Assembly (NCBI RefSeq): GCF_055900595.2 | Contig: NZ_CM148325.1 | DNA length: 64,000 nt | Reading direction: 5' to 3' (one strand) | Shown here: positions 1 to 64,000 of the stretch, one piece after another | Layout: each line of letters begins with the position of its first letter | Position numbering within the stretch: the first letter of the stretch is position 1 | The notes under the pieces: model-generated | Seen by the model: only the letters and a program-made list of their open reading frames with translations | Told to the model about the DNA's origin: nothing | Databases searched by the model: none | Translations under genes and position numbers: made by a program

Positions 1-59
1 AAACCCACTTCAACAGCGGCGGCGAGTTAGACAAGCTGTTAGCGGCGGGGCGTAACTAA
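1..59 (+). CDS. cysP: 3' end of sulfate/thiosulfate-binding protein CysP (partial, runs off left edge)
   Basis: Frame 3 reads ...THFNSGGELDKLLAAGRN then TAA at 57-59, overlapping the cysU ATG (TAATG); position immediately upstream of cysU matches the cysPUWAM operon order. Confidence 0.7.
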   Translation, partial: THFNSGGELDKLLAAGRN

Positions 60-892
60 TGTTTGCAGTTTCTTCCAGACGCGTGCTGCCGGGCTTTACC
101 TTAAGCCTCGGCACCAGTCTGCTGTTTGTGTGCCTGATTTTGCTGCTGCCGCTCTCCGCACTGGTGATGCAACTGGCTCAGATGAGCTGGGCGCAGTACT
201 GGGAGGTGATCACCAACCCGCAGGTGGTCGCGGCCTATAAAGTGACGCTGCTGTCGGCGTTTGTGGCATCGATTTTTAACGGCGTTTTCGGCCTGCTTAT
301 GGCGTGGATTTTAACCCGCTACCGCTTTCCGGGTCGCACGCTGCTCGATGCGTTGATGGATTTACCCTTTGCGCTGCCGACGGCGGTCGCAGGTTTGACG
401 CTGGCCTCGCTCTTTTCCGTGAACGGTTTTTACGGCGAGTGGCTGGCGAAATTTGATATCAAAGTCACCTACACCTGGCTTGGTATTGCGGTGGCGATGG
501 CCTTTACCAGCATTCCGTTTGTGGTGCGAACCGTGCAGCCGGTGCTGGAAGAGTTAGGCCCGGAATATGAAGAAGCGGCAGAAACGCTCGGCGCAACGCG
601 CTGGCAGAGTTTCTGCAAAGTGGTGCTGCCGGAGCTTTCTCCGGCGCTGGTGGCGGGCGTGGCGCTGTCGTTTACCCGTAGTCTCGGTGAGTTTGGTGCG
701 GTGATTTTTATCGCCGGGAACATCGCCTGGAAGACGGAAGTGACGTCGCTGATGATTTTTGTTCGCTTACAGGAGTTTGATTACCCGGCGGCGAGCGCAA
801 TTGCTTCGGTGATCCTCGCGGCATCCCTGCTGCTGCTGTTCTCAATTAACACTCTGCAAAGTCGCTTTGGTCGGCGTGTGGTAGGTCATTAA
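59..892 (+). CDS. cysU: Sulfate/thiosulfate ABC transporter permease CysU (CysT)
   Basis: 277-aa ORF with multi-pass membrane profile and ABC-permease EAA-like loop; recognised sequence and operon context. Confidence 0.95.
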   Translation: MFAVSSRRVLPGFTLSLGTSLLFVCLILLLPLSALVMQLAQMSWAQYWEVITNPQVVAAYKVTLLSAFVASIFNGVFGLLMAWILTRYRFPGRTLLDALMDLPFALPTAVAGLTLASLFSVNGFYGEWLAKFDIKVTYTWLGIAVAMAFTSIPFVVRTVQPVLEELGPEYEEAAETLGATRWQSFCKVVLPELSPALVAGVALSFTRSLGEFGAVIFIAGNIAWKTEVTSLMIFVRLQEFDYPAASAIASVILAASLLLLFSINTLQSRFGRRVVGH

Positions 893-1767
893 TGGCGGAA
901 GTTACCCAATTGAAGCGTTATGACACGCGCCCAATTAACTGGGGCAAATGGTTTCTGATTGGCACCGGAATGCTGGTTTCGGCGTTCATCCTGCTGGTGC
1001 CGATGATTTACATTTTCGTGCAGGCATTCAGCAAAGGGCTGATGCCGGTGTTACAGAATCTGGCCGATCCGGACATGCTGCACGCCATCTGGCTGACGGT
1101 GATGATCGCGCTGATTGCCGTACCGGTAAACCTGGTGTTCGGGATTCTGCTGGCCTGGCTGGTGACGCGCTTTAACTTCCCCGGACGCCAGTTGCTGCTG
1201 ACGCTGCTGGACATTCCGTTTGCCGTGTCGCCGGTGGTTGCCGGTCTGGTCTATCTGCTTTTCTACGGCTCTAACGGCCCGCTCGGCGGCTGGCTGGATG
1301 AACATAATCTGCAAATTATGTTCTCCTGGCCGGGAATGGTGCTGGTCACCATCTTCGTGACCTGTCCGTTTGTGGTGCGCGAGCTGGTGCCGGTGATGTT
1401 AAGCCAGGGCAGCCAGGAAGACGAAGCGGCGATTTTGCTTGGCGCGTCTGGCTGGCAGATGTTCCGCCGCGTCACGCTGCCGAACATCCGCTGGGCTCTG
1501 CTTTATGGCGTGGTGCTGACCAACGCCCGTGCGATTGGCGAGTTTGGCGCGGTGTCGGTGGTTTCCGGCTCGATTCGCGGTGAAACACTTTCGCTGCCGT
1601 TACAGATTGAATTGCTGGAGCAGGACTACAACACCGTCGGCTCCTTTACCGCCGCGGCGCTGTTGACGCTGATGGCGATTATCACCCTGTTTTTAAAGAG
1701 TATGTTGCAGTGGCGCCTGGAGAATCAGGAAAAACGCGCGCAACAGGAGGAACATCATGAGCATTGA
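892..1767 (+). CDS. cysW: Sulfate/thiosulfate ABC transporter permease CysW
   Basis: 291-aa ORF; start overlaps cysU stop (TAATG); paralogous permease profile. Confidence 0.95.
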
Positions 1768-2854
1768 GATTGCCAATATTAAGAAGTCGTTTGGTCGCAC
1801 CCAGGTGCTGAACGATATCTCACTGGATATTCCTTCTGGTCAGATGGTCGCATTGCTGGGGCCGTCCGGTTCCGGGAAAACCACGCTGCTGCGGATTATC
1901 GCCGGGCTGGAGCATCAAACCAGCGGGCATATTCGTTTCCACGGCACCGACGTCAGCCGCCTTCACGCGCGCGATCGTAAAGTCGGTTTCGTGTTTCAGC
2001 ATTACGCCCTGTTCCGCCATATGACGGTGTTCGACAATATCGCCTTCGGCCTGACGGTGCTGCCGCGTCGCGAGCGCCCGAATGCCGCAGCCATCAAAGC
2101 GAAAGTGACAAAATTGCTGGAAATGGTGCAGCTTGCGCATCTGGCGGATCGTTATCCGGCCCAGCTTTCCGGCGGCCAGAAACAGCGTGTGGCGCTGGCG
2201 CGGGCGCTGGCTGTCGAACCGCAAATTCTGCTGCTTGATGAACCGTTTGGCGCGCTGGATGCGCAGGTGCGTAAAGAGCTGCGTCGTTGGCTGCGTCAGT
2301 TGCATGAAGAGCTGAAATTCACCAGCGTGTTCGTGACCCACGACCAGGAAGAAGCGATGGAAGTCGCCAACCGCGTGGTGGTCATGAGCCAGGGCAATAT
2401 CGAACAGGCCGATGAACCGGATCAGGTCTGGCGCGAGCCGGCGACCCGTTTTGTGCTGGAGTTTATGGGCGAAGTGAACCGCTTGCAGGGAACGATTCGC
2501 GGTGGGCAGTTCCACGTTGGTGCGCACCGCTGGCCGCTGGGATACACCCCTGCGTATCAGGGGCCGGTGGATCTCTTCCTGCGCCCGTGGGAAGTGGATA
2601 TCAGCCGCCGCACCAGCCTCGATTCGCCGCTGCCGGTGCAGGTGCTGGAAGCCAGCCCGAAAGGTCACTACACCCAATTAGTCGTGCAGCCGCTGGGGTG
2701 GTATGAAGATCCGCTCACCGTGGTAATGCGTGGTGATGATGCGCCGGTGCGCGGCGATCGTTTGTTCGTCGGGCTGCAACATGCGCGGCTGTATAACGGC
2801 GACGAGCGTATTGAAACCCGCGATGAGGAACTTGCTCTCGCACAAAGCGCCTGA
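1757..2854 (+). CDS. cysA: Sulfate/thiosulfate ABC transporter ATP-binding protein CysA
   Basis: 365 aa; Walker [13 protein letters not shown] signature LSGGQKQR, Walker B LLLDEP; 11-nt overlap with cysW. Confidence 0.95.
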
Positions 2855-2875
2855 TAGGTTGAGTGAATGTTAAAC

Positions 2876-2908
2876 GCCCGGAGGCGCTTCCCGCGATCCG
2901 GGCTTTTT
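2876..2908 (+). terminator. Candidate rho-independent terminator downstream of cysA
   Basis: GC stem gcccgga/tccgggc (7 bp) followed by TTTTT, about 20 nt after cysA stop. Confidence 0.4.
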
Positions 2909-2929
2909 AATGGCAAGGTTTTGTAACCT

Positions 2930-2966
2930 GTAGGCCTGATAAGACGCGTAAACGTCGCATCAGGCA
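2930..2966. repeat. REP (repetitive extragenic palindromic) element
   Basis: gtaggcctgataagacgcg...cgtcgcatcaggca, classic REP palindromic unit in cysA-cysM spacer. Confidence 0.6.
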
Positions 2967-2988
2967 ACACCACGTATGGACAGAAATC

Positions 2989-3900
2989 GTGAGTACATTA
3001 GAACAAACAATAGGCAATACGCCTCTGGTGAAATTACAACGAATGGGGCCGGATAACGGCAGTGAAGTGTGGTTAAAGCTGGAAGGCAATAATCCGGCCG
3101 GTTCGGTGAAAGATCGTGCGGCGCTTTCGATGATCGTCGAGGCGGAAAAGCGCGGGGAAATTAAACCGGGTGATGTGTTAATCGAAGCCACCAGTGGTAA
3201 CACCGGGATTGCGCTGGCAATGATCGCTGCGCTAAAAGGCTATCGCATGAAATTGCTGATGCCCGATAACATGAGCCAGGAGCGTCGCGCGGCGATGCGT
3301 GCCTACGGTGCGGAGCTGATTCTGGTCACCAAAGAGCAGGGCATGGAAGGTGCGCGCGATCTGGCGCTGGAGATGGCGAATCGTGGCGAAGGCAAGCTGC
3401 TCGATCAGTTTAATAATCCCGATAATCCTTATGCGCATTACACCACCACCGGGCCGGAAATCTGGCAGCAAACCGGCGGTCGCATTACCCATTTTGTCTC
3501 CAGCATGGGGACGACCGGTACGATTACCGGCGTGTCGCGCTTTATGCGCGAGCAATCCAAACCGGTGGCGATTGTTGGTCTGCAGCCGGAAGAGGGCAGC
3601 AGCATTCCCGGCATTCGTCGCTGGCCTGAGGAATATCTGCCAGGCATCTTCAACGCTTCGCTGGTGGATGAGGTGCTGGATATTCATCAGCGTGATGCGG
3701 AAAACACCATGCGCGAACTGGCAGTGCGGGAAGGGATTTTCTGCGGTGTAAGTTCCGGTGGCGCGGTTGCCGGAGCACTGCGGGTGGCAAAAGCCAACCC
3801 CGGCGCTGTAGTGGTGGCGATCATCTGCGATCGCGGCGATCGCTACCTTTCTACCGGGGTGTTTGGGGAAGAGCACTTTAGTCAGGGGGCGGGGATTTAA
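2989..3900 (+). CDS. cysM: Cysteine synthase B (O-acetylserine sulfhydrylase B), GTG start
   Basis: 303 aa; PLP-dependent cysteine synthase fold with lysine motif ...GSVKDRAA...; operon position after cysA. Confidence 0.95.
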   Translation: MSTLEQTIGNTPLVKLQRMGPDNGSEVWLKLEGNNPAGSVKDRAALSMIVEAEKRGEIKPGDVLIEATSGNTGIALAMIAALKGYRMKLLMPDNMSQERRAAMRAYGAELILVTKEQGMEGARDLALEMANRGEGKLLDQFNNPDNPYAHYTTTGPEIWQQTGGRITHFVSSMGTTGTITGVSRFMREQSKPVAIVGLQPEEGSSIPGIRRWPEEYLPGIFNASLVDEVLDIHQRDAENTMRELAVREGIFCGVSSGGAVAGALRVAKANPGAVVVAIICDRGDRYLSTGVFGEEHFSQGAGI

Positions 3901-3938
3901 GGATTAATAGCATTGGAGGCTGATGACAAACGCAAAAC

Positions 3939-4037
3939 TGCCTGATGCGCTACGCTTATCAGGCCTACAAGGTTCCTGTAATATATTGAATTAGCAATAT
4001 TTTGTAGGCCGAATAAGGCGTTTACGCTGCATCTGGC
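3939..4037. repeat. BIME-like pair of REP elements
   Basis: tgcctgatgcgctacgcttatcaggcctaca (3939-3969) and gtaggccgaataaggcgtttacgctgcatctggca (4003-4037) in inverted orientation. Confidence 0.6.
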
Positions 4038-4104
4038 ATAAACAAAGTGCACTTTGTCAATAATCTGCTTTGTCGGCAGTTGTTGCTGCCGACAAATGCA
4101 GTTT

Positions 4105-4839
4105 TTAATTTTCGTGTGGAAACGTAGTAAGGTCATCAATCATTTTTTGAAGTATTGGTGAGTCCTGACCATCACCCCATTGAAGAATTTTTGCGGTAAG
4201 CTGATGACGGGCTAGTGCATTGAGTCCCATCTTTTTAAGTTTATGGGAGATTTTACCCATGACTTTAATCTGACCGAATGCAGTTGCGTAGGTAATCATA
4301 TTGCTCTGGATAGTGCTCATTTCATCGGCTAGTAATTGCGCACGAATATCCTCTTCAAGAATACTTTCCATAGCGATATATTTCATACCCCAGATAGTTT
4401 CAATTAACATTTGAGGGAAATCAGCACAATCTAGATCCGGCTCTTTACGCAGGCTATTTTCAAGAACGTTTAGAGCATCAGCACCTTCATCGCTGCCAAA
4501 AGGAGATTCTTCATCCCAGCAACACACATAAAGTGGATCAGTAAAATGGCACTGGAAGTTTGGGTGTGACGTTTTAACATGTAACCCAATTTCTTCATCA
4601 TCAAAATAGTAGCGATCCATGTAGTTAAAGTTTGGATCTTCTTGATAGCCTTTCTTCATTTTTGCGGCAATCAATTTACTGGCTTCTTTCAGACACTGTT
4701 CTTCATTATCGAACTCTTTTGTCTGGAATTTACCAATACTACCTACCTTGCCATAGTTGATGGCTAAACTATCCCCTTCGTAATCTATCCACCAAAATTT
4801 ATTCGATTTTTCATCGTTATAAATAAAGCATTTTTTCAT
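4105..4839 (-). CDS. yfeS: WGR-domain protein YfeS (function unknown)
   Basis: 244-aa ORF, N-terminal FWWIDYEGDSLAINYGKVGSIG resembles WGR domain; conserved position between cysM and yfeK. Confidence 0.85.
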   Translation of the reverse strand: MKKCFIYNDEKSNKFWWIDYEGDSLAINYGKVGSIGKFQTKEFDNEEQCLKEASKLIAAKMKKGYQEDPNFNYMDRYYFDDEEIGLHVKTSHPNFQCHFTDPLYVCCWDEESPFGSDEGADALNVLENSLRKEPDLDCADFPQMLIETIWGMKYIAMESILEEDIRAQLLADEMSTIQSNMITYATAFGQIKVMGKISHKLKKMGLNALARHQLTAKILQWGDGQDSPILQKMIDDLTTFPHEN

Positions 4840-4871
4840 GTTACCTCCTGTAAATGCCTTGCCAAAGCGGA

Positions 4872-5246
4872 TTAATTCCCTTCCGCAGGCACCGTTTTAT
4901 CCGTCTGCGCAATTAACGCATGTAAAAAAGGTTGCGCGTTTTCATCGCTCTTACCGGGCATCTTCACGATATACGGCTTCCCGGTAATCGATGATGACGA
5001 AGCAACCTTATCAATAAATTGCTCAGCAGTATCAATGCGATTACGGGTATTGCCCAGCTTCAGACGCAAATGGGAAACCGCTTCATCGCAGGTATGTTCA
5101 TCGCCGTTGCGCACAAATATCAAATCCTTTTTCTGTGCTAATCCCTCCAGCATGGCGTTGATGCGGGCTTCTTCGTGGGCGGTTAACTTCGCGTAAGCGG
5201 GGAGTGTCATTAGCAGCGTAATGACCAGACAAATGATTTTCTTCAT
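4872..5246 (-). CDS. yfeK: Secreted small protein YfeK (signal peptide, function unknown)
   Basis: 124 aa with N-terminal signal peptide [19 protein letters not shown]; conserved position. Confidence 0.8.
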
Positions 5247-5271
5247 TGAATTACCTTATCCTTGTTTTGTG

Positions 5272-5337
<66 letters not shown>

Positions 5338-5350
5338 GAGAAAAAATTAA

Positions 5351-6202
5351 ATGAGTAGTTTGTTGTTGTTTAACGATAAGAGCAGGGCATTGCAGGCGGA
5401 TATCGTCGCCGTGCAGTCGCAGGTAGTGTACGGCAGCGTAGGCAACAGCATTGCCGTGCCTGCTATCAAACAGAACGGCCTGAATGTCTTTGCCGTGCCG
5501 ACGGTATTGCTGAGCAATACGCCGCATTATGACACTTTCTACGGTGGTGCGATTCCGGACGAATGGTTTAGCGGTTATTTGCGTGCGCTTCAGGAGCGTG
5601 ATGCGCTGCGCCAGCTGCGCGCTGTCACCACGGGCTATATGGGAACGGCATCGCAAATCAAAATCCTTGCCGAGTGGCTGACTGCGCTACGCAAAGACCA
5701 TCCTGACTTATTGATTATGGTCGATCCGGTGATTGGCGATATTGATAGCGGAATTTATGTCAAACCTGACCTTCCTGAGGCATACCGACAATATTTACTG
5801 CCTCTGGCGCAGGGTATTACGCCTAATATCTTTGAGCTGGAAATCCTGACCGGTAAAGATTGCCGCGATCTCGACAGTGCCATTGCCGCAGCAAAAAGTC
5901 TGCTTTCAGACACCTTAAAATGGGTGGTCATTACCAGCGCCTCCGGTAACGAAGAAAATCAGGAGATGCAGGTGGTGGTGGTCAGTGCCGACAGCGTGAA
6001 TGTCATTTCCCATTCTCGGGTAAAGACGGATCTTAAAGGAACAGGCGATCTGTTTTGCGCCCAGCTTATCAGTGGCTTGTTGAAAGGTAAGGAATTAACT
6101 GACGCGGTACATAGCGCGGGATTACGCGTGCTGCAGGTGATGCGCTATACCCAGCAGCATGGTAGTGATGAATTGATTTTGCCGCCCCTGACGGAAGCAT
6201 AA
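5351..6202 (+). CDS. pdxK: Pyridoxal/pyridoxine/pyridoxamine kinase PdxK
   Basis: 283 aa, ribokinase-like PL kinase family sequence; position adjacent to crr. Confidence 0.93.
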
Positions 6203-6230
6203 AAAAATGGCGCCCATCGGCGCCATTTTT
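6203..6230. terminator. Bidirectional rho-independent terminator between convergent pdxK and crr
   Basis: 8-bp perfect stem atggcgcc/ggcgccat flanked by A-run and T-run. Confidence 0.5.
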
Positions 6231-6244
6231 CACTGCGGCAAGAA

Positions 6245-6754
6245 TTATTTCTTGATGCGAATAACCGGAGTTTCACCCACAGTCACGCTACCGGACAGTT
6301 TGATCAGTTCTTTGATTTCGTCCATGTTGGAGATAACAACCGGAGTCAGGGTAGACTTGGCTTTCTCTTCCAGCAGCGGCAGATCGAATTCAATCACAGT
6401 ATCGCCAACTTTCACGCGCTGACCTTCTTCAGCAATACGCTTGAAGCCTTCGCCTTTCAGTTCAACAGTGTCGATACCGAAGTGAACGAACAACTCAACG
6501 CCGCTATCAGATTCGATAGAGAACGCGTGGTTGGTTTCAAAGATTTTACCAATGGTGCCGTCTACAGGCGCGACCATTTTGTTACCAGTTGGTTTGATAG
6601 CAATACCATCACCAACGATTTTTTCCGCAAAAACGACATCCGGCACGTCTTCGATATTGACGATCTCGCCAGAGAGCGGAGCAATGATCTCAATAGTTCC
6701 GGTATCCTTCTTGTCGTCGGAAACCAGAGATTTCAGTTTATCGAACAAACCCAT
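6245..6754 (-). CDS. crr: PTS glucose-specific EIIA component (Crr, EIIA-Glc)
   Basis: 169 aa, exact recognisable EIIA-Glc sequence ([11 protein letters not shown]...); downstream of ptsI. Confidence 0.97.
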
Positions 6755-6794
6755 GATCTTCTCCTAAGCAGTAAATTGGGCCGCATCTCGTGGA

Positions 6795-8522
6795 TTAGCA
6801 GATTGTTTTTTCTTCAATGAACTTGTTAACCAGCGTCATTAACTCGTCCGTTGTCGGTTGAGCAAGAGCCTGCTCTGCTAACACCTTCGCATCTTCGAAG
6901 TTCGTGTTACGGATAATCTTCTTAATGCGCGGGATAGAAATGGCGCTCATAGAGAATTCGTCCAGACCCATCCCCAGCAACAGAAGTGTAGCACGTTCAT
7001 CGCCAGCAAGCTCACCACACATGCCAGTCCATTTGCCTTCAGCATGAGAAGCATCAATAACTTGCTTGATCAAGTTCAGCACGGACGGTGACATTGGCTG
7101 GTAAAGGTGTGAAATCATATCATTACCACGGTCAACTGCCAGAGTGTACTGCGTTAAATCATTGGTGCCGATACTAAAGAAATCAACTTCTTTGGCTAAA
7201 TGACGTGCAATTGTTGCGGCCGCTGGTGTTTCCACCATTACGCCGATTTCAATTGACTCGTCAAACGCTTTACCTTCGTCGCGCAGTTCCTGTTTGTAGA
7301 TTTCGATCTCTTTGCGCAGTGCACGCACTTCTTCAACAGAGATGATCATCGGGAACATGATGCGCAATTTACCGAAAGCAGAGGCACGCAGGATAGCGCG
7401 GAGCTGATCGCGCAGGATCTCTTTACGATCCATCGCGATACGGATAGCGCGCCAGCCGAGGAACGGGTTCTCTTCTTTCGGGAAGTTCATGTATGGCAGC
7501 TCTTTGTCGCCGCCGATGTCCATGGTACGAACGATAACCGCTTGTGAGCCACACGCTTCAGCTACTGCTTTGTAAGCAGCAAACTGTTCTTCTTCAGTGG
7601 GCAGCGCGTCGCGGTCCATGAACAGGAACTCAGTACGATACAGACCAACGCCTTCAGCGCCGTTACGCTCTGCACCTTCAACGTCACGAACCGTACCGAT
7701 GTTAGCGCACACTTCTACCTGGTGACCGTCCAGCGTAATAGCTGGCAGATCTTTCAGTTTAGCAAGCTCTGCTTTTTCAGAAGCCACTTGCTCCTGAACA
7801 GCGCGCATTTTATCAATAACTTCGTTGGTTGGATTGACGTAAACCTGATTATTTACGGCATCCAGAATCAGATAGTCGTCATTTTTCACCTGAGAGGTGA
7901 CGCTACCGGTACCCACGATAGCAGGCAGTTCCAGAGAACGCGCCATGATAGAGGTGTGGGAAGTACGGCCACCCGCGTCGGTGATGAAACCCAGCACCTT
8001 CTTCAGGTTCAGCTGTGCGGTTTCGGACGGCGTCAGATCAGCGGCAACCAGAATGACTTCATCCTGAATGGCGCTCAGGTCGATAATCTTCAGGCCCAGG
8101 ATGTTGCGCAGCAGGCGCTTACCGATATCACGTACGTCAGCCGCACGCTCTTTCAGGTATTCATCATCCAGCTCTTCCAGGGCAGAAGCCTGACCTTCGA
8201 TAACTTCATGAGCAGCTGCGTCAGCTGTCATGTGCTTATCTTTAATCAGGGCTATGATTTCCTGCTCCAGCTCCTCATCTTCGAGTAGCATAATATGCCC
8301 TTCAAAGATGGCTTCTTTTTCTTCACCGAACGTTTCACCAGCTTTCGTTTTGATCGTTTCCAGCTGGGCTGATGCCTTGGCACGACCGCTCAGAAAACGT
8401 TCAACTTCCTGATCAACCTGGTCGGCAGAAATTTTTTTCCGGTCAATGACAATTTCGTCTTCTTTCAGAAGCAGAGCTTTACCGAAAGCGATACCCGGGG
8501 ATGCTAAAATGCCTGAAATCAT
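6795..8522 (-). CDS. ptsI: PTS Enzyme I (phosphoenolpyruvate-protein phosphotransferase)
   Basis: 575 aa, recognisable EI sequence; ptsH-ptsI-crr operon. Confidence 0.97.
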
Positions 8523-8566
8523 AACCCTACCTTACTTGTGACTGATTTTTAAAAGAACCCGGGAAA

Positions 8567-8824
8567 TTACTCGAGTTCCGCCATCAGTTTAACCAGATGT
8601 TCAACCGCTTTCTGTTCGTCTTCGCCTTCTGCGGAGATAGTCACAACGGTACCTTGAGTCAGGCCCAGAGTCTGCAGTTTAAACAGGCTTTTCGCGCTGG
8701 CGCTTTTGCCGTTGGAAGTCACAGTAATTTCAGAAGTGAAGCCCTTAGCTTCTTTTACAAACTGGGCAGCAGGGCGGGTGTGCAGACCGTTCGGAGCGGT
8801 AATGGTAACTTCTTGCTGGAACAT
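8567..8824 (-). CDS. ptsH: Phosphocarrier protein HPr
   Basis: 85 aa [23 protein letters not shown]... with active-site His15. Confidence 0.97.
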
Positions 8825-9156
8825 TGTATTTCCCCAACTTATAGGTTTAGTGTTGTGGAACTAAAGTCTAGCCTGGCGGTTCGACTTTAGCCTGTATTGT
8901 TAGCGCCAGTTTTTAACAGACGCGACGCACGAAGAGCGCAATACAGTCCTTTGCTGGCGGGTGTTGACCGCTGACGTTTCGTACGTCATTAAACATTATG
9001 CCGCTAAAGGAAGAATTGAACCAAATCATAAAATCGATTCAGCTATGGCTTTTCCTGTAACGATTAATTTCGCGCATCAAAATAATTAGTCTGGTTAAAT
9101 ACCAGTTCCGACAGGCTGAATCAATGCCAGGAGGGGCGAAAGTTTGAAGCAGGCCA

Positions 9157-9185
9157 CAAAAAAGCACCTGAAAAGGTGCTTTTTT
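9157..9185 (-). terminator. Candidate rho-independent terminator of cysK
   Basis: Stem gcacc/ggtgc flanked by A6/T6 immediately 3' of cysK stop on the minus strand. Confidence 0.5.
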
Positions 9186-9207
9186 ACGCATTTTTAACAA
9201 GCTGGCA

Positions 9208-10179
9208 TTACTGTTGCAATTCTTTCTCAGTGAAGAGATCGGCAAACAATGCGGTGCTTAAATAACGCTCACCCGATGACGGTAGAATAACCACAATATT
9301 CTTGTTGGTAAAGCTTTCATCTTCTTGTAGTTTCAACGCTGCAGCAACAGCCGCTCCAGAAGAGATACCTGCAAGAATACCTTCCTCTTCCATCAGACGA
9401 CGCGCGGTAGAAATAGCTTCTTCATTGGTGATGCCAATGACTTTATCGACCAGCTTGAGATCAAGATTAGCCGGGATAAAACCAGCGCCAATCCCCTGAA
9501 TTTTATGCGGGCCAGGTTTAATCTCTTCACCTGCCAGCGCCTGGGCGATAACCGGAGAATCGGTTGGCTCCACGGCGACAGAGATGAGATCAGTCTTGCC
9601 TTTAGTGCCTTTAATGTAGCGGCTGACGCCGGTCAGCGTACCGCCAGTCCCAACACCAGCAATAAATACATCAACCTGACCGTCGGTATCTTCCCAGATC
9701 TCCGGACCGGTGGTTTTTTCGTGAATTTCAGGGTTTGCCGGATTGCTGAATTGTTGCAGCAGTAGGTATTTCTCTGGATTGCTGGCGACAATTTCTTCTG
9801 CTTTTTGGATTGCGCCTTTCATGCCTTTAGCACCTTCGGTCAGCACCAGGTTTGCACCTAACGCTTTCAGCAGCTTGCGGCGTTCAATACTCATGGTTTC
9901 TGGCATGGTCAGGGTGAGTTTGTAACCGCGAGCGGCAGCCACATAGGCCAGTGCAATCCCGGTATTACCGCTGGTTGGTTCAACCAGTTCAACGCCTGGT
10001 TTCAGCACGCCGCGCTTTTCGGCATCCCAAATCATATTGGCACCGATACGGCACTTAACGCTGAAGCTGGGGTTACGAGATTCCACCTTCGCCAGAATGC
10101 GTCCGTTACCGATGCGATTCAGGCGAACCAGCGGTGTGTGACCGATAGTCAGCGAGTTATCTTCAAAAATCTTACTCAT
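9208..10179 (-). CDS. cysK: Cysteine synthase A (O-acetylserine sulfhydrylase A)
   Basis: 323 aa, PLP-lysine motif SVKCRIG; recognised sequence. Confidence 0.97.
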
Positions 10180-10363
10180 GGCCTGTCCTTAACTGTATGA
10201 AATTGGGATACAACAGGTAGCATACCCGCTCAGAGAATATGCGGAAGTAAGGATTTAGCATATCTATATACAGAAGGGAAATAATGACATGCAAGATGGA
10301 ATAAGGGGTGGCATAAGCCACCCCTGTTTCACACAAACGGTTTACAAAATAACCGGTAGATTG

Positions 10364-11125
10364 TTACCGCCACATCGCGTGTTTATCGCGATAGCAATCG
10401 ACCCACATCGCCGTCGCGCCACAAACGGCAACGGGCATAATGAACAGATTAAGCAGCGGGATCATCGTAAACAGGCTGGTTAAAGCACCAAACTGCATAT
10501 TGGTGATTTTGCGTGTGCGCAGGGCGGTGCGCATCTCTTTAAACGGCACTTTGTGGTTATCGAAGGGGTAATCGCAATACTGGATGGCTAACATCCAGGC
10601 GCTAAACAGGAACCACAGTACCGGTGCGACGGTTTGCCCAATGCCAGGGATGAAGTAAAGAATTAGCAATACAATTGCGCGCGGCAGATACCAGGCAAAT
10701 TTTTGCCATTCGCGTTTCATGATTCGCGGCACATCTTTCATGATACCGAAAATTCCGGTATCTGGCGGTGTAGCGCCAGTCAGTCTTGCTTCCAGTTGTT
10801 CAGCCAATAAACCGTTGAACGGAGCAGCAATCCAGTTAGCAATCGTTGAGAAGAAATAGCCAAACACTAACAGCACAGAGATGACAGCCAGGGGCCACAA
10901 CAGATAGCTCAGCCATTGTAACCAGTCCGGAACATAACTCATGAGAGTCGGGATCCAGACATCGAGTTGCGTAAAGAGCCACCAGAATGCGCCCCCCATC
11001 AACAAAATATTGACCAACAGCGGTAAAATAACAAAACGCCGAATCCCAGGTTGCGAGACGAGCTTCCAGCCTTGCGCAAAATAGTAAAAACCGCTGCGTG
11101 GGGCAGATGTGAATGATGAAACCAT
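10364..11125 (-). CDS. cysZ: Sulfate transporter CysZ
   Basis: 253-aa multi-pass membrane protein; conserved position between cysK and zipA. Confidence 0.93.
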
Positions 11126-11354
11126 AATCAGGATGAGCTCCTTTTGACCAATCCCAGGAAAATTCTGCGTATTTTACCGGGTAATTGCGCAATGGACAGT
11201 TAGGATATGTTCGAAAAAACAGCAAAAAGCACGATTTCATCTATCTTTGTGCTGTGAAAGTTAATAGTGCACTTGCACTTGAGGTAATCGGCAAATACTC
11301 TTAGTGAGTAAATGTTTGCCGTGGTGGCAAGGTGTTAGAACAACAGAGAATATA

Positions 11355-12353
11355 ATGATGCAGGATTTGCGTCTGATATTAATCATTGTTGGCGCGATCG
11401 CCATAATCGCTTTACTGGTACATGGTTTCTGGACCAGCCGTAAAGAACGATCTTCTATGTTCCGCGATCGGCCATTAAAACGAATGAAGTCAAAACGTGA
11501 CGACGATTCTTATGACGAGGATGTCGAAGATGATGAGGGCGTTGGTGAGGTTCGTGTTCACCGCGTGAATCATGCCCCGGCTAACGCCCAGGAGCATGAG
11601 GCTGCTCGTCCGTCGCCGCAACACCAGTACCAACCGCCTTATGCGTCTGCGCAGCCGCGTCAACCGGTCCAGCAGCCGCCTGAAGCGCAGGTACCGCCGC
11701 AACATGCTCCGCGTCCAACGCAGCCGGTGCAGCAACCCGTGCAGCAGCCTGCCTATCAGCCTCAGCCTGAACAGCCGTTGCAGCAGCCAGTTTCGCCACA
11801 GGTCGCGTCAGCGCCGCAGCCAGTGCATTCAGCACCGCAACCGGCACAACAGGCTTTCCAGCCTGCAGAACCTGTAGCGGCACCACAGCCTGAGCCTGTA
11901 GCGGAACCGGCTCCAGTTATGGATAAACCGAAGCGCAAAGAAGCGGTGATTATCATGAACGTCGCGGCGCATCATGGTAGCGAGTTAAACGGTGAACTGC
12001 TTCTTAACAGCATTCAACAAGCGGGCTTTATTTTTGGCGATATGAACATTTACCATCGTCATCTTAGCCCGGATGGCAGCGGCCCGGCGTTATTCAGCCT
12101 GGCGAATATGGTGAAACCGGGAACCTTCGATCCTGAAATGAAGGATTTCACTACTCCGGGTGTCACTATCTTTATGCAGGTACCGTCTTACGGTGACGAG
12201 CTGCAGAACTTTAAGCTGATGCTGCAATCTGCGCAGCATATTGCCGATGAAGTGGGCGGTGTAGTGCTTGACGATCAGCGCCGTATGATGACTCCGCAGA
12301 AATTGCGCGAGTACCAGGACATCATCCGCGAAGTCAAAGACGCCAACGCCTGA
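11355..12353 (+). CDS. zipA: Cell division protein ZipA (start trimmed to MMQDLRL; track ORF over-extended)
   Basis: N-terminal TM anchor, charged region, long P/Q-rich linker, C-terminal FtsZ-binding domain; recognised sequence. Confidence 0.93.
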
Positions 12354-12383
12354 TACACTTAAGGCAAATTAACTTATCTTCGA

Positions 12384-12406
12384 ACCCCCGCTTGTCGGGG
12401 GTTTTT
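12384..12406 (+). terminator. Candidate hairpin/terminator between zipA and ligA
   Basis: Stem acccccg/cggggg followed by TTTTT. Confidence 0.4.
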
Positions 12407-12414
12407 AGCATTGA

Positions 12415-14439
<2,025 letters not shown>

Positions 14440-14440
14440 G

Positions 14441-14659
14441 ATGGAAAAAGAGCAGCTGATTGAAATAGCCAATACGATAATGCCGTTTGGCAAATACAAA
14501 GGGCGTCGCTTAATCGACCTGCCGGAGGAGTATCTTCTGTGGTTTGCCCGCAAAGATGAGTTCCCGGCAGGGAAGCTCGGTGAGCTAATGCAAATCACGC
14601 TGCTGATTAAAACCGAGGGGCTGACGCAACTGGTCCAGCCCCTGAAACGCCCACTTTAA
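14441..14659 (+). CDS. ypeB: Small protein YpeB (DUF3820-like)
   Basis: 72-aa ORF MEKEQLIEIANTIMPFGKYKGRRLIDLPEEYLLWF..., starts 2 nt after ligA stop; track ORF 14348-14659 is over-extended. Confidence 0.8.
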   Translation: MEKEQLIEIANTIMPFGKYKGRRLIDLPEEYLLWFARKDEFPAGKLGELMQITLLIKTEGLTQLVQPLKRPL

Positions 14660-15654
14660 GCTTTATCGGCGCTGCTTTCCTGCTGCGCCTGTAACTGTTC
14701 GGTCTGGCGTTTGTATCGACGCGCCAGCACCGCACAGACCATCAATTGGATCTGATGGAAAATCATCAGAGGCAGCACCATCATACCGATCACCGATGTG
14801 GGGAACAGAATGTTTGCCATCGGGATGCCATTTGCCAGACTCTTTTTCGAACCACAAAAGACGATAGTAATTTCATCTGCCTTATTGAAGCCCAGTCGGC
14901 GTGCCATAAAGACGTTAACTACAATCACGATAGCCAGAAGAACGCAGCTGACCACCACGATAAACAGCAATGATCCCCAGCCAACTTTATGCCAGATGCC
15001 GTTAACGACGGCTTCGCTGAATGCCGTATAAACCACCAACAGAATGGACGTCTGGTCAGTTTTCGCAATCCATTTTTTATTACGCGACACCCAGTTGCCA
15101 ATCCAAGGGCGGGAAAGATGCCCCAACACAAATGGCAGCAACAGTTGCAGCATAATTTTACCGACCTGCTCAAGGCTGCCCCCTGCACCGTGAACATTCA
15201 TCACCAGACCAACCAGCAATGGTGAAAGGAAAATCCCCAGTAGGCTGGATGCCGACGCAGAACAAACCGCCGCCGCGACGTTACCGCCCGCCATTGACGT
15301 GAAGGCGATTGCAGACTGCACGGTAGCAGGAAGAATGCACAAGTAGAGAAAACCGGAATAGAGCATCGGGTCGACATTTACCGGTTTCCACCAGGCAAAC
15401 AGCACGCCCAAAATTGGGAACAGCACGAAGGTGCTACACATCACCCATAAATGCAGTCGCCAATGACCACCGCCTGCAATAATGGCCTCTCGCGATAACT
15501 TCGCACCGTGCATAAAGAACAGCAGGGCAATAGCTGCGGTAGTCAGATTTTCAAAGAAGGGAACGAAATCGCCCCTGGCCGGAAAGAAAGAGGCCAGCAA
15601 CACCACCGTGATCAGGGTTAAGGTGAAAGGATCGAGGATACGAAAAAGTTTCAT
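14656..15654 (-). CDS. yfeH: Putative Na+/bile-acid symporter family transporter YfeH
   Basis: 332-aa polytopic membrane protein; conserved position. Confidence 0.9.
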   Translation of the reverse strand: MKLFRILDPFTLTLITVVLLASFFPARGDFVPFFENLTTAAIALLFFMHGAKLSREAIIAGGGHWRLHLWVMCSTFVLFPILGVLFAWWKPVNVDPMLYSGFLYLCILPATVQSAIAFTSMAGGNVAAAVCSASASSLLGIFLSPLLVGLVMNVHGAGGSLEQVGKIMLQLLLPFVLGHLSRPWIGNWVSRNKKWIAKTDQTSILLVVYTAFSEAVVNGIWHKVGWGSLLFIVVVSCVLLAIVIVVNVFMARRLGFNKADEITIVFCGSKKSLANGIPMANILFPTSVIGMMVLPLMIFHQIQLMVCAVLARRYKRQTEQLQAQQESSADKA

Positions 15655-15743
15655 AAAGACTCCAGATGATCGATGGTTCTATTGTGCTTCTTCCAGTTTG
15701 AGAAATAAAATCGATTTATTGCATCCATTCATGAAGAAAACAG

Positions 15744-16670
15744 ATGAATTATTCTTTAAAGCAATTAAAGGTTTTCGTCACAGTAGCGCAGGAGAAAAGT
15801 TTTAGTCGTGCAGGAGAGCGTATCGGCCTGAGCCAGTCGGCAGTGAGTCACAGTGTGAAGGAGCTGGAAAATCATACTGGTGTTCGCCTGCTGGACAGAA
15901 CCACGCGTGAAGTGGTGCTTACAGATGCAGGGCAGCAGTTGGCTTTGCGTCTTGAGCGACTGCTGGATGAACTTAACAGCACGTTGCGCGATACCGGGCG
16001 TATGGGGCAACAACTGAGCGGAAAAGTTCGGGTCGCTGCCAGCCAGACCATTTCCGCGCATCTTATTCCGCAATGCATTGCTGAAAGCCATCGCCGCTAT
16101 CCAGATATTCAGTTTGTCCTGCACGATCGTCCGCAGCAGTGGGTGATGGAAAGTATTCGCCAGGGAGATGTCGATTTTGGCATCGTCATCGATCCAGGCC
16201 CAGTGGGCGATCTGCAATGTGAAGCGATTCTTTCCGAGCCTTTCTTTCTGCTTTGCCATCGCGATAGCGCTTTGGCCGTGGAAGATTATGTACCCTGGCA
16301 GGCATTACAGGGAGCGAAATTGGTGTTGCAGGATTACGCGTCAGGCAGCCGACCGCTGATTGACGCAGCGCTGACGCGCAATGGTATTCAGGCGAATATT
16401 GTGCAGGAGATTGGTCATCCGGCGACGCTGTTCCCGATGGTAGCCGCAGGCATCGGCATCAGTATTCTTCCCGCACTGGCGCTACCATTGCCTGAAGGTA
16501 GCCCACTGGTGGTAAAGCGCATTACGCCGGTGGTTGAACGCCAGTTGATGCTGGTGCGCAGGAAGAACCGTTCACTTTCCACCGCCGCTGAAGCGTTATG
16601 GGACGTAGTACGAGACCAGGGCAATGCGCTAATGGCTGGGCGGGAAGGGGATCCGTTGTATCAGATATAG
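15744..16670 (+). CDS. yfeR: LysR-family transcriptional regulator YfeR
   Basis: 308 aa with N-terminal HTH ([35 protein letters not shown]) and LysR substrate-binding domain; divergent from yfeH. Confidence 0.9.
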
Positions 16671-16708
16671 AGTGAATTCATACTGCCGGGAGCTCCGGCA
16701 GTAATCAA

Positions 16709-17473
16709 TCAGAAATTAAATTTGATGGAGTAGATTATCGCATCCTGGTAAAAATCTTCGCCCAGTTTGTCATCCGCATAACGATACTGAATCCCTGTGG
16801 TGATGTGTGAAGTTGCATTCCACCAAAGTGCGACGGCACCGTTCAGACCTTCTTTGCCGCCATTACCTGCCGCGTAGGTGGCATCACGATCAAACTCGTA
16901 CTCGTTCCAGTTGGTGAGGGTGAATTTCTCACTGCCCAGCATAAAGCTGTAACCTGCAACCCAACCGGCGACATAACCGTTATCGCCGGTATAATAGGTT
17001 TGGTCTGTATAGCGTTTTGCAAAGAACGGTTTGAACCACCAACCGCTGCCGGTGAAATTGTAGCCGATCCCGTAAAGGAACATATCGTCATGGAAATTCA
17101 CACGATTCGCAGAACCGTAGGTGCCATACGCATGCAAGTAGAGATTAAATCCGGTGTCACCCAGGTAAATACGGTTGGTATTTTTAAATGTATAACGCTG
17201 CTCGCTACCCTGTTTATCATGACGATCATTATAAAAGTTTTCCCAGTCGAAGAACCCGTACATTTCTCCCCAACTAAAGTTAGCGCCGCCTTCCAGTTCC
17301 AGATATCCAAAATCATCTTTGTGTGATTTGGTCGACGATTTCTCAGTGGTTCTGCTAGTCCAGTCAAGATAATGAATACCTATATCAGCAAAACCGCCTT
17401 TAAATTCTGCATGGGATACTGCTGGTATCGCCAATACAAAAGAGAGTGTCAGAGTAAAAAGATGTTTTTTCAT
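16709..17473 (-). CDS. yfeN: Tsx-family outer membrane channel homolog YfeN
   Basis: 254 aa, signal peptide, aromatic-rich beta-barrel pattern ending in terminal F. Confidence 0.85.
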   Translation of the reverse strand: MKKHLFTLTLSFVLAIPAVSHAEFKGGFADIGIHYLDWTSRTTEKSSTKSHKDDFGYLELEGGANFSWGEMYGFFDWENFYNDRHDKQGSEQRYTFKNTNRIYLGDTGFNLYLHAYGTYGSANRVNFHDDMFLYGIGYNFTGSGWWFKPFFAKRYTDQTYYTGDNGYVAGWVAGYSFMLGSEKFTLTNWNEYEFDRDATYAAGNGGKEGLNGAVALWWNATSHITTGIQYRYADDKLGEDFYQDAIIYSIKFNF

Positions 17474-17721
17474 AGCATAATTCCCTATGCCGATCGTTAT
17501 TAGTTGATTGCTTAATAAAAAGGTTGATTAAAAGCGGCATATTGTTAATGCAAGGGAAAGGAGAGTACCAATACAGTTTTTTCAGCCTATTAATAGTGAA
17601 AAAATATAAATATATCGATATCGAATAACTATCGGATACATGAAAAAAGTGTATTGGTATGAGGTAGGGCAATCTCGTTATAAAAAGGCGTTAGATTCCA
17701 CCCTACAAAAAAAGGATATAT

Positions 17722-18555
17722 ATGTATCAGGCTCAGTTTTCTCATAACCCACTGTATTGCGTAGATATTATCAAGACTTATAAACCTGATTTCACGCCAC
17801 GAGTGGCCTTTATTTTAGGTTCCGGGCTGGGCGCGCTGGCCGATCAGATTGAGAACGCGGTCGCAATTTCCTACGAAAAGCTGCCTGGGTTCCCGGTAAG
17901 TACCGTACACGGTCATGCGGGTGAGCTGGTGCTGGGTTATCTCCAGGGGGTGCCAGTGGCGTGCATGAAAGGTCGCGGACATTTCTACGAAGGTCGTGGG
18001 ATGACCATCATGACGGATGCAATCCGTACCTTTAAGTTGCTGGGCTGCGAGTTGCTGTTCTGCACCAATGCGGCTGGCTCACTGCATCCTGAAGTGGGGG
18101 CCGGCAGTCTGGTCGCATTGAAAGATCACATCAACACCATGCCGGGAACGCCGATGGTGGGTCTTAATGATGAACGTTTTGGTGAGCGCTTCTTCTCGCT
18201 GGCGAATGCCTACGATGCGGAATACCGCGCACTGTTACAAAAAGTGGCGAAAGAAGAGGGGTTCCCTCTGACGGAGGGCGTGTTCGTCTCGTATCCGGGG
18301 CCGAATTTCGAGACTGCGGCGGAAATTCGCATGATGCAAATTATTGGTGGGGATGTTGTTGGTATGTCTGTGGTGCCTGAGGTTATTTCAGCTCGCCATT
18401 GCGAACTTAAAGTCGTTGCGGTCTCTGCGATTACCAACATGGCGGAAGGTCTGAGTGACGTGAAGCTTTCTCATGCCCAAACGCTGGCAGCAGCGGAACT
18501 CTCAAAGCAAAACTTTATTAATCTTATTTGCGGCTTTCTGCGCAAAATTGCCTGA
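17722..18555 (+). CDS. xapA: Xanthosine phosphorylase (purine nucleoside phosphorylase II)
   Basis: 277 aa PNP-family sequence; followed by xapB. Confidence 0.95.
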   Translation: MYQAQFSHNPLYCVDIIKTYKPDFTPRVAFILGSGLGALADQIENAVAISYEKLPGFPVSTVHGHAGELVLGYLQGVPVACMKGRGHFYEGRGMTIMTDAIRTFKLLGCELLFCTNAAGSLHPEVGAGSLVALKDHINTMPGTPMVGLNDERFGERFFSLANAYDAEYRALLQKVAKEEGFPLTEGVFVSYPGPNFETAAEIRMMQIIGGDVVGMSVVPEVISARHCELKVVAVSAITNMAEGLSDVKLSHAQTLAAAELSKQNFINLICGFLRKIA

Positions 18556-18615
18556 GTAAAACAACAATAAACGGCCTCACTGAGTGAGGCCATATGATGC
18601 GACAAGGAAACGATT

Positions 18616-19872
18616 ATGAGCATCGCTTTGCGCTTAAAGGTAATGTCCTTTTTGCAATATTTTATCTGGGGGAGCTGGCTGGTTACCCTCGGTTCTTACA
18701 TGATTAATACCCTTCATTTCACCGGCGCTAATGTTGGCATGGTTTACAGTTCCAAAGGGATCGCCGCGATTATTATGCCTGGTATAATGGGGATCATCGC
18801 AGACAAATGGCTGCGTGCAGAACGTGCATACATGCTGTGTCACCTGGTGTGTGCGGGCGTACTTTTTTATGCGGCATCCGTAACTGATCCGGATATGATG
18901 TTTTGGGTGATGTTAGTCAATGCGATGGCGTTTATGCCGACTATTGCGTTATCGAACAGCGTCTCTTATTCCTGTCTTGCCCAGGCAGGGCTTGACCCGG
19001 TGACCGCTTTCCCGCCCATTCGCGTTTTTGGTACGGTGGGGTTCATTGTCGCCATGTGGGCAGTAAGCCTGCTGCATCTGGAATTGAGTAGTCTGCAACT
19101 GTATATCGCGTCCGGTGCGTCATTGCTGCTGTCGGCTTATGCGCTGACTTTGCCGAAGATTCCGGTTGCGGAGAAAAAAGCGACTACATCGCTTGCCAGC
19201 AAGCTGGGTCTGGATGCCTTCGTGCTGTTTAAAAATCCACGCATGGCTATCTTTTTCCTCTTCGCCATGATGCTGGGTGCGGTGCTGCAAATTACCAACG
19301 TTTTTGGCAACCCGTTCCTGCATGATTTCGCCCGTAATCCTGAGTTTGCTGATAGCTTCGTGGTGAAATATCCGTCCATTTTACTGTCAGTTTCACAGAT
19401 GGCTGAAGTCGGTTTCATTCTGACGATACCGTTCTTTTTGAAGCGTTTCGGTATTAAAACCGTCATGCTGATGAGTATGGTGGCGTGGACGCTGCGCTTT
19501 GGCTTCTTTGCCTATGGCGATCCATCACCAACCGGGTTTATTTTGCTGTTGCTGTCGATGATTGTTTACGGTTGTGCATTCGATTTCTTCAATATTTCTG
19601 GTTCGGTCTTTGTCGAACAGGAAGTTGATTCCAGCATTCGTGCCAGCGCCCAGGGCCTTTTTATGACGATGGTAAATGGCGTCGGCGCATGGGTTGGCTC
19701 GATTCTGAGCGGTATGGCAGTGGATTACTTCTCGGTGGATGGCGTAAAAGATTGGCATACCATTTGGCTGATGTTTGCAGGGTATGCTCTTTTCCTCGCA
19801 GTGATATTTTTCTTTGGGTTTAAATATAACCATGACCCTGAAAAGATAACGCATCGTTCAGTTACACATTAA
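18616..19872 (+). CDS. xapB: Xanthosine permease (nucleoside:H+ symporter family)
   Basis: 418 aa, 12-TM MFS-like profile. Confidence 0.93.
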   Translation: MSIALRLKVMSFLQYFIWGSWLVTLGSYMINTLHFTGANVGMVYSSKGIAAIIMPGIMGIIADKWLRAERAYMLCHLVCAGVLFYAASVTDPDMMFWVMLVNAMAFMPTIALSNSVSYSCLAQAGLDPVTAFPPIRVFGTVGFIVAMWAVSLLHLELSSLQLYIASGASLLLSAYALTLPKIPVAEKKATTSLASKLGLDAFVLFKNPRMAIFFLFAMMLGAVLQITNVFGNPFLHDFARNPEFADSFVVKYPSILLSVSQMAEVGFILTIPFFLKRFGIKTVMLMSMVAWTLRFGFFAYGDPSPTGFILLLLSMIVYGCAFDFFNISGSVFVEQEVDSSIRASAQGLFMTMVNGVGAWVGSILSGMAVDYFSVDGVKDWHTIWLMFAGYALFLAVIFFFGFKYNHDPEKITHRSVTH

Positions 19873-20123
19873 AAGGATTCGCAGCTCTGTTCCTTGGGGC
19901 TGCTTTTATGATAAAGGTTAATTAGTGAAAGATATTTTATTTTCTTCTGGCGTTGGTTTTGGCATTGGTGCTTTGTTTACAATCGTGCGATTACCTATTC
20001 CTGTTCCAAATGTATTGCCGGGTATATTATCCATCGTGTTTATGTATGTCGGATATCTGGTGGTGAAATACTTTATGCCATGATAATTTAATATGATGTA
20101 TTTTTTATATGGAGCACTTAATT

Positions 20124-21008
20124 ATGGAACGCGTATATAGAACAGATCTTAAGTTGCTCCGTTATTTTCTTGCCGTAGCGGAAGAGTTGCATTTTGGTCG
20201 CGCAGCAGCGCGTTTAAATATGTCTCAGCCTCCGCTCAGTATTCATATTAAAGAGCTGGAAAATCAACTCGGCACGCAGCTTTTTATTCGCCATTCGCGC
20301 AGCGTCGTACTGACACACGCGGGCAAAATCTTGATGGAAGAATCGCGTCGATTGCTGGTGAATGCAAATAATATATTGGCTCGGGTTGAACAAATAGGTC
20401 GGGGAGAAGCAGGGCGGATTGAACTCGGGGTTGTGGGAACGGCAATGTGGGGACGGATGCGCCCGGTTATGCGGCGATTCCTTAGAGAAAATCCTAACGT
20501 TGAAGTTCTGTTTCGCGAAAAGATGCCCGCGATGCAAATGGCCTTGCTGGAACGCCGCGAACTTGATGCCGGGATCTGGCGAATGGCGACAGAACCACCG
20601 ACTGGTTTTACCAGCTTACGGTTGCATGAATCGGCGTTTCTGGTGGCGATGCCTGAAGAGCATCATCTCTCATCATTTTCCACCGTCCCGCTGGAAGCGC
20701 TACGTGACGAGTATTTCGTTACAATGCCGCCCGTGTACACTGACTGGGATTTTTTGCAGCGAGTTTGCCAGCAGGTGGGATTTTCACCGGTTGTTATTCG
20801 CGAAGTTAATGAACCGCAAACGGTACTCGCCATGGTCAGTATGGGTATTGGTATCACATTGATAGCGGACAGCTACGCGCAGATGAACTGGCCCGGTGTC
20901 ATATTCCGTCCGCTCAAAGAACGCATCCCGGCAGACTTATATATTGTTTATGAAACGCAGCAGGTGACGCCCGCGCTGGTTAAACTGCTGGCGGCGTTGG
21001 CGCAGTAG
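20124..21008 (+). CDS. xapR: LysR-family activator XapR (start trimmed to MERVYR)
   Basis: LysR HTH (LKLLRYFLAVAEELHFGRAAARLNMSQPPLSIHIKELE); 294 aa from trimmed start. Confidence 0.9.
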   Translation: MERVYRTDLKLLRYFLAVAEELHFGRAAARLNMSQPPLSIHIKELENQLGTQLFIRHSRSVVLTHAGKILMEESRRLLVNANNILARVEQIGRGEAGRIELGVVGTAMWGRMRPVMRRFLRENPNVEVLFREKMPAMQMALLERRELDAGIWRMATEPPTGFTSLRLHESAFLVAMPEEHHLSSFSTVPLEALRDEYFVTMPPVYTDWDFLQRVCQQVGFSPVVIREVNEPQTVLAMVSMGIGITLIADSYAQMNWPGVIFRPLKERIPADLYIVYETQQVTPALVKLLAALAQ

Positions 21009-21078
21009 ATGAGAGGCACGGGAACTGCCGGACATAGTTGGTCTGATAAGCGAAGCGCATCAGGCAATTTCGCAAATT

Positions 21079-21291
21079 GCAGATAGCAAAAAAGCGCCTT
21101 TAGGGCGCTTTTTTACATTGGTGGGTCGTGCAGGATGACTCGCTTCGCTCGCCCTTCGGGCCGTCGCCGCGAGCGGCTCCGTTGTTTCGCTGCGCTCAAC
21201 TCGAACCTGCTGCAGGTTCGAATCTTTGAGTATCGCAGATAGCAAAAAAGCGCCTTTAGGGCGCTTTTTTACATTGGTGGGTCGTGCAGGA
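21079..21291. repeat. 57-bp direct repeat (two copies, 21079-21135 and 21235-21291) comprising the lysV terminator plus the 3'-terminal 17 nt of tRNA-Lys
   Basis: gcagatagcaaaaaagcgcctttagggcgcttttttacattggtgggtcgtgcagga occurs twice 156 bp apart; second copy continues into intact lysV. Confidence 0.7.
21243..21269 (-). terminator. Rho-independent terminator of the valU-valX-valY-lysV tRNA operon
   Basis: On minus strand: stem agcgcc/ggcgct followed by TTTTTT, immediately 3' of lysV CCA end. Confidence 0.55.
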
Positions 21292-21349
21292 TTCGAACCT
21301 GCGACCAATTGATTAAAAGTCAACTGCTCTACCAACTGAGCTAACGACC
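21274..21349 (-). tRNA. lysV: tRNA-Lys (anticodon UUU)
   Basis: Reverse complement reads GGGTCGTTAGCTCAGTTGGTAGAGCAGTTGACTTTTAATCAATTGGTCGCAGGTTCGAATCCTGCACGACCCACCA. Confidence 0.95.
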
Positions 21350-21353
21350 CGAA

Positions 21354-21429
21354 GTGGTGGGTGATGACGGGATCGAACCGCCGACCCCCTCCTTGTAAGG
21401 GAGGTGCTCTCCCAGCTGAGCTAATCACC
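21354..21429 (-). tRNA. valY: tRNA-Val (anticodon UAC)
   Basis: Reverse complement reads GGGTGATTAGCTCAGCTGGGAGAGCACCTCCCTTACAAGGAGGGGGTCGGCGGTTCGATCCCGTCATCACCCACCA. Confidence 0.95.
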
Positions 21430-21475
21430 CACTTCGGTACTTCACATTTTTACAAGAAATCTAGCTGGCGAGAAA

Positions 21476-21551
21476 GTGGTGGGTGATGACGGGATCGAAC
21501 CGCCGACCCCCTCCTTGTAAGGGAGGTGCTCTCCCAGCTGAGCTAATCACC
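21476..21551 (-). tRNA. valX: tRNA-Val (anticodon UAC)
   Basis: Identical 76-nt copy of the tRNA-Val sequence. Confidence 0.95.
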
Positions 21552-21596
21552 CACTTCTCAATTTCTTGCTACACGGCGGAGACTACATAAAGTAGT

Positions 21597-21672
21597 TGGT
21601 GGGTGATGACGGGATCGAACCGCCGACCCCCTCCTTGTAAGGGAGGTGCTCTCCCAGCTGAGCTAATCACCC
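21597..21672 (-). tRNA. valU: tRNA-Val (anticodon UAC)
   Basis: Identical 76-nt copy; promoter-proximal gene of the operon. Confidence 0.95.
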
Positions 21673-21689
21673 CCGCTGTGTGGAGTCGC

Positions 21690-21717
21690 ATTATAGGGAG
21701 AGTTCAAAATGAGTCAA
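21690..21717 (-). promoter_or_regulatory. Near-consensus sigma70 promoter of the valU tRNA operon
   Basis: Minus strand reads TTGACT-16 nt-TATAAT with about 8 nt to the valU 5' end and an AT-rich upstream region. Confidence 0.55.
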
Positions 21718-21930
21718 CGCATTTTCTAAAGAAATTGTTCGTTCGTCGTAAATTTAAGCAAGATGATCGCAAAACAGACCGTGTTGCGCAATTTGTCAAC
21801 GAAAACAATAATGCGTAAGGTTGCAACCCGAACTACATTGAGGAATCAGGCGGGAGTGATAGAATATCGCCCACTCAATTTTTCCAGGATTTGCCGGTTG
21901 TCGGCATCTTTCTAAACGTAAGGCCATTTC

Positions 21931-23346
21931 ATGAAAATCAAAACTCGCTTCGCGCCAAGCCCAACAGGCTATCTGCACGTTGGCGGCGCGCGTACTGCTC
22001 TTTACTCCTGGCTTTTTGCACGTAACCACGGCGGTGAGTTCGTGCTGCGTATTGAAGACACCGATCTTGAGCGTTCCACGCCGGAAGCTATCGAAGCCAT
22101 TATGGATGGTATGAACTGGCTGAGCCTGGAGTGGGATGAAGGTCCGTACTTCCAGACCAAACGTTTTGATCGCTACAACGCGGTGATCGATCAGATGCTG
22201 GAAGAGGGCACTGCCTATAAATGCTACTGCTCCAAAGAGCGTCTGGAAGCGCTGCGTGAAGAGCAAATGGCAAAAGGTGAGAAACCACGTTATGACGGTC
22301 GCTGCCGCCACAGTCATGAGCATCACGCTGATGATGAGCCGTGTGTCGTACGTTTTGCTAACCCGCAGGAAGGTTCTGTTGTTTTTGACGATCAGATCCG
22401 TGGTCCGATCGAGTTCAGCAACCAGGAGCTGGATGATCTGATTATCCGCCGTACCGATGGTTCCCCAACCTATAACTTCTGTGTGGTTGTCGATGACTGG
22501 GATATGGAAATCACCCACGTTATACGTGGCGAAGACCATATCAACAACACACCGCGCCAGATTAACATTCTGAAAGCGCTGAAAGCACCGGTACCGGTTT
22601 ACGCGCACGTTTCTATGATCAACGGCGATGACGGTAAAAAACTGTCCAAACGACACGGGGCGGTCAGCGTCATGCAGTATCGTGACGACGGTTATCTGCC
22701 AGAAGCATTGCTGAACTATCTGGTGCGTCTGGGCTGGTCCCACGGCGATCAGGAAATCTTCACTCGTGAAGAGATGATCAAATACTTCACTCTGAATGCC
22801 GTCAGCAAATCTGCCAGTGCGTTCAACACCGACAAGCTGCTGTGGCTGAACCATCACTACATTAACGCGTTGCCGCCGGAGTATGTTGCTACTCATTTAC
22901 AGTGGCACATTGAGCAGGAAAATATCGATACCCGTAACGGCCCGCAGCTGGCTGATCTGGTGAAACTGCTGGGCGAACGCTGCAAGACGCTGAAAGAGAT
23001 GGCACAGAGCTGCCGTTATTTCTACGAAGATTTTGCTGAGTTCGATGCTGACGCCGCGAAAAAACATCTGCGTCCGGTTGCGCGTCAGCCGCTGGAAGTG
23101 GTTCGTGACAAACTGACTGCGATTACTGACTGGACCGCTGAAAACGTTCATCACGCTATTCAGGCGACGGCGGATGAGCTGGAAGTGGGTATGGGTAAAG
23201 TTGGTATGCCGCTGCGTGTCGCCGTAACCGGTGCGGGGCAGTCTCCGGCGCTGGATGTTACCGTTCACGCAATCGGTAAGACCCGCAGTATCGAGCGTAT
23301 CAACAAAGCGCTGGCTTTTATTGCTGAACGCGAAAATCAGCAGTAA
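21931..23346 (+). CDS. gltX: Glutamyl-tRNA synthetase
   Basis: 471 aa; class I HIGH motif ([15 protein letters not shown]) and KMSKS-like KLSKR; divergent from tRNA operon. Confidence 0.97.
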
Positions 23347-23365
23347 TTAGCGCATAAAAGATAAA

Positions 23366-23394
23366 CGGCAGGAGAGATCCCCCTGCCGTTTTTT
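23366..23394. terminator. Bidirectional terminator between convergent gltX and yfeD
   Basis: Stem cggcagg/cctgccg followed by T6 on plus strand and a T-rich run on minus strand. Confidence 0.5.
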
Positions 23395-23396
23395 AT

Positions 23397-23789
23397 TTAT
23401 TCTGATTCATCTATGTCGAGACGAGCAAGGAAATGACGAATTCCTTCACGTGACAAAAATTGCGCAACTTTTTCCTGCTCACTGTGAGTCATGTTGTCTA
23501 TTGCGCTGATGATTTGCCGATAAGCGGGAGTGCGAATCCCCGGTGCATATTCGGCAAGCGGTTCTTCGGCTTCCAGAAGCATCGGCGTGTTATGGAAGGC
23601 TGGCGTGTTCTGAATAAACTCGCAAACTTGCGTATCGACCAGAATAAGTCTGGCACGACCGCCTTTCACGCCGGGAAATTTTTCCGTTTTCCAGCCTTTC
23701 TCTCTGATCCAACGGTTAACAGTTTGTTTAGCCACACCGAGGCATTCCGCCAGTTCTTCGGTGGTCATTTTATTGCGTAATCTTTTCAT
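23397..23789 (-). CDS. yfeD: Putative DNA-binding protein YfeD (HTH, DUF1323-like)
   Basis: 130 aa; paralogous to the adjacent yfeC product (shared MT.EELA..G...QT.N.W.R..GW....PGV.GG.AR motif). Confidence 0.85.
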   Translation of the reverse strand: MKRLRNKMTTEELAECLGVAKQTVNRWIREKGWKTEKFPGVKGGRARLILVDTQVCEFIQNTPAFHNTPMLLEAEEPLAEYAPGIRTPAYRQIISAIDNMTHSEQEKVAQFLSREGIRHFLARLDIDESE

Positions 23790-23790
23790 A

Positions 23791-24150
23791 TTATTTGCTA
23801 TCGCGAATCCCTAAGCGTTGTAATAACCCGATAATCCCTTCCCGCAGAAGCAAGGATGTAAACTGTTTTTGTTCAACTGGCGTCATCTCTTTCGCCAGTG
23901 TCACAAGCAACACTTCAAGCGGCGCATCACCAGAAAGGGCTGGCGCTTCTCCCTGACCTTCTGGACGTTCAGCATTGCGAATATATTCACGAACCTGTTC
24001 ATTGACGTGAACCAGTCGAGCTTTGCCACCCTGGACGCCTGGTTTTGGTGATGTCGTCCAGCCTTCCTTGCGTACCCATTTATTAATGGTCTGACGGCTA
24101 TAACCGGTCAGTCTGGCAAGTTCATCTGGCGTCATCCTCTCCTTGAACAT
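23791..24150 (-). CDS. yfeC: Putative DNA-binding protein YfeC (true start may be the internal MTPDEL, giving 114 aa)
   Basis: 119-aa ORF paralogous to yfeD; stop of yfeC 1 nt from yfeD start. Confidence 0.85.
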   Translation of the reverse strand: MFKERMTPDELARLTGYSRQTINKWVRKEGWTTSPKPGVQGGKARLVHVNEQVREYIRNAERPEGQGEAPALSGDAPLEVLLVTLAKEMTPVEQKQFTSLLLREGIIGLLQRLGIRDSK

Positions 24151-24309
24151 AACAATTCCCTGAATGTATGTAGGTCTATTAGCGGTTCATTTTATAACAC
24201 CACTTTACAGGAAACCGTGACATGAATAACTACTGAATGCGAGCGGTTTTCCAAAATTGTTCATTTGCCTGATTTTTCAGCGATTGAAACTACACGCTGC
24301 AATTTGCCG

Positions 24310-24338
24310 TTGACACATTCGGGCGGAATTCATATGAT
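24310..24338 (+). promoter_or_regulatory. Candidate sigma70 promoter of the tRNA-Ala pair
   Basis: TTGACA-17 nt-TATGAT followed by GC-rich discriminator gccgcccg typical of stable-RNA promoters, about 30 nt upstream of first tRNA-Ala. Confidence 0.45.
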
Positions 24339-24370
24339 GCCGCCCGTCAACTCGACAAGCTTTACGTGAT

Positions 24371-24446
<76 letters not shown>

Positions 24447-24485
24447 AATTTTGCACCCAGCAAATTTGGTACGTAAACGACTCGT

Positions 24486-24561
<76 letters not shown>

Positions 24562-24567
24562 AATTTC

Positions 24568-24596
24568 AAACCCTCGCTGTAAAGCGGGGGTTTTTT
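24568..24596 (+). terminator. Rho-independent terminator after the tRNA-Ala pair
   Basis: Stem ccctcgc/gcggggg followed by TTTTTT. Confidence 0.55.
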
Positions 24597-24768
24597 GTCT
24601 CTGCTTTTTGCCGCTTTTGTAATACAGTCTACGTCCGGGTCAGCGCCGCCTGGTGAAAGCATCATTGGATGAAAAATCGGCAACAGGCTGGCCTCTGTTT
24701 GCTTCGCGATGCGAATAAACTTATTATTTGTGTGCCTGAAAACCCCGATCAGTGAGAGTAGTGTACTC

Positions 24769-26958
24769 ATGTTTGTGGAGCATAACCTGATAAAAAATAT
24801 CAAGATATTCACACTAGCGTTTACGCTCACCGTGGTACTTATTCAGCTATCCCGTTTTATTTCGCCACTTGCCGTTATCCATTCCAGTTATATCTTTTTG
24901 GCGTGGATGCCACTGTGCGTAATGCTGGCAATCTTGTTTATCTTTGGCTGGCGCGGTGTCGTTCCTGTTTTAGGCGGGATGTTTTGCACCAATCTGTGGA
25001 ATTTTCATCTCTCTTTTTTACAGAACTCCGTCATGCTCGGCAGCCAGACGTTTGCAGTCCTGTGTGCCTGTGCAATATTACGCTGGCAATTGGGAACGCG
25101 TTGGCGTTATGGTTTGACCAGCCGATACGTCTGGCAACGTCTCTTCTGGCTTGGTTTGGTGGCACCGATTGGCATCAAATGCAGCATGTATCTTGTGGGG
25201 AATTTCTTTGATTTTCCGCTAAAGATATCTACCTTTTTCGGCGATGCGGATGCCATTTTCACGGTCGTTGATTTGCTAAGCCTTTTCACCGCAGTGCTGA
25301 TTTACAACATGCTGTTTTACTATCTCACCCGCATGATTGTAAGTCCCCACTTTGCGCAGATACTGTGGCGCAGGGATATCGCTCCGTCGTTGAGCAAAGA
25401 GAAACGCGTATTTACCTTAAGCTGGCTGGCAGCTCTTAGCGTGCTGCTACTTCTGATGTGTACACCGTATGAAAATGACTTCATTGCCGGTTACCTGGTA
25501 CCTGTTTTCTTTATCATCTTTACCCTCGGGGTCGGTAAGCTTCGCTATCCGTTTTTAAATCTCACCTGGGCTGTTTCAACGCTTTGCCTTCTGAATTACA
25601 ACCAGAACTTTTTGCAAGGGGTACTAACCGAATATTCGCTGGCATTTATTCTCGCGGTGCTGATTTCCTTTAGTGTTTGCCTGCTCTATATGGTGCGCAT
25701 TTATCATCGTAGTGAATGGCTTAACCGACGCTGGCATTTGCAGGCGCTGACCGATCCGTTAACGCTCTTACCCAACTTTCGCGCGTTGGAACAAGCACCA
25801 GAGCAAGAGGCTGGCAAGAGTTTTTGCTGCCTGCGTATTGATAACCTTGAGTTTATGAGTCGTCATTACGGGTTAATGATGCGCGTTCACTGTATCCGCT
25901 CAATTTACCGTACGTTAATGCCGCTGATGCAGGAAAACGAAAAGTTGTATCAATTGCCGGGGAGTGAACTGCTATTAGTACTGAGCGGGCCGGAAACGGA
26001 AGGGCGACTCCAGCATATGGTTAACATCCTGAATAGTCGGCAAATTCACTGGAACAATACCGGGCTGGATATGGGCTATGGTGCCGCCTGGGGGCATTTC
26101 GATGGAAATCAGGAAACCCTGCAACCCTTGTTGGGGCAGTTAAGCTGGCTGGCGGAGCAATCCTGCGCACATCATCATGTGCTGGCGCTGGATAGCAGAG
26201 AGGAGATGGTTTCCGGGCAAACCACTAAACAGGTGCTATTGCTGAATACCATTCGCACGGCGTTAGATCAGGGTGATTTGCTGCTCTACGCCCAGCCAAT
26301 TCGCAACAAAGAGGGTGAAGGTTATGATGAGATCCTCGCGCGACTGAAGTATGACGGCGGCATTATGACCCCGGATAAGTTTCTGCCCCTTATTGCTCAG
26401 TTTAACCTTAGCGCGCGTTTTGATTTGCAAGTGCTGGAATCCTTGTTGAAGTGGCTGGCAACACACCCTTGCGACAAAAAAGGTCCGCGCTTTTCAGTCA
26501 ATTTAATGCCGCTCACGCTGCTGCAAAAAAATATCGCCGGGCGGATTATTCGTCTGTTTAAGCGTTATCACATCTCCCCGCAGGCGGTCATTCTTGAGAT
26601 CACCGAGGAACAGGCGTTTTCTAACGCAGAAAGCAGTATGTACAACATCGAGCAGCTGCATAAGTTTGGTTTCCGGATTGCGATTGATGATTTTGGCACC
26701 GGCTATGCCAACTACGAACGGCTAAAGCGTTTGCAGGCTGATATCATCAAAATTGATGGCGTCTTTGTGAAAGATATCGTCACGAACACGCTGGATGCGA
26801 TGATTGTGAGATCAATTACCGATCTGGCGAAAGCGAAGTCATTGAGTGTGGTCGCGGAGTTTGTCGAGACGCCACAGCAGCAGGCGCTATTGCATAAGCT
26901 CGGGGTGCAATATCTGCAAGGGTATTTGATTGGTCGCCCTCAGCCATTAACTGATTAA
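24769..26958 (+). CDS. pdeA: c-di-GMP phosphodiesterase PdeA (YfeA): N-terminal membrane sensor region, degenerate GGDEF-like and EAL domains (start trimmed to MFVEHNL)
   Basis: 729 aa from trimmed start; multiple TM helices then C-terminal EAL-type motifs (QPIRNKEGEGYDEILARL, DDFGTGYANY). Confidence 0.9.
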   Translation: MFVEHNLIKNIKIFTLAFTLTVVLIQLSRFISPLAVIHSSYIFLAWMPLCVMLAILFIFGWRGVVPVLGGMFCTNLWNFHLSFLQNSVMLGSQTFAVLCACAILRWQLGTRWRYGLTSRYVWQRLFWLGLVAPIGIKCSMYLVGNFFDFPLKISTFFGDADAIFTVVDLLSLFTAVLIYNMLFYYLTRMIVSPHFAQILWRRDIAPSLSKEKRVFTLSWLAALSVLLLLMCTPYENDFIAGYLVPVFFIIFTLGVGKLRYPFLNLTWAVSTLCLLNYNQNFLQGVLTEYSLAFILAVLISFSVCLLYMVRIYHRSEWLNRRWHLQALTDPLTLLPNFRALEQAPEQEAGKSFCCLRIDNLEFMSRHYGLMMRVHCIRSIYRTLMPLMQENEKLYQLPGSELLLVLSGPETEGRLQHMVNILNSRQIHWNNTGLDMGYGAAWGHFDGNQETLQPLLGQLSWLAEQSCAHHHVLALDSREEMVSGQTTKQVLLLNTIRTALDQGDLLLYAQPIRNKEGEGYDEILARLKYDGGIMTPDKFLPLIAQFNLSARFDLQVLESLLKWLATHPCDKKGPRFSVNLMPLTLLQKNIAGRIIRLFKRYHISPQAVILEITEEQAFSNAESSMYNIEQLHKFGFRIAIDDFGTGYANYERLKRLQADIIKIDGVFVKDIVTNTLDAMIVRSITDLAKAKSLSVVAEFVETPQQQALLHKLGVQYLQGYLIGRPQPLTD

Positions 26959-27018
26959 CAGGCGTAAAAAAAGCAGGGAATTATCCCCGGCTTTTGTGGC
27001 TGATGACAAACAGAAAAA

Positions 27019-27049
27019 TGCCTGATGCGCTACGCTTATCAGGCCTACA
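27019..27049. repeat. REP element in yfeA-nupC spacer
   Basis: tgcctgatgcgctacgcttatcaggcctaca, same REP unit as at 3939-3969. Confidence 0.55.
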
Positions 27050-27059
27050 TGGAATTGAA

Positions 27060-27084
27060 GCCGGGGAATTATCCCCGGCTTTTT
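27060..27084. terminator. Bidirectional rho-independent terminator (yfeA / nupC), GGGG-N6-CCCC hairpin
   Basis: 8-bp stem gccgggga/tccccggc, 4-nt loop, T5 on plus strand; A/T-rich on the other side. Confidence 0.55.
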
Positions 27085-27100
27085 AATTAATGAATTGGAC

Positions 27101-28303
27101 TTACAGCACCAGTGCTGCGATTGACGCAGACAGCACACTCACCAGAGTAGAGCCGTAAACCAGTTTCAGACCGAAGCGAGAAACCACGTTACCTTGTTCT
27201 TCATTCAGGCCTTTAACCGCACCGGCGATAATCCCGATAGAAGAGAAGTTAGCGAAGGAAACCAGGAACACAGAGATGATGCCTTCAGCACGCGGAGAGA
27301 GCGTGGAAGCAATTTTCTGCAGATCCATCATTGCAACGAACTCGTTGGAAACCAGTTTGGTCGCCATAATACTGCCCACCTGCAGTGCTTCACTGGAAGG
27401 AACACCCATCACCCACGCAACCGGATAGAAGATGTAGCCCAGGATGCCCTGGAAGGAGATGCTGTAGCCAAACCAGCCAGTCACAGTGGCAAACAGTGCG
27501 TTCAGCGCAGCGATCAGGGCGATAAAGCCGATCAGCATCGCGGCAACGATAATAGCAACTTTGAAACCTGCCAGAATGTATTCACCCAGCATTTCGAAGA
27601 AGCTCTGACCTTCGTGCAGGTTGGACATCTGAATGTTTTCTTCACTGGCATCAACACGGTAAGGGTTGATCAGTGACAGCACGATAAAGGTGCTGAACAT
27701 GTTCAGTACCAGCGCCGCAACGACGTATTTCGGCTCCAGCATCGTCATGTATGCACCAACGATGGACATCGACACGGTGGACATCGCCGTAGCTGCCATG
27801 GTGTACATACGATTGCGGGAGATTTTGCCGAGGATATCTTTATAGGCAATAAAGTTTTCAGACTGACCCAGAATCAGAGAGCTGACGGCGTTGAAGGATT
27901 CCAGTTTGCCCATACCGTTGACTTTGGAGAGCAGGAAACCAATTGCGCGGATAATCACCGGCAACACGCGAATGTGCTGGAGAATACCAATCAGCGCAGA
28001 GATAAAGACGATTGGGCACAGCACTTTCAGGAAGAAGAATGCCAGGCCTTGATCATTCATGCTACCAAAGACGAAGTTAGTCCCTTCGTTGGCAAATCCG
28101 AGCAGTTTCTCAAACATTTCGGAGAAGCCTTTCACGAAGCCCAAACCAACGTCGGAGTTCAGGAAGAACCACGCCAGTAACACTTCGATAACAAGCAGTT
28201 GAATAACATAACGGATACGAATTTTTTTGCGGTCGCTGCTTACCAGCAGTGCGAGAATCGCAACAACGGCAAGTGCCAGTACAAAATGAAGGACGCGGTC
28301 CAT
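27101..28303 (-). CDS. nupC: Nucleoside:H+ symporter NupC (start trimmed to MDRVLHF)
   Basis: 400 aa from trimmed start; concentrative nucleoside transporter family membrane profile. Confidence 0.95.
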
Positions 28304-28395
28304 ATTTGCTCCAAATATGAGGCAGGTTAAATTTCCGTGCACATTCTATGTAACATGGTTAAGGAAAACGAGATCTGACACACACTATAATGACG

Positions 28396-28433
28396 TCCTG
28401 TGACAAGCTTCAAAAATAGTGAGCTGTCATACA
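28396..28433 (-). promoter_or_regulatory. Two tandem CRP-like sites upstream of nupC (CytR/CRP-type promoter architecture)
   Basis: tgtgaCAAGCTtcaaa (28399-28414) and agtgaGCTGTCataca (28418-28433) approximate TGTGA-N6-TCACA. Confidence 0.3.
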
Positions 28434-28570
28434 TTTCTGCTATGTTGTGTATGGAAGCTGAAAGTTATGTAAATGTGCTAACATTAAACATAATCACAAC
28501 ATTCAAGTCATCAATCTTTTCGTCGTCATAGTTCTGGTCTTTCAAAGAAATCATCACAATCCATTTAAAT

Positions 28571-28589
28571 GAATTTGATAATCATTCTC
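28571..28589 (+). promoter_or_regulatory. Fur box upstream of mntH
   Basis: gaatttgataatcattctc matches the 19-bp Fur consensus GATAATGATAATCATTATC at about 15 of 19 positions. Confidence 0.45.
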
Positions 28590-28604
28590 GTTTGACATAG
28601 CATG

Positions 28605-28626
28605 AAACATAGCAAAGGCTATGTTT
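28605..28626 (+). promoter_or_regulatory. MntR operator upstream of mntH
   Basis: Perfect palindrome AAACATAGC-AAAG-GCTATGTTT ending 13 nt before the mntH ATG. Confidence 0.6.
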
Positions 28627-28629
28627 TAG

Positions 28630-29877
<1,248 letters not shown>

Positions 29878-29906
29878 TTCAACTGGCGTCGTACCAGGCA
29901 TCACTG

Positions 29907-29995
29907 GCGGATGCGGCGTAAAACGCCTTATCCGCCCTACGCGTTAAAGAGCCGGTTTGTAGGCCTGATAAGACGCGCTAGCGTCGCATCAGGCA
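29907..29995. repeat. BIME-like pair of REP elements downstream of mntH
   Basis: ggcggatgcggcgtaaaacgccttatccgccctac and gtaggcctgataagacgcgctagcgtcgcatcaggca. Confidence 0.55.
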
Positions 29996-30018
29996 TTGTG
30001 CTCCAGTGGCGAATGTGT

Positions 30019-30345
30019 TTAATGGCGATGCCCATGTCCGCGGCCCTTTCCGCGATGATCATCACGATCGCGCCAGCCTTCACGATAGCCACGCTCATAG
30101 GCTTTACGCTTATCCCAGCCACGGTGGTAGCCATTATCATGACGCCACCAGCGGTTCTTACGCCATTCATAATTGCGATGCCAGTAGTCACGGTCGCGCC
30201 AGTGACCACCGTCCCAGTAATTACCGTAATGATCGCGATCGCCAATTTGTAATTTGATTGATGGCAGTAGGGTGATTTCACCTGCGTTTGCCGCAAGCGG
30301 GGTAAATGCCATCAGGGCGGCCGCCAGAAACAGTGACCTGAACAT
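30019..30345 (-). CDS. ypeC: Periplasmic small protein YpeC (DUF2502), Arg/Asp/His/Trp-rich
   Basis: 108 aa with signal peptide [21 protein letters not shown] and low-complexity RD/WR/H-rich C-terminal half. Confidence 0.85.
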
Positions 30346-30459
30346 TGTTATTCTCCTTCACGATCGAAGCCGTCAGCGGCCTGTTAACGCAATATTACGG
30401 GGAGGTAAAGCCCCGTATCATCGCCATAACTCTTAAATCATAAAGGAGAGCATTTTTTG

Positions 30460-31716
30460 CTAAACGTTATCGTGGGGTGGCTGTTGCTTCGGACGATTGA
30501 CCATCATCATCGGCTTACCGGCTAATAACAGCCATGCAGGAAGCATGACGATACAGAGCAGCGGTAGCAATGTGGTGTTAGGGACAACAACCGCAGCCAT
30601 AAATAGACTTAACCAGCCATCGCGTGTTACCACCAGCACGATGCCGAGAATAGCGCAGGAAACGGTTATTGCCGCCGGGACAGCGGGAACGTGCTCATGT
30701 AGCATCAATCCTAATGCCACGCCGACAAACACTGCCGGGAAGATTCGCCCACCGCGAAAGCCGCTGGCGGCAGCAACCACGAGAGCGGCAAGTTTAATCA
30801 CTGCCAGCAAAAAGTAATCGCTGGTGCTGAAAGCCTGATTTGCCACCATCTGCTGCATCTCATCCAGCCCTTTAAATAGCGAAACCGGTCCAGCAATAAC
30901 CCCCAGAATACCGAGAATAAATCCGCCCACTCCCAGCATTAGCACCGGATTTTTAATCTGATGCATCATCGCGTGCAACCGTGGCAGACACCATACGGCA
31001 ACCATCCCTGCTGCGATGGCAATCGCCGCCACAATTGCACCGCTGAGAATATCGGTCATCTCCATCTGCCCATAATGCGCAATGGGCAGTGAAAAATGAG
31101 GATGGAAAAATAATCCGGTAGTAAGTGCACCAGCTGCTGCGGCCATTAACGGCGCAAAGAGACGGTCCCATAGCGGAACCTCATTACTGCCATTTAAGGT
31201 TTGCGAAAATATCAACGCCGCCGCAACAGGTGTGCCAAACAGCGCGCCGATGGTTCCGGCAGAGGCTAAAATAGTCCACTCCATTCGGTTGACGCGCGGT
31301 AACAGACGAGCGCCAATGGCGACGGCAAGGGCGATATTGACGGTCATGATCGGATGTTCCGGCCCCAGGCTGACGCCGCCAGCAAGACCGAGAATTAATG
31401 CTACGATAAGTCCTGGTAGCGCAGAGGGCGGAACGGGTGCGCCGATCAGCGGTTCACAGGCGGGGTCTGGTCCAGCATGCCCCTGGCTGAAACGGATAAC
31501 CAACCCCACCGCAATACCCGTTAGCGTTAATATGGCGATGATCCAGAAAGGTGAATCCTGGGCTATTCCCAGAGTTCCCGGCAGTCGTTGCCAGAGCAGA
31601 GTCTGTAATACCGAGGCGATTTTCATCACCACAATCAGAATAAGACTGGACGCAATCCCAATTGCCACGGCGGGGAGTGATAATAACAACATGGTTCTGG
31701 CTCGCGGATGGAGCAT
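30460..31716 (-). CDS. yfeO: Putative ClC-like ion channel YfeO
   Basis: 418-aa polytopic membrane protein with G/A-rich helices typical of voltage-gated chloride channel family. Confidence 0.9.
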
Positions 31717-31919
31717 GGTCTATTCCTTATGCGGGGTCAGATACTTAGTTTGCCCAGCTTGCAAAAAGGCATCGCTGCAATTGGTGCTGAAACGATAAAG
31801 TAATTGTGTGACCCAGATCGATATTTACAGGGAGCCTGCCTTTCCGGCGTTGTTGTTATGCCCCCAGGTATTTACAGTGTGAGAAAGAATTATTTTGACT
31901 TTAGCGGAGCAGTTGAAGA

Positions 31920-32885
31920 ATGACAAAGTATGCATTAGTCGGTGATGTGGGCGGCACCAACGCACGTCTTGCTCTGTGTGATATTGCCAGTGGTGAAATC
32001 TCGCAGGCTAAGACCTATTCAGGGCTTGATTACCCCAGCCTCGAAGCGGTCATTCGCGTTTATCTTGAAGAACATAAGGTCGAGGTGAAAGACGGCTGTA
32101 TTGCCATCGCTTGCCCAATTACCGGTGACTGGGTGGCAATGACCAACCATACCTGGGCGTTCTCAATTGCCGAAATGAAAAAGAATCTCGGTTTTAGCCA
32201 TCTGGAAATTATTAACGATTTTACCGCTGTATCGATGGCGATCCCGATGCTGAAAAAAGAGCATCTGATCCAGTTTGGTGGCGCAGAACCGGTCGAAGGT
32301 AAGCCTATTGCGGTTTACGGTGCCGGAACGGGGCTTGGGGTTGCGCATTTGGTCCATGTCGATAAGCGTTGGGTAAGCTTGCCAGGCGAAGGCGGTCACG
32401 TTGATTTTGCGCCGAATAGTGAAGAAGAGGCCATTATCCTCGAAATACTGCGTGCAGAAATTGGTCATGTTTCGGCAGAGCGCGTGCTTTCTGGTCCTGG
32501 GCTGGTGAATTTGTATCGCGCGATTGTGAAAGCCGACAACCGCCTGCCAGAAAATCTCAAGCCAAAAGATATTACCGAACGTGCGCTGGCTGACAGCTGC
32601 ACCGATTGCCGCCGCGCGTTGTCGCTGTTTTGCGTCATTATGGGCCGTTTTGGCGGCAATCTGGCGCTCAATCTCGGGACATTTGGCGGCGTGTTTATTG
32701 CCGGTGGTATCGTGCCGCGCTTCCTTGAGTTCTTCAAAGCCTCTGGTTTCCGTGCCGCATTTGAAGATAAAGGGCGCTTTAAAGAATATGTCCATGATAT
32801 TCCGGTGTATCTCATCGTCCATGACAATCCGGGCCTTCTTGGTTCCGGTGCACATTTACGCCAGACCTTAGGTCACATTCTGTAA
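31920..32885 (+). CDS. glk: Glucokinase
   Basis: 321 aa; N-terminal ROK/glucokinase ATP motif [14 protein letters not shown]. Confidence 0.97.
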
Positions 32886-33103
32886 ATCCTTCCTGTTATA
32901 TCGGGAGATAACTCTCCCGATAATCTTTTAAATCAAACAGTTAATTCAATTTTTCTTTGTGTCCCCTCACAAGGCCGACCTGCGTCACACTTCCGTACAG
33001 CGGGATTAATTCTCCAGTAAATGCATTATTTGTCTGGTAACGGCGATTTGTTTTGCACGTTCATAATTTCACTCGTCAACTATCACCGAACGAGGAATTA
33101 ACG

Positions 33104-33430
33104 ATGAGTAAGAAACTGATTGCCTTATGTGCCTGCCCAATGGGCCTGGCTCACACCTTTATGGCCGCTCAGGCGCTGGAAGAAGCGGCGGTAGAAGCCG
33201 GTTATGAAGTGAAAATTGAAACCCAGGGTGCGGACGGCATCCAGAATCGTCTGACCGCGCAGGATATCGCCGAAGCGACCATCATCATCCACTCCGTGGC
33301 GGTTACCCCGGAAGATAACGAACGTTTCGAATCACGCGACGTTTATGAAATCACTTTGCAGGACGCAATTAAAAACGCTGCGGGCATCATCAAAGAAATC
33401 GAAGAGATGATTGCCGCTGAACAACAGTAA
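33104..33430 (+). CDS. fryB: PTS fructose-like EIIB component FryB (start trimmed to MSKKLIAL)
   Basis: 108 aa with EIIB-Fru-type CxxMG active-site cysteine context (ALCACPMGLAHTFMAA). Confidence 0.9.
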   Translation: MSKKLIALCACPMGLAHTFMAAQALEEAAVEAGYEVKIETQGADGIQNRLTAQDIAEATIIIHSVAVTPEDNERFESRDVYEITLQDAIKNAAGIIKEIEEMIAAEQQ

Positions 33431-33451
33431 TATTCGACAGGGATAATTGTT

Positions 33452-34699
33452 ATGGCCATTAAAAAACGCAGTGCAACCGTTGTGCCTGGCGCATCCGGTG
33501 CGGCAGCGGCAATTAAGAATCCGCAGGCCTCTAAAACCAGCTTCTGGGGTGAACTCCCGCAGCATGTGATGTCAGGGATTTCACGCATGGTGCCGACCTT
33601 AATTATGGGCGGTGTGATCCTCGCTTTCAGCCAGCTGATTGCTTATAGCTGGCTTAAAATTCCTGCGGATATCGGCATCATGGATGCGCTTAATAGCGGG
33701 AAATTCTCCGGTTTCGACCTCTCCTTACTGAAGTTTGCCTGGCTGTCACAGTCCTTTGGTGGCGTACTGTTTGGCTTTGCCATACCGATGTTTGCCGCTT
33801 TTGTGGCGAACTCCATCGGCGGCAAACTGGCGTTCCCGGCTGGTTTTATCGGCGGCTTGATGTCTACCCAGCCTACGCAACTGCTGAACTTCGATCCCAG
33901 CACGATGCAATGGGCGACCTCTTCGCCGGTGCCGTCCACCTTCATTGGTGCCCTGATTATTTCTATCGTTGCGGGTTACCTTGTGAAGTGGATGAACCAG
34001 AAAATCCAGTTACCGGATTTCCTGTTAGCGTTCAAAACCACATTTTTGCTACCGATTCTTTCCGCCATTTTTGTCATGCTGGCGATGTACTACGTCATCA
34101 CCCCCTTTGGTGGCTGGATTAACGGTGGTATCCGTACCGTGCTGACCGCCGCGGGTGAGAAGGGCGCGCTGATGTATGCGATGGGTATCGCAGCAGCGAC
34201 CGCCATCGACCTCGGTGGTCCAATCAACAAAGCAGCAGGTTTCGTTGCCTTTAGCTTTACCACCGACCACGTATTACCGGTTACCGCGCGTTCAATCGCT
34301 ATCGTTATTCCGCCGATAGGCCTGGGTCTGGCGACCATTATCGACCGTCGTTTAACTGGCAAACGCCTGTTCAACGCTCAGCTTTATCCGCAGGGTAAAA
34401 CCGCGATGTTCCTTGCTTTTATGGGGATCAGTGAAGGTGCGATTCCGTTTGCGCTGGAAAGCCCCATCACCGCTATTCCGTCCTATATGGTTGGCGCGAT
34501 TGTCGGCTCAACCGCCGCTGTCTGGCTGGGTGCAGTTCAATGGTTCCCGGAATCTGCTATCTGGGCATGGCCGCTGGTCACTAACCTCGGTGTCTATATG
34601 GCGGGGATCGCGCTGGGAGCAATCATTACTGCGCTGATGGTGGTATTCCTGCGTCTGATGATGTTCCGTAAAGGCAAATTGTTAATCGATAGCCTGTAA
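33452..34699 (+). CDS. fryC: PTS fructose-like EIIC component FryC
   Basis: 415-aa polytopic membrane protein of EIIC-Fru family. Confidence 0.9.
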
Positions 34700-34713
34700 G
34701 AAGGAAAATCCAG

Positions 34714-35799
34714 ATGACATTACTCGCTTCGCTGCGCGACTGGCTTAAGGCACAACAACTGGATGCAGTGCTTCTCTCCTCACGGCAGAACAAACAACCG
34801 CATCTGGGGATCTCCACCGGATCAGGCTATGTGGTGATTAGCCGTGAAAGTGCGCACATTCTGGTGGATTCGCGCTATTACGCGGATGTAGAAGCCCGCA
34901 CGCAAGGCTACCAGCTGCATTTGCTTGACGCGACGAACACGCTTACCACTATCGTCAATCAAATCATTGCCGATGAGCAGTTGCAAACGCTCGGTTTTGA
35001 AGGCCAGCAGGTAAGTTGGGAAACCGCGCACCGCTGGCAGTCTGAACTCAATGCGAAACTGGTAAGCGCCACGCCGGATGTGCTGCGGCAAATCAAAACG
35101 CCAGAGGAGGTGGAGAAAATCCGCCTCGCCTGTGGGATTGCCGATCGCGGTGCAGAGCATATTCGCCGCTTTATTCAGGCGGGGATGAGCGAATGCGAGA
35201 TTGCTGCTGAACTGGAGTGGTTTATGCGCCAGCAGGGCGCAGAAAAAGCCTCTTTTGACACCATTGTCGCCAGCGGCTGGCGTGGGGCGCTGCCGCACGG
35301 CAAAGCCAGCGACAAGATTGTTGCAGCGGGCGAGTTTGTCACTCTCGATTTCGGTGCGCTGTATCAGGGCTACTGCTCTGATATGACGCGCACCTTGCTG
35401 GTGAATGGCGAAGGGGTGAGCGCCGAATCTCACCCACTGTTTGATGTGTATAACATTGTCCTGCAGGCACAGCTCGCGGCAATCTCCGCGATTCGCCCCG
35501 GCGTGCGCTGCCAGCAGGTTGACGACGCCGCGCGCCGGGTCATTACAGAAGCCGGTTATGGCGACTATTTCGGTCATAACACCGGTCATGCTATCGGCAT
35601 TGAAGTCCATGAAGATCCGCGTTTTTCACCGCGGGACACCACGACGCTACAGCCAGGGATGTTACTGACCGTGGAGCCGGGGATTTATTTGCCAGGGCGA
35701 GGGGGCGTGCGCATCGAAGATGTCGTGCTGGTTACCCCGCAAGGCGCGGAAGTGCTCTACGCCATGCCAAAAACAGTGTTGCTCACGGGAGAGGCATAA
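34714..35799 (+). CDS. ypdF: Xaa-Pro aminopeptidase YpdF (M24 family)
   Basis: 361 aa with M24 metal-ligand pattern ([13 protein letters not shown], ...VEPGIY...). Confidence 0.9.
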
Positions 35800-36836
35800 T
35801 GGATTTATCGCTATTAAAAGCGTTGAGCGAGGCAGATGCGATCGCCTCCTCGGAACAGGAAGTGCGGCAGATCCTGCTGGATGAAGCGGATCGCCTGCAA
35901 AAGGAGGTGCGATTTGATGGTCTGGGATCGGTGCTGATCCGCCTCAATGAATCGACAGGTCCGAAGGTGATGATCTGTGCGCATATGGACGAAGTGGGAT
36001 TTATGGTGCGTAGCATCTCCCGCGAAGGGGCGATTGATGTCCTGCCAGTTGGCAATGTGCGCATGGCTGCCCGCCAGCTTCAGCCAGTACGGATCACTAC
36101 TCGTGAAGAGTGCAAAATTCCCGGTTTGCTCGATGGCGAGCGGCAGGGGAATGACGTCAGCGCCATGCGCGTGGACATTGGTGCGCGCTCGTATGACGAA
36201 GTGATGCAGGCAGGTATTCGTCCGGGCGATCGTGTCACGTTTGATACCACTTTTCAGGTTCTCCCTCACCAGCGAGTGATGGGTAAAGCCTTTGATGACC
36301 GCCTCGGTTGCTACCTGCTGGTGACGTTACTACGTGAGCTGCACAACACCGAGCTGCCTGCGGAAGTGTGGCTGGTGGCAAGTTCCAGCGAAGAGGTGGG
36401 ATTACGCGGCGGGCAAACCGCCACCCGCGCGGTGTCGCCGGACATCGCCATTGTGCTTGATACCGCCTGCTGGGCGAAAAACTTTGATTATGGCGCGGCT
36501 AACCATCGCCAGATTGGTAACGGCCCGATGCTGGTGTTAAGCGACAAGTCGCTGATTGCGCCGCCAAAACTTACCGCGTGGATCGAAACCGTGGCGGCAG
36601 AAATTGGCGTGCCGTTGCAGGCCGATATGTTCAGCAACGGCGGAACGGACGGCGGGGCGGTGCATTTAACCGGCACTGGCGTACCCACAGTGGTGATGGG
36701 GCCAGCAACCCGCCACGGACATTGCGCCGCATCGATTGCCGACTGCCGCGACATTTTGCAGATGCAGCAGCTTTTATCTGCCCTTATTCAACGTCTTACC
36801 CGTGAGACGGTTGTTCAACTGACGGATTTCAGATGA
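35799..36836 (+). CDS. ypdE: Aminopeptidase YpdE (M42 family)
   Basis: 345 aa, M42 peptidase-like; start overlaps ypdF stop. Confidence 0.9.
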
Positions 36837-36860
36837 TCTCCTGATTAACCCGGAGCGGTT

Positions 36861-39356
36861 ATGTTAACGATTCAATTTCTCTGTCCTTTGCCAAACGGTC
36901 TGCATGCTCGTCCGGCGTGGGAACTTAAAGAGCAGTGCAGCCAGTGGCAAAGTGAAGTCACCTTTATTAATCATCGCCAGAACGCCAGGGCTGATGCCAA
37001 AAGCTCGCTGGCGCTGATTGGCACCAGCACCTTATTTAATGACAGTTGCAGCTTGAACATTAGCGGCAGCGATGAAGAGCAGGCGCGGCGCGTGCTGGAA
37101 GAGTATATCCAGGTGCGCTTTATCGACAGCGACAGCGTTCAGCCGACGCAGGCAGAACTGACGGCGCATCCGCTGCCGCGTTCATTAAGCCGCCTTAACC
37201 CGGATTTACTGTACGGCAATGTGCTGGCAAGCGGCGTCGGCGTGGGTACGCTGACCCTGTTACAAAGCGACAGCCTCGACAGTTACCGGGCGATCCCCGC
37301 CAGTGCGCAAGATTCCACCCGGCTGGAGCACAGCCTGGCAACGCTTGCCGAGCAACTGAACCAGCAATTGCGCGAGCGTGACGGCGAAAGCAAAACCATT
37401 CTCAGCGCCCATTTGTCGCTGATTCAGGATGATGAATTCGCGGGCAATATCCGTCGCCTGATGACAGAACAACATCAGGGGTTGGGTGCAGCGATCATCA
37501 GCAATATGGAGCAGGTTTGCGCCAAACTTTCTGCTTCTGCCAGTGATTATCTGCGCGAACGTGTTAGCGACATTCGCGATATCAGCGAACAGTTACTGCA
37601 TATCACCTGGCCGGAACTGAAGCCGCGCAACAATCTGGTGCTGGAAAAACCGACTATTCTGGTAGCCGAGGATTTAACCCCAAGCCAGTTTTTGAGCCTC
37701 GATTTAAAAAATCTTGCGGGCATGATTCTGGAGAAAACCGGGCGCACCTCGCATACCCTGATTCTGGCCCGTGCCTCGGCGATCCCGGTTTTGAGCGGCC
37801 TGCCGCTGGATGCGATCGCGCGTTATGCCGGGCAACCGGCGGTGCTTGACGCCCAGTGCGGCGTGCTGGCGATTAACCCGAATGACGCGGTGAGCGGTTA
37901 TTATCAGGTTGCGCAGACGCTGGCGGATAAACGTCAGCAACAACAGGCGCAAGCTGCCGCGCAGCAGGCCTATTCCCGTGATAACAAGCGCATTGATATC
38001 GCGGCGAATATTGGCACCGCTCTTGAAGCGCCTGGCGCGTTTGCCAACGGCGCGGAAGGCGTTGGACTGTTCCGTACCGAAATGCTCTATATGGAGCGCG
38101 ACAGTGCGCCGGACGAACAGGAACAGTTTGAAGCATACCAACAGGTGCTACTGGCGGCGGGCGACAAGCCGATTATTTTCCGCACGATGGACATCGGCGG
38201 CGATAAAAGCATTCCTTACCTCAACATTCCCCAGGAAGAGAACCCGTTCCTCGGCTATCGCGCGGTACGTATTTACCCGGAATTTGCTGGTCTGTTCCGC
38301 ACTCAATTGCGGGCTATTTTGCGCGCTGCCAGTTTCGGTAATGCCCAGTTAATGATCCCAATGGTCCACAGCCTCGATCAGATCTTATGGGTGAAGGGCG
38401 AGATCCAAAAAGCGATCGTTGAGCTTAAGCGCGATGGCCTGCGTCATGCAGAGTCGATTACGCTGGGTATCATGGTGGAAGTACCGTCGGTGTGCTACAT
38501 CATCGACCACTTCTGCGATGAGGTCGATTTCTTCAGTATCGGTTCTAACGATATGACCCAGTATCTGTATGCGGTCGATCGTAATAACCCGCGCGTATCG
38601 CCGCTGTATAACCCGATTACGCCATCGTTCCTGCGCATGTTGCAGCAGATTGTTACCACTGCGCATCAGCGGGGTAAATGGGTAGGTATTTGCGGTGAAC
38701 TGGGCGGTGAAAGTCGTTATCTGCCGCTACTGCTTGGACTGGGCCTGGATGAGCTGAGTATGAGTAGCCCGCGTATTCCGGCGGTGAAAAGCCAGCTTCG
38801 TCAACTGGATAGCCAGGCGTGTCGGGAATTGGCTCGTCAGGCATGTGAATGCCGCAGTGCGCAGGAAATTGAAGCGTTACTCACCGCCTTTACGCCGGAA
38901 GAAGACGTTCGCCCACTGCTGGCGCTGGAGAATATCTTTGTTGATCAGTCATTTAGCAATAAAGAGCAGGCGATCCAGTTCCTGTGCGGCAACCTTGGCG
39001 TTAACGGGCGTACTGAACATCCGTTTGAGCTGGAAGAAGATGTCTGGCAGCGGGAAGAGATTGTTACTACTGGCGTTGGTTTTGGCGTGGCGATCCCGCA
39101 CACCAAATCTCAGTGGATCCGTCATTCCAGTATCAGCATTGCCCGGCTGGTGAAACCGGTTGACTGGCAGTCAGAAATGGGCGAAGTCGAACTGGTGATT
39201 ATGCTGACGCTGGGCGCTAACGAAGGGATGAATCATGTGAAAGTCTTCTCGCAGCTGGCGCGTAAACTGGTGAATAAAAACTTCCGCCAGTCGTTGTTTG
39301 CCGCGCAAGATGCACAAAGCATCCTGACGCTGCTGGAAACGGAATTAACCTTCTGA
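36861..39356 (+). CDS. fryA: PTS multiphosphoryl transfer protein FryA (HPr-like, EI-like and EIIA-Fru-like domains)
   Basis: 831 aa; N-terminal HPr-like (LHARPAWEL), central Enzyme I homology closely paralleling ptsI in this same window, C-terminal EIIA domain. Confidence 0.92.
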   Translation: MLTIQFLCPLPNGLHARPAWELKEQCSQWQSEVTFINHRQNARADAKSSLALIGTSTLFNDSCSLNISGSDEEQARRVLEEYIQVRFIDSDSVQPTQAELTAHPLPRSLSRLNPDLLYGNVLASGVGVGTLTLLQSDSLDSYRAIPASAQDSTRLEHSLATLAEQLNQQLRERDGESKTILSAHLSLIQDDEFAGNIRRLMTEQHQGLGAAIISNMEQVCAKLSASASDYLRERVSDIRDISEQLLHITWPELKPRNNLVLEKPTILVAEDLTPSQFLSLDLKNLAGMILEKTGRTSHTLILARASAIPVLSGLPLDAIARYAGQPAVLDAQCGVLAINPNDAVSGYYQVAQTLADKRQQQQAQAAAQQAYSRDNKRIDIAANIGTALEAPGAFANGAEGVGLFRTEMLYMERDSAPDEQEQFEAYQQVLLAAGDKPIIFRTMDIGGDKSIPYLNIPQEENPFLGYRAVRIYPEFAGLFRTQLRAILRAASFGNAQLMIPMVHSLDQILWVKGEIQKAIVELKRDGLRHAESITLGIMVEVPSVCYIIDHFCDEVDFFSIGSNDMTQYLYAVDRNNPRVSPLYNPITPSFLRMLQQIVTTAHQRGKWVGICGELGGESRYLPLLLGLGLDELSMSSPRIPAVKSQLRQLDSQACRELARQACECRSAQEIEALLTAFTPEEDVRPLLALENIFVDQSFSNKEQAIQFLCGNLGVNGRTEHPFELEEDVWQREEIVTTGVGFGVAIPHTKSQWIRHSSISIARLVKPVDWQSEMGEVELVIMLTLGANEGMNHVKVFSQLARKLVNKNFRQSLFAAQDAQSILTLLETELTF

Positions 39357-39358
39357 CG

Positions 39359-40216
39359 TTAGCCCTGAAAACGGGCGCTGTACTCTCCCGGCGTCAGGCC
39401 AAACTGACGCCGGAAGACGCGACAAAAATAGTCGCTGTCCGGAAAGCCGCAACGCTGCGCCACTTCATGAATCGACAGATGATATTTCTGCAAAATCATC
39501 CTCGCCTTCGCCATTCGCACCCAACGCACATATTCGATAAAACGCATTGTTCCATGCTGCGCAAACAGTTTTGACAGATGATTGGGCGTGATATTAAAAA
39601 ACTGCGCCACGTTCTCACGGGTGAGCGGCTGGGCATAATTATCCTGAACCCAGTTACAAATGCTGTGATAGAGAAAATCGCCGCGCGGCTGCGAATTACC
39701 CGGCGGCATATTCACCACGTTGCGGCAAAGATGCAGCAAACTTAACACCAGCGGCTGAATGATATTCTGCTCCAGCGGCGAACGGCTAAGATGGGTGAGG
39801 GCAGTAAGCATTGCTTCACCTTCGCCGCGTTGCAGGCTGGGAAGTTGGATCTGGCGAGCAGGATGCAACAACGACGTGGTGCGGCTATCGTAAAACGATA
39901 ACCCAAGCCAGGTCGGCGCGAATACCAGGCTTAACAGCATTACCGGTTTGTTGTTGACCGGTAAATTAGCCGCGCGCGCTGGAATAAACAGCATTTCTCC
40001 TTCCACCATACGCTGCTGCTTTGCTTCCAGCAGGTTGCCGTATTCGCCGCGTAGCACGATATCCAGACGGGGAAAATCAATACATAAACTGCCCACCGGC
40101 AATGAGGCAGGCTGGCTGGCAAACCAGACGCGCCCCAGTAGTTGCGGGTTAAGCACCAGGCCGCTGAACAGATCGGCGAAAAATTGTTGATCGGCGGGCA
40201 AGCCTGTTGCTTTCAT
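39359..40216 (-). CDS. ypdC: AraC-family transcriptional regulator YpdC
   Basis: 285 aa with C-terminal AraC-type HTH. Confidence 0.9.
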   Translation of the reverse strand: MKATGLPADQQFFADLFSGLVLNPQLLGRVWFASQPASLPVGSLCIDFPRLDIVLRGEYGNLLEAKQQRMVEGEMLFIPARAANLPVNNKPVMLLSLVFAPTWLGLSFYDSRTTSLLHPARQIQLPSLQRGEGEAMLTALTHLSRSPLEQNIIQPLVLSLLHLCRNVVNMPPGNSQPRGDFLYHSICNWVQDNYAQPLTRENVAQFFNITPNHLSKLFAQHGTMRFIEYVRWVRMAKARMILQKYHLSIHEVAQRCGFPDSDYFCRVFRRQFGLTPGEYSARFQG

Positions 40217-40227
40217 GAAAATCCCGA

Positions 40228-40962
40228 TTACAGATGCATTAACTGCCTGAATTCTTTTACTTTGCTACGGCTGACCGGTACTTCAAAATCCAGATCTTTC
40301 AGTCGCAGAATGTAGGTGTTATTAAACCACGGTTCGATTTCGCGGATTTTGTTCAGATTGACACAAAATGAGCGATGGCAGCGGAAAAAATGTGACGGCG
40401 GCAGCTTGCTGCAAAACTCGGTAATGTTCATCGGCATTACGTAGGATTCACGCCGCGTATAGACAAAGGTCATTTTCTCGTGCGCTTCGGCGTAATAGAT
40501 ATCGTTAATTGGCGTGACGATGATGCGCTCATCTTTCACCAGATTAATGGTGTCATTCTCACGCATTACCGTCGTGGCAGGCGTACTGCTGGTCTGCTGT
40601 TGTTGCCAGGCCGCTTCCAGCTTTTGCAGCATTCCTGTAATGCGTGATTCCTGATACGGTTTGAGAATGTAGTCAAACGCCTCCAGTTCAAACGCTTCTA
40701 CCGCATGTTCTTTCCAGGCGGTGATAAATACAATAAACGGTTTATGAGCAAACTGGCTGATGTTTTGCGCCAGCAACACGCCATCCAGCGACGGAATATT
40801 GATATCCAGAAAAATGGCGTCGACGCGGTTATGCTGCAAAAACTTCAACACGTCCAGACCATCGTCAAAGGTGCCGACAATCTCCATCTGGCTGTGCTCT
40901 TTAATCAGCCAGCTCAGTTCCTGTTGTGCCAGGAATTCGTCTTCAACAATGATGACTTTCAC
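40228..40962 (-). CDS. ypdB: LytTR-family response regulator YpdB (GTG start; track ORF begins 18 nt upstream at TTG)
   Basis: Receiver domain with D-D-K pattern plus C-terminal LytTR DNA-binding domain; 244 aa from GTG with GGAG 6-9 nt upstream. Confidence 0.88.
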   Translation of the reverse strand: MKVIIVEDEFLAQQELSWLIKEHSQMEIVGTFDDGLDVLKFLQHNRVDAIFLDINIPSLDGVLLAQNISQFAHKPFIVFITAWKEHAVEAFELEAFDYILKPYQESRITGMLQKLEAAWQQQQTSSTPATTVMRENDTINLVKDERIIVTPINDIYYAEAHEKMTFVYTRRESYVMPMNITEFCSKLPPSHFFRCHRSFCVNLNKIREIEPWFNNTYILRLKDLDFEVPVSRSKVKEFRQLMHL

Positions 40963-40976
40963 AATATCACTCCGGC

Positions 40977-42674
40977 TCAAAGCAATAACGTAGCCTGTGA
41001 GGCGACAGGGGTGCGTTGGTTAGGAATGTAAAACGCAATTTCCGTTCCTGGTTCCAGGCGGCGGATATGCAGCCCCTCGCCATACAATAACTTCACGCGA
41101 TGATGGACATTCAGCAGGCCAATTTTATTGCCCGGCATTTCGTTCGCTTCGACCCGCTCAATGACTTTTGGATCGATGCCGTGCCCGGTATCTCGCACCG
41201 CAATGCGTACCCGATTACCGCACTCTGCAACGCTGATGGTGACAACGCCTTTACCTTTGCAAGGCTGAATACCGTGGACAATGGCGTTTTCCACCAACGG
41301 CTGGATCAGCAGGCTGGGAATGCAGCAATTGACCTCTTCATCAATATCATAGATAACCGTCAGCTTGTCGCCAAAGCGGGCCTGCTCAATGGCAATATAG
41401 TCTTTAATTTGATACAGCTCTTTTTTGATATCGATTTGCTCATCGTCTTTTAATTCAATGTTATAGCGTAGATAACGCGACAGATTAAAGATTAACTGGC
41501 GAGCGGTATCCGGATTCAGACGGATCGACGATGAGATAGCATTCAGAGCATTAAACAGGAAATGGGGATTAATTTTGCTTTGCAGAGCGCGAAGCTCTGC
41601 CTTATTTGCCATTTCACGTAGCTGCTCGGCGCGTGAAACCTCCAGTTGGGTGGAGATGATTTGCGACAGACCGACAGCCATTTCCTGTAATGACGAGGTG
41701 ATCTGATGCGCGTGGCAGTAGTAAATTTTCAGTGTTCCTGTCACCACGCCTTTCTCCCACAATGGGATCACCAGCATCGAATGAATCTCTGGCGTGCGGT
41801 GGGCTTCATCATTATTTTTAATAATGATTTTTCCGTAATTCATTGCCTGACGCGTTGTTGGGCTAATGAAGTCATCGCCATTCTGATAGTTGTGTTCACC
41901 TACGCCAACATAGGCCAGCACATGATCGGTGTTGGTAATCGCTACCGCATCGGCGTGAATATCATCGCGGATAATTTCACAAACTTTGCGTAATGACTCG
42001 CTATTGACATGGCGAAACAGCGGCAGCGTTTTGTTGGCGATATCCAGCGCCAACTTGGCCTGCCGCGCGGCGCTGGCCTCTTTTTCGCCCTCAACGCTTT
42101 GTACCAGCAACACAATAAAGCCGATACAAACGCTGCCGAGGATCATCGGAATCCCGATTTTGGAGACGATATCAATCCCCAGTGCAGTGGTGGGCGCCCA
42201 GACAATCACCAGAATCATCGTCAACGTTTCACATAACATGCCACCGAGAATACCGACGCGCCAGCGCTGTGCTTTGGGGATTTTCAGGTTGATCCAGCCT
42301 GATATGCAACCCGCGAGAATACTGGTGATAAAGCACGGAATTGCCGTCACGCCGCCGATGTCAATTAAATAACGGTGAATACCCGCAATCACACCGGTAA
42401 TGATGCCTACCCACGGGCCAAATAGAATTCCGCCTGACATCACCGCGATAATGCGCACATTAACCAGCGAGCCTTCTACGGGCACGCCGGACCAGGTGCT
42501 GAACAGGGCGAACAGCGAGAAAATGGCGGTAACGGCGAGCAGCTCTTTTGGGGAGTGCGCCGACTTGTGCAACAGTTCGCGAAACAGGCGGATACGGATG
42601 AGAAAGAACAGGCAGATAAGCATTAACGCTGCCCGATCGAAGACCGCCAGCAGCATATTGAATATTTCGTGCAC
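40977..42674 (-). CDS. ypdA: Sensor histidine kinase YpdA (LytS-type: 5TM-LytS membrane domain, GAF, HisKA_3/HATPase)
   Basis: 565 aa; membrane N-terminus, conserved His region ([11 protein letters not shown]), ATPase G-box (DTGHGI). Confidence 0.92.
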
Positions 42675-43050
42675 GGGTGACTCTGAATAAGGATTAAACC
42701 TCTATGATAGGTAACCTGAAGGCCGATGACCAGCAGGCCGTTTTTGAGGAAAGACCACAACTTTAAAAGGGGATTGAAAGTTAAATGGTGTATTAGCAAT
42801 GCATCTCTTGATAATGCATATCTGTTTGGTAAATTTATTGAAATTATAATGTTAATAGATTGGGTGGTAATTTTCTTGTTAGCGTAGATAAATTTCCTGT
42901 TTTTAAAGCGGAGTTCCTCATTTAAGGCTATTAACAAAAATGTTCTAAAACGCTGGACAGACAGAAATTAATCAGGCTATTTTCAAAACAGCCACCATCG
43001 TGGCAGCGTCGCTCGGACGGTCCGGGCGCTCACGTTAATCTGAGGAAATT

Positions 43051-44289
43051 ATGGCTGACACTCGCCCTGAACGTCGCTTTACGCGTATTGATCGTCTCCC
43101 ACCCTACGTTTTTAACATTACCGCTGAACTGAAAATGGCTGCGCGTCGGCGCGGCGAAGATATTATCGATTTCAGTATGGGTAACCCGGACGGTGCGACC
43201 CCGCCGCATATCGTCGAAAAATTATGTACGGTGGCCCAGCGACCGGACACGCATGGTTATTCCACCTCGCGTGGTATTCCGCGGTTACGTCGCGCCATTT
43301 CCCGCTGGTATCAGGATCGTTACGACGTCGAGATCGACCCGGAATCAGAGGCTATCGTCACCATTGGCTCGAAAGAGGGGCTGGCGCATCTGATGCTGGC
43401 GACGCTGGATCACGGTGACACTGTACTGGTGCCTAATCCAAGCTACCCGATTCATATTTACGGCGCGGTGATTGCCGGGGCGCAGGTACGCTCAGTGCCG
43501 CTGGTGGACGGTGTCGATTTCTTCAACGAACTGGAACGCGCCATTCGCGAAAGTTATCCGAAACCGAAGATGATGATCCTCGGCTTTCCCTCGAACCCAA
43601 CCGCGCAATGCGTGGAACTGGAATTCTTTGAGAAGGTTGTAGCGCTGGCGAAACGCTACGATGTGCTGGTGGTCCATGACCTGGCCTATGCCGATATCGT
43701 CTACGATGGCTGGAAAGCGCCGTCAATCATGCAGGTGCCAGGTGCACGCGATGTGGCGGTCGAGTTCTTTACGCTGTCGAAAAGCTACAACATGGCGGGC
43801 TGGCGTATCGGCTTTATGGTCGGTAACAAAACGCTGGTCAGCGCGTTGGCACGTATTAAAAGCTATCACGATTACGGCACCTTTACGCCGTTGCAGGTGG
43901 CGGCGATTGCGGCACTGGAGGGCGATCAACAGTGCGTTCGCGACATTGCCGAACAGTACAAACGCCGCCGTGATGTACTGGTTAAAGGGCTGCATGAAGC
44001 GGGCTGGATGGTCGAAATGCCGAAGGCTTCGATGTATGTCTGGGCGAAAATCCCGGAACCATATGCGGCCATGGGCTCACTGGAATTTGCCAAGAAACTG
44101 CTTAACGAAGCGAAGGTCTGTGTCTCTCCAGGGATTGGCTTTGGCGACTACGGCGACACCCATGTTCGCTTTGCGCTGATTGAAAACCGCGATCGTATTC
44201 GCCAGGCGATTCGTGGAATTAAAGCGATGTTCCGTGCCGACGGTTTACTACCCGCCAGCAGCAAACATATTCACGAAAACGCGGAATAA
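43051..44289 (+). CDS. alaC: Glutamate-pyruvate aminotransferase AlaC (YfdZ)
   Basis: 412 aa class-I aminotransferase with PLP-lysine context ([12 protein letters not shown]). Confidence 0.95.
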
Positions 44290-44309
44290 ACACCATCGCC
44301 AGAAATGCA

Positions 44310-44336
44310 AACAGGAGCCAGATGGCTCCTGTTTTT
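44310..44336 (+). terminator. Rho-independent terminator of alaC
   Basis: 10-bp stem aacaggagcc/ggctcctgtt, loop agat, followed by TTT. Confidence 0.5.
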
Positions 44337-44353
44337 CATTGCACAGTTTGCTT

Positions 44354-44425
44354 TTAGATCATCAGGGCAAAAGTACCGGCCCAAACGATGACCATAAAAG
44401 AAATGCCCATAAAGAAATATTTCAC
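44354..44425 (-). CDS. ypdK: Small membrane protein YpdK (23 aa, GTG start)
   Basis: Minus strand reads GTG-AAA-TAT... translating to MKYFFMGISFMVIVWAGTFALMI with GGAGAG about 8 nt upstream; too short for the ORF track. Confidence 0.55.
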   Translation of the reverse strand: MKYFFMGISFMVIVWAGTFALMI

Positions 44426-44712
44426 TTTACATCTCTCCGCGTAATTACTGTTACGCCTGAATGACTTCATTACACCTGATACAGTGAGTTGACACCGGGC
44501 AAAACGACATTGAAAGTCCGTATTTTACCGTGGGCATCACCCCAGAATTCTGAGCTAAACTGCTCCAGACGGCGCTAATGTACGCCTAAAACTGAAACGA
44601 GACAAGAGGCATTTTCTTATTTACTTTTAGTAACTTACAGGTGTCTCATATCGGCGACAGTTTAATTTCTGACGGTAATAATTAGAGATTCAGCGAAGGA
44701 AAAAACCTTAAG

Positions 44713-44747
44713 AAAAAAGCCATAAAAACCATGAGGTTATTATGGCT
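44713..44747 (-). terminator. Candidate rho-independent terminator of lpxP
   Basis: On minus strand: stem agccata/tatggct followed by TTTTTT, about 35 nt 3' of lpxP stop. Confidence 0.45.
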
Positions 44748-44779
44748 GATTTGAGGAGGGAAAGAGTAAGAGCAATTTG

Positions 44780-45700
44780 TTAAATGTATAACGACGATTC
44801 TCCCACCGGGCGCGTTTTAAAGCGACGGTGGATCCAGAGGTACTGCTCAGGTGCGCGCATAATCTCTTTCTCGATAATCTTGTTCATATAGGCAGCGGCT
44901 TGATTTTCATCTGCCGGGTAGCCTTCCATTTCAGGGGTGATGAACAACCGATATCCGCTGTAATCCGCTTTTCTGACCATCGTTACGGTCAACATGGCTG
45001 CGCCAGAGAGACGAGAGAGGACATAGGTGCCATTGGTTGTGGCAACATTTTCTACCGCAAAGAACGGTGCGAAGGAGCTGCCTTTACGACCATAATCCTG
45101 ATCGGGAGCAAACCATACGGCTTCACCTTTCTTCAGCGCACCGACAATACCGCGCAGATTATTTCTGCCGATCATCGCTTTGTTAGAGCGCATGCGACCA
45201 CGGGTCTGCACCCATTCCATCAGCTGATTATTATGCGGACGATAGGTGGCCATCATTGGCTGACATAGTCCCATCACGCGGCCGCCCAATTCCAGCGACA
45301 TAAAATGGACGCCGACAACCATCACGCCACGATTTTGCAGTTGTGCGCGTTTGAGGTTATCCAGCCCTTCAACATCAAACCATTTACGTACGCGACTGTC
45401 GGGCCAGAACCATGCCATGCCGGTTTCTACCAGCGCCATGCCGAGTGAACGAAAGTTTTCGGCAATCATCTTCTCGCGCTCTTCAGCAGAATGCTGTGGG
45501 AAACAAAGTTCCAGGTTCTTACGGGCGATAGATTCACGACGTTTCAGGAATGGTCGCGCCATCGTGCCGATACGCGTGCCGAGAAAACAGAGAACAGGGT
45601 AAGGAAGCTGTACCCAAAGCCAGAGTACACCAAGCCCAAACCATGTGAGCCAGTAGCGAGGATGTAGAAACTCGCGGGAAAATTTGCATTTTGGAAACAT
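44780..45700 (-). CDS. lpxP: Lipid A palmitoleoyl-ACP acyltransferase LpxP (cold-induced LpxL paralog; start trimmed to MFPKCKF)
   Basis: 306 aa from trimmed start; LpxL/HtrB-family lauroyl/palmitoleoyl acyltransferase sequence. Confidence 0.9.
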   Translation of the reverse strand: MFPKCKFSREFLHPRYWLTWFGLGVLWLWVQLPYPVLCFLGTRIGTMARPFLKRRESIARKNLELCFPQHSAEEREKMIAENFRSLGMALVETGMAWFWPDSRVRKWFDVEGLDNLKRAQLQNRGVMVVGVHFMSLELGGRVMGLCQPMMATYRPHNNQLMEWVQTRGRMRSNKAMIGRNNLRGIVGALKKGEAVWFAPDQDYGRKGSSFAPFFAVENVATTNGTYVLSRLSGAAMLTVTMVRKADYSGYRLFITPEMEGYPADENQAAAYMNKIIEKEIMRAPEQYLWIHRRFKTRPVGESSLYI

Positions 45701-46053
45701 AGTTACCTTCTGTAGATACGAATTGTTGTATCGCAGAAGATTCCATGTCGACAGCGGTACACTCAATTGGTTGGGCCATCATGTACGACAATGGTTCCTG
45801 TAAAGAGTGTAAAGACTAGTCAGGACATAACCACGAGGAGCATGAATGCGGTGCTTTTACTTTATCACTGGCTGACTGCTTTCAGCTACTGATTATTTAT
45901 CGTGCAAAGTAAATATTTTTTTCGCACATTACAGTCTTGCATTTAACGTGCTGTTTTCATTAATACTTAGCAAAAATTGCCAGAGGTTAAGGATTGTCTT
46001 ACTATTAAAGTGACTGAAGTTACAGGTTTTTTAGCGCGGCAGGAGGTTGAGCT

Positions 46054-46296
46054 ATGATTTATTTATGGATGTTTCTCGCCCTGTGTATTGTCTGCGTAAG
46101 CGGATACATCGGTCAGGTACTGAACGTGGTCTCGGCGGTCTCTTCTTTCTTCGGCATGGTGATCCTCGCTGCACTCATTTACTACTTCACCATGTGGTTA
46201 ACTGGCGGTAATGAACTAGTGACGGGGATATTTATGTTTCTTGCCCCGGCTTGTGGCTTGATGATTCGCTTTATGGTGGGGTATGGCAGGCGGTAG
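46054..46296 (+). CDS. yfdY: Small inner-membrane protein YfdY (DUF2545)
   Basis: 80 aa, two predicted TM helices; conserved position. Confidence 0.75.
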   Translation: MIYLWMFLALCIVCVSGYIGQVLNVVSAVSSFFGMVILAALIYYFTMWLTGGNELVTGIFMFLAPACGLMIRFMVGYGRR

Positions 46297-46372
46297 TAGT
46301 TCAGGATGGATCATTTGGGCAGGTGCTCACATCATCAACAGATATGATTGTTCACCTGCCATGTGACAGACG

Positions 46373-46648
46373 CTATCGCACAGGATGAATAAGATAATTC
46401 GCCTTTGTCGGAAAAGGGGGCGTGATGTCTTCTGTGAGATTTAATGGTGGCGCATCTTCTCTCATCTTAAACAAAATCGCCTGTGATGGTTGAAGTTTTG
46501 TAGAATGAGTTGTCGTCATCACTGACGTTTTTTCTGTCCCTTTATAGCTCGTCTCACTTCCACCACCAGAAATGGAAAATGCAAAAACATTGCATGCCAT
46601 AATAGAGACCAATAAAAATAAGCTAAAAAGCATTAAGTTTACTTTCAT
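46373..46648 (-). CDS. ypdI: Small secreted/lipoprotein-like protein YpdI
   Basis: 91 aa with signal peptide and Cys near the cleavage region (SIMAC); conserved position. Confidence 0.75.
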   Translation of the reverse strand: MKVNLMLFSLFLLVSIMACNVFAFSISGGGSETSYKGTEKTSVMTTTHSTKLQPSQAILFKMREDAPPLNLTEDITPPFPTKANYLIHPVR

Positions 46649-46790
46649 AGAAAGTTATCCTGAGAATGGCTCACTGAGAACCTACGATGTTATGGCTGTA
46701 TTTACATTTAATTAATCAGTATTTACATCGATATAATAAATGACATCTCTTTGTGGTATATAAGAATAGTTCTCTGCGACAGGAAGCATA

Positions 46791-46845
46791 TTCCTACAAT
46801 TGTAAGACTAAATACTTCTTGCGATAATAACTACAACTGTAAGAT
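46791..46845. promoter_or_regulatory. Two EvgA-box-like 18-bp inverted repeats upstream of yfdX
   Basis: TTCCTACA-AT-TGTAAGAC (46791-46808) and TAACTACA-AC-TGTAAGAT (46828-46845) versus consensus TTCYTACA-N2-TGTARGAA. Confidence 0.45.
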
Positions 46846-46942
46846 AACCCTTTCAAAATGACCGTTGCTCTCTGATTTCTCATTTCATGCTCACCCAATA
46901 TGATGGCGGCGTTTTCTAAAACTGTTAAAGAATGAGGTAAGT

Positions 46943-47575
46943 ATGAAACGTTTAATTATGGCTACGATGGTCACAGCAGTTCTGGCATCTTCAACTGTAT
47001 GGGCTGCTGATAATGCACCGGTAGCAGCACAACAGCAAACTCAGCAAGTTCAGCAAACCCAGAAAACGGTAGCAGCAGAGCGTATCTCTGAACAGGGTTT
47101 ATATGCGATGCGTGACGTGCAGGTAGCGCGCCTGGCTCTGTTTCATGGCGATCCGGAAAAGGCAAAAGAACTGACCAATGAAGCTTCCGCTTTGCTGTCA
47201 GATGACAGTACTGAATGGGCAAAGTTCGCTAAGCCAGGTAAAAAGACCAATGTCAATGATGACCAATATATTTTCATTAATGCATCTGTCGGAATTTCTG
47301 AGAGTTATGTAGCGACACCCGAAAAAGAAGCCGCGATAAAAATTGCCAACGAAAAAATGGCGAAAGGGGATAAAAAGGGCGCAATGGAAGAGCTTCGCCT
47401 GGCCGGTGTTGGTGTAATGGAAAACCAATATCTGATGCCGCTTAAACAGACTCGTAATGCACTTGCTGATGCGCAGAAACTGCTTGATAAAAAGCAATAC
47501 TACGAGGCAAACCTGGCGCTTAAAGGTGCGGAAGATGGAATCATCGTCGATAGCGAAGCACTGTTTGTGAACTAA
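46943..47575 (+). CDS. yfdX: Periplasmic protein YfdX (EvgA-regulated, function unclear)
   Basis: 210 aa with signal peptide; first gene of yfdX-frc-oxc-yfdV-yfdE cluster. Confidence 0.9.
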
Positions 47576-47819
47576 TGCTGACAGGCAGCATATTGAAGTA
47601 AAAGATTTTACTCCCTCCTGGCGACAATTTTTTATGACCACAATACGACCGATTGTGGTCATAAAATTATTTGGCGCTCGCGGTTCTATTAACACGAATT
47701 TTCTATTCCTCAAAGTAAACATCAATAATCCCGTGTCATCACGAAATCATTGTTTATGTTATGTTTTATGGTACGATTTAAAAATCGTAATCATTTCCCT
47801 AACTGTAAATCACAATCGC

Positions 47820-47837
47820 TTCTTACAGTTGTAAGAA
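47820..47837. promoter_or_regulatory. Perfect EvgA-box palindrome about 250 bp upstream of frc
   Basis: TTCTTACA-GT-TGTAAGAA, a perfect 8-2-8 inverted repeat matching the EvgA consensus. Confidence 0.55.
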
Positions 47838-48088
47838 TAACATCACAAATGTCGCGGCTCTCTCTGATTACCGCAAACCAATATTTATCATATTCTTCTT
47901 TTCGTCCTCACTACTTACCATGCAAAAAGGAATTGGAAGTGGCGATGAAATGATTTTCCGCACTTGATACAGGAATTTAAAAATATCGAGTGCAGCTACG
48001 ACGATATTTTGCGGATTATTTATAGAGGGCGTTATGCCTTAAATAAACGCTAAATTAACATATATTTAATTAACTAATAGGTATTGCT

Positions 48089-49339
48089 ATGTCAACTCCA
48101 CTTCAAGGAATTAAAGTTCTCGATTTCACCGGTGTGCAATCTGGCCCATCTTGTACTCAGATGCTGGCGTGGTTTGGCGCTGACGTCATTAAAATTGAAC
48201 GTCCCGGCGTTGGTGACGTAACGCGTCGCCAGCTGCGAGATATTCCTGATATCGATGCGCTTTACTTCACCATGCTTAACAGCAACAAACGTTCTATTGA
48301 ATTAAATACCAAAACAGCGGAAGGCAAAGAGGTAATGGAAAAGCTGATCCGCGAAGCTGATATCTTGGTCGAGAACTTTCATCCAGGGGCTATTGATCAC
48401 ATGGGCTTCACCTGGGAGCATATTCAGGAAATCAACCCACGTCTGATTTTTGGTTCGATCAAAGGGTTTGATGAGTGTTCACCTTATGTGAATGTAAAAG
48501 CCTATGAAAACGTTGCTCAGGCAGCGGGTGGCGCGGCATCCACTACGGGTTTTTGGGACGGCCCGCCGCTGGTAAGCGCTGCAGCGTTGGGTGACAGCAA
48601 CACCGGAATGCATTTGCTGATCGGTTTACTTGCTGCTTTGCTGCATCGCGAAAAAACGGGGCGTGGGCAACGAGTTACCATGTCAATGCAGGATGCCGTG
48701 TTGAACCTTTGCCGCGTGAAATTACGTGACCAGCAGCGCCTCGATAAGCTGGGTTATCTGGAAGAATACCCGCAGTATCCGAATGGCACATTTGGCGACG
48801 CAGTACCACGCGGTGGTAATGCGGGTGGTGGCGGTCAGCCTGGCTGGATCCTGAAATGTAAAGGCTGGGAAACCGATCCTAACGCCTATATTTATTTCAC
48901 TATTCAGGAGCAAAACTGGGAAAACACCTGTAAAGCTATCGGCAAACCAGAATGGATTACCGATCCGGCATACAGTACAGCTCATGCCCGACAGCCACAT
49001 ATTTTCGATATTTTTGCTGAAATCGAAAAATACACTGTCACTATTGATAAACATGAAGCGGTGGCCTATTTGACTCAGTTTGATATTCCTTGTGCACCGG
49101 TTTTAAGTATGAAAGAAATTTCACTCGATCCCTCTTTGCGCCAAAGTGGCAGTGTTGTCGAAGTAGAGCAACCGTTGCGTGGAAAATATCTGACAGTTGG
49201 TTGTCCAATGAAATTCTCTGCCTTTACGCCGGATATTAAAGCTGCGCCGCTATTAGGTGAACATACCGCTGCTGTATTGCAGGAGCTGGGTTATAGCGAC
49301 GATGAAATTGCTGCAATGAAGCAAAACCACGCCATCTGA
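48089..49339 (+). CDS. frc: Formyl-CoA:oxalate CoA-transferase (family III CoA-transferase)
   Basis: 416 aa, CaiB/BaiF family; paired with oxc. Confidence 0.95.
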
Positions 49340-49392
49340 TATTAACGGGGGCTTCTGGCTCCCAATTTATAAAAATTTCGAGGTTATTAATC

Positions 49393-51087
49393 ATGTCAGA
49401 TCAACTTCAAATGACAGATGGTATGCATATCATCGTTGAAGCATTAAAACAGAATAATATTGACACTATTTATGGTGTTGTAGGTATTCCTGTGACGGAT
49501 ATGGCGCGCCATGCCCAGGCGGAAGGCATTCGTTATATTGGTTTTCGTCATGAGCAATCTGCAGGCTATGCGGCTGCGGCAAGCGGTTTTCTTACCCAAA
49601 AGCCAGGGATCTGCCTGACCGTTTCTGCGCCAGGATTCCTCAATGGTTTGACTGCATTGGCCAACGCAACAGTAAATGGTTTTCCGATGATCATGATCAG
49701 CGGCTCCAGCGATCGCGCGATCGTTGATCTCCAGCAAGGTGATTATGAAGAGCTGGACCAAATGAATGCGGCAAAACCCTATGCCAAAGCGGCATTCCGC
49801 GTTAACCAGCCGCAGGATCTTGGCATTGCGTTGGCACGCGCTATCCGGGTCTCCGTTTCGGGTCGCCCTGGTGGTGTTTATCTTGATTTGCCAGCAAATG
49901 TCCTGGCTGCGACGATGGAAAAAGACGAAGCATTAGCCACTATTGTTAAAGTTGAAAACCCATCGCCAGCGTTATTGCCATGCCCGAAGTCAGTCACTAG
50001 TGCAATTTCGCTGTTAGCAAAAGCAGAACGGCCATTAATTATCCTTGGTAAAGGCGCGGCGTATTCACAAGCTGATGAGCAGCTTCGTGAGTTTATTGAA
50101 AGTACCCAGATTCCATTCCTGCCAATGTCTATGGCGAAAGGGATCCTGGAAGATACGCATCCACTTTCTGCGGCGGCTGCGCGTTCGTTTGCGCTGGCAA
50201 ATGCTGATGTTGTCATGCTTGTTGGGGCGCGACTGAATTGGTTACTGGCGCACGGTAAAAAAGGATGGGCGGCAGATACACAGTTTATTCAACTGGATAT
50301 AGAACCGCAGGAAATTGACAGCAATCGACCCATTACTGTGCCAGTCGTTGGCGATATTGCATCCAGTATGCAAGGTATGCTGGCAGAACTGAAACAAAAC
50401 ACATTTACGACTCCACTGGTGTGGCGCGATATTTTAAATATCCACAAGCAGCAAAATGCGCAAAAAATGCATGAAAAGTTAAGTACAGATACCCAACCAT
50501 TAAATTACTTTAATGCATTGAGTGCGGTGCGCGATGTATTGCGCGAGAACCAGGATATTTATTTAGTTAATGAAGGGGCAAATACCCTAGATAATGCACG
50601 AAATATTATTGATATGTATAAACCACGTCGTCGTCTGGATTGTGGCACCTGGGGGGTTATGGGCATCGGTATGGGTTATGCTATCGGCGCGAGTGTAACC
50701 TCTGGTTCCCCAGTTGTTGCCATTGAAGGTGATAGTGCTTTTGGTTTCAGTGGGATGGAGATTGAAACGATTTGTCGATATAACCTGCCGGTGACAATCG
50801 TTATTTTTAATAATGGCGGCATCTACAGAGGAGACGGTGTTGATCTCAGTGGCGCTGGTGCACCATCACCAACAGATCTATTGCACCATGCAAGGTATGA
50901 CAAATTAATGGATGCATTTCGTGGCGTTGGATATAACGTCACCACGACAGATGAACTTCGTGATGCTTTAACCACCGGTATTCAGTCGCGCAAACCGACC
51001 ATTATTAATGTGGTCATCGACCCAGCAGCAGGAACTGAAAGTGGCCATATTACCAAACTTAACCCAAAACAAGTCTCTGGTAATTAA
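49393..51087 (+). CDS. oxc: Oxalyl-CoA decarboxylase (ThDP-dependent)
   Basis: 564 aa, thiamine-diphosphate enzyme with [14 protein letters not shown] ThDP-binding motif. Confidence 0.95.
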
Positions 51088-51155
51088 ATACTGACATCGT
51101 CTCCTCTTGCCAACTCATTATCGATGGTGAGGGGACCCTTATCGGAAATACTATT

Positions 51156-52100
51156 ATGCTAACATTTTTTATTGGCGATTTATTGCCTATTATCGTAATC
51201 ATGCTGTTGGGTTATTTTAGCGGCAGACGAGAAACTTTTTCAGAAGATCAAGCCCGGGCATTTAATAAACTGGTATTAAATTACGCTCTTCCTGCGGCCC
51301 TATTTGTTTCTATTACCCGGGCAAACAGGGAAATGATTTTTGCGGACACTCGCCTGACCCTTGTATCACTTGTGGTTATTGTCGGATGTTTCTTTTTCTC
51401 CTGGTTTGGTTGCTACAAATTTTTTAAACGTACCCATGCAGAAGCAGCAGTATGTGCATTAATTGCAGGTTCACCTACCATTGGATTCCTGGGGTTTGCA
51501 GTTCTCGACCCTATTTATGGTGATTCCGTATCAACAGGTTTAGTGGTAGCAATTATTTCTATTATTGTTAACGCAATTACTATTCCTATTGGTCTGTATT
51601 TGCTGAATCCCTCCTCAGGAGCGGATGGTAAGAAGAATAGCAATCTGAGCGCGTTAATCTCTGCGGCAAAGGAGCCAGTCGTATGGGCACCTGTTCTGGC
51701 AACGATCCTGGTGTTGGTTGGGGTAAAAATTCCGGCAGCATGGGATCCAACCTTTAATCTGATTGCGAAGGCCAACTCAGGGGTAGCGGTATTCGCTGCG
51801 GGTTTGACTCTGGCTGCACATAAATTCGAGTTCAGTGCTGAAATTGCTTATAACACCTTCCTGAAGCTGATTCTGATGCCACTGGCACTGCTTCTCGTTG
51901 GTATGGCATGTCATTTGAACAGCGAACATCTGCAGATGATGGTACTGGCAGGCGCATTACCGCCGGCATTCTCCGGAATCATTATTGCCAGCCGGTTTAA
52001 TGTCTACACCCGCACTGGTACAGCGTCATTGGCTGTTAGCGTGCTGGGTTTTGTCGTCACGGCTCCCTTGTGGATTTATGTCAGTCGACTGGTTTCATAA
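51156..52100 (+). CDS. yfdV: AEC-family membrane transporter YfdV
   Basis: 314-aa polytopic membrane protein. Confidence 0.9.
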
Positions 52101-52173
52101 TTAATCATGTTATTAATTTTCATAAATGCCGAAGAGTCTTTTCACCTTCGGCTTTTTTTCAAGGCATAAGCAA

Positions 52174-53319
52174 ATGACAAATACTGAAAGCAAAGGCCCA
52201 TTTGAAGGGTTATTAGTTATTGATATGACTCATGTCCTTAATGGGCCTTTCGGAACTCAACTCCTTTGTAATATGGGCGCAAGGGTCATTAAAGTTGAGC
52301 CGCCGGGTCATGGTGATGATACCCGCACATTTGGTCCCTATGTGGATGGGCAGTCACTCTATTACAGTTTTATTAATCATGGCAAAGAGAGCGTGGTTCT
52401 TGATTTAAAGAATGACCACGATAAAAGTATATTTATAAATATGCTTAAACAAGCTGATGTATTAGCCGAGAATTTCCGCCCAGGTACAATGGAAAAAATG
52501 GGGTTTTCGTGGGAAACGCTACAAGAAATCAACCCACGTCTCATCTATGCTTCATCGTCAGGTTTCGGACATACCGGTCCGCTAAAAGATGCTCCGGCCT
52601 ACGATACCATTATTCAGGCAATGAGTGGAATAATGATGGAAACGGGATATCCTGATGCTCCGCCAGTGCGTGTTGGCACCTCTCTTGCAGATCTCTGTGG
52701 CGGTGTCTATTTATTCAGTGGAATCGTGAGTGCGCTTTATGGCCGCGAAAAGAGCCAGCGAGGGGCGCATGTCGATATCGCGATGTTTGATGCCACTCTG
52801 AGTTTTCTGGAGCATGGACTGATGGCATATATCGCGACTGGGAAGTCACCACAACGTCTGGGAAATCGCCATCCCTACATGGCTCCTTTTGATGTTTTCG
52901 ATACTCAGGATAAACCAATTACTATTTGTTGTGGTAATGACAAGCTTTTTTCTGCGTTATGCCAGGCACTGGATCTGACGGAACTTGTTGATGATCCCCG
53001 ATTTAACAGCAATATTTTACGTGTACAAAATCAAGCTATTCTTAAACAATATATTGAGCGGACGTTAAAAACGCAGGCAGCTGAAGTTTGGTTAGCCAGA
53101 ATACATGAAGTTGGTGTACCCGTAGCGCCGTTATTAAGTGTGGCTGAGGCCATTAATTTGCCACAAACTCAGGCGAGAAATATGTTGATTGAAGCCGGGG
53201 GAATAATGATGCCGGGTAATCCGATAAAAATCAGCGGCTGCGCGGACCCGCATGTTATGCCGGGAGCGGCAACGCTCGACCAGCATGGGGAACAAATTCG
53301 CCAGGAATTCTCATCGTAA
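52174..53319 (+). CDS. yfdE: Acetyl-CoA:oxalate CoA-transferase YfdE (start trimmed to MTNTESK)
   Basis: 381 aa from trimmed start; family III CoA-transferase, paralogous to frc. Confidence 0.9.
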   Translation: MTNTESKGPFEGLLVIDMTHVLNGPFGTQLLCNMGARVIKVEPPGHGDDTRTFGPYVDGQSLYYSFINHGKESVVLDLKNDHDKSIFINMLKQADVLAENFRPGTMEKMGFSWETLQEINPRLIYASSSGFGHTGPLKDAPAYDTIIQAMSGIMMETGYPDAPPVRVGTSLADLCGGVYLFSGIVSALYGREKSQRGAHVDIAMFDATLSFLEHGLMAYIATGKSPQRLGNRHPYMAPFDVFDTQDKPITICCGNDKLFSALCQALDLTELVDDPRFNSNILRVQNQAILKQYIERTLKTQAAEVWLARIHEVGVPVAPLLSVAEAINLPQTQARNMLIEAGGIMMPGNPIKISGCADPHVMPGAATLDQHGEQIRQEFSS

Positions 53320-53341
53320 ATGTTAGATGTGCTGGTAAATA

Positions 53342-53368
53342 GCTCCCACATTTGAACATTGTGGGAGC
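53342..53368. other. 9-bp-stem hairpin between convergent yfdE and evgS (possible terminator)
   Basis: gctcccaca ... tgtgggagc inverted repeat; no clear T-run. Confidence 0.3.
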
Positions 53369-53374
53369 CGCTAT

Positions 53375-56300
53375 TTAGTCATTTTGTTGACAGAAAACCG
53401 CAATCTCCTGGTCTAACTCTGCAATGTGTTCTTTAACAGAGTTCAGCAACTTAAGAATTTCAGGCTTGCTGTCATCTGAAACTGGCGTTATTTCTAACTG
53501 GTGGCTAAGATTAATCAACTTTTGCAAATTCAGGATGTTAGCCGCACCGTGGATGCGATGAATACACTGATGGAAAGTTCTGTTATCGCCAGCTTCTAAC
53601 GCATGAAACGCAGCGGGTAGATCTTTATGCGTTTCATGCTGGAAAGTCATGAGAATCTCCTGCATCAGTTGTAGATCGTTCGCCGTATTATTTTTCAGGG
53701 CCTCGATATCAAGGTGGCGATACTGAGGTGCAATATGTGCAACCTGGTGTAACTGACTTAAATGTGTTTTCAGTACATCCAGGGTTAACGGTTTGAACAA
53801 ACATAAGTTCATGCCGCAATTTAACCCTTTTTCACGTTCGTTAGCCTGTGCGTTGGCTGTAAGCCCCCAGATGGGTAAGGAAGAATTTTGCTCACGGAGT
53901 TTGCGAGTCAACTCAAAACCATCCATATTCGGCATATTAACGTCAGTAATAAGCAGATCATAATGCTGCATACTGACTTTGTGTAGCGCCTGTACACCAT
54001 CAGAGGCTTCATCAACATCATATCCTAATAGGTTTAGCTGGCGTTTGAGTAATAGCCTGTTGGTCGGATGATCATCCGCGATTAATATGCTCAACTTTTC
54101 AGGGAGTGTCATAGGTTGTTCTGCTTTTGCCTCGACAGTCGCCACTTGTTGGGTAATTTCTACCGGGATTGTGATCGTAAATGTCGTTCCTATGCCGGGA
54201 TGACTTTCTAATGACAAATCGCCCTGCATGTTTTTAATTAATTCTTTGCAGATCATTAAGCCTAAACCAGAACCTGTTTGCTGACGACCTGCTGTTGTTT
54301 GGCTATAGCGTTTAAACAGTTGTTGTTGTTCTTCCTGCGATAATCCGCTTCCGGTGTCCATAATCGTCATTTTGATAACAGCGTGGTTGTCATCAATATG
54401 AACCAGGGAAGTCGTAATTTTTACTGCCCCCTCGGTGGTAAATTTAAGGGCATTACTCAGTAAATTAGACAGCACCTGCTTAAATGCTTGAGGGTCGATT
54501 TTAACCAGGTAGCGTTCAGGAAGCGTACTGCTGCAATTTAATGCGATGGATTTGCTTGCAGCAATCGCACCGAAAGAATGACAAGTGTTCTGGACTAAAG
54601 TAGGGATATCGACCCATTGTGGTTGAAGTTGATAGTTACCCGACTCAATTTTGTCGACATCAAGGATTTCACCAATTAAGCCGAGGAGCGACTGTCCGGT
54701 GGCGTAAGCAAGTGAAATCGCCTCCACACGTTGCTCCTTGCTAAGACCTGAACCCGACAGAAGTTCCAGGAAGCCCATAATGGAGCTTATTGGTGTTCTT
54801 ATTTCGTGACTCATTGTTGCCAGGAACTGGCTTTTTGCGACAGTTGCATTGATCGCTTTATTTCTTTCTACTTCGAGTGCATGAATTAAATCACGCGTCT
54901 CGGTAATATCTTGCCAACCACAAATATATACTGCATTGTCACTTGCAGGTAAATTGCATAATGTATGCCAATGATTAATGCATCTTTTTTCAGTACCATT
55001 ATTAATTTCAAAAACTTGGCTATATATTGTTCTGTTTTCTTTTGTTTCTGCTGTGACTTCATGCACATTAGAAAAAACATCTTTAAAGGGGGAGTCACTG
55101 TTTTCTAATGGTAACATTGCATTTTTGTAGTAATCAGCAGTGAAATAATGTTCAAATGCACTATTGTGACTAATGACATTACCTTGCCAGTTTACAACAT
55201 AAGTTGGATTCGGTAAGGAATCCGAGAGTGCTTTCCGGAATGATATTTGGTTTTCTAAATCACCCTGAATTACCTTACGACGACGAACTGAGCGTAACAG
55301 GTAGAATCCCCATAAAAGGCTACTGCCAACTAATAAAACGGATAAAGTCGTAACAATGTAAAATTGCTCACTATAGAGGTCCCATGTGTCAATGGTCACA
55401 TTGGGCATTTTGATCCATTTTTCCGTCAGGCGCAGAACTTCGCTTGGGGGAATTGCATTCAATGCTTTATTAATAATATCCTTAAGTTCTGGTTCTCCGC
55501 GAGGAAAAGCGAACGAAAGCGATGCATTCTCAACGCCGGGAATAAGAAAATGATAAAGCTCATTAGGATAGTAATGGTCGATCATGTAACGCGAATTTAG
55601 CTGTGTCGCGACCAGGGCATCAAGTTCACCTTCCTTAACCTTGTGAAATGCAGCGCTAGCATTATCGACTTGTATCCACTCAACCTCCGGATACATCTCT
55701 TTCAATTGCGAATGAAGCTCATAATAATATGGAATGGCAACTTTCATTCCTTTTTTTAAAGTTTGTTCACTATCAGGCGCTTTTTGCATGACGAAAACGT
55801 AAGGCGTTGTTATGAATGCTTCAGCAAATAAAACATTATTTTCTCGATCTTCATTATAAATAGCGCCAGGTAAGATATCCCATCCATCGGGATTAAGCTG
55901 TGTTCCGGCATGGATATTGTGTGAAACGGTGATCGGAGAAAATCTTAAACCTGTTTGCAATGTAATAATATTAAGAATATCCCCCATAACGCCCCGAACC
56001 GAGCCATTTTCATCAGTCATAGAATAGGGAGGGGAGTAAGGATTTTCCAGCACCTTTAAATCGGGATGTTGCTTAATCCACTGTTTTTCATGTTCAGTGA
56101 GTTCTAATGGTTTGTTCAGAAAGGCCAGGTTTCCTGTATCAAGCCAATTTTGTGATACTTCATAGCGAACTTCATTTGTTAAAGCATCAACAAACCGATT
56201 GAGTACTTCATTAAGAATGACGGATTCTTTTCTGGTCAAGAAAAAATTATATTGACGCGGCGAGTTATAATATTTCACTACATTTAAGGAGTGAGTGAAA

Positions 56301-56968
56301 TAGCGGGAAATCATACTGCTGGTAATGATGTTACTACCAATAAAGTAATCATTATGTCCGGTAGAAACGGATGCTAATGCCTGATATAAATTTGTAAAAG
56401 AGATAATTGTTGCTTTTGGAAATGATTGATGAATTACCTTGTCTGGGGGGTAATTTGCTACCCGAGCAATATTTACTGGTTTTGGTGAGGTAAGCGGTCG
56501 CATTGAGTCGTGAAGGGTGGTTACCAGCGCCGGAAAGGTAATTATCAATGGTTTGGTTGCAGCAATGTCATTATTAAGAGGCGGCGAAGTAACTAAATGT
56601 GATAACACTATATCGACTTCACCTTCTGCAAGCGCGTCCATTGCTTTTTGATGATCTGCGTATTCCCGGAGTGTTAATTTGATATTTAACGCTCTTTTTA
56701 AAAGATTTAAATAATCAGCATTAATACCACGAACCCGTTGCTGCGAATCGGTATGCAACAACGTAGCCGTTTGGGACTTGTGTACTGCAATCACAAGATT
56801 TTTTTTGCTCGCTAACCAACGTAATTCCTTGTTGCTCAGACGTAGTGGATCAAGCGTGACACGGTTGTTACTACTGATGCCACGATATTCGATGTAATCT
56901 TCGTCTGCGAAACTTATGGTCGACCAAAGACCACAACAGAGAAGAAAAAAATAGGGTAAAAACTTCAT
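53375..56968 (-). CDS. evgS: Hybrid sensor histidine kinase EvgS (periplasmic tandem binding domains, HisKA/HATPase, receiver, HPt)
   Basis: 1197 aa; His box SHEIRTP, receiver domain and C-terminal HPt. Confidence 0.95.
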   Translation of the reverse strand: MKFLPYFFLLCCGLWSTISFADEDYIEYRGISSNNRVTLDPLRLSNKELRWLASKKNLVIAVHKSQTATLLHTDSQQRVRGINADYLNLLKRALNIKLTLREYADHQKAMDALAEGEVDIVLSHLVTSPPLNNDIAATKPLIITFPALVTTLHDSMRPLTSPKPVNIARVANYPPDKVIHQSFPKATIISFTNLYQALASVSTGHNDYFIGSNIITSSMISRYFTHSLNVVKYYNSPRQYNFFLTRKESVILNEVLNRFVDALTNEVRYEVSQNWLDTGNLAFLNKPLELTEHEKQWIKQHPDLKVLENPYSPPYSMTDENGSVRGVMGDILNIITLQTGLRFSPITVSHNIHAGTQLNPDGWDILPGAIYNEDRENNVLFAEAFITTPYVFVMQKAPDSEQTLKKGMKVAIPYYYELHSQLKEMYPEVEWIQVDNASAAFHKVKEGELDALVATQLNSRYMIDHYYPNELYHFLIPGVENASLSFAFPRGEPELKDIINKALNAIPPSEVLRLTEKWIKMPNVTIDTWDLYSEQFYIVTTLSVLLVGSSLLWGFYLLRSVRRRKVIQGDLENQISFRKALSDSLPNPTYVVNWQGNVISHNSAFEHYFTADYYKNAMLPLENSDSPFKDVFSNVHEVTAETKENRTIYSQVFEINNGTEKRCINHWHTLCNLPASDNAVYICGWQDITETRDLIHALEVERNKAINATVAKSQFLATMSHEIRTPISSIMGFLELLSGSGLSKEQRVEAISLAYATGQSLLGLIGEILDVDKIESGNYQLQPQWVDIPTLVQNTCHSFGAIAASKSIALNCSSTLPERYLVKIDPQAFKQVLSNLLSNALKFTTEGAVKITTSLVHIDDNHAVIKMTIMDTGSGLSQEEQQQLFKRYSQTTAGRQQTGSGLGLMICKELIKNMQGDLSLESHPGIGTTFTITIPVEITQQVATVEAKAEQPMTLPEKLSILIADDHPTNRLLLKRQLNLLGYDVDEASDGVQALHKVSMQHYDLLITDVNMPNMDGFELTRKLREQNSSLPIWGLTANAQANEREKGLNCGMNLCLFKPLTLDVLKTHLSQLHQVAHIAPQYRHLDIEALKNNTANDLQLMQEILMTFQHETHKDLPAAFHALEAGDNRTFHQCIHRIHGAANILNLQKLINLSHQLEITPVSDDSKPEILKLLNSVKEHIAELDQEIAVFCQQND

Positions 56969-56972
56969 GTGA

Positions 56973-57587
56973 TTAGCCGATTTTGTTACGTTGCGCGAAT
57001 GTGTAAAGATCCATCAGTGATTTACATTCTAATTTTTCCATCAGGCGACTTTTATACGTGCTGACAGTTTTGTTGCTGATGAACATTTTTTCCGCAATGT
57101 CATTATTGTCCTTGCCATCAAGAATATACCTCATGACACTAATTTCTTGTTTCGATAAGGAGTCGAGTTTTTGCTGGTCGGACGTTAAACTTCCAACAAA
57201 CCGGTTGAGAGAGAAAGGGAAATAGCAGTAGCCATTTTTTGCAGCTTCAATAGCCGCAATGATATTGTTCATGCCTTCTTTTTTACTCACGAATCCATTA
57301 GCGCCTGCATCAGCACAATGTTTCCCGTAAAAATGGTCATTTTTAGCGGAGACGATAATAATAATTCCGCTATATTGGCGCTTCCTCAGCGTTTCTAACA
57401 CCTGGATACCGTTAACTCCGGGGATATCGACATCAATGATGACGATATCAGGTTTAAGTGTTTCCACCCGCTGAACGGCACTTCCCCCTTCAGTCAACTC
57501 CGCTAAGATTTCAATATCGTTTTTGATCAATAAATTACGAATTGCTGCGATAGCAAGAGGATGGTCATCAATAATTATTGCGTTCAT
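56973..57587 (-). CDS. evgA: Response regulator EvgA (NarL/FixJ family)
   Basis: 204 aa; receiver domain plus LuxR-type HTH. Confidence 0.95.
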   Translation of the reverse strand: MNAIIIDDHPLAIAAIRNLLIKNDIEILAELTEGGSAVQRVETLKPDIVIIDVDIPGVNGIQVLETLRKRQYSGIIIIVSAKNDHFYGKHCADAGANGFVSKKEGMNNIIAAIEAAKNGYCYFPFSLNRFVGSLTSDQQKLDSLSKQEISVMRYILDGKDNNDIAEKMFISNKTVSTYKSRLMEKLECKSLMDLYTFAQRNKIG

Positions 57588-57801
57588 AGATTATTCCCTT
57601 TGCAATGAAGCATCTCCCTTCTCCCTGTAGTAATACAGACATAAGGCATCATCTCATTTTCTCAATCAAAATAAGAAAATTTGAGCTTCCTTTAAGATAA
57701 TTCAACAAGTATACCATATAAATAGTCGGCATAAATGAAATGTCAACAATAAAATCAGGGATAATACCGCTAACTTATAGTTTCAAATGAGTACTATAAG
57801 G

Positions 57802-57819
57802 CTTCTTATTAATCCTACA
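57802..57819. promoter_or_regulatory. EvgA-box-like inverted repeat in evgA-emrK divergent region
   Basis: ATCCTACA-GG-CGTAAGAA versus TTCYTACA-N2-TGTARGAA, one mismatch per half. Confidence 0.5.
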
Positions 57820-58002
57820 GGCGTAAGAATTGTATTGCAAAAGTCACGGTTTAGTCCTCTGTTGTATCTTCTGCAACTCCTTTAAATTAGGCCTCCAACG
57901 TTCCTGGGATAATGTGTAACACATGCACTGTGTTTGATATGAAGAATGAATACTCTTTTCATTCAATTCATAAATTTCATCTATGCGAAATGAGAGATAA
58001 TA

Positions 58003-59166
58003 GTGGAACAGATTAATTCAAATAAAAAACATTCTGACAGAAGAAAATATTTTGCTTTATTAGCAGTGGTTTTATTTATTGCGTTTTCAGGAGCCTATGC
58101 CTATTGGTCACTGGAATTAGAAGACATGATTAGTACAGATGACGCCTATGTTACGGGGAATGCTGATCCAATTTCTGCACAAGTCTCAGGCAGTGTCACT
58201 GTCGTTAATCATAAAGATACGAACTTTGTTCGACAGGGTGACATTTTAGTTTCACTGGATAAAACTGATGCTACGATTGCACTCAATAAAGCTAAAAATA
58301 ATCTGGCAAATATTGTGCGACAAACGAATAAACTATACTTACAGGATAAACAATACAGTGCCGAAGTCGCTTCAGCACGTATCCAGTATCAACAATCTTT
58401 AGAAGATTATAATCGTCGTGTGCCGCTAGCAAAGCAGGGGGTTATTTCAAAAGAAACGCTGGAGCACACCAAAGATACGTTAATAAGTAGCAAAGCGGCA
58501 TTGAATGCAGCTATTCAGGCTTATAAAGCGAACAAAGCCTTAGTAATGAACACACCATTAAATCGCCAGCCACAAGTTGTTGAAGCTGCGGATGCAACCA
58601 AAGAAGCCTGGTTGGCGCTTAAACGTACGGATATTAAGAGTCCGGTTACCGGTTATATTGCCCAGAGAAGTGTTCAGGTCGGCGAAACAGTGAGTCCTGG
58701 ACAATCGTTAATGGCTGTCGTACCGGCACGTCAAATGTGGGTTAATGCCAACTTTAAAGAAACACAACTCACGGATGTACGGATTGGTCAATCGGTTAAT
58801 ATAATCAGCGATCTTTATGGTGAAAATGTTGTGTTTCATGGTCAGGTGACAGGGATCAATATGGGAACCGGCAATGCGTTCTCCTTATTACCTGCACAAA
58901 ATGCGACAGGGAACTGGATCAAAATCGTTCAGCGTGTACCGGTTGAGGTGTCTCTGGATCCAAAAGAACTCATGGAACATCCCTTGCGCATTGGTTTATC
59001 GATGACTGCAACCATTGATACCAGGAACGAAGACATTGCCGATATGCCTGATCTGGCTTCATCCGTGACGTCAATGCCTGCTTACACCAGTAAGGCCTTA
59101 GTTATCGATACCAGTCCGATAGAAAAAGAGATTAACAACATTATTTCTCATAATGGACAACTTTAA
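58003..59166 (+). CDS. emrK: Multidrug efflux periplasmic adaptor EmrK (EmrA paralog)
   Basis: 387 aa HlyD-family membrane fusion protein. Confidence 0.93.
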   Translation: MEQINSNKKHSDRRKYFALLAVVLFIAFSGAYAYWSLELEDMISTDDAYVTGNADPISAQVSGSVTVVNHKDTNFVRQGDILVSLDKTDATIALNKAKNNLANIVRQTNKLYLQDKQYSAEVASARIQYQQSLEDYNRRVPLAKQGVISKETLEHTKDTLISSKAALNAAIQAYKANKALVMNTPLNRQPQVVEAADATKEAWLALKRTDIKSPVTGYIAQRSVQVGETVSPGQSLMAVVPARQMWVNANFKETQLTDVRIGQSVNIISDLYGENVVFHGQVTGINMGTGNAFSLLPAQNATGNWIKIVQRVPVEVSLDPKELMEHPLRIGLSMTATIDTRNEDIADMPDLASSVTSMPAYTSKALVIDTSPIEKEINNIISHNGQL

Positions 59167-60704
59167 TGGCAATCACTAAATCAACTCCGGCACCATTAAC
59201 CGGTGGGACGTTATGGTGCGTCACTATTGCATTGTCATTAGCGACGTTTATGCAAATGTTGGACTCCACTATTTCTAACGTCGCAATACCCACAATATCT
59301 GGCTTTCTCGGAGCATCAACGGACGAAGGCACATGGGTTATCACATCGTTTGGCGTAGCAAATGCCATTGCGATCCCTGTTACCGGCAGGCTGGCACAAA
59401 GAATAGGCGAATTAAGGTTATTTTTACTATCAGTAACCTTCTTTTCGCTGTCTTCATTAATGTGTAGTCTTTCGACTAATCTTGATGTTCTTATATTTTT
59501 TAGAGTCGTCCAGGGATTAATGGCGGGGCCGTTAATTCCATTGTCACAGAGTTTATTATTAAGGAATTATCCGCCAGAAAAAAGAACATTTGCTTTGGCG
59601 TTATGGTCAATGACCGTAATTATCGCTCCGATTTGTGGGCCGATATTGGGTGGCTATATTTGTGATAACTTTAGTTGGGGATGGATATTTTTAATCAATG
59701 TCCCTATGGGGATTATCGTCCTGACATTATGTTTAACTTTACTTAAAGGAAGAGAAACTGAAACTTCACCGGTCAAAATGAATTTACCAGGGTTGACCCT
59801 GTTAGTGCTCGGTGTTGGTGGCTTGCAAATTATGCTTGATAAAGGGCGCGATCTGGATTGGTTTAACTCGAGTACAATCATAATATTAACAATAGTGTCA
59901 GTTATTTCTCTGATCTCTCTAGTCATTTGGGAGTCGACCTCAGAGAACCCGATTCTTGACCTCAGTTTATTCACGTCGCGTAATTTCACCATTGGTATTG
60001 TGTGTATCACATGCGCATATTTATTTTACTCTGGGGCGATTGTACTTATGCCGCAGTTGCTGCAGGAAACTATGGGGTATAATGCGATATGGGCCGGGCT
60101 TGCCTATGCGCCAATCGGCATAATGCCACTATTAATATCGCCTTTAATAGGACGTTATGGCAACAAAATTGATATGCGTGCATTGGTTACATTTAGTTTT
60201 TTGATGTATGCGGTTTGCTATTACTGGCGTTCTGTGACATTTATGCCAACGATTGATTTCACAGGCATCATTTTGCCACAGTTTTTCCAGGGATTCGCCG
60301 TTGCCTGTTTCTTTTTACCCTTAACAACGATTTCGTTTTCAGGGTTGCCAGATAATAAATTTGCCAATGCCTCGAGTATGAGTAATTTTTTTCGTACCCT
60401 GTCAGGATCAGTTGGTACGTCGTTGACAATGACGTTGTGGGGACGACGCGAATCGTTACACCATAGTCAGTTGACAGCAACCATCGATCAATTTAACCCC
60501 GTGTTTAATTCATCATCACAAATTATGGATAAATACTATGGTTCGCTTTCAGGGGTTCTTAATGAAATTAATAATGAAATAACTCAGCAGTCACTTTCAA
60601 TTTCTGCAAATGAGATTTTCCGTATGGCGGCTATTGCTTTTATCTTACTTACGGTATTGGTTTGGTTTGCGAAACCGCCGTTTACAGCGAAAGGTGTTGG
60701 GTGA
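59166..60704 (+). CDS. emrY: Multidrug efflux MFS transporter EmrY (EmrB paralog)
   Basis: 512 aa, 14-TM MFS; start overlaps emrK stop. Confidence 0.93.
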   Translation: MAITKSTPAPLTGGTLWCVTIALSLATFMQMLDSTISNVAIPTISGFLGASTDEGTWVITSFGVANAIAIPVTGRLAQRIGELRLFLLSVTFFSLSSLMCSLSTNLDVLIFFRVVQGLMAGPLIPLSQSLLLRNYPPEKRTFALALWSMTVIIAPICGPILGGYICDNFSWGWIFLINVPMGIIVLTLCLTLLKGRETETSPVKMNLPGLTLLVLGVGGLQIMLDKGRDLDWFNSSTIIILTIVSVISLISLVIWESTSENPILDLSLFTSRNFTIGIVCITCAYLFYSGAIVLMPQLLQETMGYNAIWAGLAYAPIGIMPLLISPLIGRYGNKIDMRALVTFSFLMYAVCYYWRSVTFMPTIDFTGIILPQFFQGFAVACFFLPLTTISFSGLPDNKFANASSMSNFFRTLSGSVGTSLTMTLWGRRESLHHSQLTATIDQFNPVFNSSSQIMDKYYGSLSGVLNEINNEITQQSLSISANEIFRMAAIAFILLTVLVWFAKPPFTAKGVG

Positions 60705-60781
60705 TGGTAAAAAGAGGAGGCTAGAGCAGGCAAGTCCGCGGAATTTTGAACCTGTACCATCATTTTATATGGATATTATCA

Positions 60782-60821
60782 GGCAGCATCGCTCACCCAG
60801 GGAAAGGATGGCGATGCTGCG
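60782..60821. other. Perfect 10-bp inverted repeat hairpin between convergent emrY and dsdA (possible terminator)
   Basis: gcagcatcgc ... gcgatgctgc; no T-run. Confidence 0.3.
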
Positions 60822-60832
60822 GTGAAACGTTA

Positions 60833-62161
60833 TTAACGGCCTTTAGCCAGATATTGCTTCATCTCTTCTTCCGGCACCATTCCACCTCCTGTCGCCCACA
60901 CCAGATGAGTGGCATTACGCAGTTGTTCTGTGCTGAAACCTTGCATCTGTTGGTAAATTACTGATGCGCACACGCGCTGAGGCCCGGCCATACCCGCCAG
61001 TGCTGAAGGCTCAAGACGAATGTCTTCTTCCTGCGCCAGCCAGCCAAGCATGTCATACATGGTTTGATCGCTAAGGGTATAGAAGCCATCCAGCAGACGC
61101 TCCATTGCCCGCCCGACAAAGCCTGATGCGCGACCAACAGCAAGGCCATCCGCTGCGGTAAGGTTGTCGATACCAATATCCTGAACAGAAATCTGATCGT
61201 GTAATCCAGTATGGACGCCTAACAGCATACAAGGGGAGTGCGTGGGTTCGGCAAAAAAGCAGTGAACATGATCGCCAAACGCCAGTTTAAGACCGAATGC
61301 GACGCCACCAGGACCACCGCCAACGCCACACGGCAGATAGACAAACAGAGGGTTACCAGCATCGACGATACGACCTTGCTTGGCAAATTGCGCTTTAAGA
61401 CGCTGGCCTGCGACGGAATACCCAAGGAACAACGTGCGGGAATTCTCGTCATCAATAAAGAAACAGTTCGGGTCAGACTGCGCTGCTTTACGTCCTTCCT
61501 CGACGGCAACCCCATAATCTTGCTCATATTCCACGACCGTAACGCCATGGCTGCGCAGTTTCTCTTTTTTCCATGCTCGGGCATCAGCAGACATATGCAC
61601 TGTCACCTTAAAGCCAATGCGGGCGCTCATAATGCCGATTGATAACCCCAGATTTCCGGTTGAGCCCACAGCAATGCTGTATTGGCTAAAGAACTGTTTA
61701 AACTCCGGAGAAAGCAGTTTGCTGTAGTCATCTTCAAGCGTCAGCAACCCTGCTTCCAGAGCCAGTTTTTCTGCATGTGCCAGGACTTCATAAATCCCGC
61801 CGCGTGCTTTTATGGAGCCGGAAATAGGCAAATGGCTATCTTTTTTCAGTAACAGTTGCCCGCTGATCGGTTGCTGATATTCCTTTTCCAGCCGTTTTTG
61901 CATAGCCGGAATGGCAACCAGTTCTGATTCAATAATCCCTCCAGAGGCAGCCGTTTCAGGAAATGCTTTTGCCAGATAGGGGGCAAAACGAGATAAGCGC
62001 GCATGGGCGTCCTGAACATCCTGTTCGGTCAGGCCAACATAAGGTAAACCTTCAGCCAATGAGGTCGTGCCAGGATTGAACCAGGTGGTTTCTTTAAGAG
62101 CAACCAGATCCTTTACCAACGGATACTGGGCGATGAGCGAGTTCATTTTAGCGTTTTCCAT
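60833..62161 (-). CDS. dsdA: D-serine ammonia-lyase (D-serine dehydratase)
   Basis: 442 aa [19 protein letters not shown]...; PLP-lysine context SGSIKARGG. Confidence 0.95.
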
Positions 62162-62361
62162 AGTATGTCTCTTTGCGCTTCGATGATAAATGACAGCAGG
62201 AATGTGCCCGCCAGAGCGACGACTGAAGCGATAAATGTCGCTGTCGTATAGTATTTATATGTTTCACTGAGCGTAGCGCCGCAAAATTGTTTCATCAGCC
62301 AGAAAAACGAGTCCGTAACGATCGTGCAGCCAATCGCAATAATTTCCGGGCTGATGTCTGG
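62143..62361 (-). pseudogene. dsdX: 3'-terminal remnant of D-serine transporter gene dsdX (about 72 codons, 5' truncated)
   Basis: Hand translation of minus strand gives [60 protein letters not shown]..., a GntP-family C-terminus; frame closed by in-frame TAA at 62362-62364; overlaps dsdA start. Confidence 0.5.
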
Positions 62362-62617
62362 TTACAGCCACAGCACAATGATCCATATTTATATTTTTTC
62401 TCCGGGTGGGTGATGCCAGTCGGCATGTTTTACCTACTTGTCTGCATGGTGACTCGTTGGCGAGAACAGAGGCGGAATTGGTTACAATTGTCCGGGAATT
62501 CTTGTTATTTTTTACTGTATTGTCGTGTCGGGTGATAGGACGTTAAGAATATCGCTGGATCTCGCCAGTGACGTCTGTTTCTGCTACAGTGCCCGTTTTA
62601 CGGCAAACGGCTTGGGT

Positions 62618-63613
62618 ATGGCTTCATTAAAGGATGTCGCACGCCTGGCGGGAGTGTCGATGATGACTGTCTCCCGGGTGATGCATAATGCAGAATCTGT
62701 GCGTCCTGCAACGCGTGACCGCGTATTGCAGGCAATCCAAACCCTGAATTATGTTCCTGATCTTTCCGCTCGTAAGATGCGCGCTCAGGGACGTAAGCCG
62801 TCGACTCTCGCCGTGCTGGCGCAGGATACTGCTACCACTCCTTTCTCTGTTGATATTCTGCTTGCCATTGAACAAACCGCCAGCGAGTTTGGCTGGAATA
62901 GTTTTTTAATCAATATTTTTTCTGAAGATGACGCTGCCCGCGCGGCACGTCAGCTGCTTGCCCTCCGTCCGGATGGCATTATCTATTCTACAATGGGACT
63001 GAGGCATATCACGCTGCCTGAGTCTCTGCATGGTGAAAATATTGTATTGGCGAACTGTGTGGCGGATGACCCAGCGTTACCCAGTTATATCCCTGATGAT
63101 TACACTGCCCAATATGAAGCAACACAGCATTTGCTCGCGGCAGGCTATCGTCAACCGTTATGCTTCTGGCTACCGGAAGGTGCGTTGGCAACAGGGTATC
63201 GTCGGCAGGGATTTGAGCAGGCCTGGCGTGATGCTGGACGAGATCTGGCTGAGGTGAAACAATTTCACATGGTCATAGGTGATGATCACTACACCGATCT
63301 CGCAAGTATACTCAATGCCCACTTCCCGTCTGGAAAACCAGATTTTGATGTTCTGATTTGTGGTAACGATCGCGCAGCCTTTGTGGCTTATCAGGTTCTT
63401 CTGGCGAAGGGGGTACGTATCCCGCAGGATGTCGCCGTAATGGGCTTTGATAATCTGGTTGGCGTCGGGCATCTGTTTTTACCGCCGCTGACCACAATTC
63501 AGCTTCCACATGACATTATCGGGCGGGAAGCTGCATTGCATATTATTGAAGGTCGTGAAGGGGGAAGGGTAACGCAGATCCCTTGCCCGCTGTTGATCCG
63601 TTGTTCCACCTGA
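62618..63613 (+). CDS. cscR: LacI-family sucrose operon repressor CscR (start trimmed to MASLKDV)
   Basis: 331 aa from trimmed start; LacI-type HTH (MASLKDVARLAGVSMMTVSRVMHN) and periplasmic-binding-like sugar domain. Confidence 0.85.
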   Translation: MASLKDVARLAGVSMMTVSRVMHNAESVRPATRDRVLQAIQTLNYVPDLSARKMRAQGRKPSTLAVLAQDTATTPFSVDILLAIEQTASEFGWNSFLINIFSEDDAARAARQLLALRPDGIIYSTMGLRHITLPESLHGENIVLANCVADDPALPSYIPDDYTAQYEATQHLLAAGYRQPLCFWLPEGALATGYRRQGFEQAWRDAGRDLAEVKQFHMVIGDDHYTDLASILNAHFPSGKPDFDVLICGNDRAAFVAYQVLLAKGVRIPQDVAVMGFDNLVGVGHLFLPPLTTIQLPHDIIGREAALHIIEGREGGRVTQIPCPLLIRCST

Positions 63614-63620
63614 TATTATG

Positions 63621-64000
63621 TTACCCCAGTTGCCAGAGTGCTCCATGTTTCAGCACGGCCACTCCGTGGGCGGCATAGAGCGACAGTTCCCGTTCTTCTG
63701 GCTGCGGATAGATTCGGCTACTCATCACTGCTTCCCCGTCGTTAATAAATACTTCCACGGATGATGTATCGATAAATATCCTTAGGGCGAGCGTGTCACG
63801 CTGCGGGAGGGGAATACTACGGTAACCATCTAAATTCTCGTGTGGGTAATACCGCCACAAAACAAGTCGCTCAGATTGGTTATCAATATACAGCCGCATT
63901 CCCGTGCCGAGCTGTAATCCGTAATGTTCGGCATCGCTGTTCTTCAGAGCCCAGTGCAACTGAATCTCAACCGCTTGCGCGTTTTCCTGCAAAACATATT
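63621..64000 (-). CDS. cscA: Sucrose-6-phosphate hydrolase / invertase CscA (GH32), C-terminal part only; gene runs off right edge
   Basis: Minus-strand ORF ending 7 nt from cscR stop, C-terminal beta-sandwich-like sequence; convergent cscR-cscA arrangement typical of the csc locus. Confidence 0.75.
   Translation of the reverse strand, partial: YVLQENAQAVEIQLHWALKNSDAEHYGLQLGTGMRLYIDNQSERLVLWRYYPHENLDGYRSIPLPQRDTLALRIFIDTSSVEVFINDGEAVMSSRIYPQPEERELSLYAAHGVAVLKHGALWQLG

Follow-up and report, generated by a model that had tools for sequence, protein, structure and literature searches.

yfeS of Escherichia coli is a mobile accessory WGR-domain gene placed behind the σE-regulated core gene yfeK, and may encode an immunity-like protein

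The stretch of DNA analysed here, referred to as the window (64,000 nucleotides; RefSeq assembly GCF_055900595.2, contig NZ_CM148325.1), is Escherichia coli DNA with the gene order cysU-cysW-cysA-cysM on the plus strand, yfeS and yfeK on the minus strand, pdxK on the plus strand, crr-ptsI-ptsH on the minus strand, and cysK. An earlier note, made from the sequence alone, had placed an uncharacterized yfeS and yfeK pair between cysM and pdxK, and both open reading frames are present at that site (Table 1). In RefSeq, identical DNA is annotated with yfeS as a ‘WGR domain-containing protein’ and yfeK as a ‘YfeK family protein’.

Table 1. Positions of features at the yfeS–yfeK locus, numbered from the first letter of the window
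Feature	Position	Strand	Description and basis
yfeS cassette, 968 bp plus one repeat	3901..4876		8-bp direct repeat GGATTAAT at 3901-3908 and 4869-4876; junction alignment
Two REP elements (BIME-like pair)	3940..4040		Between cysM and the hairpin; REP core motifs
Hairpin, 12-bp stem TTTGTCGGCAG-TTGT-TGCTGCCGACAAA	4069..4096		Just downstream of the yfeS stop codon; T-run on the plus-strand side
yfeS coding sequence	4105..4839	-	Open reading frame, 244 aa; cytoplasmic product of pI 4.8 with a net charge of about -15
YfeS C-terminal domain, residues 72-244	4108..4626	-	Loop-rich segment followed by a helical bundle; acidic, pI 4.6
WGR domain of YfeS, residues 1-71	4627..4839	-	Motif is Y29-G30-K31 in place of W-G-R
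Shine-Dalgarno sequence AGGAGG	4844..4849	-	Strong; 4 nt upstream of the yfeS ATG, within the 32-bp yfeK-yfeS spacer
yfeK coding sequence	4872..5246	-	DUF5329 product of 124 aa, about 105 aa when mature
YfeK signal peptide, residues 1-19	5190..5246	-	n/h/c regions; cleavage after AYA; low pLDDT over residues 1-20
σE-type promoter yfeKp	5280..5307	-	-35 GAAACTT (5307..5301), 16-nt spacer, -10 TCAAA (5284..5280)

The product of yfeK belongs to the DUF5329 family (PF17263, 108.6 bits against a cut-off of 27; NCBIfam PRK10318.1-3, 279 bits against 171). Its description as a secreted protein in the earlier note is borne out by the presence of a signal peptide, which is also listed for K-12 YfeK (PMC10278209). 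A pattern for σE promoters (GGAACTT-like -35, 16-nt spacer, TCAAA -10) found a single match in the 64-kb window, GAAACTT-N16-TCAAA upstream of yfeK, where 0.22 matches were expected by chance, and this motif is identical in K-12, Sakai and CFT073, making four E. coli lineages with the window. By its sequence, the motif fits the published σE promoter yfeKp. Previous studies have described yfeKS as an operon of the σE regulon that rises together with rpoE during the killing associated with loss of restriction-modification (PMC2685091), and have reported increased expression of yfeK and yfeS under autotransporter secretion stress (PMC6850105). In a passage citing Gogol 2011, PMC4618604 gives yfeK as a direct target of MicA. 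YfeK thus resembles the small envelope proteins of the σE regulon under MicA/RybB feed-forward control in its σE motif, signal peptide, stress induction and repression by MicA, but differs in having a DUF5329 fold for which structure comparison returned no informative neighbour.

The earlier note had stated that neither gene has an assigned function. This holds in so far as a biochemical function has been demonstrated for neither gene; the statement overlooks a literature that includes the σE operon, the MicA target and two phenotypes. Over-expression of yfeK halts growth without lysis, while over-expression of yfeS has no effect (PMC2685091), and deletion of yfeS lowers the MIC of boric acid from 100 to 45-50 mM with partial complementation (PMC11502571). 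In a 2025 annotation effort yfeS was still listed with a regulator but without a function (PMC12356324).

The distribution of the two genes was determined by searching 5426 complete E. coli genomes with positions 4105-5350 as the query. yfeK was detected in 5425 of these genomes, whereas the full stretch with yfeS was present in 1371 (25%), the remaining genomes matching the yfeK part only. The claim that both genes are conserved is therefore wrong for yfeS. In Sakai (O157:H7) and CFT073, cysM and yfeK adjoin directly, their stop codons separated by 2 bp, and about 75% of E. coli genomes lack yfeS together with the rest of one block. Within this block, the yfeS cassette, are the final codons of yfeK, the 32-bp spacer carrying AGGAGG, the yfeS gene, the hairpin and the two REP elements. 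The spacer is conserved in Pseudocitrobacter, and 16 bp including the left arm of the hairpin are absent from K-12-type alleles. The C-terminus of YfeK reads VPAEGN before the stop codon in the window allele and VPAQ in strains without yfeS; formation of the empty allele by clean excision between the two GGATTAAT repeats was rejected on these grounds, as the empty site encodes the VPAQ and not the VPAEGN ending. Two further observations are explained by the REP elements. The median number of matching places per E. coli genome was 19 when the REP stretch was included in the query and 1 when it was left out, and Rfam gave sub-threshold matches at 3961-4074 to the sRNA families ES036 and naRNA4, which are REP-derived. 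Base composition also sets the cassette apart, with a GC content of 0.381 (GC3 of 0.347) for yfeS as compared to 0.47-0.60 for the neighbouring genes and a dip to 0.37-0.43 across the cassette.

Synonymous divergence differs between yfeS and its flanks. Between the window and K-12, dS was 0.07 for yfeS as compared to 0.26 for yfeK, 0.33 for cysM and 0.34 for pdxK, so that yfeS lies 4-6 times below its flanks. It also lies below them between E. coli and Pseudocitrobacter, where dS was 0.19-0.25 for yfeS, 1.3-1.5 for yfeK and 0.45-0.50 for cysM, and where DNA identity was 94-95% for yfeS and 79% for yfeK. The slot downstream of yfeK is variable in its contents: in Pseudocitrobacter it holds a 244-aa YfeS that is 94% identical, in Klebsiella a SnoaL_3/DUF4440 gene and in Salmonella an unrelated 116-aa ORF. 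The dN/dS ratio of yfeS (0.11-0.27) is above that of the flanking genes, and in combination with the low dS indicates a functional gene that moved between lineages later than its flanks diverged. yfeS is a mobile, low-GC, single-gene cassette under purifying selection, while yfeK is a core, vertically inherited and stress-regulated gene for a small periplasmic DUF5329 protein. The locus is one σE-driven transcript of two genes of different origin. The designation of yfeS and yfeK as a pair in the earlier note is hence sound for the operon, as judged by position, and fails for inheritance, because the gene following yfeK changes between genera and because no DUF5329 gene was found beside yfeS homologues outside the Enterobacteriaceae in the loci examined.

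The earlier note had also proposed that YfeS carries a WGR-like N-terminus, quoting what are residues 15-43 of the protein, and had recommended structure prediction and a remote-homology search in case the resemblance was spurious. Both analyses were performed and the resemblance is genuine. Residues 9-71 score 64.5 bits (E=9.4e-18) with the Pfam WGR family PF05406, for which the cut-off is 22, and an AlphaFold2 model derived from 44 homologues (pLDDT 95.5, pTM 0.92) contains a WGR fold, consisting of a β-sheet and one long helix, that is superposable on solved WGR domains. Among solved structures, the only sequence relative of YfeS is the WGR head found in Bacteroides fragilis Q64V53 (2RA8; E=7.8e-14), which the family profile matches with E=3.8e-23 and which is 44% identical over the N-terminal 70 residues of YfeS. 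This profile also reaches the WGR domain of PARP3 (E=1.5e-3), aligning ‘YGKxG’ with the PARP3 ‘WGRVG’. A literal Trp-Gly-Arg is absent from YfeS, and the family-wide form of the motif is [YFW]-G-K; this substitution is conservative and common to 2RA8, and so leaves the HMM and fold tests unaffected. The WGR module alone has a pI of 6.2 in this protein and a median pI of 7.8 across the family. Matches to YfeS in PHROGs and BFVD were limited to the WGR domain (residues 1-70 for PHROGs), and neither YfeS nor YfeK matched the anti-phage defence models of PADLOC-DB v2 at E≤1.

The C-terminal domain of YfeS lies outside the families searched. Pfam gave chance-level matches only for this domain and its relatives (e.g. 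one member against DUF4259, E=0.15), NCBIfam and PADLOC gave nothing further, and fold comparison against the PDB detected neither a structural neighbour nor a known enzyme fold. The loop-rich segment (residues 72-116) is predicted by AlphaFold2 with high confidence. D80, T90-S91-H92, Y104, P113-F114-G115, D117, G119, D121, K192 and G195 are invariant in 44 of 44 homologues, and C107 is nearly so. A profile of the C-terminal domain alone detected 691 cluster representatives (50% identity; E≤1e-3) among 1.84 billion. The commonest architecture combines WGR with this domain in a protein of ~240 aa, for which the source names are only ‘WGR domain-containing’ or ‘YfeS’; other arrangements are a stand-alone form of ~170 aa, forms with duplicated WGRs, WGR-domain-DUF4253 and DUF4240-WGR-domain-DUF4253. 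The papers found on DUF4253 deal with knot topology only. In the structural model, YfeS is a rigid two-module cytoplasmic protein, in which a canonical WGR head is packed on an acidic helical body with an invariant polar patch.

Among other WGR proteins, PARP1, PARP2 and PARP3 share the WGR domain (PF05406) with YfeS, but YfeS has YGK for WGR, is without the ADP-ribosyltransferase and helical regulatory domains of these proteins, and has its WGR joined instead to an acidic helical domain lacking known relatives. Members of the 2RA8/LIC_11051 family resemble YfeS in combining an N-terminal WGR head with a protein-binding-type body; however, their body is an LRR solenoid and that of YfeS a compact helical domain. 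YfeS is not a member of the LIC_11051 family (NCBIfam NF047464), as its score of 69.9 bits falls short of the cut-off of 1000 and comes from residues 1-67 only. In E. coli, MolR/YehI carry WGR and DUF4132. Proteins of the MolR/YehI and WGR-YwqG/TYPP (DUF1963) types are like YfeS in the fusion of WGR to an uncharacterized, presumed protein-interaction module, but YfeS has neither a DUF4132 nor a DUF1963 domain; DUF1963 genes are found as neighbours of YfeS homologues. Fusions between WGR and the YwqG/DUF1963 (TYPP) domain have been described (PMC4275035).

Relatives of YfeS are widespread. A genome scan confirmed 172 of them in many phyla, and no neighbour was conserved beyond the genus. Full-length homologues with 45-57% identity occur in Paenibacillus, Lysinibacillus, Sporosarcina, Exiguobacterium and Clostridia, in Bacteroides, Dysgonomonas, Porphyromonas and Flavobacterium, in Neisseria, Eikenella, Pseudomonas and Fusobacterium, and in spirochaetes and one Methanomassiliicoccaceae MAG. 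We called ORFs in 76 loci and clustered the 1079 products by all-against-all BLAST. Apart from within-genus synteny in Exiguobacterium and Neisseria, no neighbour family recurred in this set, and YfeS therefore has no obligate partner. Homologues have repeatedly inserted into housekeeping operons: that of Dysgonomonas lies within the trp operon between an MFS gene and trpC, and in Neisseria sicca the gatCAB genes are arranged as gatC-[YfeS]-[DUF4240]-[DUF6714]-[149 aa]-gatA-[SMI1_KNR4]-[147 aa]-gatB.

Same-strand arrays of small genes around YfeS homologues include recognized immunity families. Homologues lie near SMI1_KNR4 and DUF1963 genes in Paenibacillus, near a SUKH/Imm51 fusion gene in Lysinibacillus, and near genes for Tdi1 and ankyrin (Ank) proteins in Bacteroides xylanisolvens, and the de-duplicated neighbours also include Imm43, Imm68, DUF1963 and DUF5713. 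A SUKH-like gene was located ≤8 kb away in 11 of the 76 loci (a raw count with a locally iterated HMM). DUF4253, which is fused to YfeS-type proteins elsewhere, was encoded directly adjacent in 3 of the 76. In at least five lineages, orphan immunity families thus lie close to YfeS homologues on the chromosome or contig. On the other side, about 65 of the 76 loci have no recognized immunity gene nearby, and among the 25 Pfam families listed immunity-type families were similarly numerous near (≤2 kb) and far (≥4.5 kb) from the homologue. There is no toxin gene beside yfeS in E. coli, where it is flanked by yfeK and cysM, and no toxin family recurs in the 76 loci.

yfeS shares several features with orphan immunity genes (SUKH/SMI1_KNR4, Imm43, Imm51, Imm68 and Tdi1), which likewise have small, acidic, cytoplasmic products, are patchily distributed with presence or absence within a species, and occur in same-strand arrays of small genes or slipped into housekeeping operons. 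The folds of these proteins differ from that of YfeS, there is no sequence relationship, and conservation of YfeS is unusually high for an immunity protein. Our preferred reading, held with low confidence and at somewhat less than even probability, is that YfeS is an immunity-like binding protein, mobile and carried along by the σE operon, its role and mechanism both being inferred. An orphan immunity-like pool is the best fit because of the population behaviour, solitary mobility, acidity, non-toxicity and genomic company of YfeS. On insertion between cysM and the stop codon of yfeK, the cassette would have brought its own strong ribosome-binding site, hairpin and REPs, and it would now borrow the σE promoter that, according to the literature, drives yfeK under damping by the σE-dependent sRNA MicA. 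YfeS may be one of the single-gene orphan immunity-like proteins that circulate by horizontal transfer, and could protect the cell by binding an incoming effector or, possibly, by enzymatically undoing the work of this effector. Because of what WGR domains recognize in PARPs, such an effector would most plausibly act on nucleic acids or use ADP-ribose chemistry. Its position behind yfeK would give YfeS an expression pattern inducible by envelope stress.

Several lines of evidence agree with this immunity-like role: the accessory low-GC cassette, the low dS of yfeS and its patchy distribution over many phyla; the presence of SUKH, Imm43, Imm51, Imm68, Tdi1 and DUF1963 neighbours in several lineages; the occurrence of DUF4253 both fused and adjacent to the YfeS domain; the insertions into the housekeeping operons of Dysgonomonas and Neisseria; and the acidic, cytoplasmic nature of a protein that is harmless when over-expressed (PMC2685091). 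Against it stand the absence of an adjoining toxin gene in E. coli and of a recurrent toxin family in the 76 loci, the roughly 65 of these loci that lack a recognized immunity gene, and the likeness of near and far neighbours. There were no PADLOC matches, and the accessible part of a survey of polymorphic toxins (PMC3482391) makes no mention of WGR, YfeS, DUF4240, DUF4253, DUF1963 or DUF4259. The sole reported phenotype of a yfeS deletion is boric-acid sensitivity rather than a defect in interbacterial conflict. Moreover, 45-57% identity with about 20 invariant polar, glycine or aromatic residues makes a ligand or catalytic site likelier than an arms-race surface.

These strongly invariant polar residues keep two other explanations alive. 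YfeS may be a stress protein that senses nucleic-acid ends or ADP-ribose and helps cells to survive the damage accompanying envelope stress, with the WGR head recognizing a 5'-phosphorylated break or a PAR-like ligand, as in PARP1-3, and the helical body transmitting or capping the signal. We consider this rather unlikely. The canonical fold and consensus, with aromatic Y29 and basic K31 kept at the W and R positions, the description of WGR as a predicted nucleic-acid-binding domain (PMC4275035) and the boric-acid sensitivity of the deletion mutant (PMC11502571) are in accord with such a sensor, but YfeS is strongly acidic (about -15), its WGR module alone is only near neutral, and it is without a catalytic or DNA-repair domain. 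Similarly, yfeKS transcripts increase during DNA damage and death induced by restriction enzymes, but this induction was ascribed to σE and not to SOS (PMC2685091), and absence from 75% of E. coli genomes is unlike a sensor of the housekeeping type. An unlikely explanation in our estimation is that YfeS acts catalytically through its C-terminal domain, which would be a new enzyme or small-ligand-binding domain, for example one reversing or degrading a modification or metabolite, with the WGR domain targeting the substrate. D80, T90-S91-H92, Y104, D117, D121 and K192 are invariant across Firmicutes, Bacteroidota, Proteobacteria and Fusobacteria, the loop-rich residues 72-116 are confidently predicted, the gene is under purifying selection and a stand-alone form of ~170 aa exists; however, no known enzyme fold or Pfam family is resembled and no metabolic neighbours are conserved.

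It is improbable that yfeS is a neutral hitch-hiker lacking a current function in E. coli. Dispensability in most strains, truncated copies in E. coli and Shigella, and a dN/dS above that of the flanking genes would be expected of such a gene, but a ratio of 0.11-0.27 is one of purifying selection, a full-length ORF persists in 1371 genomes and a second genus with its strong ribosome-binding site retained, and a complementable deletion phenotype has been reported (PMC11502571). A functional two-gene module, for example of a growth-arresting periplasmic YfeK and a cytoplasmic modulator YfeS, is largely refuted and in our view very improbable. The common operon, the 32-bp spacer, co-induction, the same pairing in Pseudocitrobacter and the arrest of growth by over-expression of yfeK but not of yfeS (PMC2685091) might suggest a module of this type. 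Nevertheless, about 4050 E. coli genomes carry an intact yfeK but no yfeS, unrelated genes follow yfeK in Klebsiella and Salmonella, and DUF5329 neighbours were not found outside the Enterobacteriaceae. The two products also differ in compartment, one having a signal peptide and the other none, and the dS values indicate different histories.

An extended form of the immunity-like interpretation is more speculative, and we regard it as unlikely in its entirety. According to this proposal, WGR and the YfeS C-terminal domain would constitute an undescribed, very widely transferred family of single-gene antidotes, in which the WGR head recognizes a product or target, of nucleic-acid or ADP-ribose type, of an incoming interbacterial effector, the invariant polar site of the helical body binds or reverses it, and DUF4253 and DUF4240 act as partners; in E. 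coli, the antidote would have become wired to the σE alarm and be induced when the envelope is breached.

Here we have characterized a locus whose two genes, WGR annotation, signal peptide, operon structure and control by σE and MicA are already in databases and papers, so that the finding as given in the earlier note was already known. New in this analysis are the recognition of yfeS as an accessory and mobile gene, the outlining of a C-terminal domain family that lacks a model and is linked to DUF4253 and DUF4240, and the immunity-array context of YfeS homologues; all three are useful leads, although unproven. YfeK is still a conserved periplasmic protein under σE/MicA control, and its fold is uninformative. 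yfeS should be regarded neither as part of the conserved E. coli core nor as a functional partner of yfeK, and its status bears on comparisons of the σE regulon and on screens based on K-12. The 170-residue C-terminal domain of YfeS represents a sizeable family without a Pfam model or a solved relative, which recurs with DUF4253 and DUF4240. Finally, the genomic company of YfeS points to an orphan-immunity gene pool; if the immunity-like interpretation is true, this would be the first non-PARP role for a bacterial WGR domain and would tie envelope-stress signalling to interbacterial defence.

The yfeK neighbourhood is a hot spot of small-gene turnover in the Enterobacteriaceae. At the Salmonella and Klebsiella loci (L010 and L012), genes for a GntR-aminotransferase and a GATase separate pdxK from yfeK, and yfeK has a SnoaL_3/DUF4440 gene on its downstream side in Klebsiella but on its upstream side in Pseudocitrobacter (L011). 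A 116-aa ORF near yfeK at the Salmonella locus had no match in Pfam.

Alleles of yfeK itself differ at both ends. At the start position, the yfeS-carrying alleles of the window and K-12 have ATG, and the yfeS-less alleles of Sakai and CFT073 (L001 and L002) have GTG. Clean excision of the yfeS cassette between the flanking GGATTAAT repeats was considered as the origin of the empty site seen in Sakai and CFT073, and was ruled out because YfeK there ends in VPAQ* and not in VPAEGN*. Both 3' alleles, encoding VPAEGN (124 aa) and VPAQ (122 aa), are also found in Pseudocitrobacter. The Sakai yfeK additionally carries a 1-bp deletion in an A-run close to its 3' end, and is annotated as a shorter product of 110 aa. 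Besides the σE-type promoter of yfeK, the window holds a second σE-like motif (GAACTT-N16-TCTAA), which is no more than chance would supply (0.43 expected).

Downstream of yfeS, comparison of the window with the K-12-like locus (L003) showed that K-12-type alleles are missing 16 bp, among them a hairpin's left arm, and that this loss generates GCAACAACTGTTAAA. The same sequence is the marbox reported under the MarA ChIP peak 'yfeS><cysM' of ETEC H10407 (PMC5684230). The window retains the full hairpin and therefore does not have the GCAACAACTGTTAAA marbox.

The left end of the window, spanning cysU/W/A, cysM, yfeS, yfeK and pdxK, is only 90-97% identical to K-12, with identity rising to ~99% from there onward through crr-ptsI. 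Within this tract yfeS is the least divergent gene, and a cysM at least 99% identical was present in just 15 of 5427 E. coli records, with cysM at 90-95% identity in 5408. The tract has the look of a segment imported by recombination, its left end falling before the window begins.

Coordinates of the features discussed (in the window unless another locus is named)
Feature	Position	Strand
Divergent tract	1 to ~6400	
GGATTAAT direct repeats	3901-3908, 4869-4876	
Hairpin region with 16 bp missing from K-12-type alleles	4053-4096	
yfeK start codon	5244-5246	
Second σE-like motif	20482-20508	-
Neisseria sicca gatC-gatA-gatB region (L053)	7569-14795	

Shortened YfeS products occur in E. coli and Shigella (P0005, P0008 and P0026), which suggests that YfeS decay is ongoing in some lineages of these bacteria. 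One form is 184 aa long and is without the WGR domain; the other two, an N-terminal fragment and a form from Shigella flexneri, are each 155 aa long. In Neisseria sicca, the essential gatC-gatA-gatB operon is broken up by six small accessory genes, encoding a YfeS homologue, DUF4240, DUF6714 and SMI1_KNR4 proteins and two products without a Pfam match. This layout of operon and accessory genes is kept in several Neisseria loci, and the N. sicca locus is a striking example of a housekeeping operon harbouring accessory genes.

Follow-up and report, generated by a model that had tools for sequence, protein, structure and literature searches.

ZipA and Comparable Tethers of the Divisome

Besides the linker of ZipA, other length-variable disordered tethers of the divisome include the C-terminal linker of FtsZ and the Pro/Gln-rich linker of Escherichia coli FtsK. 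By analogy, all three may be regarded as spacers of low complexity linking a binding module to a membrane or polymer module, and they appear alike in that the domains on either side are conserved but the spacer itself is poorly conserved in both length and sequence. They belong to different proteins, however, and the likeness is drawn here without any claim of a sequence relationship.

In E. coli K-12, ZipA begins with a short N terminus in the periplasm, followed by a single transmembrane helix (aa 7-28) and a charged region (aa 29-85), in a bitopic, N-out topology (PMC6904479). Residues 86-185 of the 328 make up the "PQ" domain, a region predicted to lack structure and described as a flexible tether (PMC6904479, citing Ohashi et al. 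2002), and the globular domain binds the C-terminal peptide of FtsZ and thereby tethers the Z ring (PMC6904479). In the literature on ZipA linker polymorphism, indels, and linker length, we found no paper that describes length alleles in E. coli.

The zipA Locus and Its Domains

The window, i.e., the whole 64,000-nt stretch of DNA analyzed here, contains a normal, intact zipA gene. Its coding sequence and the regions of its product are as follows:

11355..12353, + strand: zipA CDS, 999 nt, encoding 332 aa plus the stop codon (ORF and translation)
11373..11438, + strand: N-terminal transmembrane anchor, aa 7-28 (hydrophobic run; boundaries per PMC6904479)
11439..11609, + strand: charged juxtamembrane region, aa 29-85 (K/R-rich, then D/E-rich, with P+Q at most 10%; boundaries as in PMC6904479)
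11610..11921, + strand: disordered linker rich in P and Q, aa 86-189 (104 aa, vs. 100 aa in K-12)
11946..12317, + strand: C-terminal FtsZ-binding globular domain (ZipA_C), aa 198-321 (PF04354)

The identity of the gene follows from its profile matches, its structural matches, and its synteny. The product matches the TIGR02205 septum_zipA equivalog at 416.6 bits (cut-off 119.65), covering profile positions 1-284 of 284, and PF04354 at aa 198-321 (E = 3.2e-46, 156.8 bits). Among PDB entries, the full-length ZipA 9iue aligns end to end with it (E = 1e-212), and the FtsZ-binding domain chains of 1F46, 1F47, and 1F7W align to aa 189-332. The gene is flanked by cysZ (10364..11125, - strand) and ligA (12424..14439, + strand), and both the ORFs of the window and the RefSeq annotation of matching loci give cysZ-zipA-ligA as the standard E. 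coli order. Gene, locus, and domain order are all the same in K-12.

The initial annotation had read ZipA as 332 codons from an MMQDL start, and this reading holds. MMQDL begins at codon 18 of the + strand ORF 11304..12353, trimming to ATG 11355 yields the 999 nt, and this ATG is the RefSeq start for zipA in all matching E. coli genomes. In strain E200086, whose zipA is 100% identical at the DNA level, RefSeq places both start and stop as in the window. The ORF finder began instead at a GTG 17 codons 5' of the annotated ATG (11304-11354), which is merely the earliest possible start available to it.

Within the linker, 31 P and 26 Q among 104 residues amount to 55% P+Q, and its GC content is 65% vs. 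50% in the remainder of zipA. The linker was initially placed at 11580-11910, which corresponds to aa 76-185; the part that is actually rich in P and Q is aa 86-189. The N-terminal hydrophobic segment (about aa 5-26) is identical in K-12 ZipA. The globular domain is likewise identical to that of K-12, so FtsZ binding should be unchanged.

A G+C-rich hairpin with a 5-nt loop, GAACCCCCG / CGGGGGUUU, lies 3' of the zipA stop at 12382-12404, with a U run at the end of its 3' arm that reaches 12406. It folds at -15.5 kcal/mol (z = -3.2 vs. shuffles) and resembles an intrinsic terminator separating zipA from ligA. A consensus promoter/terminator scan of 11100-12450 returned no sigma-70-like site and a single weak terminator-like match, at a rate no higher than expected from shuffles, and missed this hairpin.

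Repeats in the Linker and the 12-nt Difference from K-12

The initial annotation described the linker as built of imperfect repeats. Short repeated motifs are indeed present: QP[VAL]QQ occurs five times, vs. 0.12 expected from 5,000 residue shuffles, QPVQQP occurs three times, and a 15-nt DNA family, CARCCNGTNCAGCAR, has five copies with 80-100% identity. Both of the peptides quoted as examples are found in the product, the 14-letter one at aa 103-116 and the 25-letter one at aa 121-145. These motifs are, however, scattered rather than arranged as a tandem array. Tandem Repeats Finder, run over 11300-12400 at its lowest threshold (score 30), found no array, and a VNTR-like array was therefore dropped as a candidate; only one imperfect 12-nt pair is present. 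This sole tandem element spans 11727-11750; the corresponding copies of the repeat family D1 are at 11721-11735 and 11733-11747, 12 nt apart. Its two halves are:

11727..11738, + strand: first 12-nt copy, GTGCAGCAACCC, encoding the extra QPVQ/PVQQ, absent from K-12 (alignments, codon view)
11739..11750, + strand: second 12-nt copy, GTGCAGCAGCCT, kept in K-12 (repeat family D1, codon view)

In K-12, zipA is 987 nt long and encodes 328 aa, the figure that the initial annotation had given when it proposed a repeat-unit indel in the linker. Alignment of the window with K-12, at both the protein and DNA level, supports that proposal: length and sequence are not identical, and there is a single gap of 4 aa or 12 nt, at 11727-11738, which corresponds to an additional QPVQ that stems from an imperfect tandem duplication of 12 nt. 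At this site, referred to below as the hot spot, a 10-residue stretch in the window stands against QPVQQP in K-12. The gap has nine equivalent placements within 11727-11746, i.e., 8 nt of microhomology, GTGCAGCA. Over the gene as a whole there are 15 nucleotide differences. Outside the linker the two proteins are identical, and within it R120, T122, and S152 of the window are replaced by H, A, and P in K-12 (R120H, T122A, S152P).

Rarer Deletion Alleles and a Proposed Mutational Mechanism

Rarer alleles were drawn from about 70 E. coli records covering less than 80% of the hot-spot query described below, and from matches to a divergent-linker query. They encode ZipA of 325 aa (N39), 321 aa (PSJ-23), and 315 aa (TUM13936), with the shortest alleles at 303 aa (PCP06021) and 295 aa (EM10-18-28). 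The deletions, of 21, 21, 51, 75, and 111 nt, are all in-frame and all fall within aa 105-159 of the linker. Every deletion junction carries 4-8 nt of exact microhomology, e.g., CAGCAGCC, GCAGCC, or CAGCCG. Four of the deletion alleles have zero or one other base difference from an identified parental haplotype, and these parental haplotypes (K-12-like, AR_0118-like, WP4-S18-like, and O157-like) differ from one another, which indicates that the deletions are recent and independent.

Across the seven length alleles examined, all differences (12, 21, 21, 51, 75, and 111 nt) are multiples of 3 nt and the C-terminal domain is intact. A phase-variable contingency locus was ruled out on the same grounds. 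The broader set of 14 E. coli alleles places all indels in the linker, together with seven of the eight amino-acid substitutions; the eighth, A83V, precedes the linker by three residues. None of the amino-acid differences among these alleles affects the anchor or the globular domain, and 12 of the 19 variable sites of the linker are synonymous in the zipA frame. One isolate with an otherwise intact gene has a linker that is 37 aa shorter, which suggests a wide tolerance of linker shortening, and strains with a ZipA of 295-303 aa could carry compensating changes elsewhere, e.g., in ftsA.

These features may be accounted for as follows. As a bitopic inner-membrane protein, ZipA uses its C-terminal globular domain to anchor FtsZ filaments to the membrane, and its linker would have to be long, flexible, and soluble while its exact sequence would be unconstrained. 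The linker draws on a small codon vocabulary (CAG, CCG, CCT, CAA, and GCG), as a result of which short direct repeats, e.g., CAGCAGCC and GTGCAGCA, are abundant in it. In-frame length variants could then arise between such repeats, either by replication slippage or by deletion and duplication mediated by microhomology, and selection would tolerate them, the filter being that they stay in frame. The microhomology at the junctions is an observation, and slippage is the mutational mechanism that we infer from it.

Linker Length in Other Escherichia and Enterobacteriaceae

A degenerate DNA pattern for the N-terminal region matched at least 120 enterobacterial zipA loci, the matches listed not including E. 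fergusonii, E. marmotae, or an E. coli type-strain representative. Among them, three other Escherichia, i.e., E. albertii, Escherichia sp. E1V33, and SCPM-O-B-8794 (labeled as E. coli), have tandem QPVQQP units where the window has its hot spot. The anchor and globular domains of their ZipA are nearly identical to those of the window. Two or three full 18-nt units are present in these genomes, whereas a single unit together with 12 nt is found in the window. QPVQQP-type units of 18 nt occur twice in E. albertii, in a degenerate form the second time (ZipA of 331 aa), twice in SCPM-O-B-8794 (320 aa), and three times in E1V33 (326 aa). Further deletions are found downstream in their linkers.

With two or three QPVQQP units in other Escherichia, the single copy in K-12 is most simply explained as a contraction. 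Judging from these three outgroup genomes (E. albertii, E1V33, and SCPM-O-B-8794), the K-12 form is thus probably the derived, contracted one. The 12-nt period in the window does not correspond to an integer number of the 18-nt units of the outgroup, and at least two events are therefore required between the forms. Two synonymous SNPs in linkage, at CDS positions 234 and 468, are common to every K-12-type allele sampled, a pattern that, in the few sequences available, would fit a single origin.

The zipA of SCPM-O-B-8794 lies on the - strand of NZ_JAATUR010000016.1, from locus position 4652. Its linker resembles that of Escherichia sp. E1V33 and not any sampled E. coli allele, and when it was searched against complete E. 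coli genomes, none exceeded 95% identity. This strain, despite its label, is probably a cryptic-clade Escherichia.

On the scale of the family, the complete ZipA proteins of 91 Enterobacteriaceae species among the matches listed have an N-terminal part (up to the anchor motif) of 66-70 aa (SD 1.0) and a C-terminal part of 135-138 aa (SD 0.6), while the linker, measured from one anchor motif to the other, is 102-154 aa long (SD 9.9). The comparable spacer in the same 91 species has a median P+Q of 47%. As far as these sequences tell, the length evolution of ZipA is confined to the tether, and the E. coli polymorphism would be a within-species view of the same process.

Several other matched loci deserve mention. 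In Photorhabdus (five loci and others), ZipA is 302-310 aa long and keeps the 13-letter anchor motif. Its aa 41-110 are charged and K/E/D/Q-rich, in contrast to the charged plus P/Q make-up in Enterobacteriaceae, and its C terminus is different; the composition of the spacer is therefore not fixed within the order. A contig assigned to "Chryseobacterium sp. 18061" (CACSKA010000009.1), a member of the Bacteroidota, contains an enterobacterial zipA and a LigA that is 91% identical to that of the window, and is most likely contamination or a mislabeled assembly. In Enterobacter sp. EA-1 (CP025776.1, locus 539-3651), zipA, ligA, and cysZ are each split by several frameshifts, which indicates an error-prone assembly rather than real pseudogenes.

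Frequency of the Two Major Alleles and the Question of Selection

The zipA gene is present in 5,425 of 5,426 complete E. coli genomes. A 151-nt query with the window allele over the hot spot matched 2,380 of the 5,426 records at 95% identity or higher (the window state), and another 3,046 fell to 80-95% owing to the 12-nt gap. The reciprocal query with the K-12 allele gave 3,078 records at 95% or higher; the identity bands classify the state of the 12-nt site and not the total protein length, and a few partial matches blur them, as seen from 3,046 vs. 3,078. Accordingly, the longer state accounts for about 44% and the K-12 state for about 56% of complete E. coli records, frequencies that describe RefSeq, where laboratory K-12 derivatives and clinical lineages are over-sampled, and not natural populations. 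Forty evenly spaced full-length matches give a similar picture: 17 span 998 nt, 22 span 986 nt, and one spans 887 nt. The long and K-12 forms are thus two major E. coli alleles, each of them common. They appear to be linked to lineage, as the long state is found in Nissle and O157:H7, and the short state in K-12, B, BW25113, and an O111:H2 strain.

We consider it highly probable that the P/Q linker is a disordered tether whose near-neutral length variants arise by slippage, with the 332-aa form of the window and the K-12 form, a 12-nt contraction, as its two major alleles. That the variants are near-neutral we infer solely from how common they are.

An alternative reading is that linker length is itself selected, i.e., that lineages adjust how far the Z ring lies from the membrane, or the dynamics between the two, and that both the 328/332 split and the short alleles are adaptive. 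The high frequency of both major alleles and their apparent tie to lineage (K-12, B, and O111:H2 vs. Nissle and O157:H7) would be expected if this were so, as would the 1.5-fold variation of linker length in Enterobacteriaceae, among the matches listed, and the concentration of non-synonymous changes in the linker. The last of these is predicted by relaxed constraint in a disordered region, however, and the linkage of SNPs to the indel is compatible with plain inheritance by descent. Moreover, four residues are about 4% of a 104-residue random coil, a change that by polymer scaling would alter the end-to-end distance by about 2%, and we expect the four extra residues to be functionally negligible. 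A 37-aa deletion also occurs in an isolate whose gene is otherwise intact. We regard adaptive tuning as improbable.

A related and more speculative idea concerns the hot spot itself. Across Escherichia it contains one unit (alone or with a further 12 nt), two, or three, and E. coli also has the rare linker deletions of 7-37 aa. The hot spot might then be a lineage-diagnostic, recurrently mutating length switch, the states of which measurably change the spacing between Z ring and membrane or the ZipA-dependent assembly of the divisome. We give this only a slim chance; if it were true, natural isolates would constitute a ready-made allelic series for tests of tether length in vivo.

The initial annotation had suggested a possibly strain-specific length of the linker. 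This proved too narrow: the length is a common, lineage-level trait, with the long state in 2,380 of the 5,426 records and a protein shared with Nissle. The RefSeq entry WP_001305210.1 (332 aa; Nissle and E200086) is identical to the ZipA of the window, and the Nissle gene differs from it at synonymous sites only (99.1% DNA identity). The whole gene is 100% identical in one record only, that of E200086, and at least 99% identical in 186, and repeat-rich, GC-rich DNA favors assembly indels, but the notion of a private mutation specific to this strain, or of an error in sequencing or assembly, behind the four additional codons has virtually no probability left and is already refuted by an in-frame indel that recurs in about 2,380 independent complete-genome records, Nissle and O157:H7 included, and yields an established RefSeq protein.

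A search of a plasmid collection with the linker as query returned five matches, consisting of three multi-Mb records, one 1.4-Mb record, and one 50-kb record, none of which is predicted to be mobilizable; these matches give no sign that the zipA linker is mobile. Chromosomal sequence deposited under the heading of plasmids probably accounts for the four larger zipA-bearing records (1.4 to 4.9 Mb). In the 50-kb record (NZ_CP098226.1), a copy of the linker at 10874-11032 spans 159 nt for a 161-nt query and has no gene listed; the 2-nt difference would be frameshifting.

Alternative-Frame ORFs over the Linker

Four long ORFs in other frames overlap the linker:

11572..11877, + strand: alternative-frame ORF, 101 aa, judged spurious (no Pfam match, codon composition, not in RefSeq)
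11581..11886, - strand: antisense ORF, 101 aa, judged spurious (no Pfam match, codon composition)
11490..11735, - strand: antisense ORF, 81 aa, judged spurious (no Pfam match, codon composition)
11762..11956, - strand: antisense ORF, 64 aa, judged spurious (no Pfam match, codon composition)

Stop-free runs of 102, 105, and 111 codons over the linker exceed the 95th percentile for the window (69 codons), and could be taken to indicate a real overlapping gene. This scarcity of stops is, however, reproduced by codon composition alone: shuffles of the zipA codons of the linker lead to 10.9 ± 2.2 alternative-frame stops, compared with 13 observed, while an equal length of the globular domain has 34 and segments of ligA have a mean of 18.7. 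The alternative-frame products have no Pfam matches and are low-complexity strings rich in R/L/S or A/G, as is typical when a sequence is read out of frame, RefSeq annotates nothing at these ORFs, and the 12 sites that are synonymous in the zipA frame, among the 19 variable ones of the linker, also speak against such a gene. An overlapping gene is thus hardly conceivable. The ORFs are by-products of CAG/CCG/GCG codon usage, as the initial annotation had assumed when it called the long ORFs on both strands spurious.

Implications

The linker is a known domain of a known protein, the allele in the window is already catalogued, and there is nothing here to surprise a specialist. The difference from K-12 matters little: E. 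coli has two common alleles of this disordered tether, and the window carries one of them. Annotation pipelines should call neither the upstream GTG as a start nor the long ORFs in other frames. Lineages could be marked in a simple way by the 12-nt indel and the SNPs linked to it. The natural series of ZipA from 295 to 332 aa shows that shortening of the tether is tolerated in viable isolates, and could guide experiments on linker length.

Follow-up and report, generated by a model that had tools for sequence, protein, structure and literature searches.

The family of repeats treated here was reportedly first seen by Egan & Landy in 1978, behind tyrT. An RNA of this kind, the rtT RNA of tyrT-tyrV, is said to have been the subject of work by Bosl & Kersten in 1991, and the tRNA-linked repeats (TLRs) of E. 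coli K-12 were reportedly catalogued by Rudd in 1999. TLRs are defined by a 3′ end of 18–19 nt that repeats the sequence of the upstream tRNA or rRNA without a mismatch; K-12 has 22 of them, at 10 loci (PMC8144298). RrA, RrB and RrF are TLRs located between the terminators T1 and T2 of rrnA, rrnB and rrnD, and both these rrn members (RrA/B/F) and rtT from tyrT are expressed by terminator read-through; for the TLRs of tRNA operons, no function is known (PMC8144298). Members of the TLR family also gave Northern signals in Actinobacillus (PMC4986893).

Here, we analysed a stretch of 64,000 nucleotides (the window), in which the tRNA-Lys gene lysV is followed by a second copy of its own 3′ end. 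This feature is very probably a lysV-distal member of the RtT/TLR family (Rfam RF00391), built as a 156-bp tandem unit, which would be expressed by read-through. The unit is already known, namely as an annotated member of this family, and represents no new element. For the window itself the assignment is of little import, as the family reportedly goes back to a description from 1978 and its K-12 members to a catalogue of 1999, and this copy is weak and probably dispensable.

The lysV-distal unit in the window

The tRNA operon lies on the minus strand and comprises three tRNA-Val(UAC) genes, its valU-valX-valY part (21597–21672, 21477–21552 and 21355–21430; overall span 21355–21672), which were detected by ARAGORN and with 65.9 bits each by the Rfam tRNA model and agree with the RefSeq annotation of matching genomes, followed by tRNA-Lys(UUU), lysV, as its last gene (21275–21350; ARAGORN, Rfam tRNA 79.2 bits). 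Just upstream of the first tRNA-Val, a consensus scan located a putative promoter on the same strand (21690–21717; TTGACT, 16 nt, TATAAT; 11/12 match). The genome AST215, which matches a 601-bp query covering 20850–21450 at 100%, shows the gene order ptsI ... xapABR, RtT, lysV-valYXU, gltX, yfeDC, alaXW ... fryC. The sole mobile remnant in AST215 is an IS200/IS605 pseudogene after gltX, which is absent from the window; there, gltX (21931–23346) is directly followed by a yfeD-sized ORF (23397–23789). As the annotation of AST215 contains no recombinase within 14 kb, the original prediction was right in stating that no integrase or mobile gene is adjacent.

An exact block of 58 nt occurs twice, at 21079–21136 (distal) and 21235–21292 (proximal, containing the genuine tRNA-Lys 3′ end), with a start-to-start spacing of 156 bp. 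Thus, the repeat and the spacing given in the original prediction hold, but the block is longer than the 57 bp it named. No such match was obtained in 100 dinucleotide-preserving shuffles of the window (0/100). The repeat search extended each exact copy across one mismatch, to 21076 on the distal and to 21232 on the proximal side, yielding 61-nt copies (21076–21136 and 21232–21292) that are identical at 60/61 positions. Read on the minus strand, each 58-nt copy consists of ATCCTGCACGACCCACCA, ATGT, AAAAAAGCGCCCTAAAGGCGCTTTTTT and GCTATCTGC, i.e., 18 nt of tRNA-Lys 3′ end, 4 nt, a terminator hairpin and 9 nt. ATCCTGCACGACCCACCA represents the last 18 nt of the gene at 21275–21350, one more than the 17 nt previously assigned to the tRNA part, and the two copies remain identical over the 40 nt that follow the tRNA, terminator included.

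The proximal hairpin (AAAAAAGCGCC-CTAAA-GGCGCTTTTTT, 21244–21270) and the distal hairpin of the same sequence (21088–21114) are, judged from sequence and fold, putative intrinsic terminators. The predicted fold reaches -19.1 kcal/mol (z = -6.2), and U6 comes after the proximal stem. With an A-tract on one side and a T-tract on the other, the hairpin looks bidirectional. A consensus terminator scan flagged neither of the two hairpins, probably because the A and T tracts pair with each other and leave no free T-run.

The region between the repeats, together with the distal tail, is matched over the full Rfam model of RF00391 (1–130 of 130) at 21119–21244 on the minus strand, with 51.6 bits compared to a gathering score of 45. 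In RefSeq, an ncRNA termed “RtT sRNA” covers exactly this interval in AST215 (L129, 14270–14395) and occupies the equivalent place in K-12 (L001, 1768–1893). The resemblance to distal repeats of tRNA operons, one of two options raised in the original prediction, is therefore well founded in the RF00391 match, the RefSeq annotation and the published description of the family (PMC8144298). The order on the minus strand is tRNA-Lys, terminator, 95-nt TLR body, second tRNA-Lys 3′ end and second terminator, with 30 nt separating lysV from the start of the unit on the same strand.

The body and the second tail form one RNA module, which corresponds to the 3′ part of tRNA-Lys with a domain placed between T-loop nt 58 and 59. 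Its elements follow each other as a decayed T-arm-like hairpin, the T-stem 5′ strand with UUCGA, the insert of ~64 nt, AU, the T-stem 3′ strand, the acceptor 3′ strand and ACCA. The hairpin, a remnant of the family's 5′ T-arm-like hairpin (CAAAG-ATTCGAA-CCTGC, 21212–21228, minus strand), was recognised when the 5′ arms were compared among 45 related units; its 5′ strand has decayed from GCAGG, and its loop corresponds exactly to the T-loop in reverse complement. The conserved structured insert, as delimited by alignment and covariation, comprises 64 nt (GTTGAGCG…CCCGAAGGG…GCGAGTC, 21137–21200, minus strand) and sits between nt 58 and 59 of the tRNA-Lys-derived frame. The 3′ tail at 21119–21136 on the minus strand duplicates the end of lysV at 18/18 positions (ATCCTGCACGACCCACCA) and contains T-loop nt 59–60, the T-stem 3′ strand, the acceptor 3′ strand, A73 and CCA.

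Between the repeat copies lies a perfect 10-1-10 palindrome, TCGAACCTGC-T-GCAGGTTCGA, which had been predicted at 21200–21220 and does exist, although one base further to the right, at 21201–21221. Chance matches of this kind were absent from 100 shuffles (0/100), and the corresponding RNA hairpin folds with -17.3 kcal/mol. Comparison of its anatomy shows the palindrome to be a junction, at which the 3′ half of the 5′ hairpin (…TTCGAACCTGC) abuts the direct T-stem 5′ strand with T-loop nt 54–58 (GCAGGTTCGA). An origin as crossover product of two body variants in two-copy alleles was considered and dropped as unprovable, because a single T-to-C change explains the palindrome equally well; the informative sites are only ~8 nt apart.

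Regarding its core, the window unit shows T-stem closure, the GAGCG…GCGA hairpin, the P2 hairpin, CCCGAAGGG and GAGTM-AT-CC. In the alignment, all invariant columns are present, the T-stem GCAGG/CCTGC is intact and the P1 pair 13/35 is a compensated U-A. The core motifs are shared by the lysV and tyrT repeats, consistent with one family. Other parts are degraded: the P3 hairpin is reduced to ~2 bp, the covariance-model scan returned non-canonical outer-stem pairs, and a search for a 5′ arm complementary to the tail gave at best 6/12 in the window unit, which equals the shuffled expectation. Across the family, however, only 5/46 units reach 11/12 in this complementarity; intact arms are known from Yersinia and Marinobacterium units. 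With 51.6 bits, compared to 47.6–101 bits for distant relatives, the Rfam score of the unit is near the bottom, and the window copy is a weak, partly decayed family member. A resemblance of the core to a hammerhead, suggested by the motifs GAUGAG, CGAAAC and GUC, was rejected, as a permissive Rfam scan returned no ribozyme match.

Copy number and the wider family

Among E. coli genomes, the lysV locus occurs in alleles with 0, 1 or 2 units, which differ by exactly 156 bp and share the same flanks. At least one unit beside the xapR flank was present in 1,910/5,426 genomes, and the lysV unit was missing in ~55% of an evenly spaced sample of 40 E. coli genomes. Alleles with no copy and with one copy both occur next to a 100%-identical xapR-side flank (H126–H129 vs. 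H110), whereas two-copy alleles are known from examples (L002, L006 and records annotated “RtT sRNA (x2)”). Numbers vary at other loci as well, e.g., three units at tyrT of K-12, a tyrT locus altogether free of repeats in SK1144 (L007) and up to 14 units in Photorhabdus.

Invariance across the Enterobacteriaceae, a point raised along with the original prediction, was not found, because the unit is polymorphic (0, 1 or 2 copies). The 156-bp period, consisting of tail, terminator and body, is a tandem-repeat unit, and the polymorphism is one of tandem copy number and not of integration or excision. Unequal recombination or replication slippage between the direct repeats of 58–61 bp would generate the 0-, 1- and 2-copy alleles. 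The locus neatly illustrates the instability of a small tandem repeat at the end of a tRNA operon; in practice, the variation between 0, 1 and 2 units can confuse assemblies and comparative alignments.

At 120 loci in Gammaproteobacteria, the 3′ tail of the repeat matches the neighbouring tRNA, be it Lys, Tyr, Ser, Arg, Pro or Gln. For a test of this hallmark, 83 first units from other species were compared with their cognate tRNA, and 57/83 agreed at 18/18 and 66/83 at ≥16/18 positions, while the latter level was reached in 18/1660 non-cognate comparisons. Moreover, a core of ~60 nt with strong base-pair covariation is placed between T-loop nt 58 and 59, and the T-stem closes around this insert with compensatory changes. 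In a sample of 47 non-redundant units, 89.1% of the cells were paired, in comparison to 33–43% with slid partners, double changes were seen in 100 vs. 9–28 cells, and the covariation score amounted to 0.272 vs. ≤0.065, a value reached by none of the shuffles (0/500). Cedecea (L087) and Photorhabdus (L051) also have a TLR at the end of the corresponding operon. The Photorhabdus units are full-length tRNA-Lys copies bearing the insert; a fold of such a unit was not better than shuffled sequences (z = -1.07) and returned no clean cloverleaf.

These comparisons lend themselves to a more general, tentative and rather doubtful proposal, according to which RtT/TLR sequences are tRNA genes or remnants thereof with a covarying ~60-nt domain at T-loop 58|59, in other words “T-loop-expanded tRNA-like RNAs” behind cognate tRNAs of at least six isotypes. 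The anatomy on which it draws, i.e., the insert site, the cognate tails and the full-length copies of Photorhabdus, is directly visible: E. coli keeps the 3′ frame only, and Photorhabdus and Xenorhabdus still carry full-length units in arrays of 5–14. To our knowledge, an insertion between nt 58 and 59 leaves the 5-nt T-loop motif intact. The domain might spread by insertion specifically into T-loops, or the universal GGTTCGA/ATCC sequence might serve as a site of recombination. It is a matter of speculation that the RNAs act as decoys or competitors for enzymes of the acceptor/T-arm, such as RNase P, 3′ processing nucleases, the CCA-adding enzyme or anticodon nucleases. A description of the T-loop 58|59 insertion was not found in the searchable literature, which excluded the works of Egan & Landy (1978), Bosl & Kersten (1991) and Rudd (1999). 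For a family that is so far without an assigned function, the cognate tail on six isotypes, the covarying core at T-loop 58|59 and the interrupted tRNA-Lys arrays of Photorhabdus could serve as experimental handles.

Proposed expression and alternative explanations

In analogy to tyrT and the rrn members, the lysV-distal unit would be transcribed solely when RNA polymerase passes the first terminator, and the tRNA 3′-processing machinery would then generate the 3′ end of the unit at the copied tRNA tail. Such read-through may be rare, because a strong hairpin (-19.1 kcal/mol, then U6) precedes the unit.

This strong upstream terminator is also in line with the most serious alternative, which we regard as quite possible though not as the favoured explanation. 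Here, the unit would be a TLR by descent whose copy is no longer expressed or used and which persists as neutral DNA gained and lost by slippage, leaving the duplicated bidirectional terminator between the convergent xapR and lysV operon as the only working part. The decayed 5′ arm and truncated P3, an Rfam score among the lowest measured, and the absence of the unit from ~55% of the 40 sampled genomes and from many genomes with identical flanks all fit an inert relic. Also in favour of a relic, InvenireSRNA gave the TLRs of tRNA operons CsrA-binding probabilities <0.01, and no function is known for them (PMC8144298). However, the bodies of the lysV and lysQ copies still agree at ~99%, the window copy has kept its core helices and invariant motifs intact, and the TLRs of Cedecea and Photorhabdus at the same operon end likewise argue against an inert sequence.

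Clearly less probable is a role as trans-acting or protein-sponging sRNA in the manner of RrA/RrB/RrF, which bind Hfq and CsrA. These belong to the same wider family, and the rrn members arise when transcription passes a first terminator, in an architecture as found at lysV (PMC8144298); conservation and covariation of the core across Gammaproteobacteria also speak for such a role. The lysV copy is, however, dispensable in many strains, and for 19 TLRs of tRNA operons the probability of CsrA binding was <0.01 (PMC8144298).

The original prediction had further proposed the footprint of an old integration or excision. In such a scenario, a phage or island would have integrated in the T-loop or 3′ end of lysV and decayed to ~95 bp, with the duplicated tRNA end as attL/attR. 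Formally, the layout is that of a T-loop-type integration, with an intact tRNA, foreign DNA and a displaced 3′ fragment from the T-loop, and presence of the unit differs among strains; nevertheless, we reject this reading as highly improbable. No phage att match, recombinase or larger element accompanies the unit: a distant-mode BLAST against 50,697 phage records gave four weak partial matches to bacterial contigs or fragments and no att region, the only matches among 72,556 plasmid records were mislabelled chromosomes or chromids, and the genome that is 100% identical over the local 601 bp is free of recombinase genes for 14 kb to either side. Furthermore, strains differ by whole 156-bp units only, including two tandem copies, and never by a larger element, and the repeated block does not stop with the tRNA but continues for a further 40 nt that include the terminator. 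The body itself shows the covariation of a structured RNA and is found behind lysQ, tyrT and tRNA-Ser, -Arg, -Pro and -Gln in many genera, always with the cognate tail. The lysV-distal unit should therefore not be mistaken for an att site or the scar of a genomic island.

Finally, it is hardly to be expected that the unit encodes a small Arg-rich peptide like Tpr, the ORF of the tyrT repeats, for although the whole unit is open in the Tpr frame, with an Arg-rich translation (…SAAKQRSRSRRRPEGRAKRVILHDPP), and the original phenotype of tyrT rtT was re-attributed to a nearby ORF (PMC8144298), the window copy has no ATG in this frame, an ATG-started ORF is present in only 5/45 non-redundant units with many frames interrupted, and the variation tracks base-pairing and not codons.

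Comparison with known systems

As a lysV-distal TLR, the unit in the window has several described counterparts, among them the lysQ TLR at the end of the lysT operon, beside nadA. Both share the arrangement of tRNA-Lys, terminator, body, tail and terminator and the 156-bp period, and they differ by one mismatch in the body (~99% identity). The lysQ TLR occupies another chromosomal locus, and the shared block ends 7 nt earlier there than at lysV, at GCTAT. In the strains inspected, the body at lysQ is of the K-12 type (GGTTTGAG), in which the perfect palindrome of the window is interrupted.

The RtT repeats of tyrT-tyrV (rttR/rtT RNA) likewise fall into RF00391, and they have in common with the lysV unit a 5′ T-arm-like hairpin, NAAGGTTCGA, the core GAGCG…CCCGAAGGG…GAGTA, a cognate CCA tail and the occurrence as tandem units (three in K-12). 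Unlike at lysV, their tail and stems are of the Tyr type, and the period is 178 bp instead of 156 bp. The tyrT units lack an internal terminator hairpin, whereas every lysV unit begins with one; in turn, a tail-complementary 5′ arm (GGGGAAGG) and an ATG-started Tpr ORF are retained in the tyrT units and missing in the lysV unit.

With RrA, RrB and RrF, compared here by their published description, the lysV unit has in common that the final 18 nt of the preceding stable RNA recur ~150 bp away; the rrn members differ by a tail that copies 5S rRNA, by GGA motifs and by binding of Hfq and CsrA (PMC8144298).

The att sites of tRNA genes likewise combine an intact tRNA with a direct copy of its 3′ segment, which begins in the T-loop and lies displaced some way downstream. 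P4-type integrases reportedly cross over in the T-loop of the tRNA, a point attributed to Williams in 2002. In contrast to such sites, the lysV unit comes without integrase, cargo and attP homologue, its repeat passes through the terminator, its copies are tandem and variable in number, and the DNA between its repeats belongs to a conserved family of structured RNAs.

The interrupted tRNA-Lys arrays of Photorhabdus and Xenorhabdus, classified as RtT by Rfam, carry the insert at T-loop 58|59, the core motifs and the tRNA-Lys tail, and in Photorhabdus L051 the array is found at the same operon end, with three tRNA-Val, tRNA-Lys and a divergent Ala-GGC pair nearby. These arrays comprise 5–14 copies with a period of ~175 bp and no internal terminator. 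Their units retain the whole 5′ part of tRNA-Lys, some of them letter-perfect and others with a CUU anticodon or a decayed acceptor strand, whereas in the E. coli unit a hairpin remnant derived from the T-arm replaces this 5′ part of the tRNA.

The repeat unit behind lysV

The tRNA cluster of the window, three tRNA-Val(UAC) genes and then tRNA-Lys(UUU) on the minus strand (21275-21672), is the valU-valX-valY-lysV operon of E. coli, with xapR on one side and gltX together with the alaX/alaW pair on the other. A repeat search returned a 61-nt direct repeat behind lysV (21076-21136 and 21232-21292, identity 60/61, spacing 156), including an exact block of 58 nt (21079-21136 and 21235-21292) that was equalled in none of 100 window shuffles. 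On the operon strand, each copy comprises the last 18 nt of tRNA-Lys, ATGT, the hairpin AAAAAAGCGCC-CTAAA-GGCGCTTTTTT (–19.1 kcal/mol, z = –6.2) and GCTATCTGC. Moreover, a perfect 10-1-10 palindrome lies at 21201-21221 (chance match in 0/100 shuffles). The original prediction had described both the tail duplication and this palindrome and is confirmed with two small corrections: the duplicated tail measures 18 instead of 17 nt, and the palindrome had been placed one base off.

In fact, this feature has been known before and is annotated. RF00391 ("RtT RNA") was returned at 21119-21244 (minus strand) both when 20800-21800 was scanned permissively against Rfam and when the complete window was scanned at the gathering threshold; the match spans the full model and scores 51.6 bits at a gathering score of 45. 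In K-12 ER2796, RefSeq lists an ncRNA "RtT sRNA" in the same place between xapR and tRNA-Lys (1768-1893 of the fetched locus L001), and in strain AST215, which is 100% identical over the 601-bp query (20850-21450), the annotated "RtT sRNA" (L129 14270-14395) corresponds exactly to 21119-21244. On the basis of this match and annotation, the earlier description as a distal repeat of a tRNA operon was right. RF00391 scores of distant relatives range from 47.6 to 101 bits, placing the window copy among the weakest; its low score fits a truncated P3 and a decayed 5′ arm, which pairs with the tail at 6/12 positions, equal to shuffled sequence.

In the literature, these elements are named tRNA-linked repeats (TLRs); they were first described in 1978 behind tyrT, were catalogued by Rudd (1999) as 22 copies at 10 K-12 loci, and are characterized by an 18–19-bp 3′ end that exactly repeats that of the tRNA or rRNA upstream (PMC8144298). 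A role in the stringent response was first claimed for rtT RNA and later re-attributed to a nearby ORF, and TLRs are considered to be without known function (PMC8144298). Other papers likewise treat RtT as a recognised multi-copy family: it is expressed in Actinobacillus (PMC4986893), its gain or loss distinguishes strains of Erwinia pyrifoliae (PMC7542023), and its mode of action is given as unknown.

A mechanical listing of the region also gave two short ORFs on the plus strand, opposite the RtT unit (21128-21242), which would encode 33 aa (GTG start) and 35 aa (ATG start). The interval from the xapR stop codon to the distal terminator contains a single palindromic unit (21040-21073; minus strand GCCTGATGCGCTTCGCTTATCAGACCAAC) that, by the REP consensus, is presumably REP/PU-like; a similar presumed REP is located 3′ of the tyrT repeats in K-12 (about 6395-6440 of the tyrT locus L008).

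Copy-number alleles in E. coli

Among 5,426 complete E. coli genomes, of which 5,425 matched the region, a query of the xapR-side flank and the repeat body reached a coverage of at least 80% in 1,910 (35%). The lysV alleles of the fetched examples differ by exact 156-bp units in tandem on the same flanks, with no unit in IR53017 and O157:H7 NE122 (which also lacks xapABR), one in the window and K-12, and two in MB15 and UPEC85. When 40 evenly spaced ranked records were inspected, 17 carried at least one unit at lysV, 22 none and one was unclear. Since a flank 100% identical to that of the window carries 0-copy as well as 1-copy alleles (match-list rows H126-H129 vs. H110), gain or loss of the unit is recent. 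Copy number could change via unequal recombination or slippage between the 58–61-bp repeats, and the lysV copy in the window is probably dispensable.

The 95-nt body is present in 3,242 genomes, at a median of two and a maximum of five places per genome. The occurrence of about two bodies per E. coli genome is explained by a same-architecture unit behind lysQ, where the lysT operon ends beside nadA (L005:1483-1608, strain 8FA); this unit is Lys-type, about 99% identical to that of the window and features the duplicated tail and terminator as well. The perfect-palindrome body is a minority variant, as just 342 records reach at least 99% identity to the body of the window; in the K-12-type body GGTTTGAG, one palindrome arm position is broken. 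In two 2-copy alleles (L002:1468-1749 and L006:1327-1608), the tandem units differ in the palindrome region, with CCTGCAGCAGGTTTGAG in the proximal and AGCTGCCGCAGGTTCGAG in the distal unit, and the single unit of the window combines the left variant of the former with the right variant of the latter.

In O157:H7 NE122 (L004:1086-1622), xapABR is absent beside lysV, the tRNA operon borders on a FlxA-like gene and yfeR, and there is no RtT unit; other strains without the xapR flank possess a unit (H31-H33). In SK1144 (L007:1801-2020), tyrT and tyrV are 33 bp apart, with fatty-acid and sterol desaturase genes immediately downstream, and lack the RtT repeats, of which K-12 has three there; the tyrT TLR locus is thus polymorphic, too. 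AST215 carries two pseudogenes, an IS200/IS605 tnpA and a TnpB, between gltX and yfeD (L129:16615-18255), an insertion absent from the window (23347-23396).

An alternative option, also raised by the original prediction, was the footprint of an integration at the tRNA 3′ end, and we reject it: the repeated block extends 40 nt past the tRNA, copies vary in number as tandem units, many other tRNAs have the same body attached, and no recombinase gene lies within 14 kb in AST215. The checks proposed with the prediction were negative: a distant-mode BLAST that queried 50,697 phage records with the unit gave four weak partial matches, namely two bacterial contigs (one annotated RtT) and two fragments of 1.6–2 kb, and the full-length matches among 72,556 plasmid records fall on megabase-sized "plasmids", in truth chromosomes or chromids.

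Cognate tails and a covarying core

The operon-strand sequence of the unit is …GCUAUCUGCGAUACU-CAAAG-AUUCGAA-CCUGC-A-GCAGG-UUCGA-(64-nt insert)-AU-CCUGC-ACGACCC-A-CCA, i.e., a T-arm-like hairpin with a decayed 5′ strand, the T-stem 5′ strand of tRNA-Lys and T-loop nt 54–58 precede the insert, and T-loop nt 59–60, the T-stem 3′ strand, the acceptor 3′ strand and ACCA follow it. In related units, the 5′ element mostly takes the form of a hairpin that has the cognate T-stem and an (A)UGAGAA or AUUYGAA loop. In the window, this loop (AUUCGAA) is the exact complement of the T-loop, which is why the 10-1-10 palindrome arises from the 5′ element together with the GCAGGUUCGA next to it on the 3′ side.

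A core-anchored pattern scan of one genome per species gave at least 120 loci with at least 177 units. Hosts among the matches listed are Enterobacterales, Orbales (Gilliamella), Aeromonadales, Alteromonadales (Neiella), Oceanospirillales (Amphritea, Marinobacterium, Alcanivorax), Salinisphaera, and Thioalkalivibrio and other Chromatiales; the few listed from other phyla, without a close upstream same-strand tRNA, are probably chance matches. Among the matches listed, 83 units are located no further than 130 nt behind a tRNA on the same strand, specific for Tyr (26), Lys (25), Ser with four anticodons (19), Arg (6), Pro (5) or Gln (2). The 3′ tail is cognate: at least 16 of its 18 nt agree with the cognate tRNA in 66 of these 83 units (57 with 18/18) vs. 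18 of 1660 non-cognate comparisons. For all three variable nt of the T-stem 5′ strand the counts were 20/83 vs. 28/1660, and for the upstream T-arm-like element (at least 14/17) 30/83 vs. 45/1660. A unit of Yersinia aldovae (L013:2074-2166) combines a tRNA-Tyr tail with a Lys-type T-stem 5′ strand (CGCAGGTTCGAGCCGAGCG, as in Photorhabdus Lys units), which hints that bodies could move between tRNA isotypes, the tail being replaced.

The insert is a structured RNA, framed by these tRNA-derived strands. In an alignment of 47 non-redundant units from ten tRNA species, RNAalifold recovered the T-stem, which encloses the insert and shows compensatory changes (column 2/118: AU 14, CG 12, GC 4), a heavily covarying P2 hairpin (column 44/63: UA 23, CG 19) and an invariant CCC-GAA-GGG hairpin. 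We compared a 20-pair structure (T-stem, P1, P2, CCC/GGG and three P3 pairs) with controls in which partners were slid by 1–3 columns: standard pairs filled 89.1% of cells vs. 33–43%, 100 cells were changed on both sides vs. 9–28, and the covariation score of 0.272, vs. at most 0.065, was reached in 0/500 shuffles. A conserved Tpr-frame ORF was discarded, with an ATG start in just 5/45 units and none in the window copy. The copied tail would be the place where tRNA 3′ processing generates the 3′ end of the RNA.

Interrupted tRNA-Lys copies and related loci

Full-length units account for 41/136 units with an upstream tRNA among the matches listed, all of them from Photorhabdus, Xenorhabdus, Chimaeribacter or an Enterobacteriaceae MAG. 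Behind two normal tRNA-Lys genes, Photorhabdus caribbeanensis carries 14 tandem units of about 175 bp (L010:5460-7870), each of which consists of an entire tRNA-Lys sequence that is split after GGTTCGA, between T-loop nt 58 and 59, by a structured insert of roughly 63 nt. P. asymbiotica has similar arrays of ~175-bp units at L052:8700-10440 (10) and L051:1600-2470 (5). Most array units are missed by ARAGORN, and Rfam scores them as RtT. Leaving the insert aside, two of the five L051 units agree with tRNA-Lys(UUU) in every letter, two have a CUU anticodon, and one keeps UUU with several other changes. Among the array copies, decay affects the acceptor 5′ strand (GGG to AGA, AAA or GAA) and the tail stays cognate, which looks pseudogene-like. 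As the MFE fold of one Photorhabdus unit was no better than shuffled sequence (z = –1.07), we claim no tRNA-like fold for array units. It appears rather unlikely that the whole family is made up of tRNA genes which a conserved RNA domain has expanded at T-loop position 58|59.

With its Val x3, Lys x2, array and divergent Ala-GGC pair, L051 is the positional orthologue of the operon in the window, and in Cedecea (L087) a Lys TLR likewise ends the same Val x3-Lys operon. The tyrT units of K-12 follow the plan of the lysV unit with Tyr-type stems.

Follow-up and report, generated by a model that had tools for sequence, protein, structure and literature searches.

The minus-strand element TTGACT–16 nt–TATAAT at positions 21690-21717 of the window, by which we mean the whole 64-kb stretch of DNA analysed here, is almost certainly valUp, the only sigma-70 promoter serving the valU-valX-valY-lysV operon of E. 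coli, belonging to the rrn P1-like class and accompanied by an UP-like region and a putative Fis site near −71. To judge by their titles, papers of 1990 and 1998 had already described this promoter, its divergence from gltX and its control by Fis, and the transcription start was re-mapped in 2014.

The valU core promoter and its transcript

The valU strand, read 5′ to 3′, runs gcg TTGACT cattttgaactctccc TATAAT gcgactcc A cacagcgg and then passes into tRNA-Val (GGGTGATTAGC). In the consensus scan, TTGACT, the 16-nt spacer and TATAAT at 21690-21717 (minus strand) matched the consensus at 11 of 12 positions. Reading of the minus strand proved the hexamers, the spacer and the coordinates given in the preliminary description to be exact. 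The core promoter comprises the following elements.

21712-21717, minus strand: −35 hexamer TTGACT, matching TTGACA at 5/6 positions
21696-21711, minus strand: spacer cattttgaactctccc, 16 nt, read from the sequence
21690-21695, minus strand: −10 hexamer TATAAT, matching the consensus at 6/6 positions
21682-21689, minus strand: discriminator GCGACTCC, G+C-rich (6/8 G+C), read from the sequence
21681, minus strand: transcription start, A, the ninth base past TATAAT (Agrawal et al. 2014; EcoCyc alternative, the A at 21679)
21673-21681, minus strand: 5′ leader ACACAGCGG, 9 nt, removed by RNase P, delimited from the sequence and the tRNA boundary

The site has the sequence features of a sigma-70 promoter, namely a −35 hexamer with five of six matches, a −10 hexamer with six of six and a spacer whose 16 nt lie within the range of 16–18 nt. 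A mapped 5′ end is further expected 5–9 nt past the −10 hexamer; the literature start, at the ninth base, falls in this range, whereas the EcoCyc start, at the eleventh base past TATAAT, fits it more poorly.

The locus is that of E. coli K-12. Of 5426 complete E. coli genomes, 5425 contained a match to the 1-kb region around the promoter, and the annotation under this match consisted of gltX, three tRNA-Val genes, tRNA-Lys, RtT and xapR. In MG1655, valU occupies 2520931-2521006 and is followed by valX, valY and lysV, with gltX divergent. The window and MG1655 agree base for base from 5′ of the −35 hexamer to the end of valU, with window position w corresponding to MG1655 position 2542603 − w. 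Accordingly, the promoter shares its locus, its operon and its divergent gltX neighbor with valUp of K-12, and the promoter itself shows no differences. When the promoter and its upstream DNA (21673-21765, 93 nt) were used as a query, all but one of the 5426 genomes (5425) carried the sequence in a single copy, and 5345 records matched it with an identity of 99% or more.

The start of the valU operon has been mapped from cloned and sequenced circularised RNAs of wild-type and RNase P/E mutant strains, and was placed 9 nt 5′ of mature valU, compared with 7 nt in EcoCyc (Agrawal, Mohanty and Kushner 2014, PMC4176162). We carried the published start to window position 21681 through the sequence identity with MG1655, where it corresponds to 2520922 (plus strand; 2518944 in U00096.2) and the EcoCyc start to 2520924. 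The two starts differ by 2 nt, and both of them (21681 and 21679) lie inside the limit of 15 nt from the predicted position that the preliminary description had set. The same description placed the promoter about 8 nt before the first tRNA-Val. This figure holds for the distance from start to tRNA only (9 nt as mapped, 7 nt in EcoCyc) and does not apply to the end of TATAAT, which lies 17 nt from the tRNA boundary at 21672 called by ARAGORN.

The four tRNAs are made as one transcript that ends at a Rho-independent terminator just past lysV, and RNase P cuts at the mature 5′ end of valU in a processing pathway that is unusual and ordered (PMC4176162). The downstream operon was identified as valU-valX-valY-lysV by ARAGORN and by the MG1655 annotation, in agreement with the earlier assignment, and the gap between valY and lysV is 4 nt (CUUC), in agreement with PMC4176162. 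Its parts are as follows.

21597-21672, minus strand: valU, tRNA-Val(UAC) (ARAGORN; Rfam tRNA, 65.9 bits; MG1655 annotation)
21477-21552, minus strand: valX, tRNA-Val(UAC) (ARAGORN; Rfam; MG1655 annotation)
21355-21430, minus strand: valY, tRNA-Val(UAC) (ARAGORN; Rfam; MG1655 annotation)
21275-21350, minus strand: lysV, tRNA-Lys(UUU) (ARAGORN; Rfam; MG1655 annotation)
21242-21272, minus strand: Rho-independent terminator hairpin of the valU operon (folding; terminator described in PMC4176162)

The terminator hairpin had a folding energy of −19.1 kcal/mol (z = −6.2), and 0 of 200 shuffled sequences folded equally well. The terminator scan missed this lysV terminator, probably because its A and U runs pair and consume the T tail, but the hairpin is clearly seen on folding. 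The end of lysV (about 20 nt) and the terminator are directly repeated at 21080-21137 and 21236-21293 (minus strand). The repeats flank an RtT RNA (21119-21244, minus strand; Rfam score of 51.6 bits, gathering score of 45), which is present in 0, 1 or 2 copies in E. coli annotation and is thus polymorphic in copy number.

We examined how far such a site could be expected by chance. The pattern TTGACT-N15-19-TATAAT occurred once in the 64-kb window (0.01 expected). Sites with at least 11 of 12 matches numbered two when both strands were scanned over the full window, and first-order Markov surrogates gave an expectation of 0.88. A site is thus not significant by its score alone, which favors a reading in which the valU hexamers are a chance match to the consensus and the operon is transcribed from some other start, for example through read-through or a more distant upstream promoter. 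We consider this reading extremely improbable, because the mapped start lies 9 nt past the valU −10 hexamer, and because the consensus scan found the valU site to be the sole promoter-like match on the minus strand in 20900-22100. Moreover, the upstream DNA belongs to the divergent gltX, leaving no source of read-through, and the hexamers and their 16-nt spacing are invariant across at least five families of Enterobacterales while the center of the spacer drifts. Both sites with at least 11 matches, the valU site and 24310-24338 (plus strand), directly precede tRNA operons, and it is this placement, more than the score alone, that marks the valU site as non-random. None of the observations spoke against its assignment as a promoter.

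The second of these sites is listed below.

24310-24338, plus strand: TTGACA-17-TATGAT, 11/12 in the consensus scan, before two tRNA-Ala(GGC) genes (24371-24561)

This site is likely the promoter of the alaX-alaW operon. Like the valU promoter, it has at least 11 of 12 consensus matches, adjoins a tRNA operon and carries a G+C-rich discriminator (GCCGCCCG). Unlike the valU promoter, it has a 17-nt spacer, the hexamers TTGACA and TATGAT, and a longer stretch of about 32 nt between the −10 hexamer and the tRNA, and it lacks a divergent partner.

Conservation across Enterobacterales

To follow the promoter through related bacteria, species-representative genomes were scanned for the initial 56 nt of gltX by means of a degenerate pattern, which is independent of both the tRNA and the promoter. 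At least 120 loci were found, 7 of which had too little upstream sequence. In at least 99 Enterobacterales species, gltX was accompanied by a divergent tRNA-Val(UAC) gene preceded by TTGAC[T/C/G]-16-TATAAT, and these loci span Enterobacteriaceae, Erwiniaceae, Pectobacteriaceae, Yersiniaceae and Hafniaceae. No tRNA gene was found within 600 nt upstream of gltX in 14 of the loci listed, which comprised 13 from Gilliamella/Orbaceae and one from the reduced endosymbiont Candidatus Steffania. From these 14 loci, the divergent gltX-valU arrangement appears to be a trait of Enterobacterales proper and not of all their relatives. The loci concerned are L004, L038, L044, L046, L049, L052, L076, L093, L095, L106, L109, L114, L120 and L043; Gilliamella/Orbaceae and Candidatus Steffania share the GltX N-terminus.

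Among the matches listed, 95 loci, the window included, could be parsed automatically with a regular expression that allowed a spacer of 15–19 nt and a −10 hexamer of the form TAnnnT. In this listed set, the spacer was 16 nt long in 95/95 loci, and the −10 hexamer was TATAAT in all 95 despite the permissive TAnnnT pattern. The −35 hexamer was TTGACT in 90 of these listed loci, with TTGACG (3 loci) and TTGACC (2 loci) making up the rest. Likewise, the last four bases of the spacer were TCCC in 93/95, the discriminator GCGACTCC was identical in 88/95, the ninth base past the −10 hexamer was A in 93/95, and the distance from the −10 hexamer to the tRNA was 17 nt in 81/95 of the parsed loci among the matches listed.

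Column by column, the 81 distinct sequences among the matches listed were 94–100% conserved over the hexamers, TCCC, the discriminator and the leader, with 94–98% for the leader ACACAGCGG itself, and only the center of the spacer fell to 51–80% identity. The combination of fixed core elements with a variable spacer center indicates a promoter signature rather than a generally frozen sequence. It amounts to a clean phylogenetic footprint of the hexamers, the spacer length, the discriminator and the +1 position across about 100 species among the matches listed. The valU site is a strong, real promoter that could be recognized from sequence alone.

The conservation of the leader bears on another explanation, in which the block from the −10 hexamer to the tRNA is conserved mainly by constraints on the precursor RNA (RNase P substrate, 5′ leader/3′ trailer), the valU promoter is simply strong and constitutive, and its rrn-P1-like regulation is over-read. 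The 94–98% conservation of ACACAGCGG among the matches listed goes beyond what a promoter alone needs, and the unusual, ordered processing of the valU transcript by RNase P (PMC4176162) points in the same direction. However, conservation is equally high in the discriminator GCGACTCC, which is not transcribed, and in the TCCC preceding the −10 hexamer, and each element of the layout has its counterpart in rrnB P1, which makes this explanation very improbable as a replacement for an rrn P1-like promoter. Constraints on the RNA and on promoter kinetics are compatible with each other and do not exclude one another.

Two symbiont genomes depart from the common pattern downstream of the promoter. 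In Candidatus Symbiopectobacterium (L103), the promoter is kept and the first tRNA is called as tRNA-Cys(ACA) by ARAGORN. In Serratia symbiotica (L085), the promoter is also kept, and no tRNA was detected for about 125 nt beyond it. These observations suggest that the first tRNA-Val copy is decaying in both genomes.

The rrn P1-type layout and the upstream region

In MG1655, rrnB P1 reads TTGTCA ggccggaataactccc TATAAT gcgccacc A, with the discriminator GCGCCACC. The valU promoter shares with it a 16-nt spacer ending in TCCC, the −10 hexamer TATAAT, a G+C-rich 8-nt discriminator beginning with GCG, an A start nine bases past the −10 hexamer, and A+T-rich DNA 5′ of the −35 hexamer. The two differ in the −35 hexamer (TTGACT in valU, TTGTCA in rrnB P1) and in the upstream region, which in valU is less A+T-rich and fits the UP consensus more poorly. 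In addition, valU has one promoter, whereas rrnB has the tandem P1/P2, and the valU leader is 9 nt long, whereas that of rrnB extends over hundreds of nt. An alternative sigma factor for valU was considered and rejected, since the hexamers are a near-perfect sigma-70 consensus and the layout is that of rrnB P1.

Three hallmarks distinguish rRNA promoters: an UP element rich in A+T between −60 and −40, a discriminator rich in G+C, and a start nine bases past the −10 hexamer, the latter two being tied to an unstable open complex and to sensitivity to DksA/ppGpp (Shin et al. 2021, PMC7822876). Two of these three hallmarks, the discriminator and the start distance, are present outright in valU, and for the UP element the evidence is partial. 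The footprint described above lends support to a view of valUp as a growth-rate-tuned promoter of the rrn P1 type in Enterobacterales as a whole.

Upstream of the −35 hexamer, the AT-rich character noted in the preliminary description was borne out, as 21718-21765 has a G+C content of 33%, compared with 49% for the window. Two features were assigned in this region.

21718-21743, minus strand: A+T-rich, UP-element-like region, −62 to −37, 69% A+T
21745-21759, minus strand: Fis-like site GCTTAAATTTACGAC, centered at −71 from the mapped start, found by motif match

By hand count, the UP consensus was matched at 9/11 positions of the distal subsite and 5/8 of the proximal subsite, the latter being a weak match in E. 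coli. This sequence match is suggestive of an UP element at valU. The Fis-like site GCTTAAATTTACGAC fits the motif GNTYAAWWWTTRANC at 10 of 13 specified positions, and weaker matches to the Fis motif occur at −91 and −112. Its center at −71 coincides with the position of Fis site I of rrnB P1. A looser Fis motif, GNNYRNNWNNYRNNC, has six matches within the 258-bp gltX-valU intergenic region; because it is too permissive, we did not count it alone as evidence, and the match at −71 was retained since it is also conserved. The outer G and C of this site are kept in 99% of the 81 distinct Enterobacterales sequences among the matches listed. From this motif and its conservation, Fis may bind at −71.

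Two further blocks stand out in the same 81 distinct sequences among the matches listed: AAAA at 21722-21725 (minus strand; −44 to −41), conserved at 99–100%, and CGAAC at 21741-21745 (minus strand; −64 to −60), conserved at 95–100%. The surroundings of both blocks vary. AAAA fits the proximal UP subsite, and CGAAC extends into one end of the Fis-like site, which does not by itself account for the block. The near-invariance of CGAAC, together with that of the discriminator and the leader ACACAGCGG, may reflect an extra constraint on the valU locus, either through a factor other than Fis that acts at CGAAC and coordinates gltX with valU, or through a leader-dependent step in ordered 3′-to-5′ processing by RNase P; we regard such a constraint as unlikely.

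For valUp as an rrn P1-like promoter, the following course of events can be proposed. The sigma-70 holoenzyme of RNA polymerase would recognize TTGACT and TATAAT over the 16-nt spacer and begin transcription at the A at window position 21681. The transcript consists of the 9-nt leader, the four tRNAs and the terminator hairpin, and is then cleaved by RNase P. By analogy with rrnB P1, this architecture would give a short-lived open complex sensitive to ppGpp/DksA, with an output that is under growth-rate control, tracking growth rate and dropping under ppGpp/DksA. The A+T-rich UP-like region, by contact with the alpha-CTD, and Fis bound near −71 may both raise activity during fast growth.

The gltX side of the intergenic region

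The valU promoter faces away from gltX, whose relevant features are as follows.

21931-21986, plus strand: gltX coding start, with ATG at 21931 (pattern match; MG1655 annotation)
21838-21865, plus strand: candidate gltX promoter TTGAGG-16-TAGAAT with an extended −10 TG (scan, 9/12 with TG)

The paper of 1990 reportedly describes three gltX promoters, P1–P3, and one conserved candidate was identified here. The divergence of the valU promoter from a gltX promoter, as proposed in the preliminary description, was corroborated by the back-to-back hexamers on opposite strands within one intergenic region of 258 bp. The −35 hexamers of valU (21717-21712, minus strand) and gltX (21838-21843, plus strand) are 120 bp apart, and the core promoters do not overlap. 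When 96 intergenic regions among the matches listed were aligned, the conserved blocks included both gltX hexamer regions and the gltX ribosome-binding region. An equivalent arrangement, gltX(<) valU(>), is present in Salmonella.

The idea of shared control of gltX and valU, raised in the preliminary description, agrees with two paper titles (Brun, Sanfacon, Breton and Lapointe 1990, J Mol Biol 214:845; Champagne and Lapointe 1998, Mol Microbiol 27:1141), the second of which links Fis to the gltX/valU promoters. Co-regulation of gltX and valU is supported by these two titles, by the arrangement of the genes and by the conserved Fis-like motif. Given that the upstream DNA lies between the valU and gltX promoters, Fis bound there could act on both of them.

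The gltX-valU intergenic region of the window differs from that of MG1655 at only three single bases, 21822, 21824 and 21876, all of which lie toward gltX. On the plus strand, GGTAGAAACC of K-12 is replaced by GGTTGCAACC in the window, and a single A/G change lies closer to gltX. The three differences fall in the central part of the intergenic region, where conservation is low. In the 5′ untranslated region of gltX, a short hairpin (TGCCGGTTGTCGGCA; 21892-21906, plus strand) is followed by the T-rich TCTTTC, 25 nt before the ATG.

Follow-up and report, generated by a model that had tools for sequence, protein, structure and literature searches.

An unoccupied IS186 target and a hairpin duplication around a BIME-1 remnant in the pdeA–nupC spacer of Escherichia coli

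IS186 is an insertion sequence of the IS4 family (PGAP annotates it as 'IS421 family'), and its target consensus was reportedly first set out by SaiSree and colleagues in 2001. In the available portions of the published record, the three positions of IS186 in K-12, a hot spot at lon that receives the element in both orientations and a consensus target are all documented, and no mention of IS186 together with nupC was found in the searchable literature. The site described here lies between pdeA (yfeA) and nupC in a 64,000-nt stretch of E. coli DNA, hereafter the window. It resembles the lon-promoter hot spot in that IS186 is found at one position in both orientations, and it resembles the K-12 insertion sites in offering the same G4-N6-C4 palindrome, with the 12-bp duplication geometry that is common to all three K-12 copies. 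However, the lon hot spot is a promoter, whereas the window site is an empty, intergenic, predicted terminator positioned beside a BIME-1 remnant and a degenerate copy of the same hairpin. Because the nupC–pdeA site is a predicted intergenic terminator and not a promoter, insertion there would be expected to confer no obvious selectable phenotype.

The L linker of BIME-1 carries an IHF site, and Bachellier and colleagues are said to have reported 'excisions of a whole BIME-1' in 1997. The literature describes BIME-1, for which the names RIB and RIP are also in use, as a Y and a Z1 REP with L between them. The window resembles this definition in its Y REP and left external motif, which stand in the standard arrangement, and Escherichia whittamii has the complete Y-L-Z1 order; unlike the defined element, the window is without L, Z1 and most of the right motif, and a duplication of the flanking hairpin lies outside the published definition that we found. 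According to a 2011 review, REPs lack the signatures of MITEs. Duplications are not expected of the REP-associated HUH/Y1 transposase family, and a 2026 preprint calls the mechanism of REP and BIME insertion unestablished. Searches for terminator duplications around BIME-1, and for BIME-1 together with 'direct repeat', found none in the searchable literature, although older papers may cover part of this ground, and the hairpin duplication flanking BIME-1 may be unreported.

The window is collinear with K-12 (2,497,000-2,546,000) and approximately 95.8% identical to it over 48 kb, with 89 to 99% identity per kb, an unusual degree of divergence for E. coli that assigns it to a divergent lineage of the species. 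The sequence suggests that this lineage is deep-branching, and it is possibly a cryptic clade. The convergent genes pdeA and nupC are separated by a spacer of 142 bp, bounded by the stops of pdeA/yfeA (26958) and nupC (27101), and the features of the spacer are listed in Table 1. The REP of the spacer is identical to the copy at window 3940-3968; it is a Y-type unit with the GTAG/CTAC head, identical to the Y units at 31 BIME-1 loci. The sequence on its left (GGCTGATGACAAAC...AAAAT) is the conserved motif that stands left of the Y-type REPs in other BIME-1 elements, and the same left motif precedes the Y-type REP at window 3917-3939, in trpS-yhfZ, in gudD-barA and at the 31 BIME-1 loci. Rfam scans of the window spacer and of its E. 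whittamii orthologue gave no match above the gathering thresholds; the matches returned were generic terminator-like ones and sub-threshold, REP-derived ones (anti-hemB, MicX and naRNA4).

Table 1. Features in and around the pdeA–nupC spacer (window positions unless another contig is named)
Feature	Position	Strand	Remarks
pdeA (yfeA) coding region	24709..26958	+	ORF; aligns to K-12 pdeA
Hairpin copy 1, pdeA-proximal, degenerate: aaaaaaaGCaGGGaattatCCCCgGCtttt	26963..26999		A7 run is a U7 tail on the - strand
BIME-1 left external motif and terminal inverted repeat gtGGCTGATGACAAACAGAAAAAT	26996..27019	+	
Y-type REP (palindromic unit) GCCTGATGCGCTACGCTTATCAGGCCTAC	27020..27048	+	Exact match to other REP copies; folds as a hairpin
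Deletion junction	27049..27058	+	'atgg' (start of L linker) joined to 'aattga(a)' (final bases of the BIME-1 right end)
Hairpin copy 2, nupC-proximal, perfect: aaGCCGGGGaattatCCCCGGCttttt	27058..27084		Unoccupied IS186 target; terminator hairpin (predicted), U5 tail on the + strand
GGGAATTATCCC, the 12 bp duplicated upon IS186 insertion	27064..27075		Reconstructed from K-12, ATCC 8739, Z0117EC0005, 100117 and E200086
nupC coding region	27101..28303	-	ORF; stop at spacer edge
mntH	28639-29877		Next after nupC
E. whittamii BIME-1 region	3700-3935 of its contig		

A 20-nt direct repeat, GGGAATTATCCCCGGCTTTT, is found at 26976-26995 and 27064-27083, 88 bp apart from start to start; the number expected from 100 shuffles was 0. 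The sequence-only reading of the window had described two direct copies flanking a REP, and both the repeat and the intervening REP were found, with the coordinates one base off. Copy 2 is a perfect hairpin of the G4-N6-C4 type (aGCCGGGGaattatCCCCGGCt), a 10-bp perfect inverted repeat with a folding energy of -21.5 kcal/mol on the + strand (z = -4.8) and -20.2 kcal/mol on the - strand. Copy 1 (gcaGGGaattatCCCCggc) has a run of three G and a mismatched stem, and at -12 kcal/mol (z = -1.3) folds no better than shuffled sequence. The further claim that the GGGG-N6-CCCC motif itself is duplicated is correct for copy 2 and fails for copy 1, where the run is GGG and the stem is broken: the sole G4-N3-7-C4 motif of the window is GGGGAATTATCCCC, at 27063-27076 in copy 2, and copy 1 falls short of four G. 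The motif is not rarer than chance (0.47 expected per 64 kb, one observed), and its significance comes from orthology with occupied sites and not from rarity. With approximately 0.5 expected per 64 kb, most G4-N6-C4 motifs are never hit by the element.

Most E. coli have a 49-bp spacer at this locus, with one perfect hairpin, A6-GCCGGGG-aattat-CCCCGGC-T6. In K-12 MG1655, a 1337-bp IS186 lies inside the orthologous hairpin with GGGAATTATCCC on both sides. The sequence-only reading had placed an IS186 of MG1655 between nupC and yfeA (pdeA), and this was confirmed: alignment to MG1655 placed the element in the same spacer, inside the orthologous hairpin, with its target duplication within the GGGG-N6-CCCC motif. 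The duplication measures 12 bp (10 bp when the IS is taken to run from C to G, as C...G) and lies within GGGG-aattat-CCCC. The targets of the other two IS186 copies in K-12 are gcGGGGatcactCCCCgc and gcGGGGagtaatCCCCgc, where GGG-N6-CCC is again duplicated over 12 bp, and 3/3 K-12 copies therefore sit in cGGGG-N6-CCCCg, a shared target geometry that confirms the IS186 target rule empirically. The window spacer was likewise correctly read as free of a transposase and of IS186, since the spacer is just 142 bp long and no IS186 terminal repeat was found anywhere in the 64 kb.

The population distribution of IS186 was determined with junction queries across 5426 complete E. coli genomes, using right-junction counts for the nupC–pdeA site. 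At this position IS186 was present in the K-12 orientation in 477 genomes and in the opposite orientation in 465, approximately 942 of the 5426 genomes (~17%, or about 1 in 6). In the K-12 orientation, the element was found at dnaJ-mokC in 841 genomes and at hokE-entD in 1727; anywhere in the genome, it was found in about 2150 genomes, at 7828 chromosomal places. As the other two K-12 sites are also widespread, raw IS186 frequency largely reflects clade inheritance and not recurrent insertion alone. The hokE-entD insertion in the K-12 orientation, shared by 1727 of the ~2150 IS186-bearing genomes, looks old and vertically inherited, and could be the source copy of E. coli.

The window-type allele, defined by a 77-bp core, was present in exactly 17 of the 5426 genomes, and the closest match to this core at any other E. 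coli locus was the gudD-barA BIME-1, with 91.5% over 59 nt. The duplication of the hairpin, which the sequence-only reading had left unexplained, is a rare allele; one hairpin is the rule in most E. coli, K-12 included. IS186 was found in 5/17 genomes with the window-type allele, in both orientations and in every case in copy 2; in none of the 17 was copy 1 occupied. The genome of Z0117EC0005 has flanks identical to those of the window and, after removal of IS186 and one duplicate, matches the window sequence exactly. The proposal that the window represents an unoccupied IS186 site is well supported by these sister genomes, in which the element occupies copy 2 and its removal rebuilds the window. 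The target at 27063-27076 appears intact in the window, and its sequence fits both a site that was never occupied and one from which the element was precisely excised.

Single-hairpin alleles carry IS186 in the K-12 orientation in K-12 itself and in the opposite orientation in ATCC 8739, and window-type alleles carry it in the K-12 orientation in 100117 and E200086 and in the opposite orientation in Z0117EC0005 and E600003. These four combinations of allele and orientation, with identical position and duplication, indicate at least four independent insertions. The insertion points are observed directly, and it is evident from the junctions that a staggered cut of 12 bp (or 10 bp) puts IS186 in the middle of the cGGGG-N6-CCCCg palindrome. 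The recurrence of these insertions suggests a preference for the G4-N6-C4 palindrome, under which the IS186 transposase would favour cGGGG-N6-CCCCg and integrate at the palindrome centre, duplicating GGG-N6-CCC. The IS186 part of our findings is known biology, another well-populated example of a known target rule that is here unoccupied. That the K-12 IS186 between nupC and pdeA marks a recurrently used target is unsurprising, and is of use for annotation and strain typing.

Two sequence records are unusual at or near this hairpin. E. coli SCPM-O-B-8794, a GTDB representative, has an enlarged loop in the nupC terminator (GGGGtaattccaatCCCC compared with GGGGataattCCCC; contig about 3700-3760). 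The enlarged loop resembles a partial AATTCC duplication, and could be the footprint of an imprecise IS186 loss. The 50-kb plasmid record NZ_CP098226.1 (pZ0117EC0005-3) contains chromosomal tRNA-Ala genes, pdeA and the spacer, with many genes frameshifted, and an IS186 links its chromosomal part to plasmid DNA at another G/C-rich sequence, GGGGCAATCCCCC. This record is either an IS186-mediated cointegrate or an assembly chimera.

The two hairpin copies of the window might themselves be a target duplication left behind by an IS186 that has since disappeared or given way to the REP. The alignment to K-12 has features that would fit such an origin, in that K-12 matches the window up to 26987 on the pdeA side and again from 27064 on the nupC side, and the GGGAATTATCCC pair of K-12 maps onto the window repeats. 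However, the repeat is 20 bp long (~27 bp with one difference), and its left copy runs through CGGCTTTT, which in occupied sites is found only to the right of the IS. No IS186-derived sequence was found between the copies, the interior is instead a BIME-1 remnant homologous to the full E. whittamii element, and the same architecture occurs at loci that have no involvement of IS186. The probability that the copies are an IS186 leftover is in our estimate close to negligible, and an IS186-footprint origin of the repeats was rejected, as it is contradicted by the extent of the repeat and by the BIME-1 interior.

The counterpart of the window spacer in E. whittamii was informative about the origin of the duplication. 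At the same spot in E. whittamii, two perfect copies of GCCGGGGATAATTCCCCGGC enclose a full BIME-1 with the order left external motif, Y REP, L linker, Z1 REP and right external motif. Alignment of the two spacers shows that approximately 100 columns are gone from the window: L, Z1 and the greater part of the right motif. Having lost L and Z1, the window has no Y unit paired with an inverted Z1 across the long linker, and therefore holds a BIME-1 remnant and not an intact BIME-1. The anatomy and the orthology of the two spacers are directly observed. The window and E. whittamii alleles have derived bases in common (GGCTGATGACAAACA... and CTACATGG), which argues for one insertion event behind both alleles, and the hairpin would be present twice in the window because a BIME-1, now part-deleted, was placed between two direct copies. 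Copy 1 would since have dropped one G and its stem complementarity, and copy 2 would have stayed a good hairpin and an IS186 target.

We consider it highly probable, as the best explanation of the locus, that one shared terminator palindrome is both an IS186 target and the site of a duplication around BIME-1, for which a mechanism is proposed below. A single terminator palindrome would thus be used by two unrelated repeats, IS186 and BIME-1. The order of events, from one hairpin to two, is our interpretation of the comparison between alleles. The BIME allele was found in E. whittamii and in one E. coli lineage and was absent in other Escherichia, a patchy distribution that requires repeated loss or transfer. 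No full E. whittamii-type BIME-1 was found at the pdeA–nupC site among the E. coli complete genomes. The strain EC42405 has the insert on the common right flank, and RMDEC465 has one perfect hairpin on the window-type right flank. Import from E. whittamii was rejected for the flanks, since the identity of the window is 97-98% with E. coli and 88-95% with E. whittamii.

A single CCGGGG-N6/7-CCCCGG hairpin follows nupC in several Escherichia species, in Salmonella and in several Citrobacter species. Flanked by A6 and T6 tracts, the single hairpin of E. coli has folding energies of -30 kcal/mol on one strand and -25 kcal/mol on the other. From these properties we infer that the ancestral single hairpin is a conserved, predicted bidirectional intrinsic terminator of pdeA and nupC. 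It resembles bidirectional Rho-independent terminators in its A6 tract, G+C stem, T6 tract and folding on both strands, as well as in a position that is conserved across several Enterobacteriaceae genera. The window is unlike such a terminator in that its A and T tracts are split between the copies, with copy 2 predicted to provide the tail for pdeA and copy 1 the tail for nupC. On the + strand (the pdeA transcript) the copy 2 hairpin is followed by UUUUU, and on the - strand by UUCAAUU, i.e. by UU only. On the - strand, copy 1 forms a weak hairpin with U7 (the nupC tail) and was flagged as terminator-like; a terminator pattern scan of the window did not flag copy 2 on the + strand. With a U-tract on the + strand only, copy 2 is not a fully bidirectional predicted terminator. 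The description of copy 2 as doubling as a bidirectional terminator suits the ancestral single hairpin and not copy 2 alone, the tracts of the window being split between the copies.

The gene neighbourhood of the hairpin is not fixed, as E. albertii, several Citrobacter species and Phytobacter have no pdeA at the expected place downstream of the nupC terminator. Past the terminator, E. albertii has unrelated sequence, and several Citrobacter species and Phytobacter have a tRNA gene.

It is conceivable that two hairpins were the ancestral state, as separate terminators of pdeA and nupC, and that most E. coli lost one copy together with the REP by deletion. Deletion between direct repeats of 20-27 bp is mechanistically easy, the allele is common to E. 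whittamii and one E. coli lineage, and the single hairpin of RMDEC465 stands on a window-type right flank. Nevertheless, we regard ancestral duplication as very unlikely, considering that one hairpin is the state in several Escherichia species, Salmonella and several Citrobacter species, that the near-identical direct repeats bracket a mobile-type repeat, and that polymorphic BIME-1 loci elsewhere likewise have either one hairpin or two. Recombination probably does remove a copy secondarily, but as the reversal of an insertion.

The hairpin-BIME-1-hairpin arrangement was observed to recur at other loci. Within E. coli, the locus that matched the E. whittamii spacer best is ydgA-uidC of K-12, where the BIME-1 is flanked on each side by a copy of another hairpin, CGCCGGAGAnTTTTCnCTCCGGCG. 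The ydgA-uidC BIME-1 was missing from about two thirds of the sampled E. coli rows, and in O157:H7 strain 493/89, whose empty allele was examined, the hairpin is present just once. Downstream of fbp, a BIME-1 is accompanied by a perfect 23-bp duplication, AACGCCGGATTGCTCCGGCGTTT (11755-11962 of its contig), and the E. coli empty allele has one hairpin. The loop of the fbp hairpin is reverse-complemented between the empty allele (CGCCGGAgcaaTCCGGCG; 860-885) and both copies of the filled allele (CGCCGGAttgcTCCGGCG; 11760-11783). This difference could be a loop inversion within the palindrome, or a clue to how the duplication forms.

To extend the comparison beyond these loci, a metagenome scan for Y-L-Z1 yielded 31 distinct BIME-1 loci on E. 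coli-like contigs, a sample rather than a complete census. The left and right flanks of each locus were locally aligned and scored against a null of mismatched pairs. Flanking direct repeats exceeded the 99th percentile of the null at 9/31 loci (p <= 0.01; 0.3 expected), and p <= 0.05 was attained at 12/31 loci. When the full flanks were aligned, the strongest repeats lay at near-constant offsets from the BIME-1 ends; in an end-restricted analysis, direct alignment beat inverted alignment in 11/12 cases, and 9/12 repeats fold as hairpins. At about half of the BIME-1 loci no flanking repeat was detectable in these 31-locus flank alignments, which indicates that the duplication is not obligatory or has often decayed.

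Local replication slippage or template switching at the palindrome, independent of any mobility of BIME-1, could also duplicate a hairpin, if BIME-1 merely tends to adjoin terminators. One or both sides of a BIME-1 do typically adjoin a terminator hairpin, replication is error-prone at palindromes, and the inverted loop of the fbp hairpin between empty and filled alleles would be compatible with such an error. Slippage does not, however, readily account for flanking copies whose distance from the BIME-1 ends hardly varies between unrelated loci, or for empty alleles at three loci that lack both the BIME-1 and the second hairpin, and slippage alone could not supply the BIME-1 sequence. We consider slippage a very unlikely source of the duplication.

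The preferred reading, a duplication associated with the insertion of BIME-1, leads us to speculate on BIME-1 as a class. The ends of BIME-1 are imperfect inverted repeats, gAGAcTGaTGACAAAc and cAGAtTGcTGACAAAg, and the class has MITE-like properties, with terminal inverted repeats, flanking repeats at 9/31 loci and single-copy empty sites at three loci, although about half of the loci have no detectable repeat. The likeness to MITEs lies in the imperfect terminal inverted repeats, the frequent flanking target repeats and the clean empty sites. Unlike MITEs, the BIME-1 duplication is long and variable (~16-29 bp) and encompasses a whole palindrome, whereas DDE transposases give short duplications of fixed length. 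It is possible, though in our judgement short of an even chance, that each BIME-1 is a discrete ~175-bp unit, bounded by imperfect terminal inverted repeats, that integrates at palindromic intrinsic terminators and duplicates the whole palindrome (~16-29 bp, varying with the palindrome), as the clean filled and empty pairs at pdeA-nupC, ydgA-uidC and fbp tentatively suggest.

Such duplications would arise if, during BIME-1 integration, one strand were cut at one foot of the palindrome and the other strand at the opposite foot, as might happen where an extruded cruciform meets the flanking duplex. Filling in the gaps would rebuild the entire palindrome to the left and to the right of the element, much like a target-site duplication of palindrome length (~16-29 bp). 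Cleavage at the feet of the palindrome fits the variable length of the duplication, the inclusion of A/T tracts in it and the same orientation of the loops, sequence features from which we infer this model. Recombination between the two hairpin copies would precisely reverse the insertion and leave one hairpin, and such reversal would explain the patchy distribution of the allele. Decay or other routes must also exist, given the BIME-1 loci that have no repeat. We know of no enzyme, intermediate or matching transposase for the proposed integration. If the duplication is a true insertion signature, it would provide a testable handle on the spread of REPs and BIMEs, a question open since the 1980s, and it would explain the position of BIME-1 at the 3' ends of transcription units.

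The window contains two other REP-bearing regions in which a hairpin is found. An intact BIME-1, with left motif, Y, L, Z1 and right motif, is present at 3917-4100 and is directly followed by the terminator hairpin tttgtcggcagttgttgctgccgacaaa; a second copy of this hairpin is not visible on the left of the element, where a coding region ends. At 21037-21110, on the - strand, a diverged single REP (three mismatches) lies just downstream of a perfect hairpin, aaaaaagcgccctaaaggcgctttttt, that is predicted to be a bidirectional terminator.

Follow-up and report, generated by a model that had tools for sequence, protein, structure and literature searches.

The window analysed here is a 64-kb stretch of an Escherichia coli chromosome, and the feature under study, a 38-bp stretch at 28396-28433, lies within the 335-bp intergenic region between the divergent genes nupC and mntH. 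The nupC coding sequence occupies 27101-28303 on the minus strand (an ORF of 1,203 nt, encoding 400 amino acids plus stop, with its ATG at 28303), and in the ORF listing mntH runs from 28639 on the plus strand. A 451-bp query across the intergenic region has matches in 5,424 of 5,426 complete E. coli genomes, with nupC and mntH annotated there, which confirms the identity that a preceding sequence-only reading had given to the gene. That reading also took nupC to be co-regulated by CytR and CRP, in agreement with the literature, where it is a recognised member of the regulon that is regulated by both proteins, induced by cytidine and by the absence of glucose, and co-induced with tsx, nupG and udp. 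Because the intergenic region aligns with that of K-12 MG1655 without indels (98% identity over 335 aligned bp), K-12 data can be transferred to the window base for base. An Rfam scan of the intergenic region gave nothing meaningful. On the other side of the gene, the nupC–pdeA (yfeA) gap at 26959-27100 carries no insertion sequence in the window; in K-12 it holds IS186C, and an IS421-family transposase occupies it in a strain whose nupC promoter region is identical.

Kim et al. 2012, in their table of K-12 start sites, list a nupC start at 2511031(+), with a 33-nt 5'UTR and the upstream sequence ...CATAGAATGTGCACG. In the window this start is a G at 28336 on the minus strand, 33 nt upstream of the ATG, and positions relative to transcription are given from it below. 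It was mapped in glucose minimal medium from only 8 reads, and there is room for a different CRP-dependent start under inducing conditions; the supplements of Mendoza-Vargas 2009 and of the Cappable-seq paper, which may be incomplete, contain no match that would serve as a second source. The -10 hexamer TAGAAT of the promoter lies at 28343-28348 (minus strand, -12 to -7). For comparison, a scan of species-representative genomes yielded 80 Enterobacteriaceae nupC loci with 77 distinct upstream sequences, and every one of the 77 contains the motif that flanks the -10, CATA[GA]AATGTGCA; it keeps a constant distance to the ATG in 74 and is displaced by 3 nt in the remaining three. The 5'UTR (28304-28335, minus strand) carries the Shine-Dalgarno sequence GGAG at 28312-28309. 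The whole 33-nt leader is almost invariant in the 77 sequences, well beyond GGAG, and has no Rfam match; translational control or a role as an sRNA target is possible.

The sequence-only reading had described the 38-bp stretch as two imperfect TGTGA-N6-TCACA motifs in tandem, about 100-130 bp upstream of the nupC start. Both are located as it stated: site 1 (TGTGACAAGCTTCAAA; TTTGAAGCTTGTCACA in the nupC sense) at 28399-28414, with its centre at 28406.5 or -70.5, and site 2 (AGTGAGCTGTCATACA; TGTATGACAGCTCACT in the nupC sense) at 28418-28433, with its centre at 28425.5 or -89.5. The centres are 103.5 and 122.5 bp from the ATG, and the mapped start is downstream of both, which removes the objection, foreseen by that reading, of a transcript starting upstream of the two sites. 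The arrangement is a tandem only in the sense of two 16-mers that are 3 bp apart, 19 bp from centre to centre. The motifs are also of unequal quality: site 1 has a single mismatch to the consensus, whereas site 2 is a weak look-alike with three mismatches in the ten specified bases.

Matches to TGTGA-N6-TCACA with at most one mismatch number three in the 64 kb against 2.03 expected, and as a bare pattern site 1 is unexceptional for a sequence of this length; it is, though, the sole intergenic one among the three. A CRP matrix was built from 106 CRP sites under ChIP-seq peaks in ETEC H10407 (Haycocks et al. 2015), with the nupC site excluded, and was made symmetric before 63,985 window positions were ranked. 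With 10.8 bits, site 1 ranks 6th among them and stands at the 27th percentile of the 106 ChIP-seq sites, i.e. 27% of the bound sites score lower. The other high-scoring window matches that were checked lie inside long ORFs, except one in the yfeO-glk spacer. In this divergent intergenic region TGTGACCCAGATCGAT at 31807-31822, about 100 bp from both start codons, scores 11.3 bits, above site 1. The table of Haycocks et al. 2015 gives a single motif for the mntH/nupC peak, TTTGAAGCTTGTCACA, which is identical to site 1 in the window when read on the opposite strand, and two motifs each for the cdd, udp and mtlA peaks; the resolution of ChIP-seq cannot separate sites 19 or 30 bp apart, the distances that concern us here. 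CRP genomic SELEX likewise recovered nupC among the known CRP targets, and the supplement of the Crp ChIP-exo paper, possibly incomplete, holds no nupC entry. Site 1 is a real CRP site, bound in vivo according to the literature and already documented, and in this half of its proposal the sequence-only reading was correct.

The matrix scan, which had been suggested as a check, separates the two motifs in the same way as the mismatch counts: site 1 is strong, but site 2 scores only 4.45 bits (rank 126 of 63,985), below 97% of the ChIP-bound sites, and does not score within the range of CRP sites bound in vivo. Site 2 is absent from the list of matches with at most two mismatches, and those with at most three number 199 in the window, about one per 322 bp. 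Taken by itself, this one sequence makes site 1 credible and puts site 2 at chance level. In K-12 site 2 contains GATCACT and scores 6.2 bits; the lineage of the window has GCTCACT, and most genera have GATCACT. The corresponding 81-bp stretches of the window and of K-12 are each found exactly in about 1,150-1,180 of roughly 5,425 genome records.

Conservation across the 77 Enterobacteriaceae sequences gives a different view of site 2, and reveals a third element that the sequence-only reading had missed. This is a weak CRP-like site (TGTGTGTCAGATCTCG in the nupC sense, 6.5 bits) at 28369-28384, with its centre at 28376.5 or -40.5, i.e. in the class II position. Site 1 scores at least 7 bits in 67 of the 77 sequences, always exactly at -70.5, and the -40.5 site scores at least 4.45 bits at exactly that position in 75, at a constant 30 bp from site 1. 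A score of 4.45 bits or more is found for site 2 in 57 sequences (52 of them exactly at -89.5), and at least 8.2 bits, the 10th percentile of bound sites, in only five. When matrix scores are averaged over the 77 sequences, -70.5 (z 5.2), -40.5 (z 4.5) and -89.5 (z 3.9) are the top three of 325 positions, and the spacings among the three elements are fixed at 30 and 19 bp, which leaves 49 bp between the outer two. Information per column of a MAFFT alignment was compared between half-sites and spacers. It is 2.06 bits in the half-sites of site 1 against 1.15 in its spacer (other columns 1.61), 2.05 against 1.26 for the -40.5 site, and 2.15 against 1.12 for site 2, which thus has the same signature as site 1. 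The consensus of site 2 across the sequences is TGTAT-N4-GATCACT. Site 2 is thus under constraint though it is a poor CRP match, and since its half-sites are conserved and its spacer is free, it is probably functional, in a role that is unproven. Half-sites as conserved as those of site 1 sit uneasily with the treatment of site 2 as a bystander. Enterobacter, Lelliottia and Leclercia have, in addition, a CRP-like TGTGAAG(C/A)(G/C)TAGCACA of 11.4-12.3 bits about 178.5 bp upstream of the nupC ATG, without a counterpart in Escherichia (loci L035, L037-L040, L042, L043, L046-L050, L052, L057, L058, L064, L067 and L069 of the comparative set).

The positions of these elements relative to the mapped start can be compared with those from which CRP is able to activate. 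Simple class I CRP sites lie near -61.5, -71.5, -82.5 or -92.5, and the class II position is at about -41.5. Site 1, within 1 bp of -71.5, would be in a class I activation position, and both it and the third site at -40.5 are compatible with activation. Site 2, at -89.5, misses -92.5 by 3 bp, and its phase is off by about a third of a helical turn. In the data of Haycocks et al. 2015, CRP sites cluster near -40.5 and -92.5. Other ways of placing a promoter or a regulator here were rejected. A class II role of site 1 would call for a start near 28365 and for ttGATC as the -10, with 2/6 matches. A sigma-70-like pair, TTGAAG-18-TATAGT, overlaps site 1 at 28384-28413 on the minus strand, and its TATAGTG block, which reads TATAAT on the plus strand, is conserved across genera. 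As a promoter with a start near 28377 it would have CRP at -29.5, and the K-12 table has no such start; if it is active, CRP at site 1 would cover its -35. The conservation of this pair hints at a second promoter, which our main explanation does not cover. TTGAT-N4-ATTTT, read as an FNR site, matches weakly, and tsx, nupG and udp share the anaerobic induction that was reported for nupC in Shigella.

The two flagged motifs had been taken for the architecture expected of a CytR/CRP co-regulated promoter, with CRP on sites 1 and 2 together in a CRP-CytR-CRP complex. The presence of nupC in the CytR regulon is in line with this, as is the conservation of both sites at a fixed 19-bp spacing. K-12 upstream regions of established CytR/CRP promoters were scanned with the same matrix, giving CRP pairs spaced by 53 bp in deoP2, 52 bp in udp, 50 bp in nupG, 50 bp in cdd (plus a weak match 18 bp from the distal site) and 33 bp in tsx. 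Spacing was the ground on which the sequence-only reading had itself made the pair refutable, and the 19 bp of nupC does not match any of these. TGCAA/TTGCA CytR pentamers are found between the CRP pair in deoP2, udp, nupG and cdd, and not in tsx. K-12 nupC has no such pentamer from the 16-mer of site 2 (-97) to about +12, and neither of the two bases by which the window differs from K-12 in this region creates one. Thus no pentamer lies between or beside sites 1 and 2, and this nupC promoter lacks a CytR operator that lies between its CRP sites at a distance of no more than about 5 bp from either. A gap of only 3 bp leaves no room for CytR, and because the two centres are 19 bp apart, bent CRP-DNA complexes probably could not form on sites 1 and 2 together. 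The low score of site 2 and the single site that the ChIP-seq motif search called at nupC, against two at cdd, udp and mtlA, point the same way. We consider simultaneous occupation of the two sites in a CytR complex highly improbable; the regulatory pair is not the one that was flagged.

Alternative nupC pairs come nearer to CytR spacing, namely -40.5/-70.5 with 30 bp and -40.5/-89.5 with 49 bp. A cassette at -40.5/+12.5 (53 bp) was also tried and discarded, as the +12.5 match has no bipartite signature and the whole 5'UTR is invariant. The 49-bp pair suggests that site 2 might be an alternative, low-affinity CRP position, to which CRP would shift from -70.5 when the repression complex forms, the pair with -40.5 then holding CytR. 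A repositioning of CRP of this kind is said to occur at cdd, which has a similar triple of matrix matches (32 and 18 bp apart) and has been described as having three CRP sites. The 49-bp distance is close to the known 50-53 bp, and conservation at site 2 is bipartite, as at a CRP site. The clade of Klebsiella and Raoultella also carries a consensus CytR-type TTGCAAT between the CRP-like sites at -70.5 and -40.5, at position -57 (loci L020, L023, L026, L027 and L029-L032), where E. coli has TCATTAT. However, E. coli has no CytR pentamer anywhere between -97 and +12, the conserved left half TGTAT of site 2 is without the G that matters most for CRP, and the third of a helical turn noted above puts -89.5 out of phase with -40.5. 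A shift of CRP onto site 2 therefore seems unlikely to us. Within the same clade, K. pneumoniae carries another TGCAAT, which lies 4 bp downstream of the TTGCAAT at -57, and Raoultella has lost the left half of site 1.

Where CytR would bind instead was sought in the promoter as a whole. According to a comparative study of the CytR regulon, binding sites had been proposed for every member except nupC; the study itself found only low-scoring CRP sites at nupC and called for experiments. The CytR SELEX consensus is quoted in the literature as AYGTGCAAC / GTTRCATT. For the CytR octamer GTTGCATT, the best conserved match in the nupC promoter is at -18, with at least 6 of 8 positions in all 77 sequences and TTGCA in 15, and TGCAA is present at -5 in 14 of the 77. 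The nupC octamers read GTTRCATA at -18 and then AATGTGCA(C/A) at -9, a pair that flanks the -10. In the window this candidate CytR operator is GTTACATA-G-AATGTGCAC at 28337-28354 on the minus strand, where it would both flank and overlap the -10.

These observations could also be combined into an unusual CytR/CRP module, conserved in Enterobacteriaceae, in which the -70.5 site sits in the usual CytR slot and repression takes place without the classical sandwich. The strongest CRP site of nupC would hold the slot that a CytR operator occupies in cdd, deoP2 and udp. The weak -40.5 and -89.5 sites, 49 bp apart, would flank it, and the CytR-like octamers would hug the -10, and repression would come about either because CytR drives CRP off -70.5 and onto -89.5, or through direct occlusion of the -10. 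We put this forward as a speculative scheme with perhaps a slender chance of being right.

Site 2 need not be a CRP site at all. An ATA-N9-TAT box of the Nac (LysR) type, ATACATTTCTGCTAT, lies at 28429-28443 and overlaps the left half of site 2, with its centre at about -100. In this explanation the left half would be the TAT arm of a Nac box that raises nupC expression under nitrogen limitation, and the right half would belong to the footprint of Nac or of another factor. The box resembles the Nac ChIP-exo motif ATAagnaaaanttAT and is present at -100 in 54 of the 77 sequences, and a strain deleted for nac expresses less nupC, from which study the authors report activation by Nac. In the window, on the other hand, ATA-N9-TAT occurs at chance frequency (13 found against 12.4 expected), so that the box is weak evidence alone, and its centre is farther upstream than is usual for Nac activation sites. 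Salmonella is without the ATA arm and yet keeps TGTAT...GATCACT (7.9 bits), and its GATCAC half is what textbooks show as a half-site for CRP. The supplement of the Nac paper, possibly incomplete, has no nupC entry. A Nac box in place of a CRP site can be entertained, then, but it is a doubtful account of site 2.

It might also be supposed that the two sites serve transcription towards mntH, from upstream starts in that direction or as promoter elements of these starts. Kim et al. 2012 list mntH-direction starts at 28453 and 28492 on the plus strand, 186 and 147 nt upstream of mntH, and the ChIP-seq table assigns its peak to both mntH and nupC. But from 28453 sites 1 and 2 would be at -46.5 and -27.5, and from 28492 at -85.5 and -66.5, none of which is a position of CRP activation; the fixed distances are those to the nupC -10 and ATG, and some 200 bp separate the sites from the main promoter-like element of mntH. 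As promoter elements of the start at 28453, too, they fit poorly. There is thus very little to recommend a role of the sites in mntH transcription. The same table has a nupC-direction start inside mntH (about 28651, minus strand, 348 nt upstream of nupC), and none of these three starts coincides with the canonical promoter of mntH; the cells had been grown with MnCl2 and glucose (Kim et al. 2012). The promoter-like pair TTGATA-17-TAGCAT at 28575-28603 (plus strand), also listed by Shimada 2014, belongs to the mntH control region at 28575-28626. On the same strand this region contains TGATAATCATTCTC at 28576-28589 and the perfect inverted repeat AAACATAGC-N4-GCTATGTTT at 28605-28626. We take TGATAATCATTCTC to be Fur-box-like, and the inverted repeat presumably is an MntR box. 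A small ORF at about 28569-28658 (plus strand) that overlaps the mntH start is ypeD (b4819) in K-12, and its counterpart is annotated “hypothetical protein” in other RefSeq genomes. Nearer to site 2, at 28468-28483, the nupC sense reads TGTTAGCACATTTACA, which resembles the 16-bp palindrome TGTTAGAATACTAACA upstream of deoC, a sequence that we assume to be the DeoR operator. Both score about 5.3-5.6 bits with the CRP matrix. As such palindromes reach these scores, weak CRP matches of the form TGT.A...T.ACA can be the operators of other factors.

Our preferred explanation, to which we give a probability of roughly 0.7, is that the 38-bp stretch is part of a cAMP-CRP-dependent nupC promoter, in which site 1 is the principal, class I site and site 2 is not a partner in a CytR sandwich. 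In this mechanism cAMP-CRP at site 1 would activate the promoter of the gene for a nucleoside:H+ symporter, from the face of the helix on which CRP can contact the C-terminal domain of the RNA polymerase alpha subunit. The weak -40.5 site beside a poor -35 probably adds a class II contact, so that nupC would be turned on when glucose is absent. Site 2 would be a low-affinity CRP-like element that probably has some function, whether as another position for CRP or within a Nac box. Repression by CytR, which is known genetically, would have to use a geometry other than that of deoP2, and the best candidate operator for it may be the one that flanks the -10. The strong motif is a published CRP site, and the feature as such is ordinary and already known in substance. 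Its value is modest: it is routine annotation, for a genome scan, of the promoter of an E. coli gene that has been studied well, with a candidate CytR operator added. By the comparative study cited above, nupC is the one classical gene of the CytR regulon without an experimentally worked-out operator layout, and the conserved arrangement of three sites at -40.5, -70.5 and -89.5 is now pointed out for its promoter.

Comparison with known systems shows which parts of the nupC promoter are shared. It is like simple class I CRP promoters in having a site at -70.5, a good -10 and a poor -35, and unlike them in adding two conserved weak CRP-like sites and control by CytR. With the sandwich promoters deoP2, udp and nupG it has in common the same regulators, the same physiological logic (induction by cytidine and the absence of glucose) and a CRP site at about -40.5. 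Their CRP pairs, however, are spaced by 50-53 bp and enclose TGCAA/TTGCA operators, and the flagged nupC pair is 19 bp apart without an operator.

The tsx-p2 promoter is closer in layout, as it and nupC each have two close CRP-like sites, 33 bp apart in tsx and 30 bp apart in nupC (-70.5/-40.5), with no TGCAA pentamer between them in either. In tsx, too, the stronger CRP site is the distal one, near -74.5. The distal site of nupC is far stronger than that of tsx-p2 (10.8 against 5.1 bits), and nupC has a further conserved element 19 bp upstream. Low-scoring CRP sites have been reported for tsx, and CRP and CytR footprints exist for tsx and not for nupC, according to the comparative study of the CytR regulon.

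The cdd promoter resembles nupC in its triple of CRP-like sites, with spacings of 32 and 18 bp (outer distance 50 bp) against 30 and 19 bp (outer distance 49 bp), and the octamer GTTGCATA that is present in cdd is also found in the nupC promoters of several genera. The two differ in how these parts are ordered: in cdd the strong CRP site is proximal (15.1 bits) and the octamer lies between CRP sites, whereas in nupC the strong CRP site is in the middle and the octamer abuts the -10.
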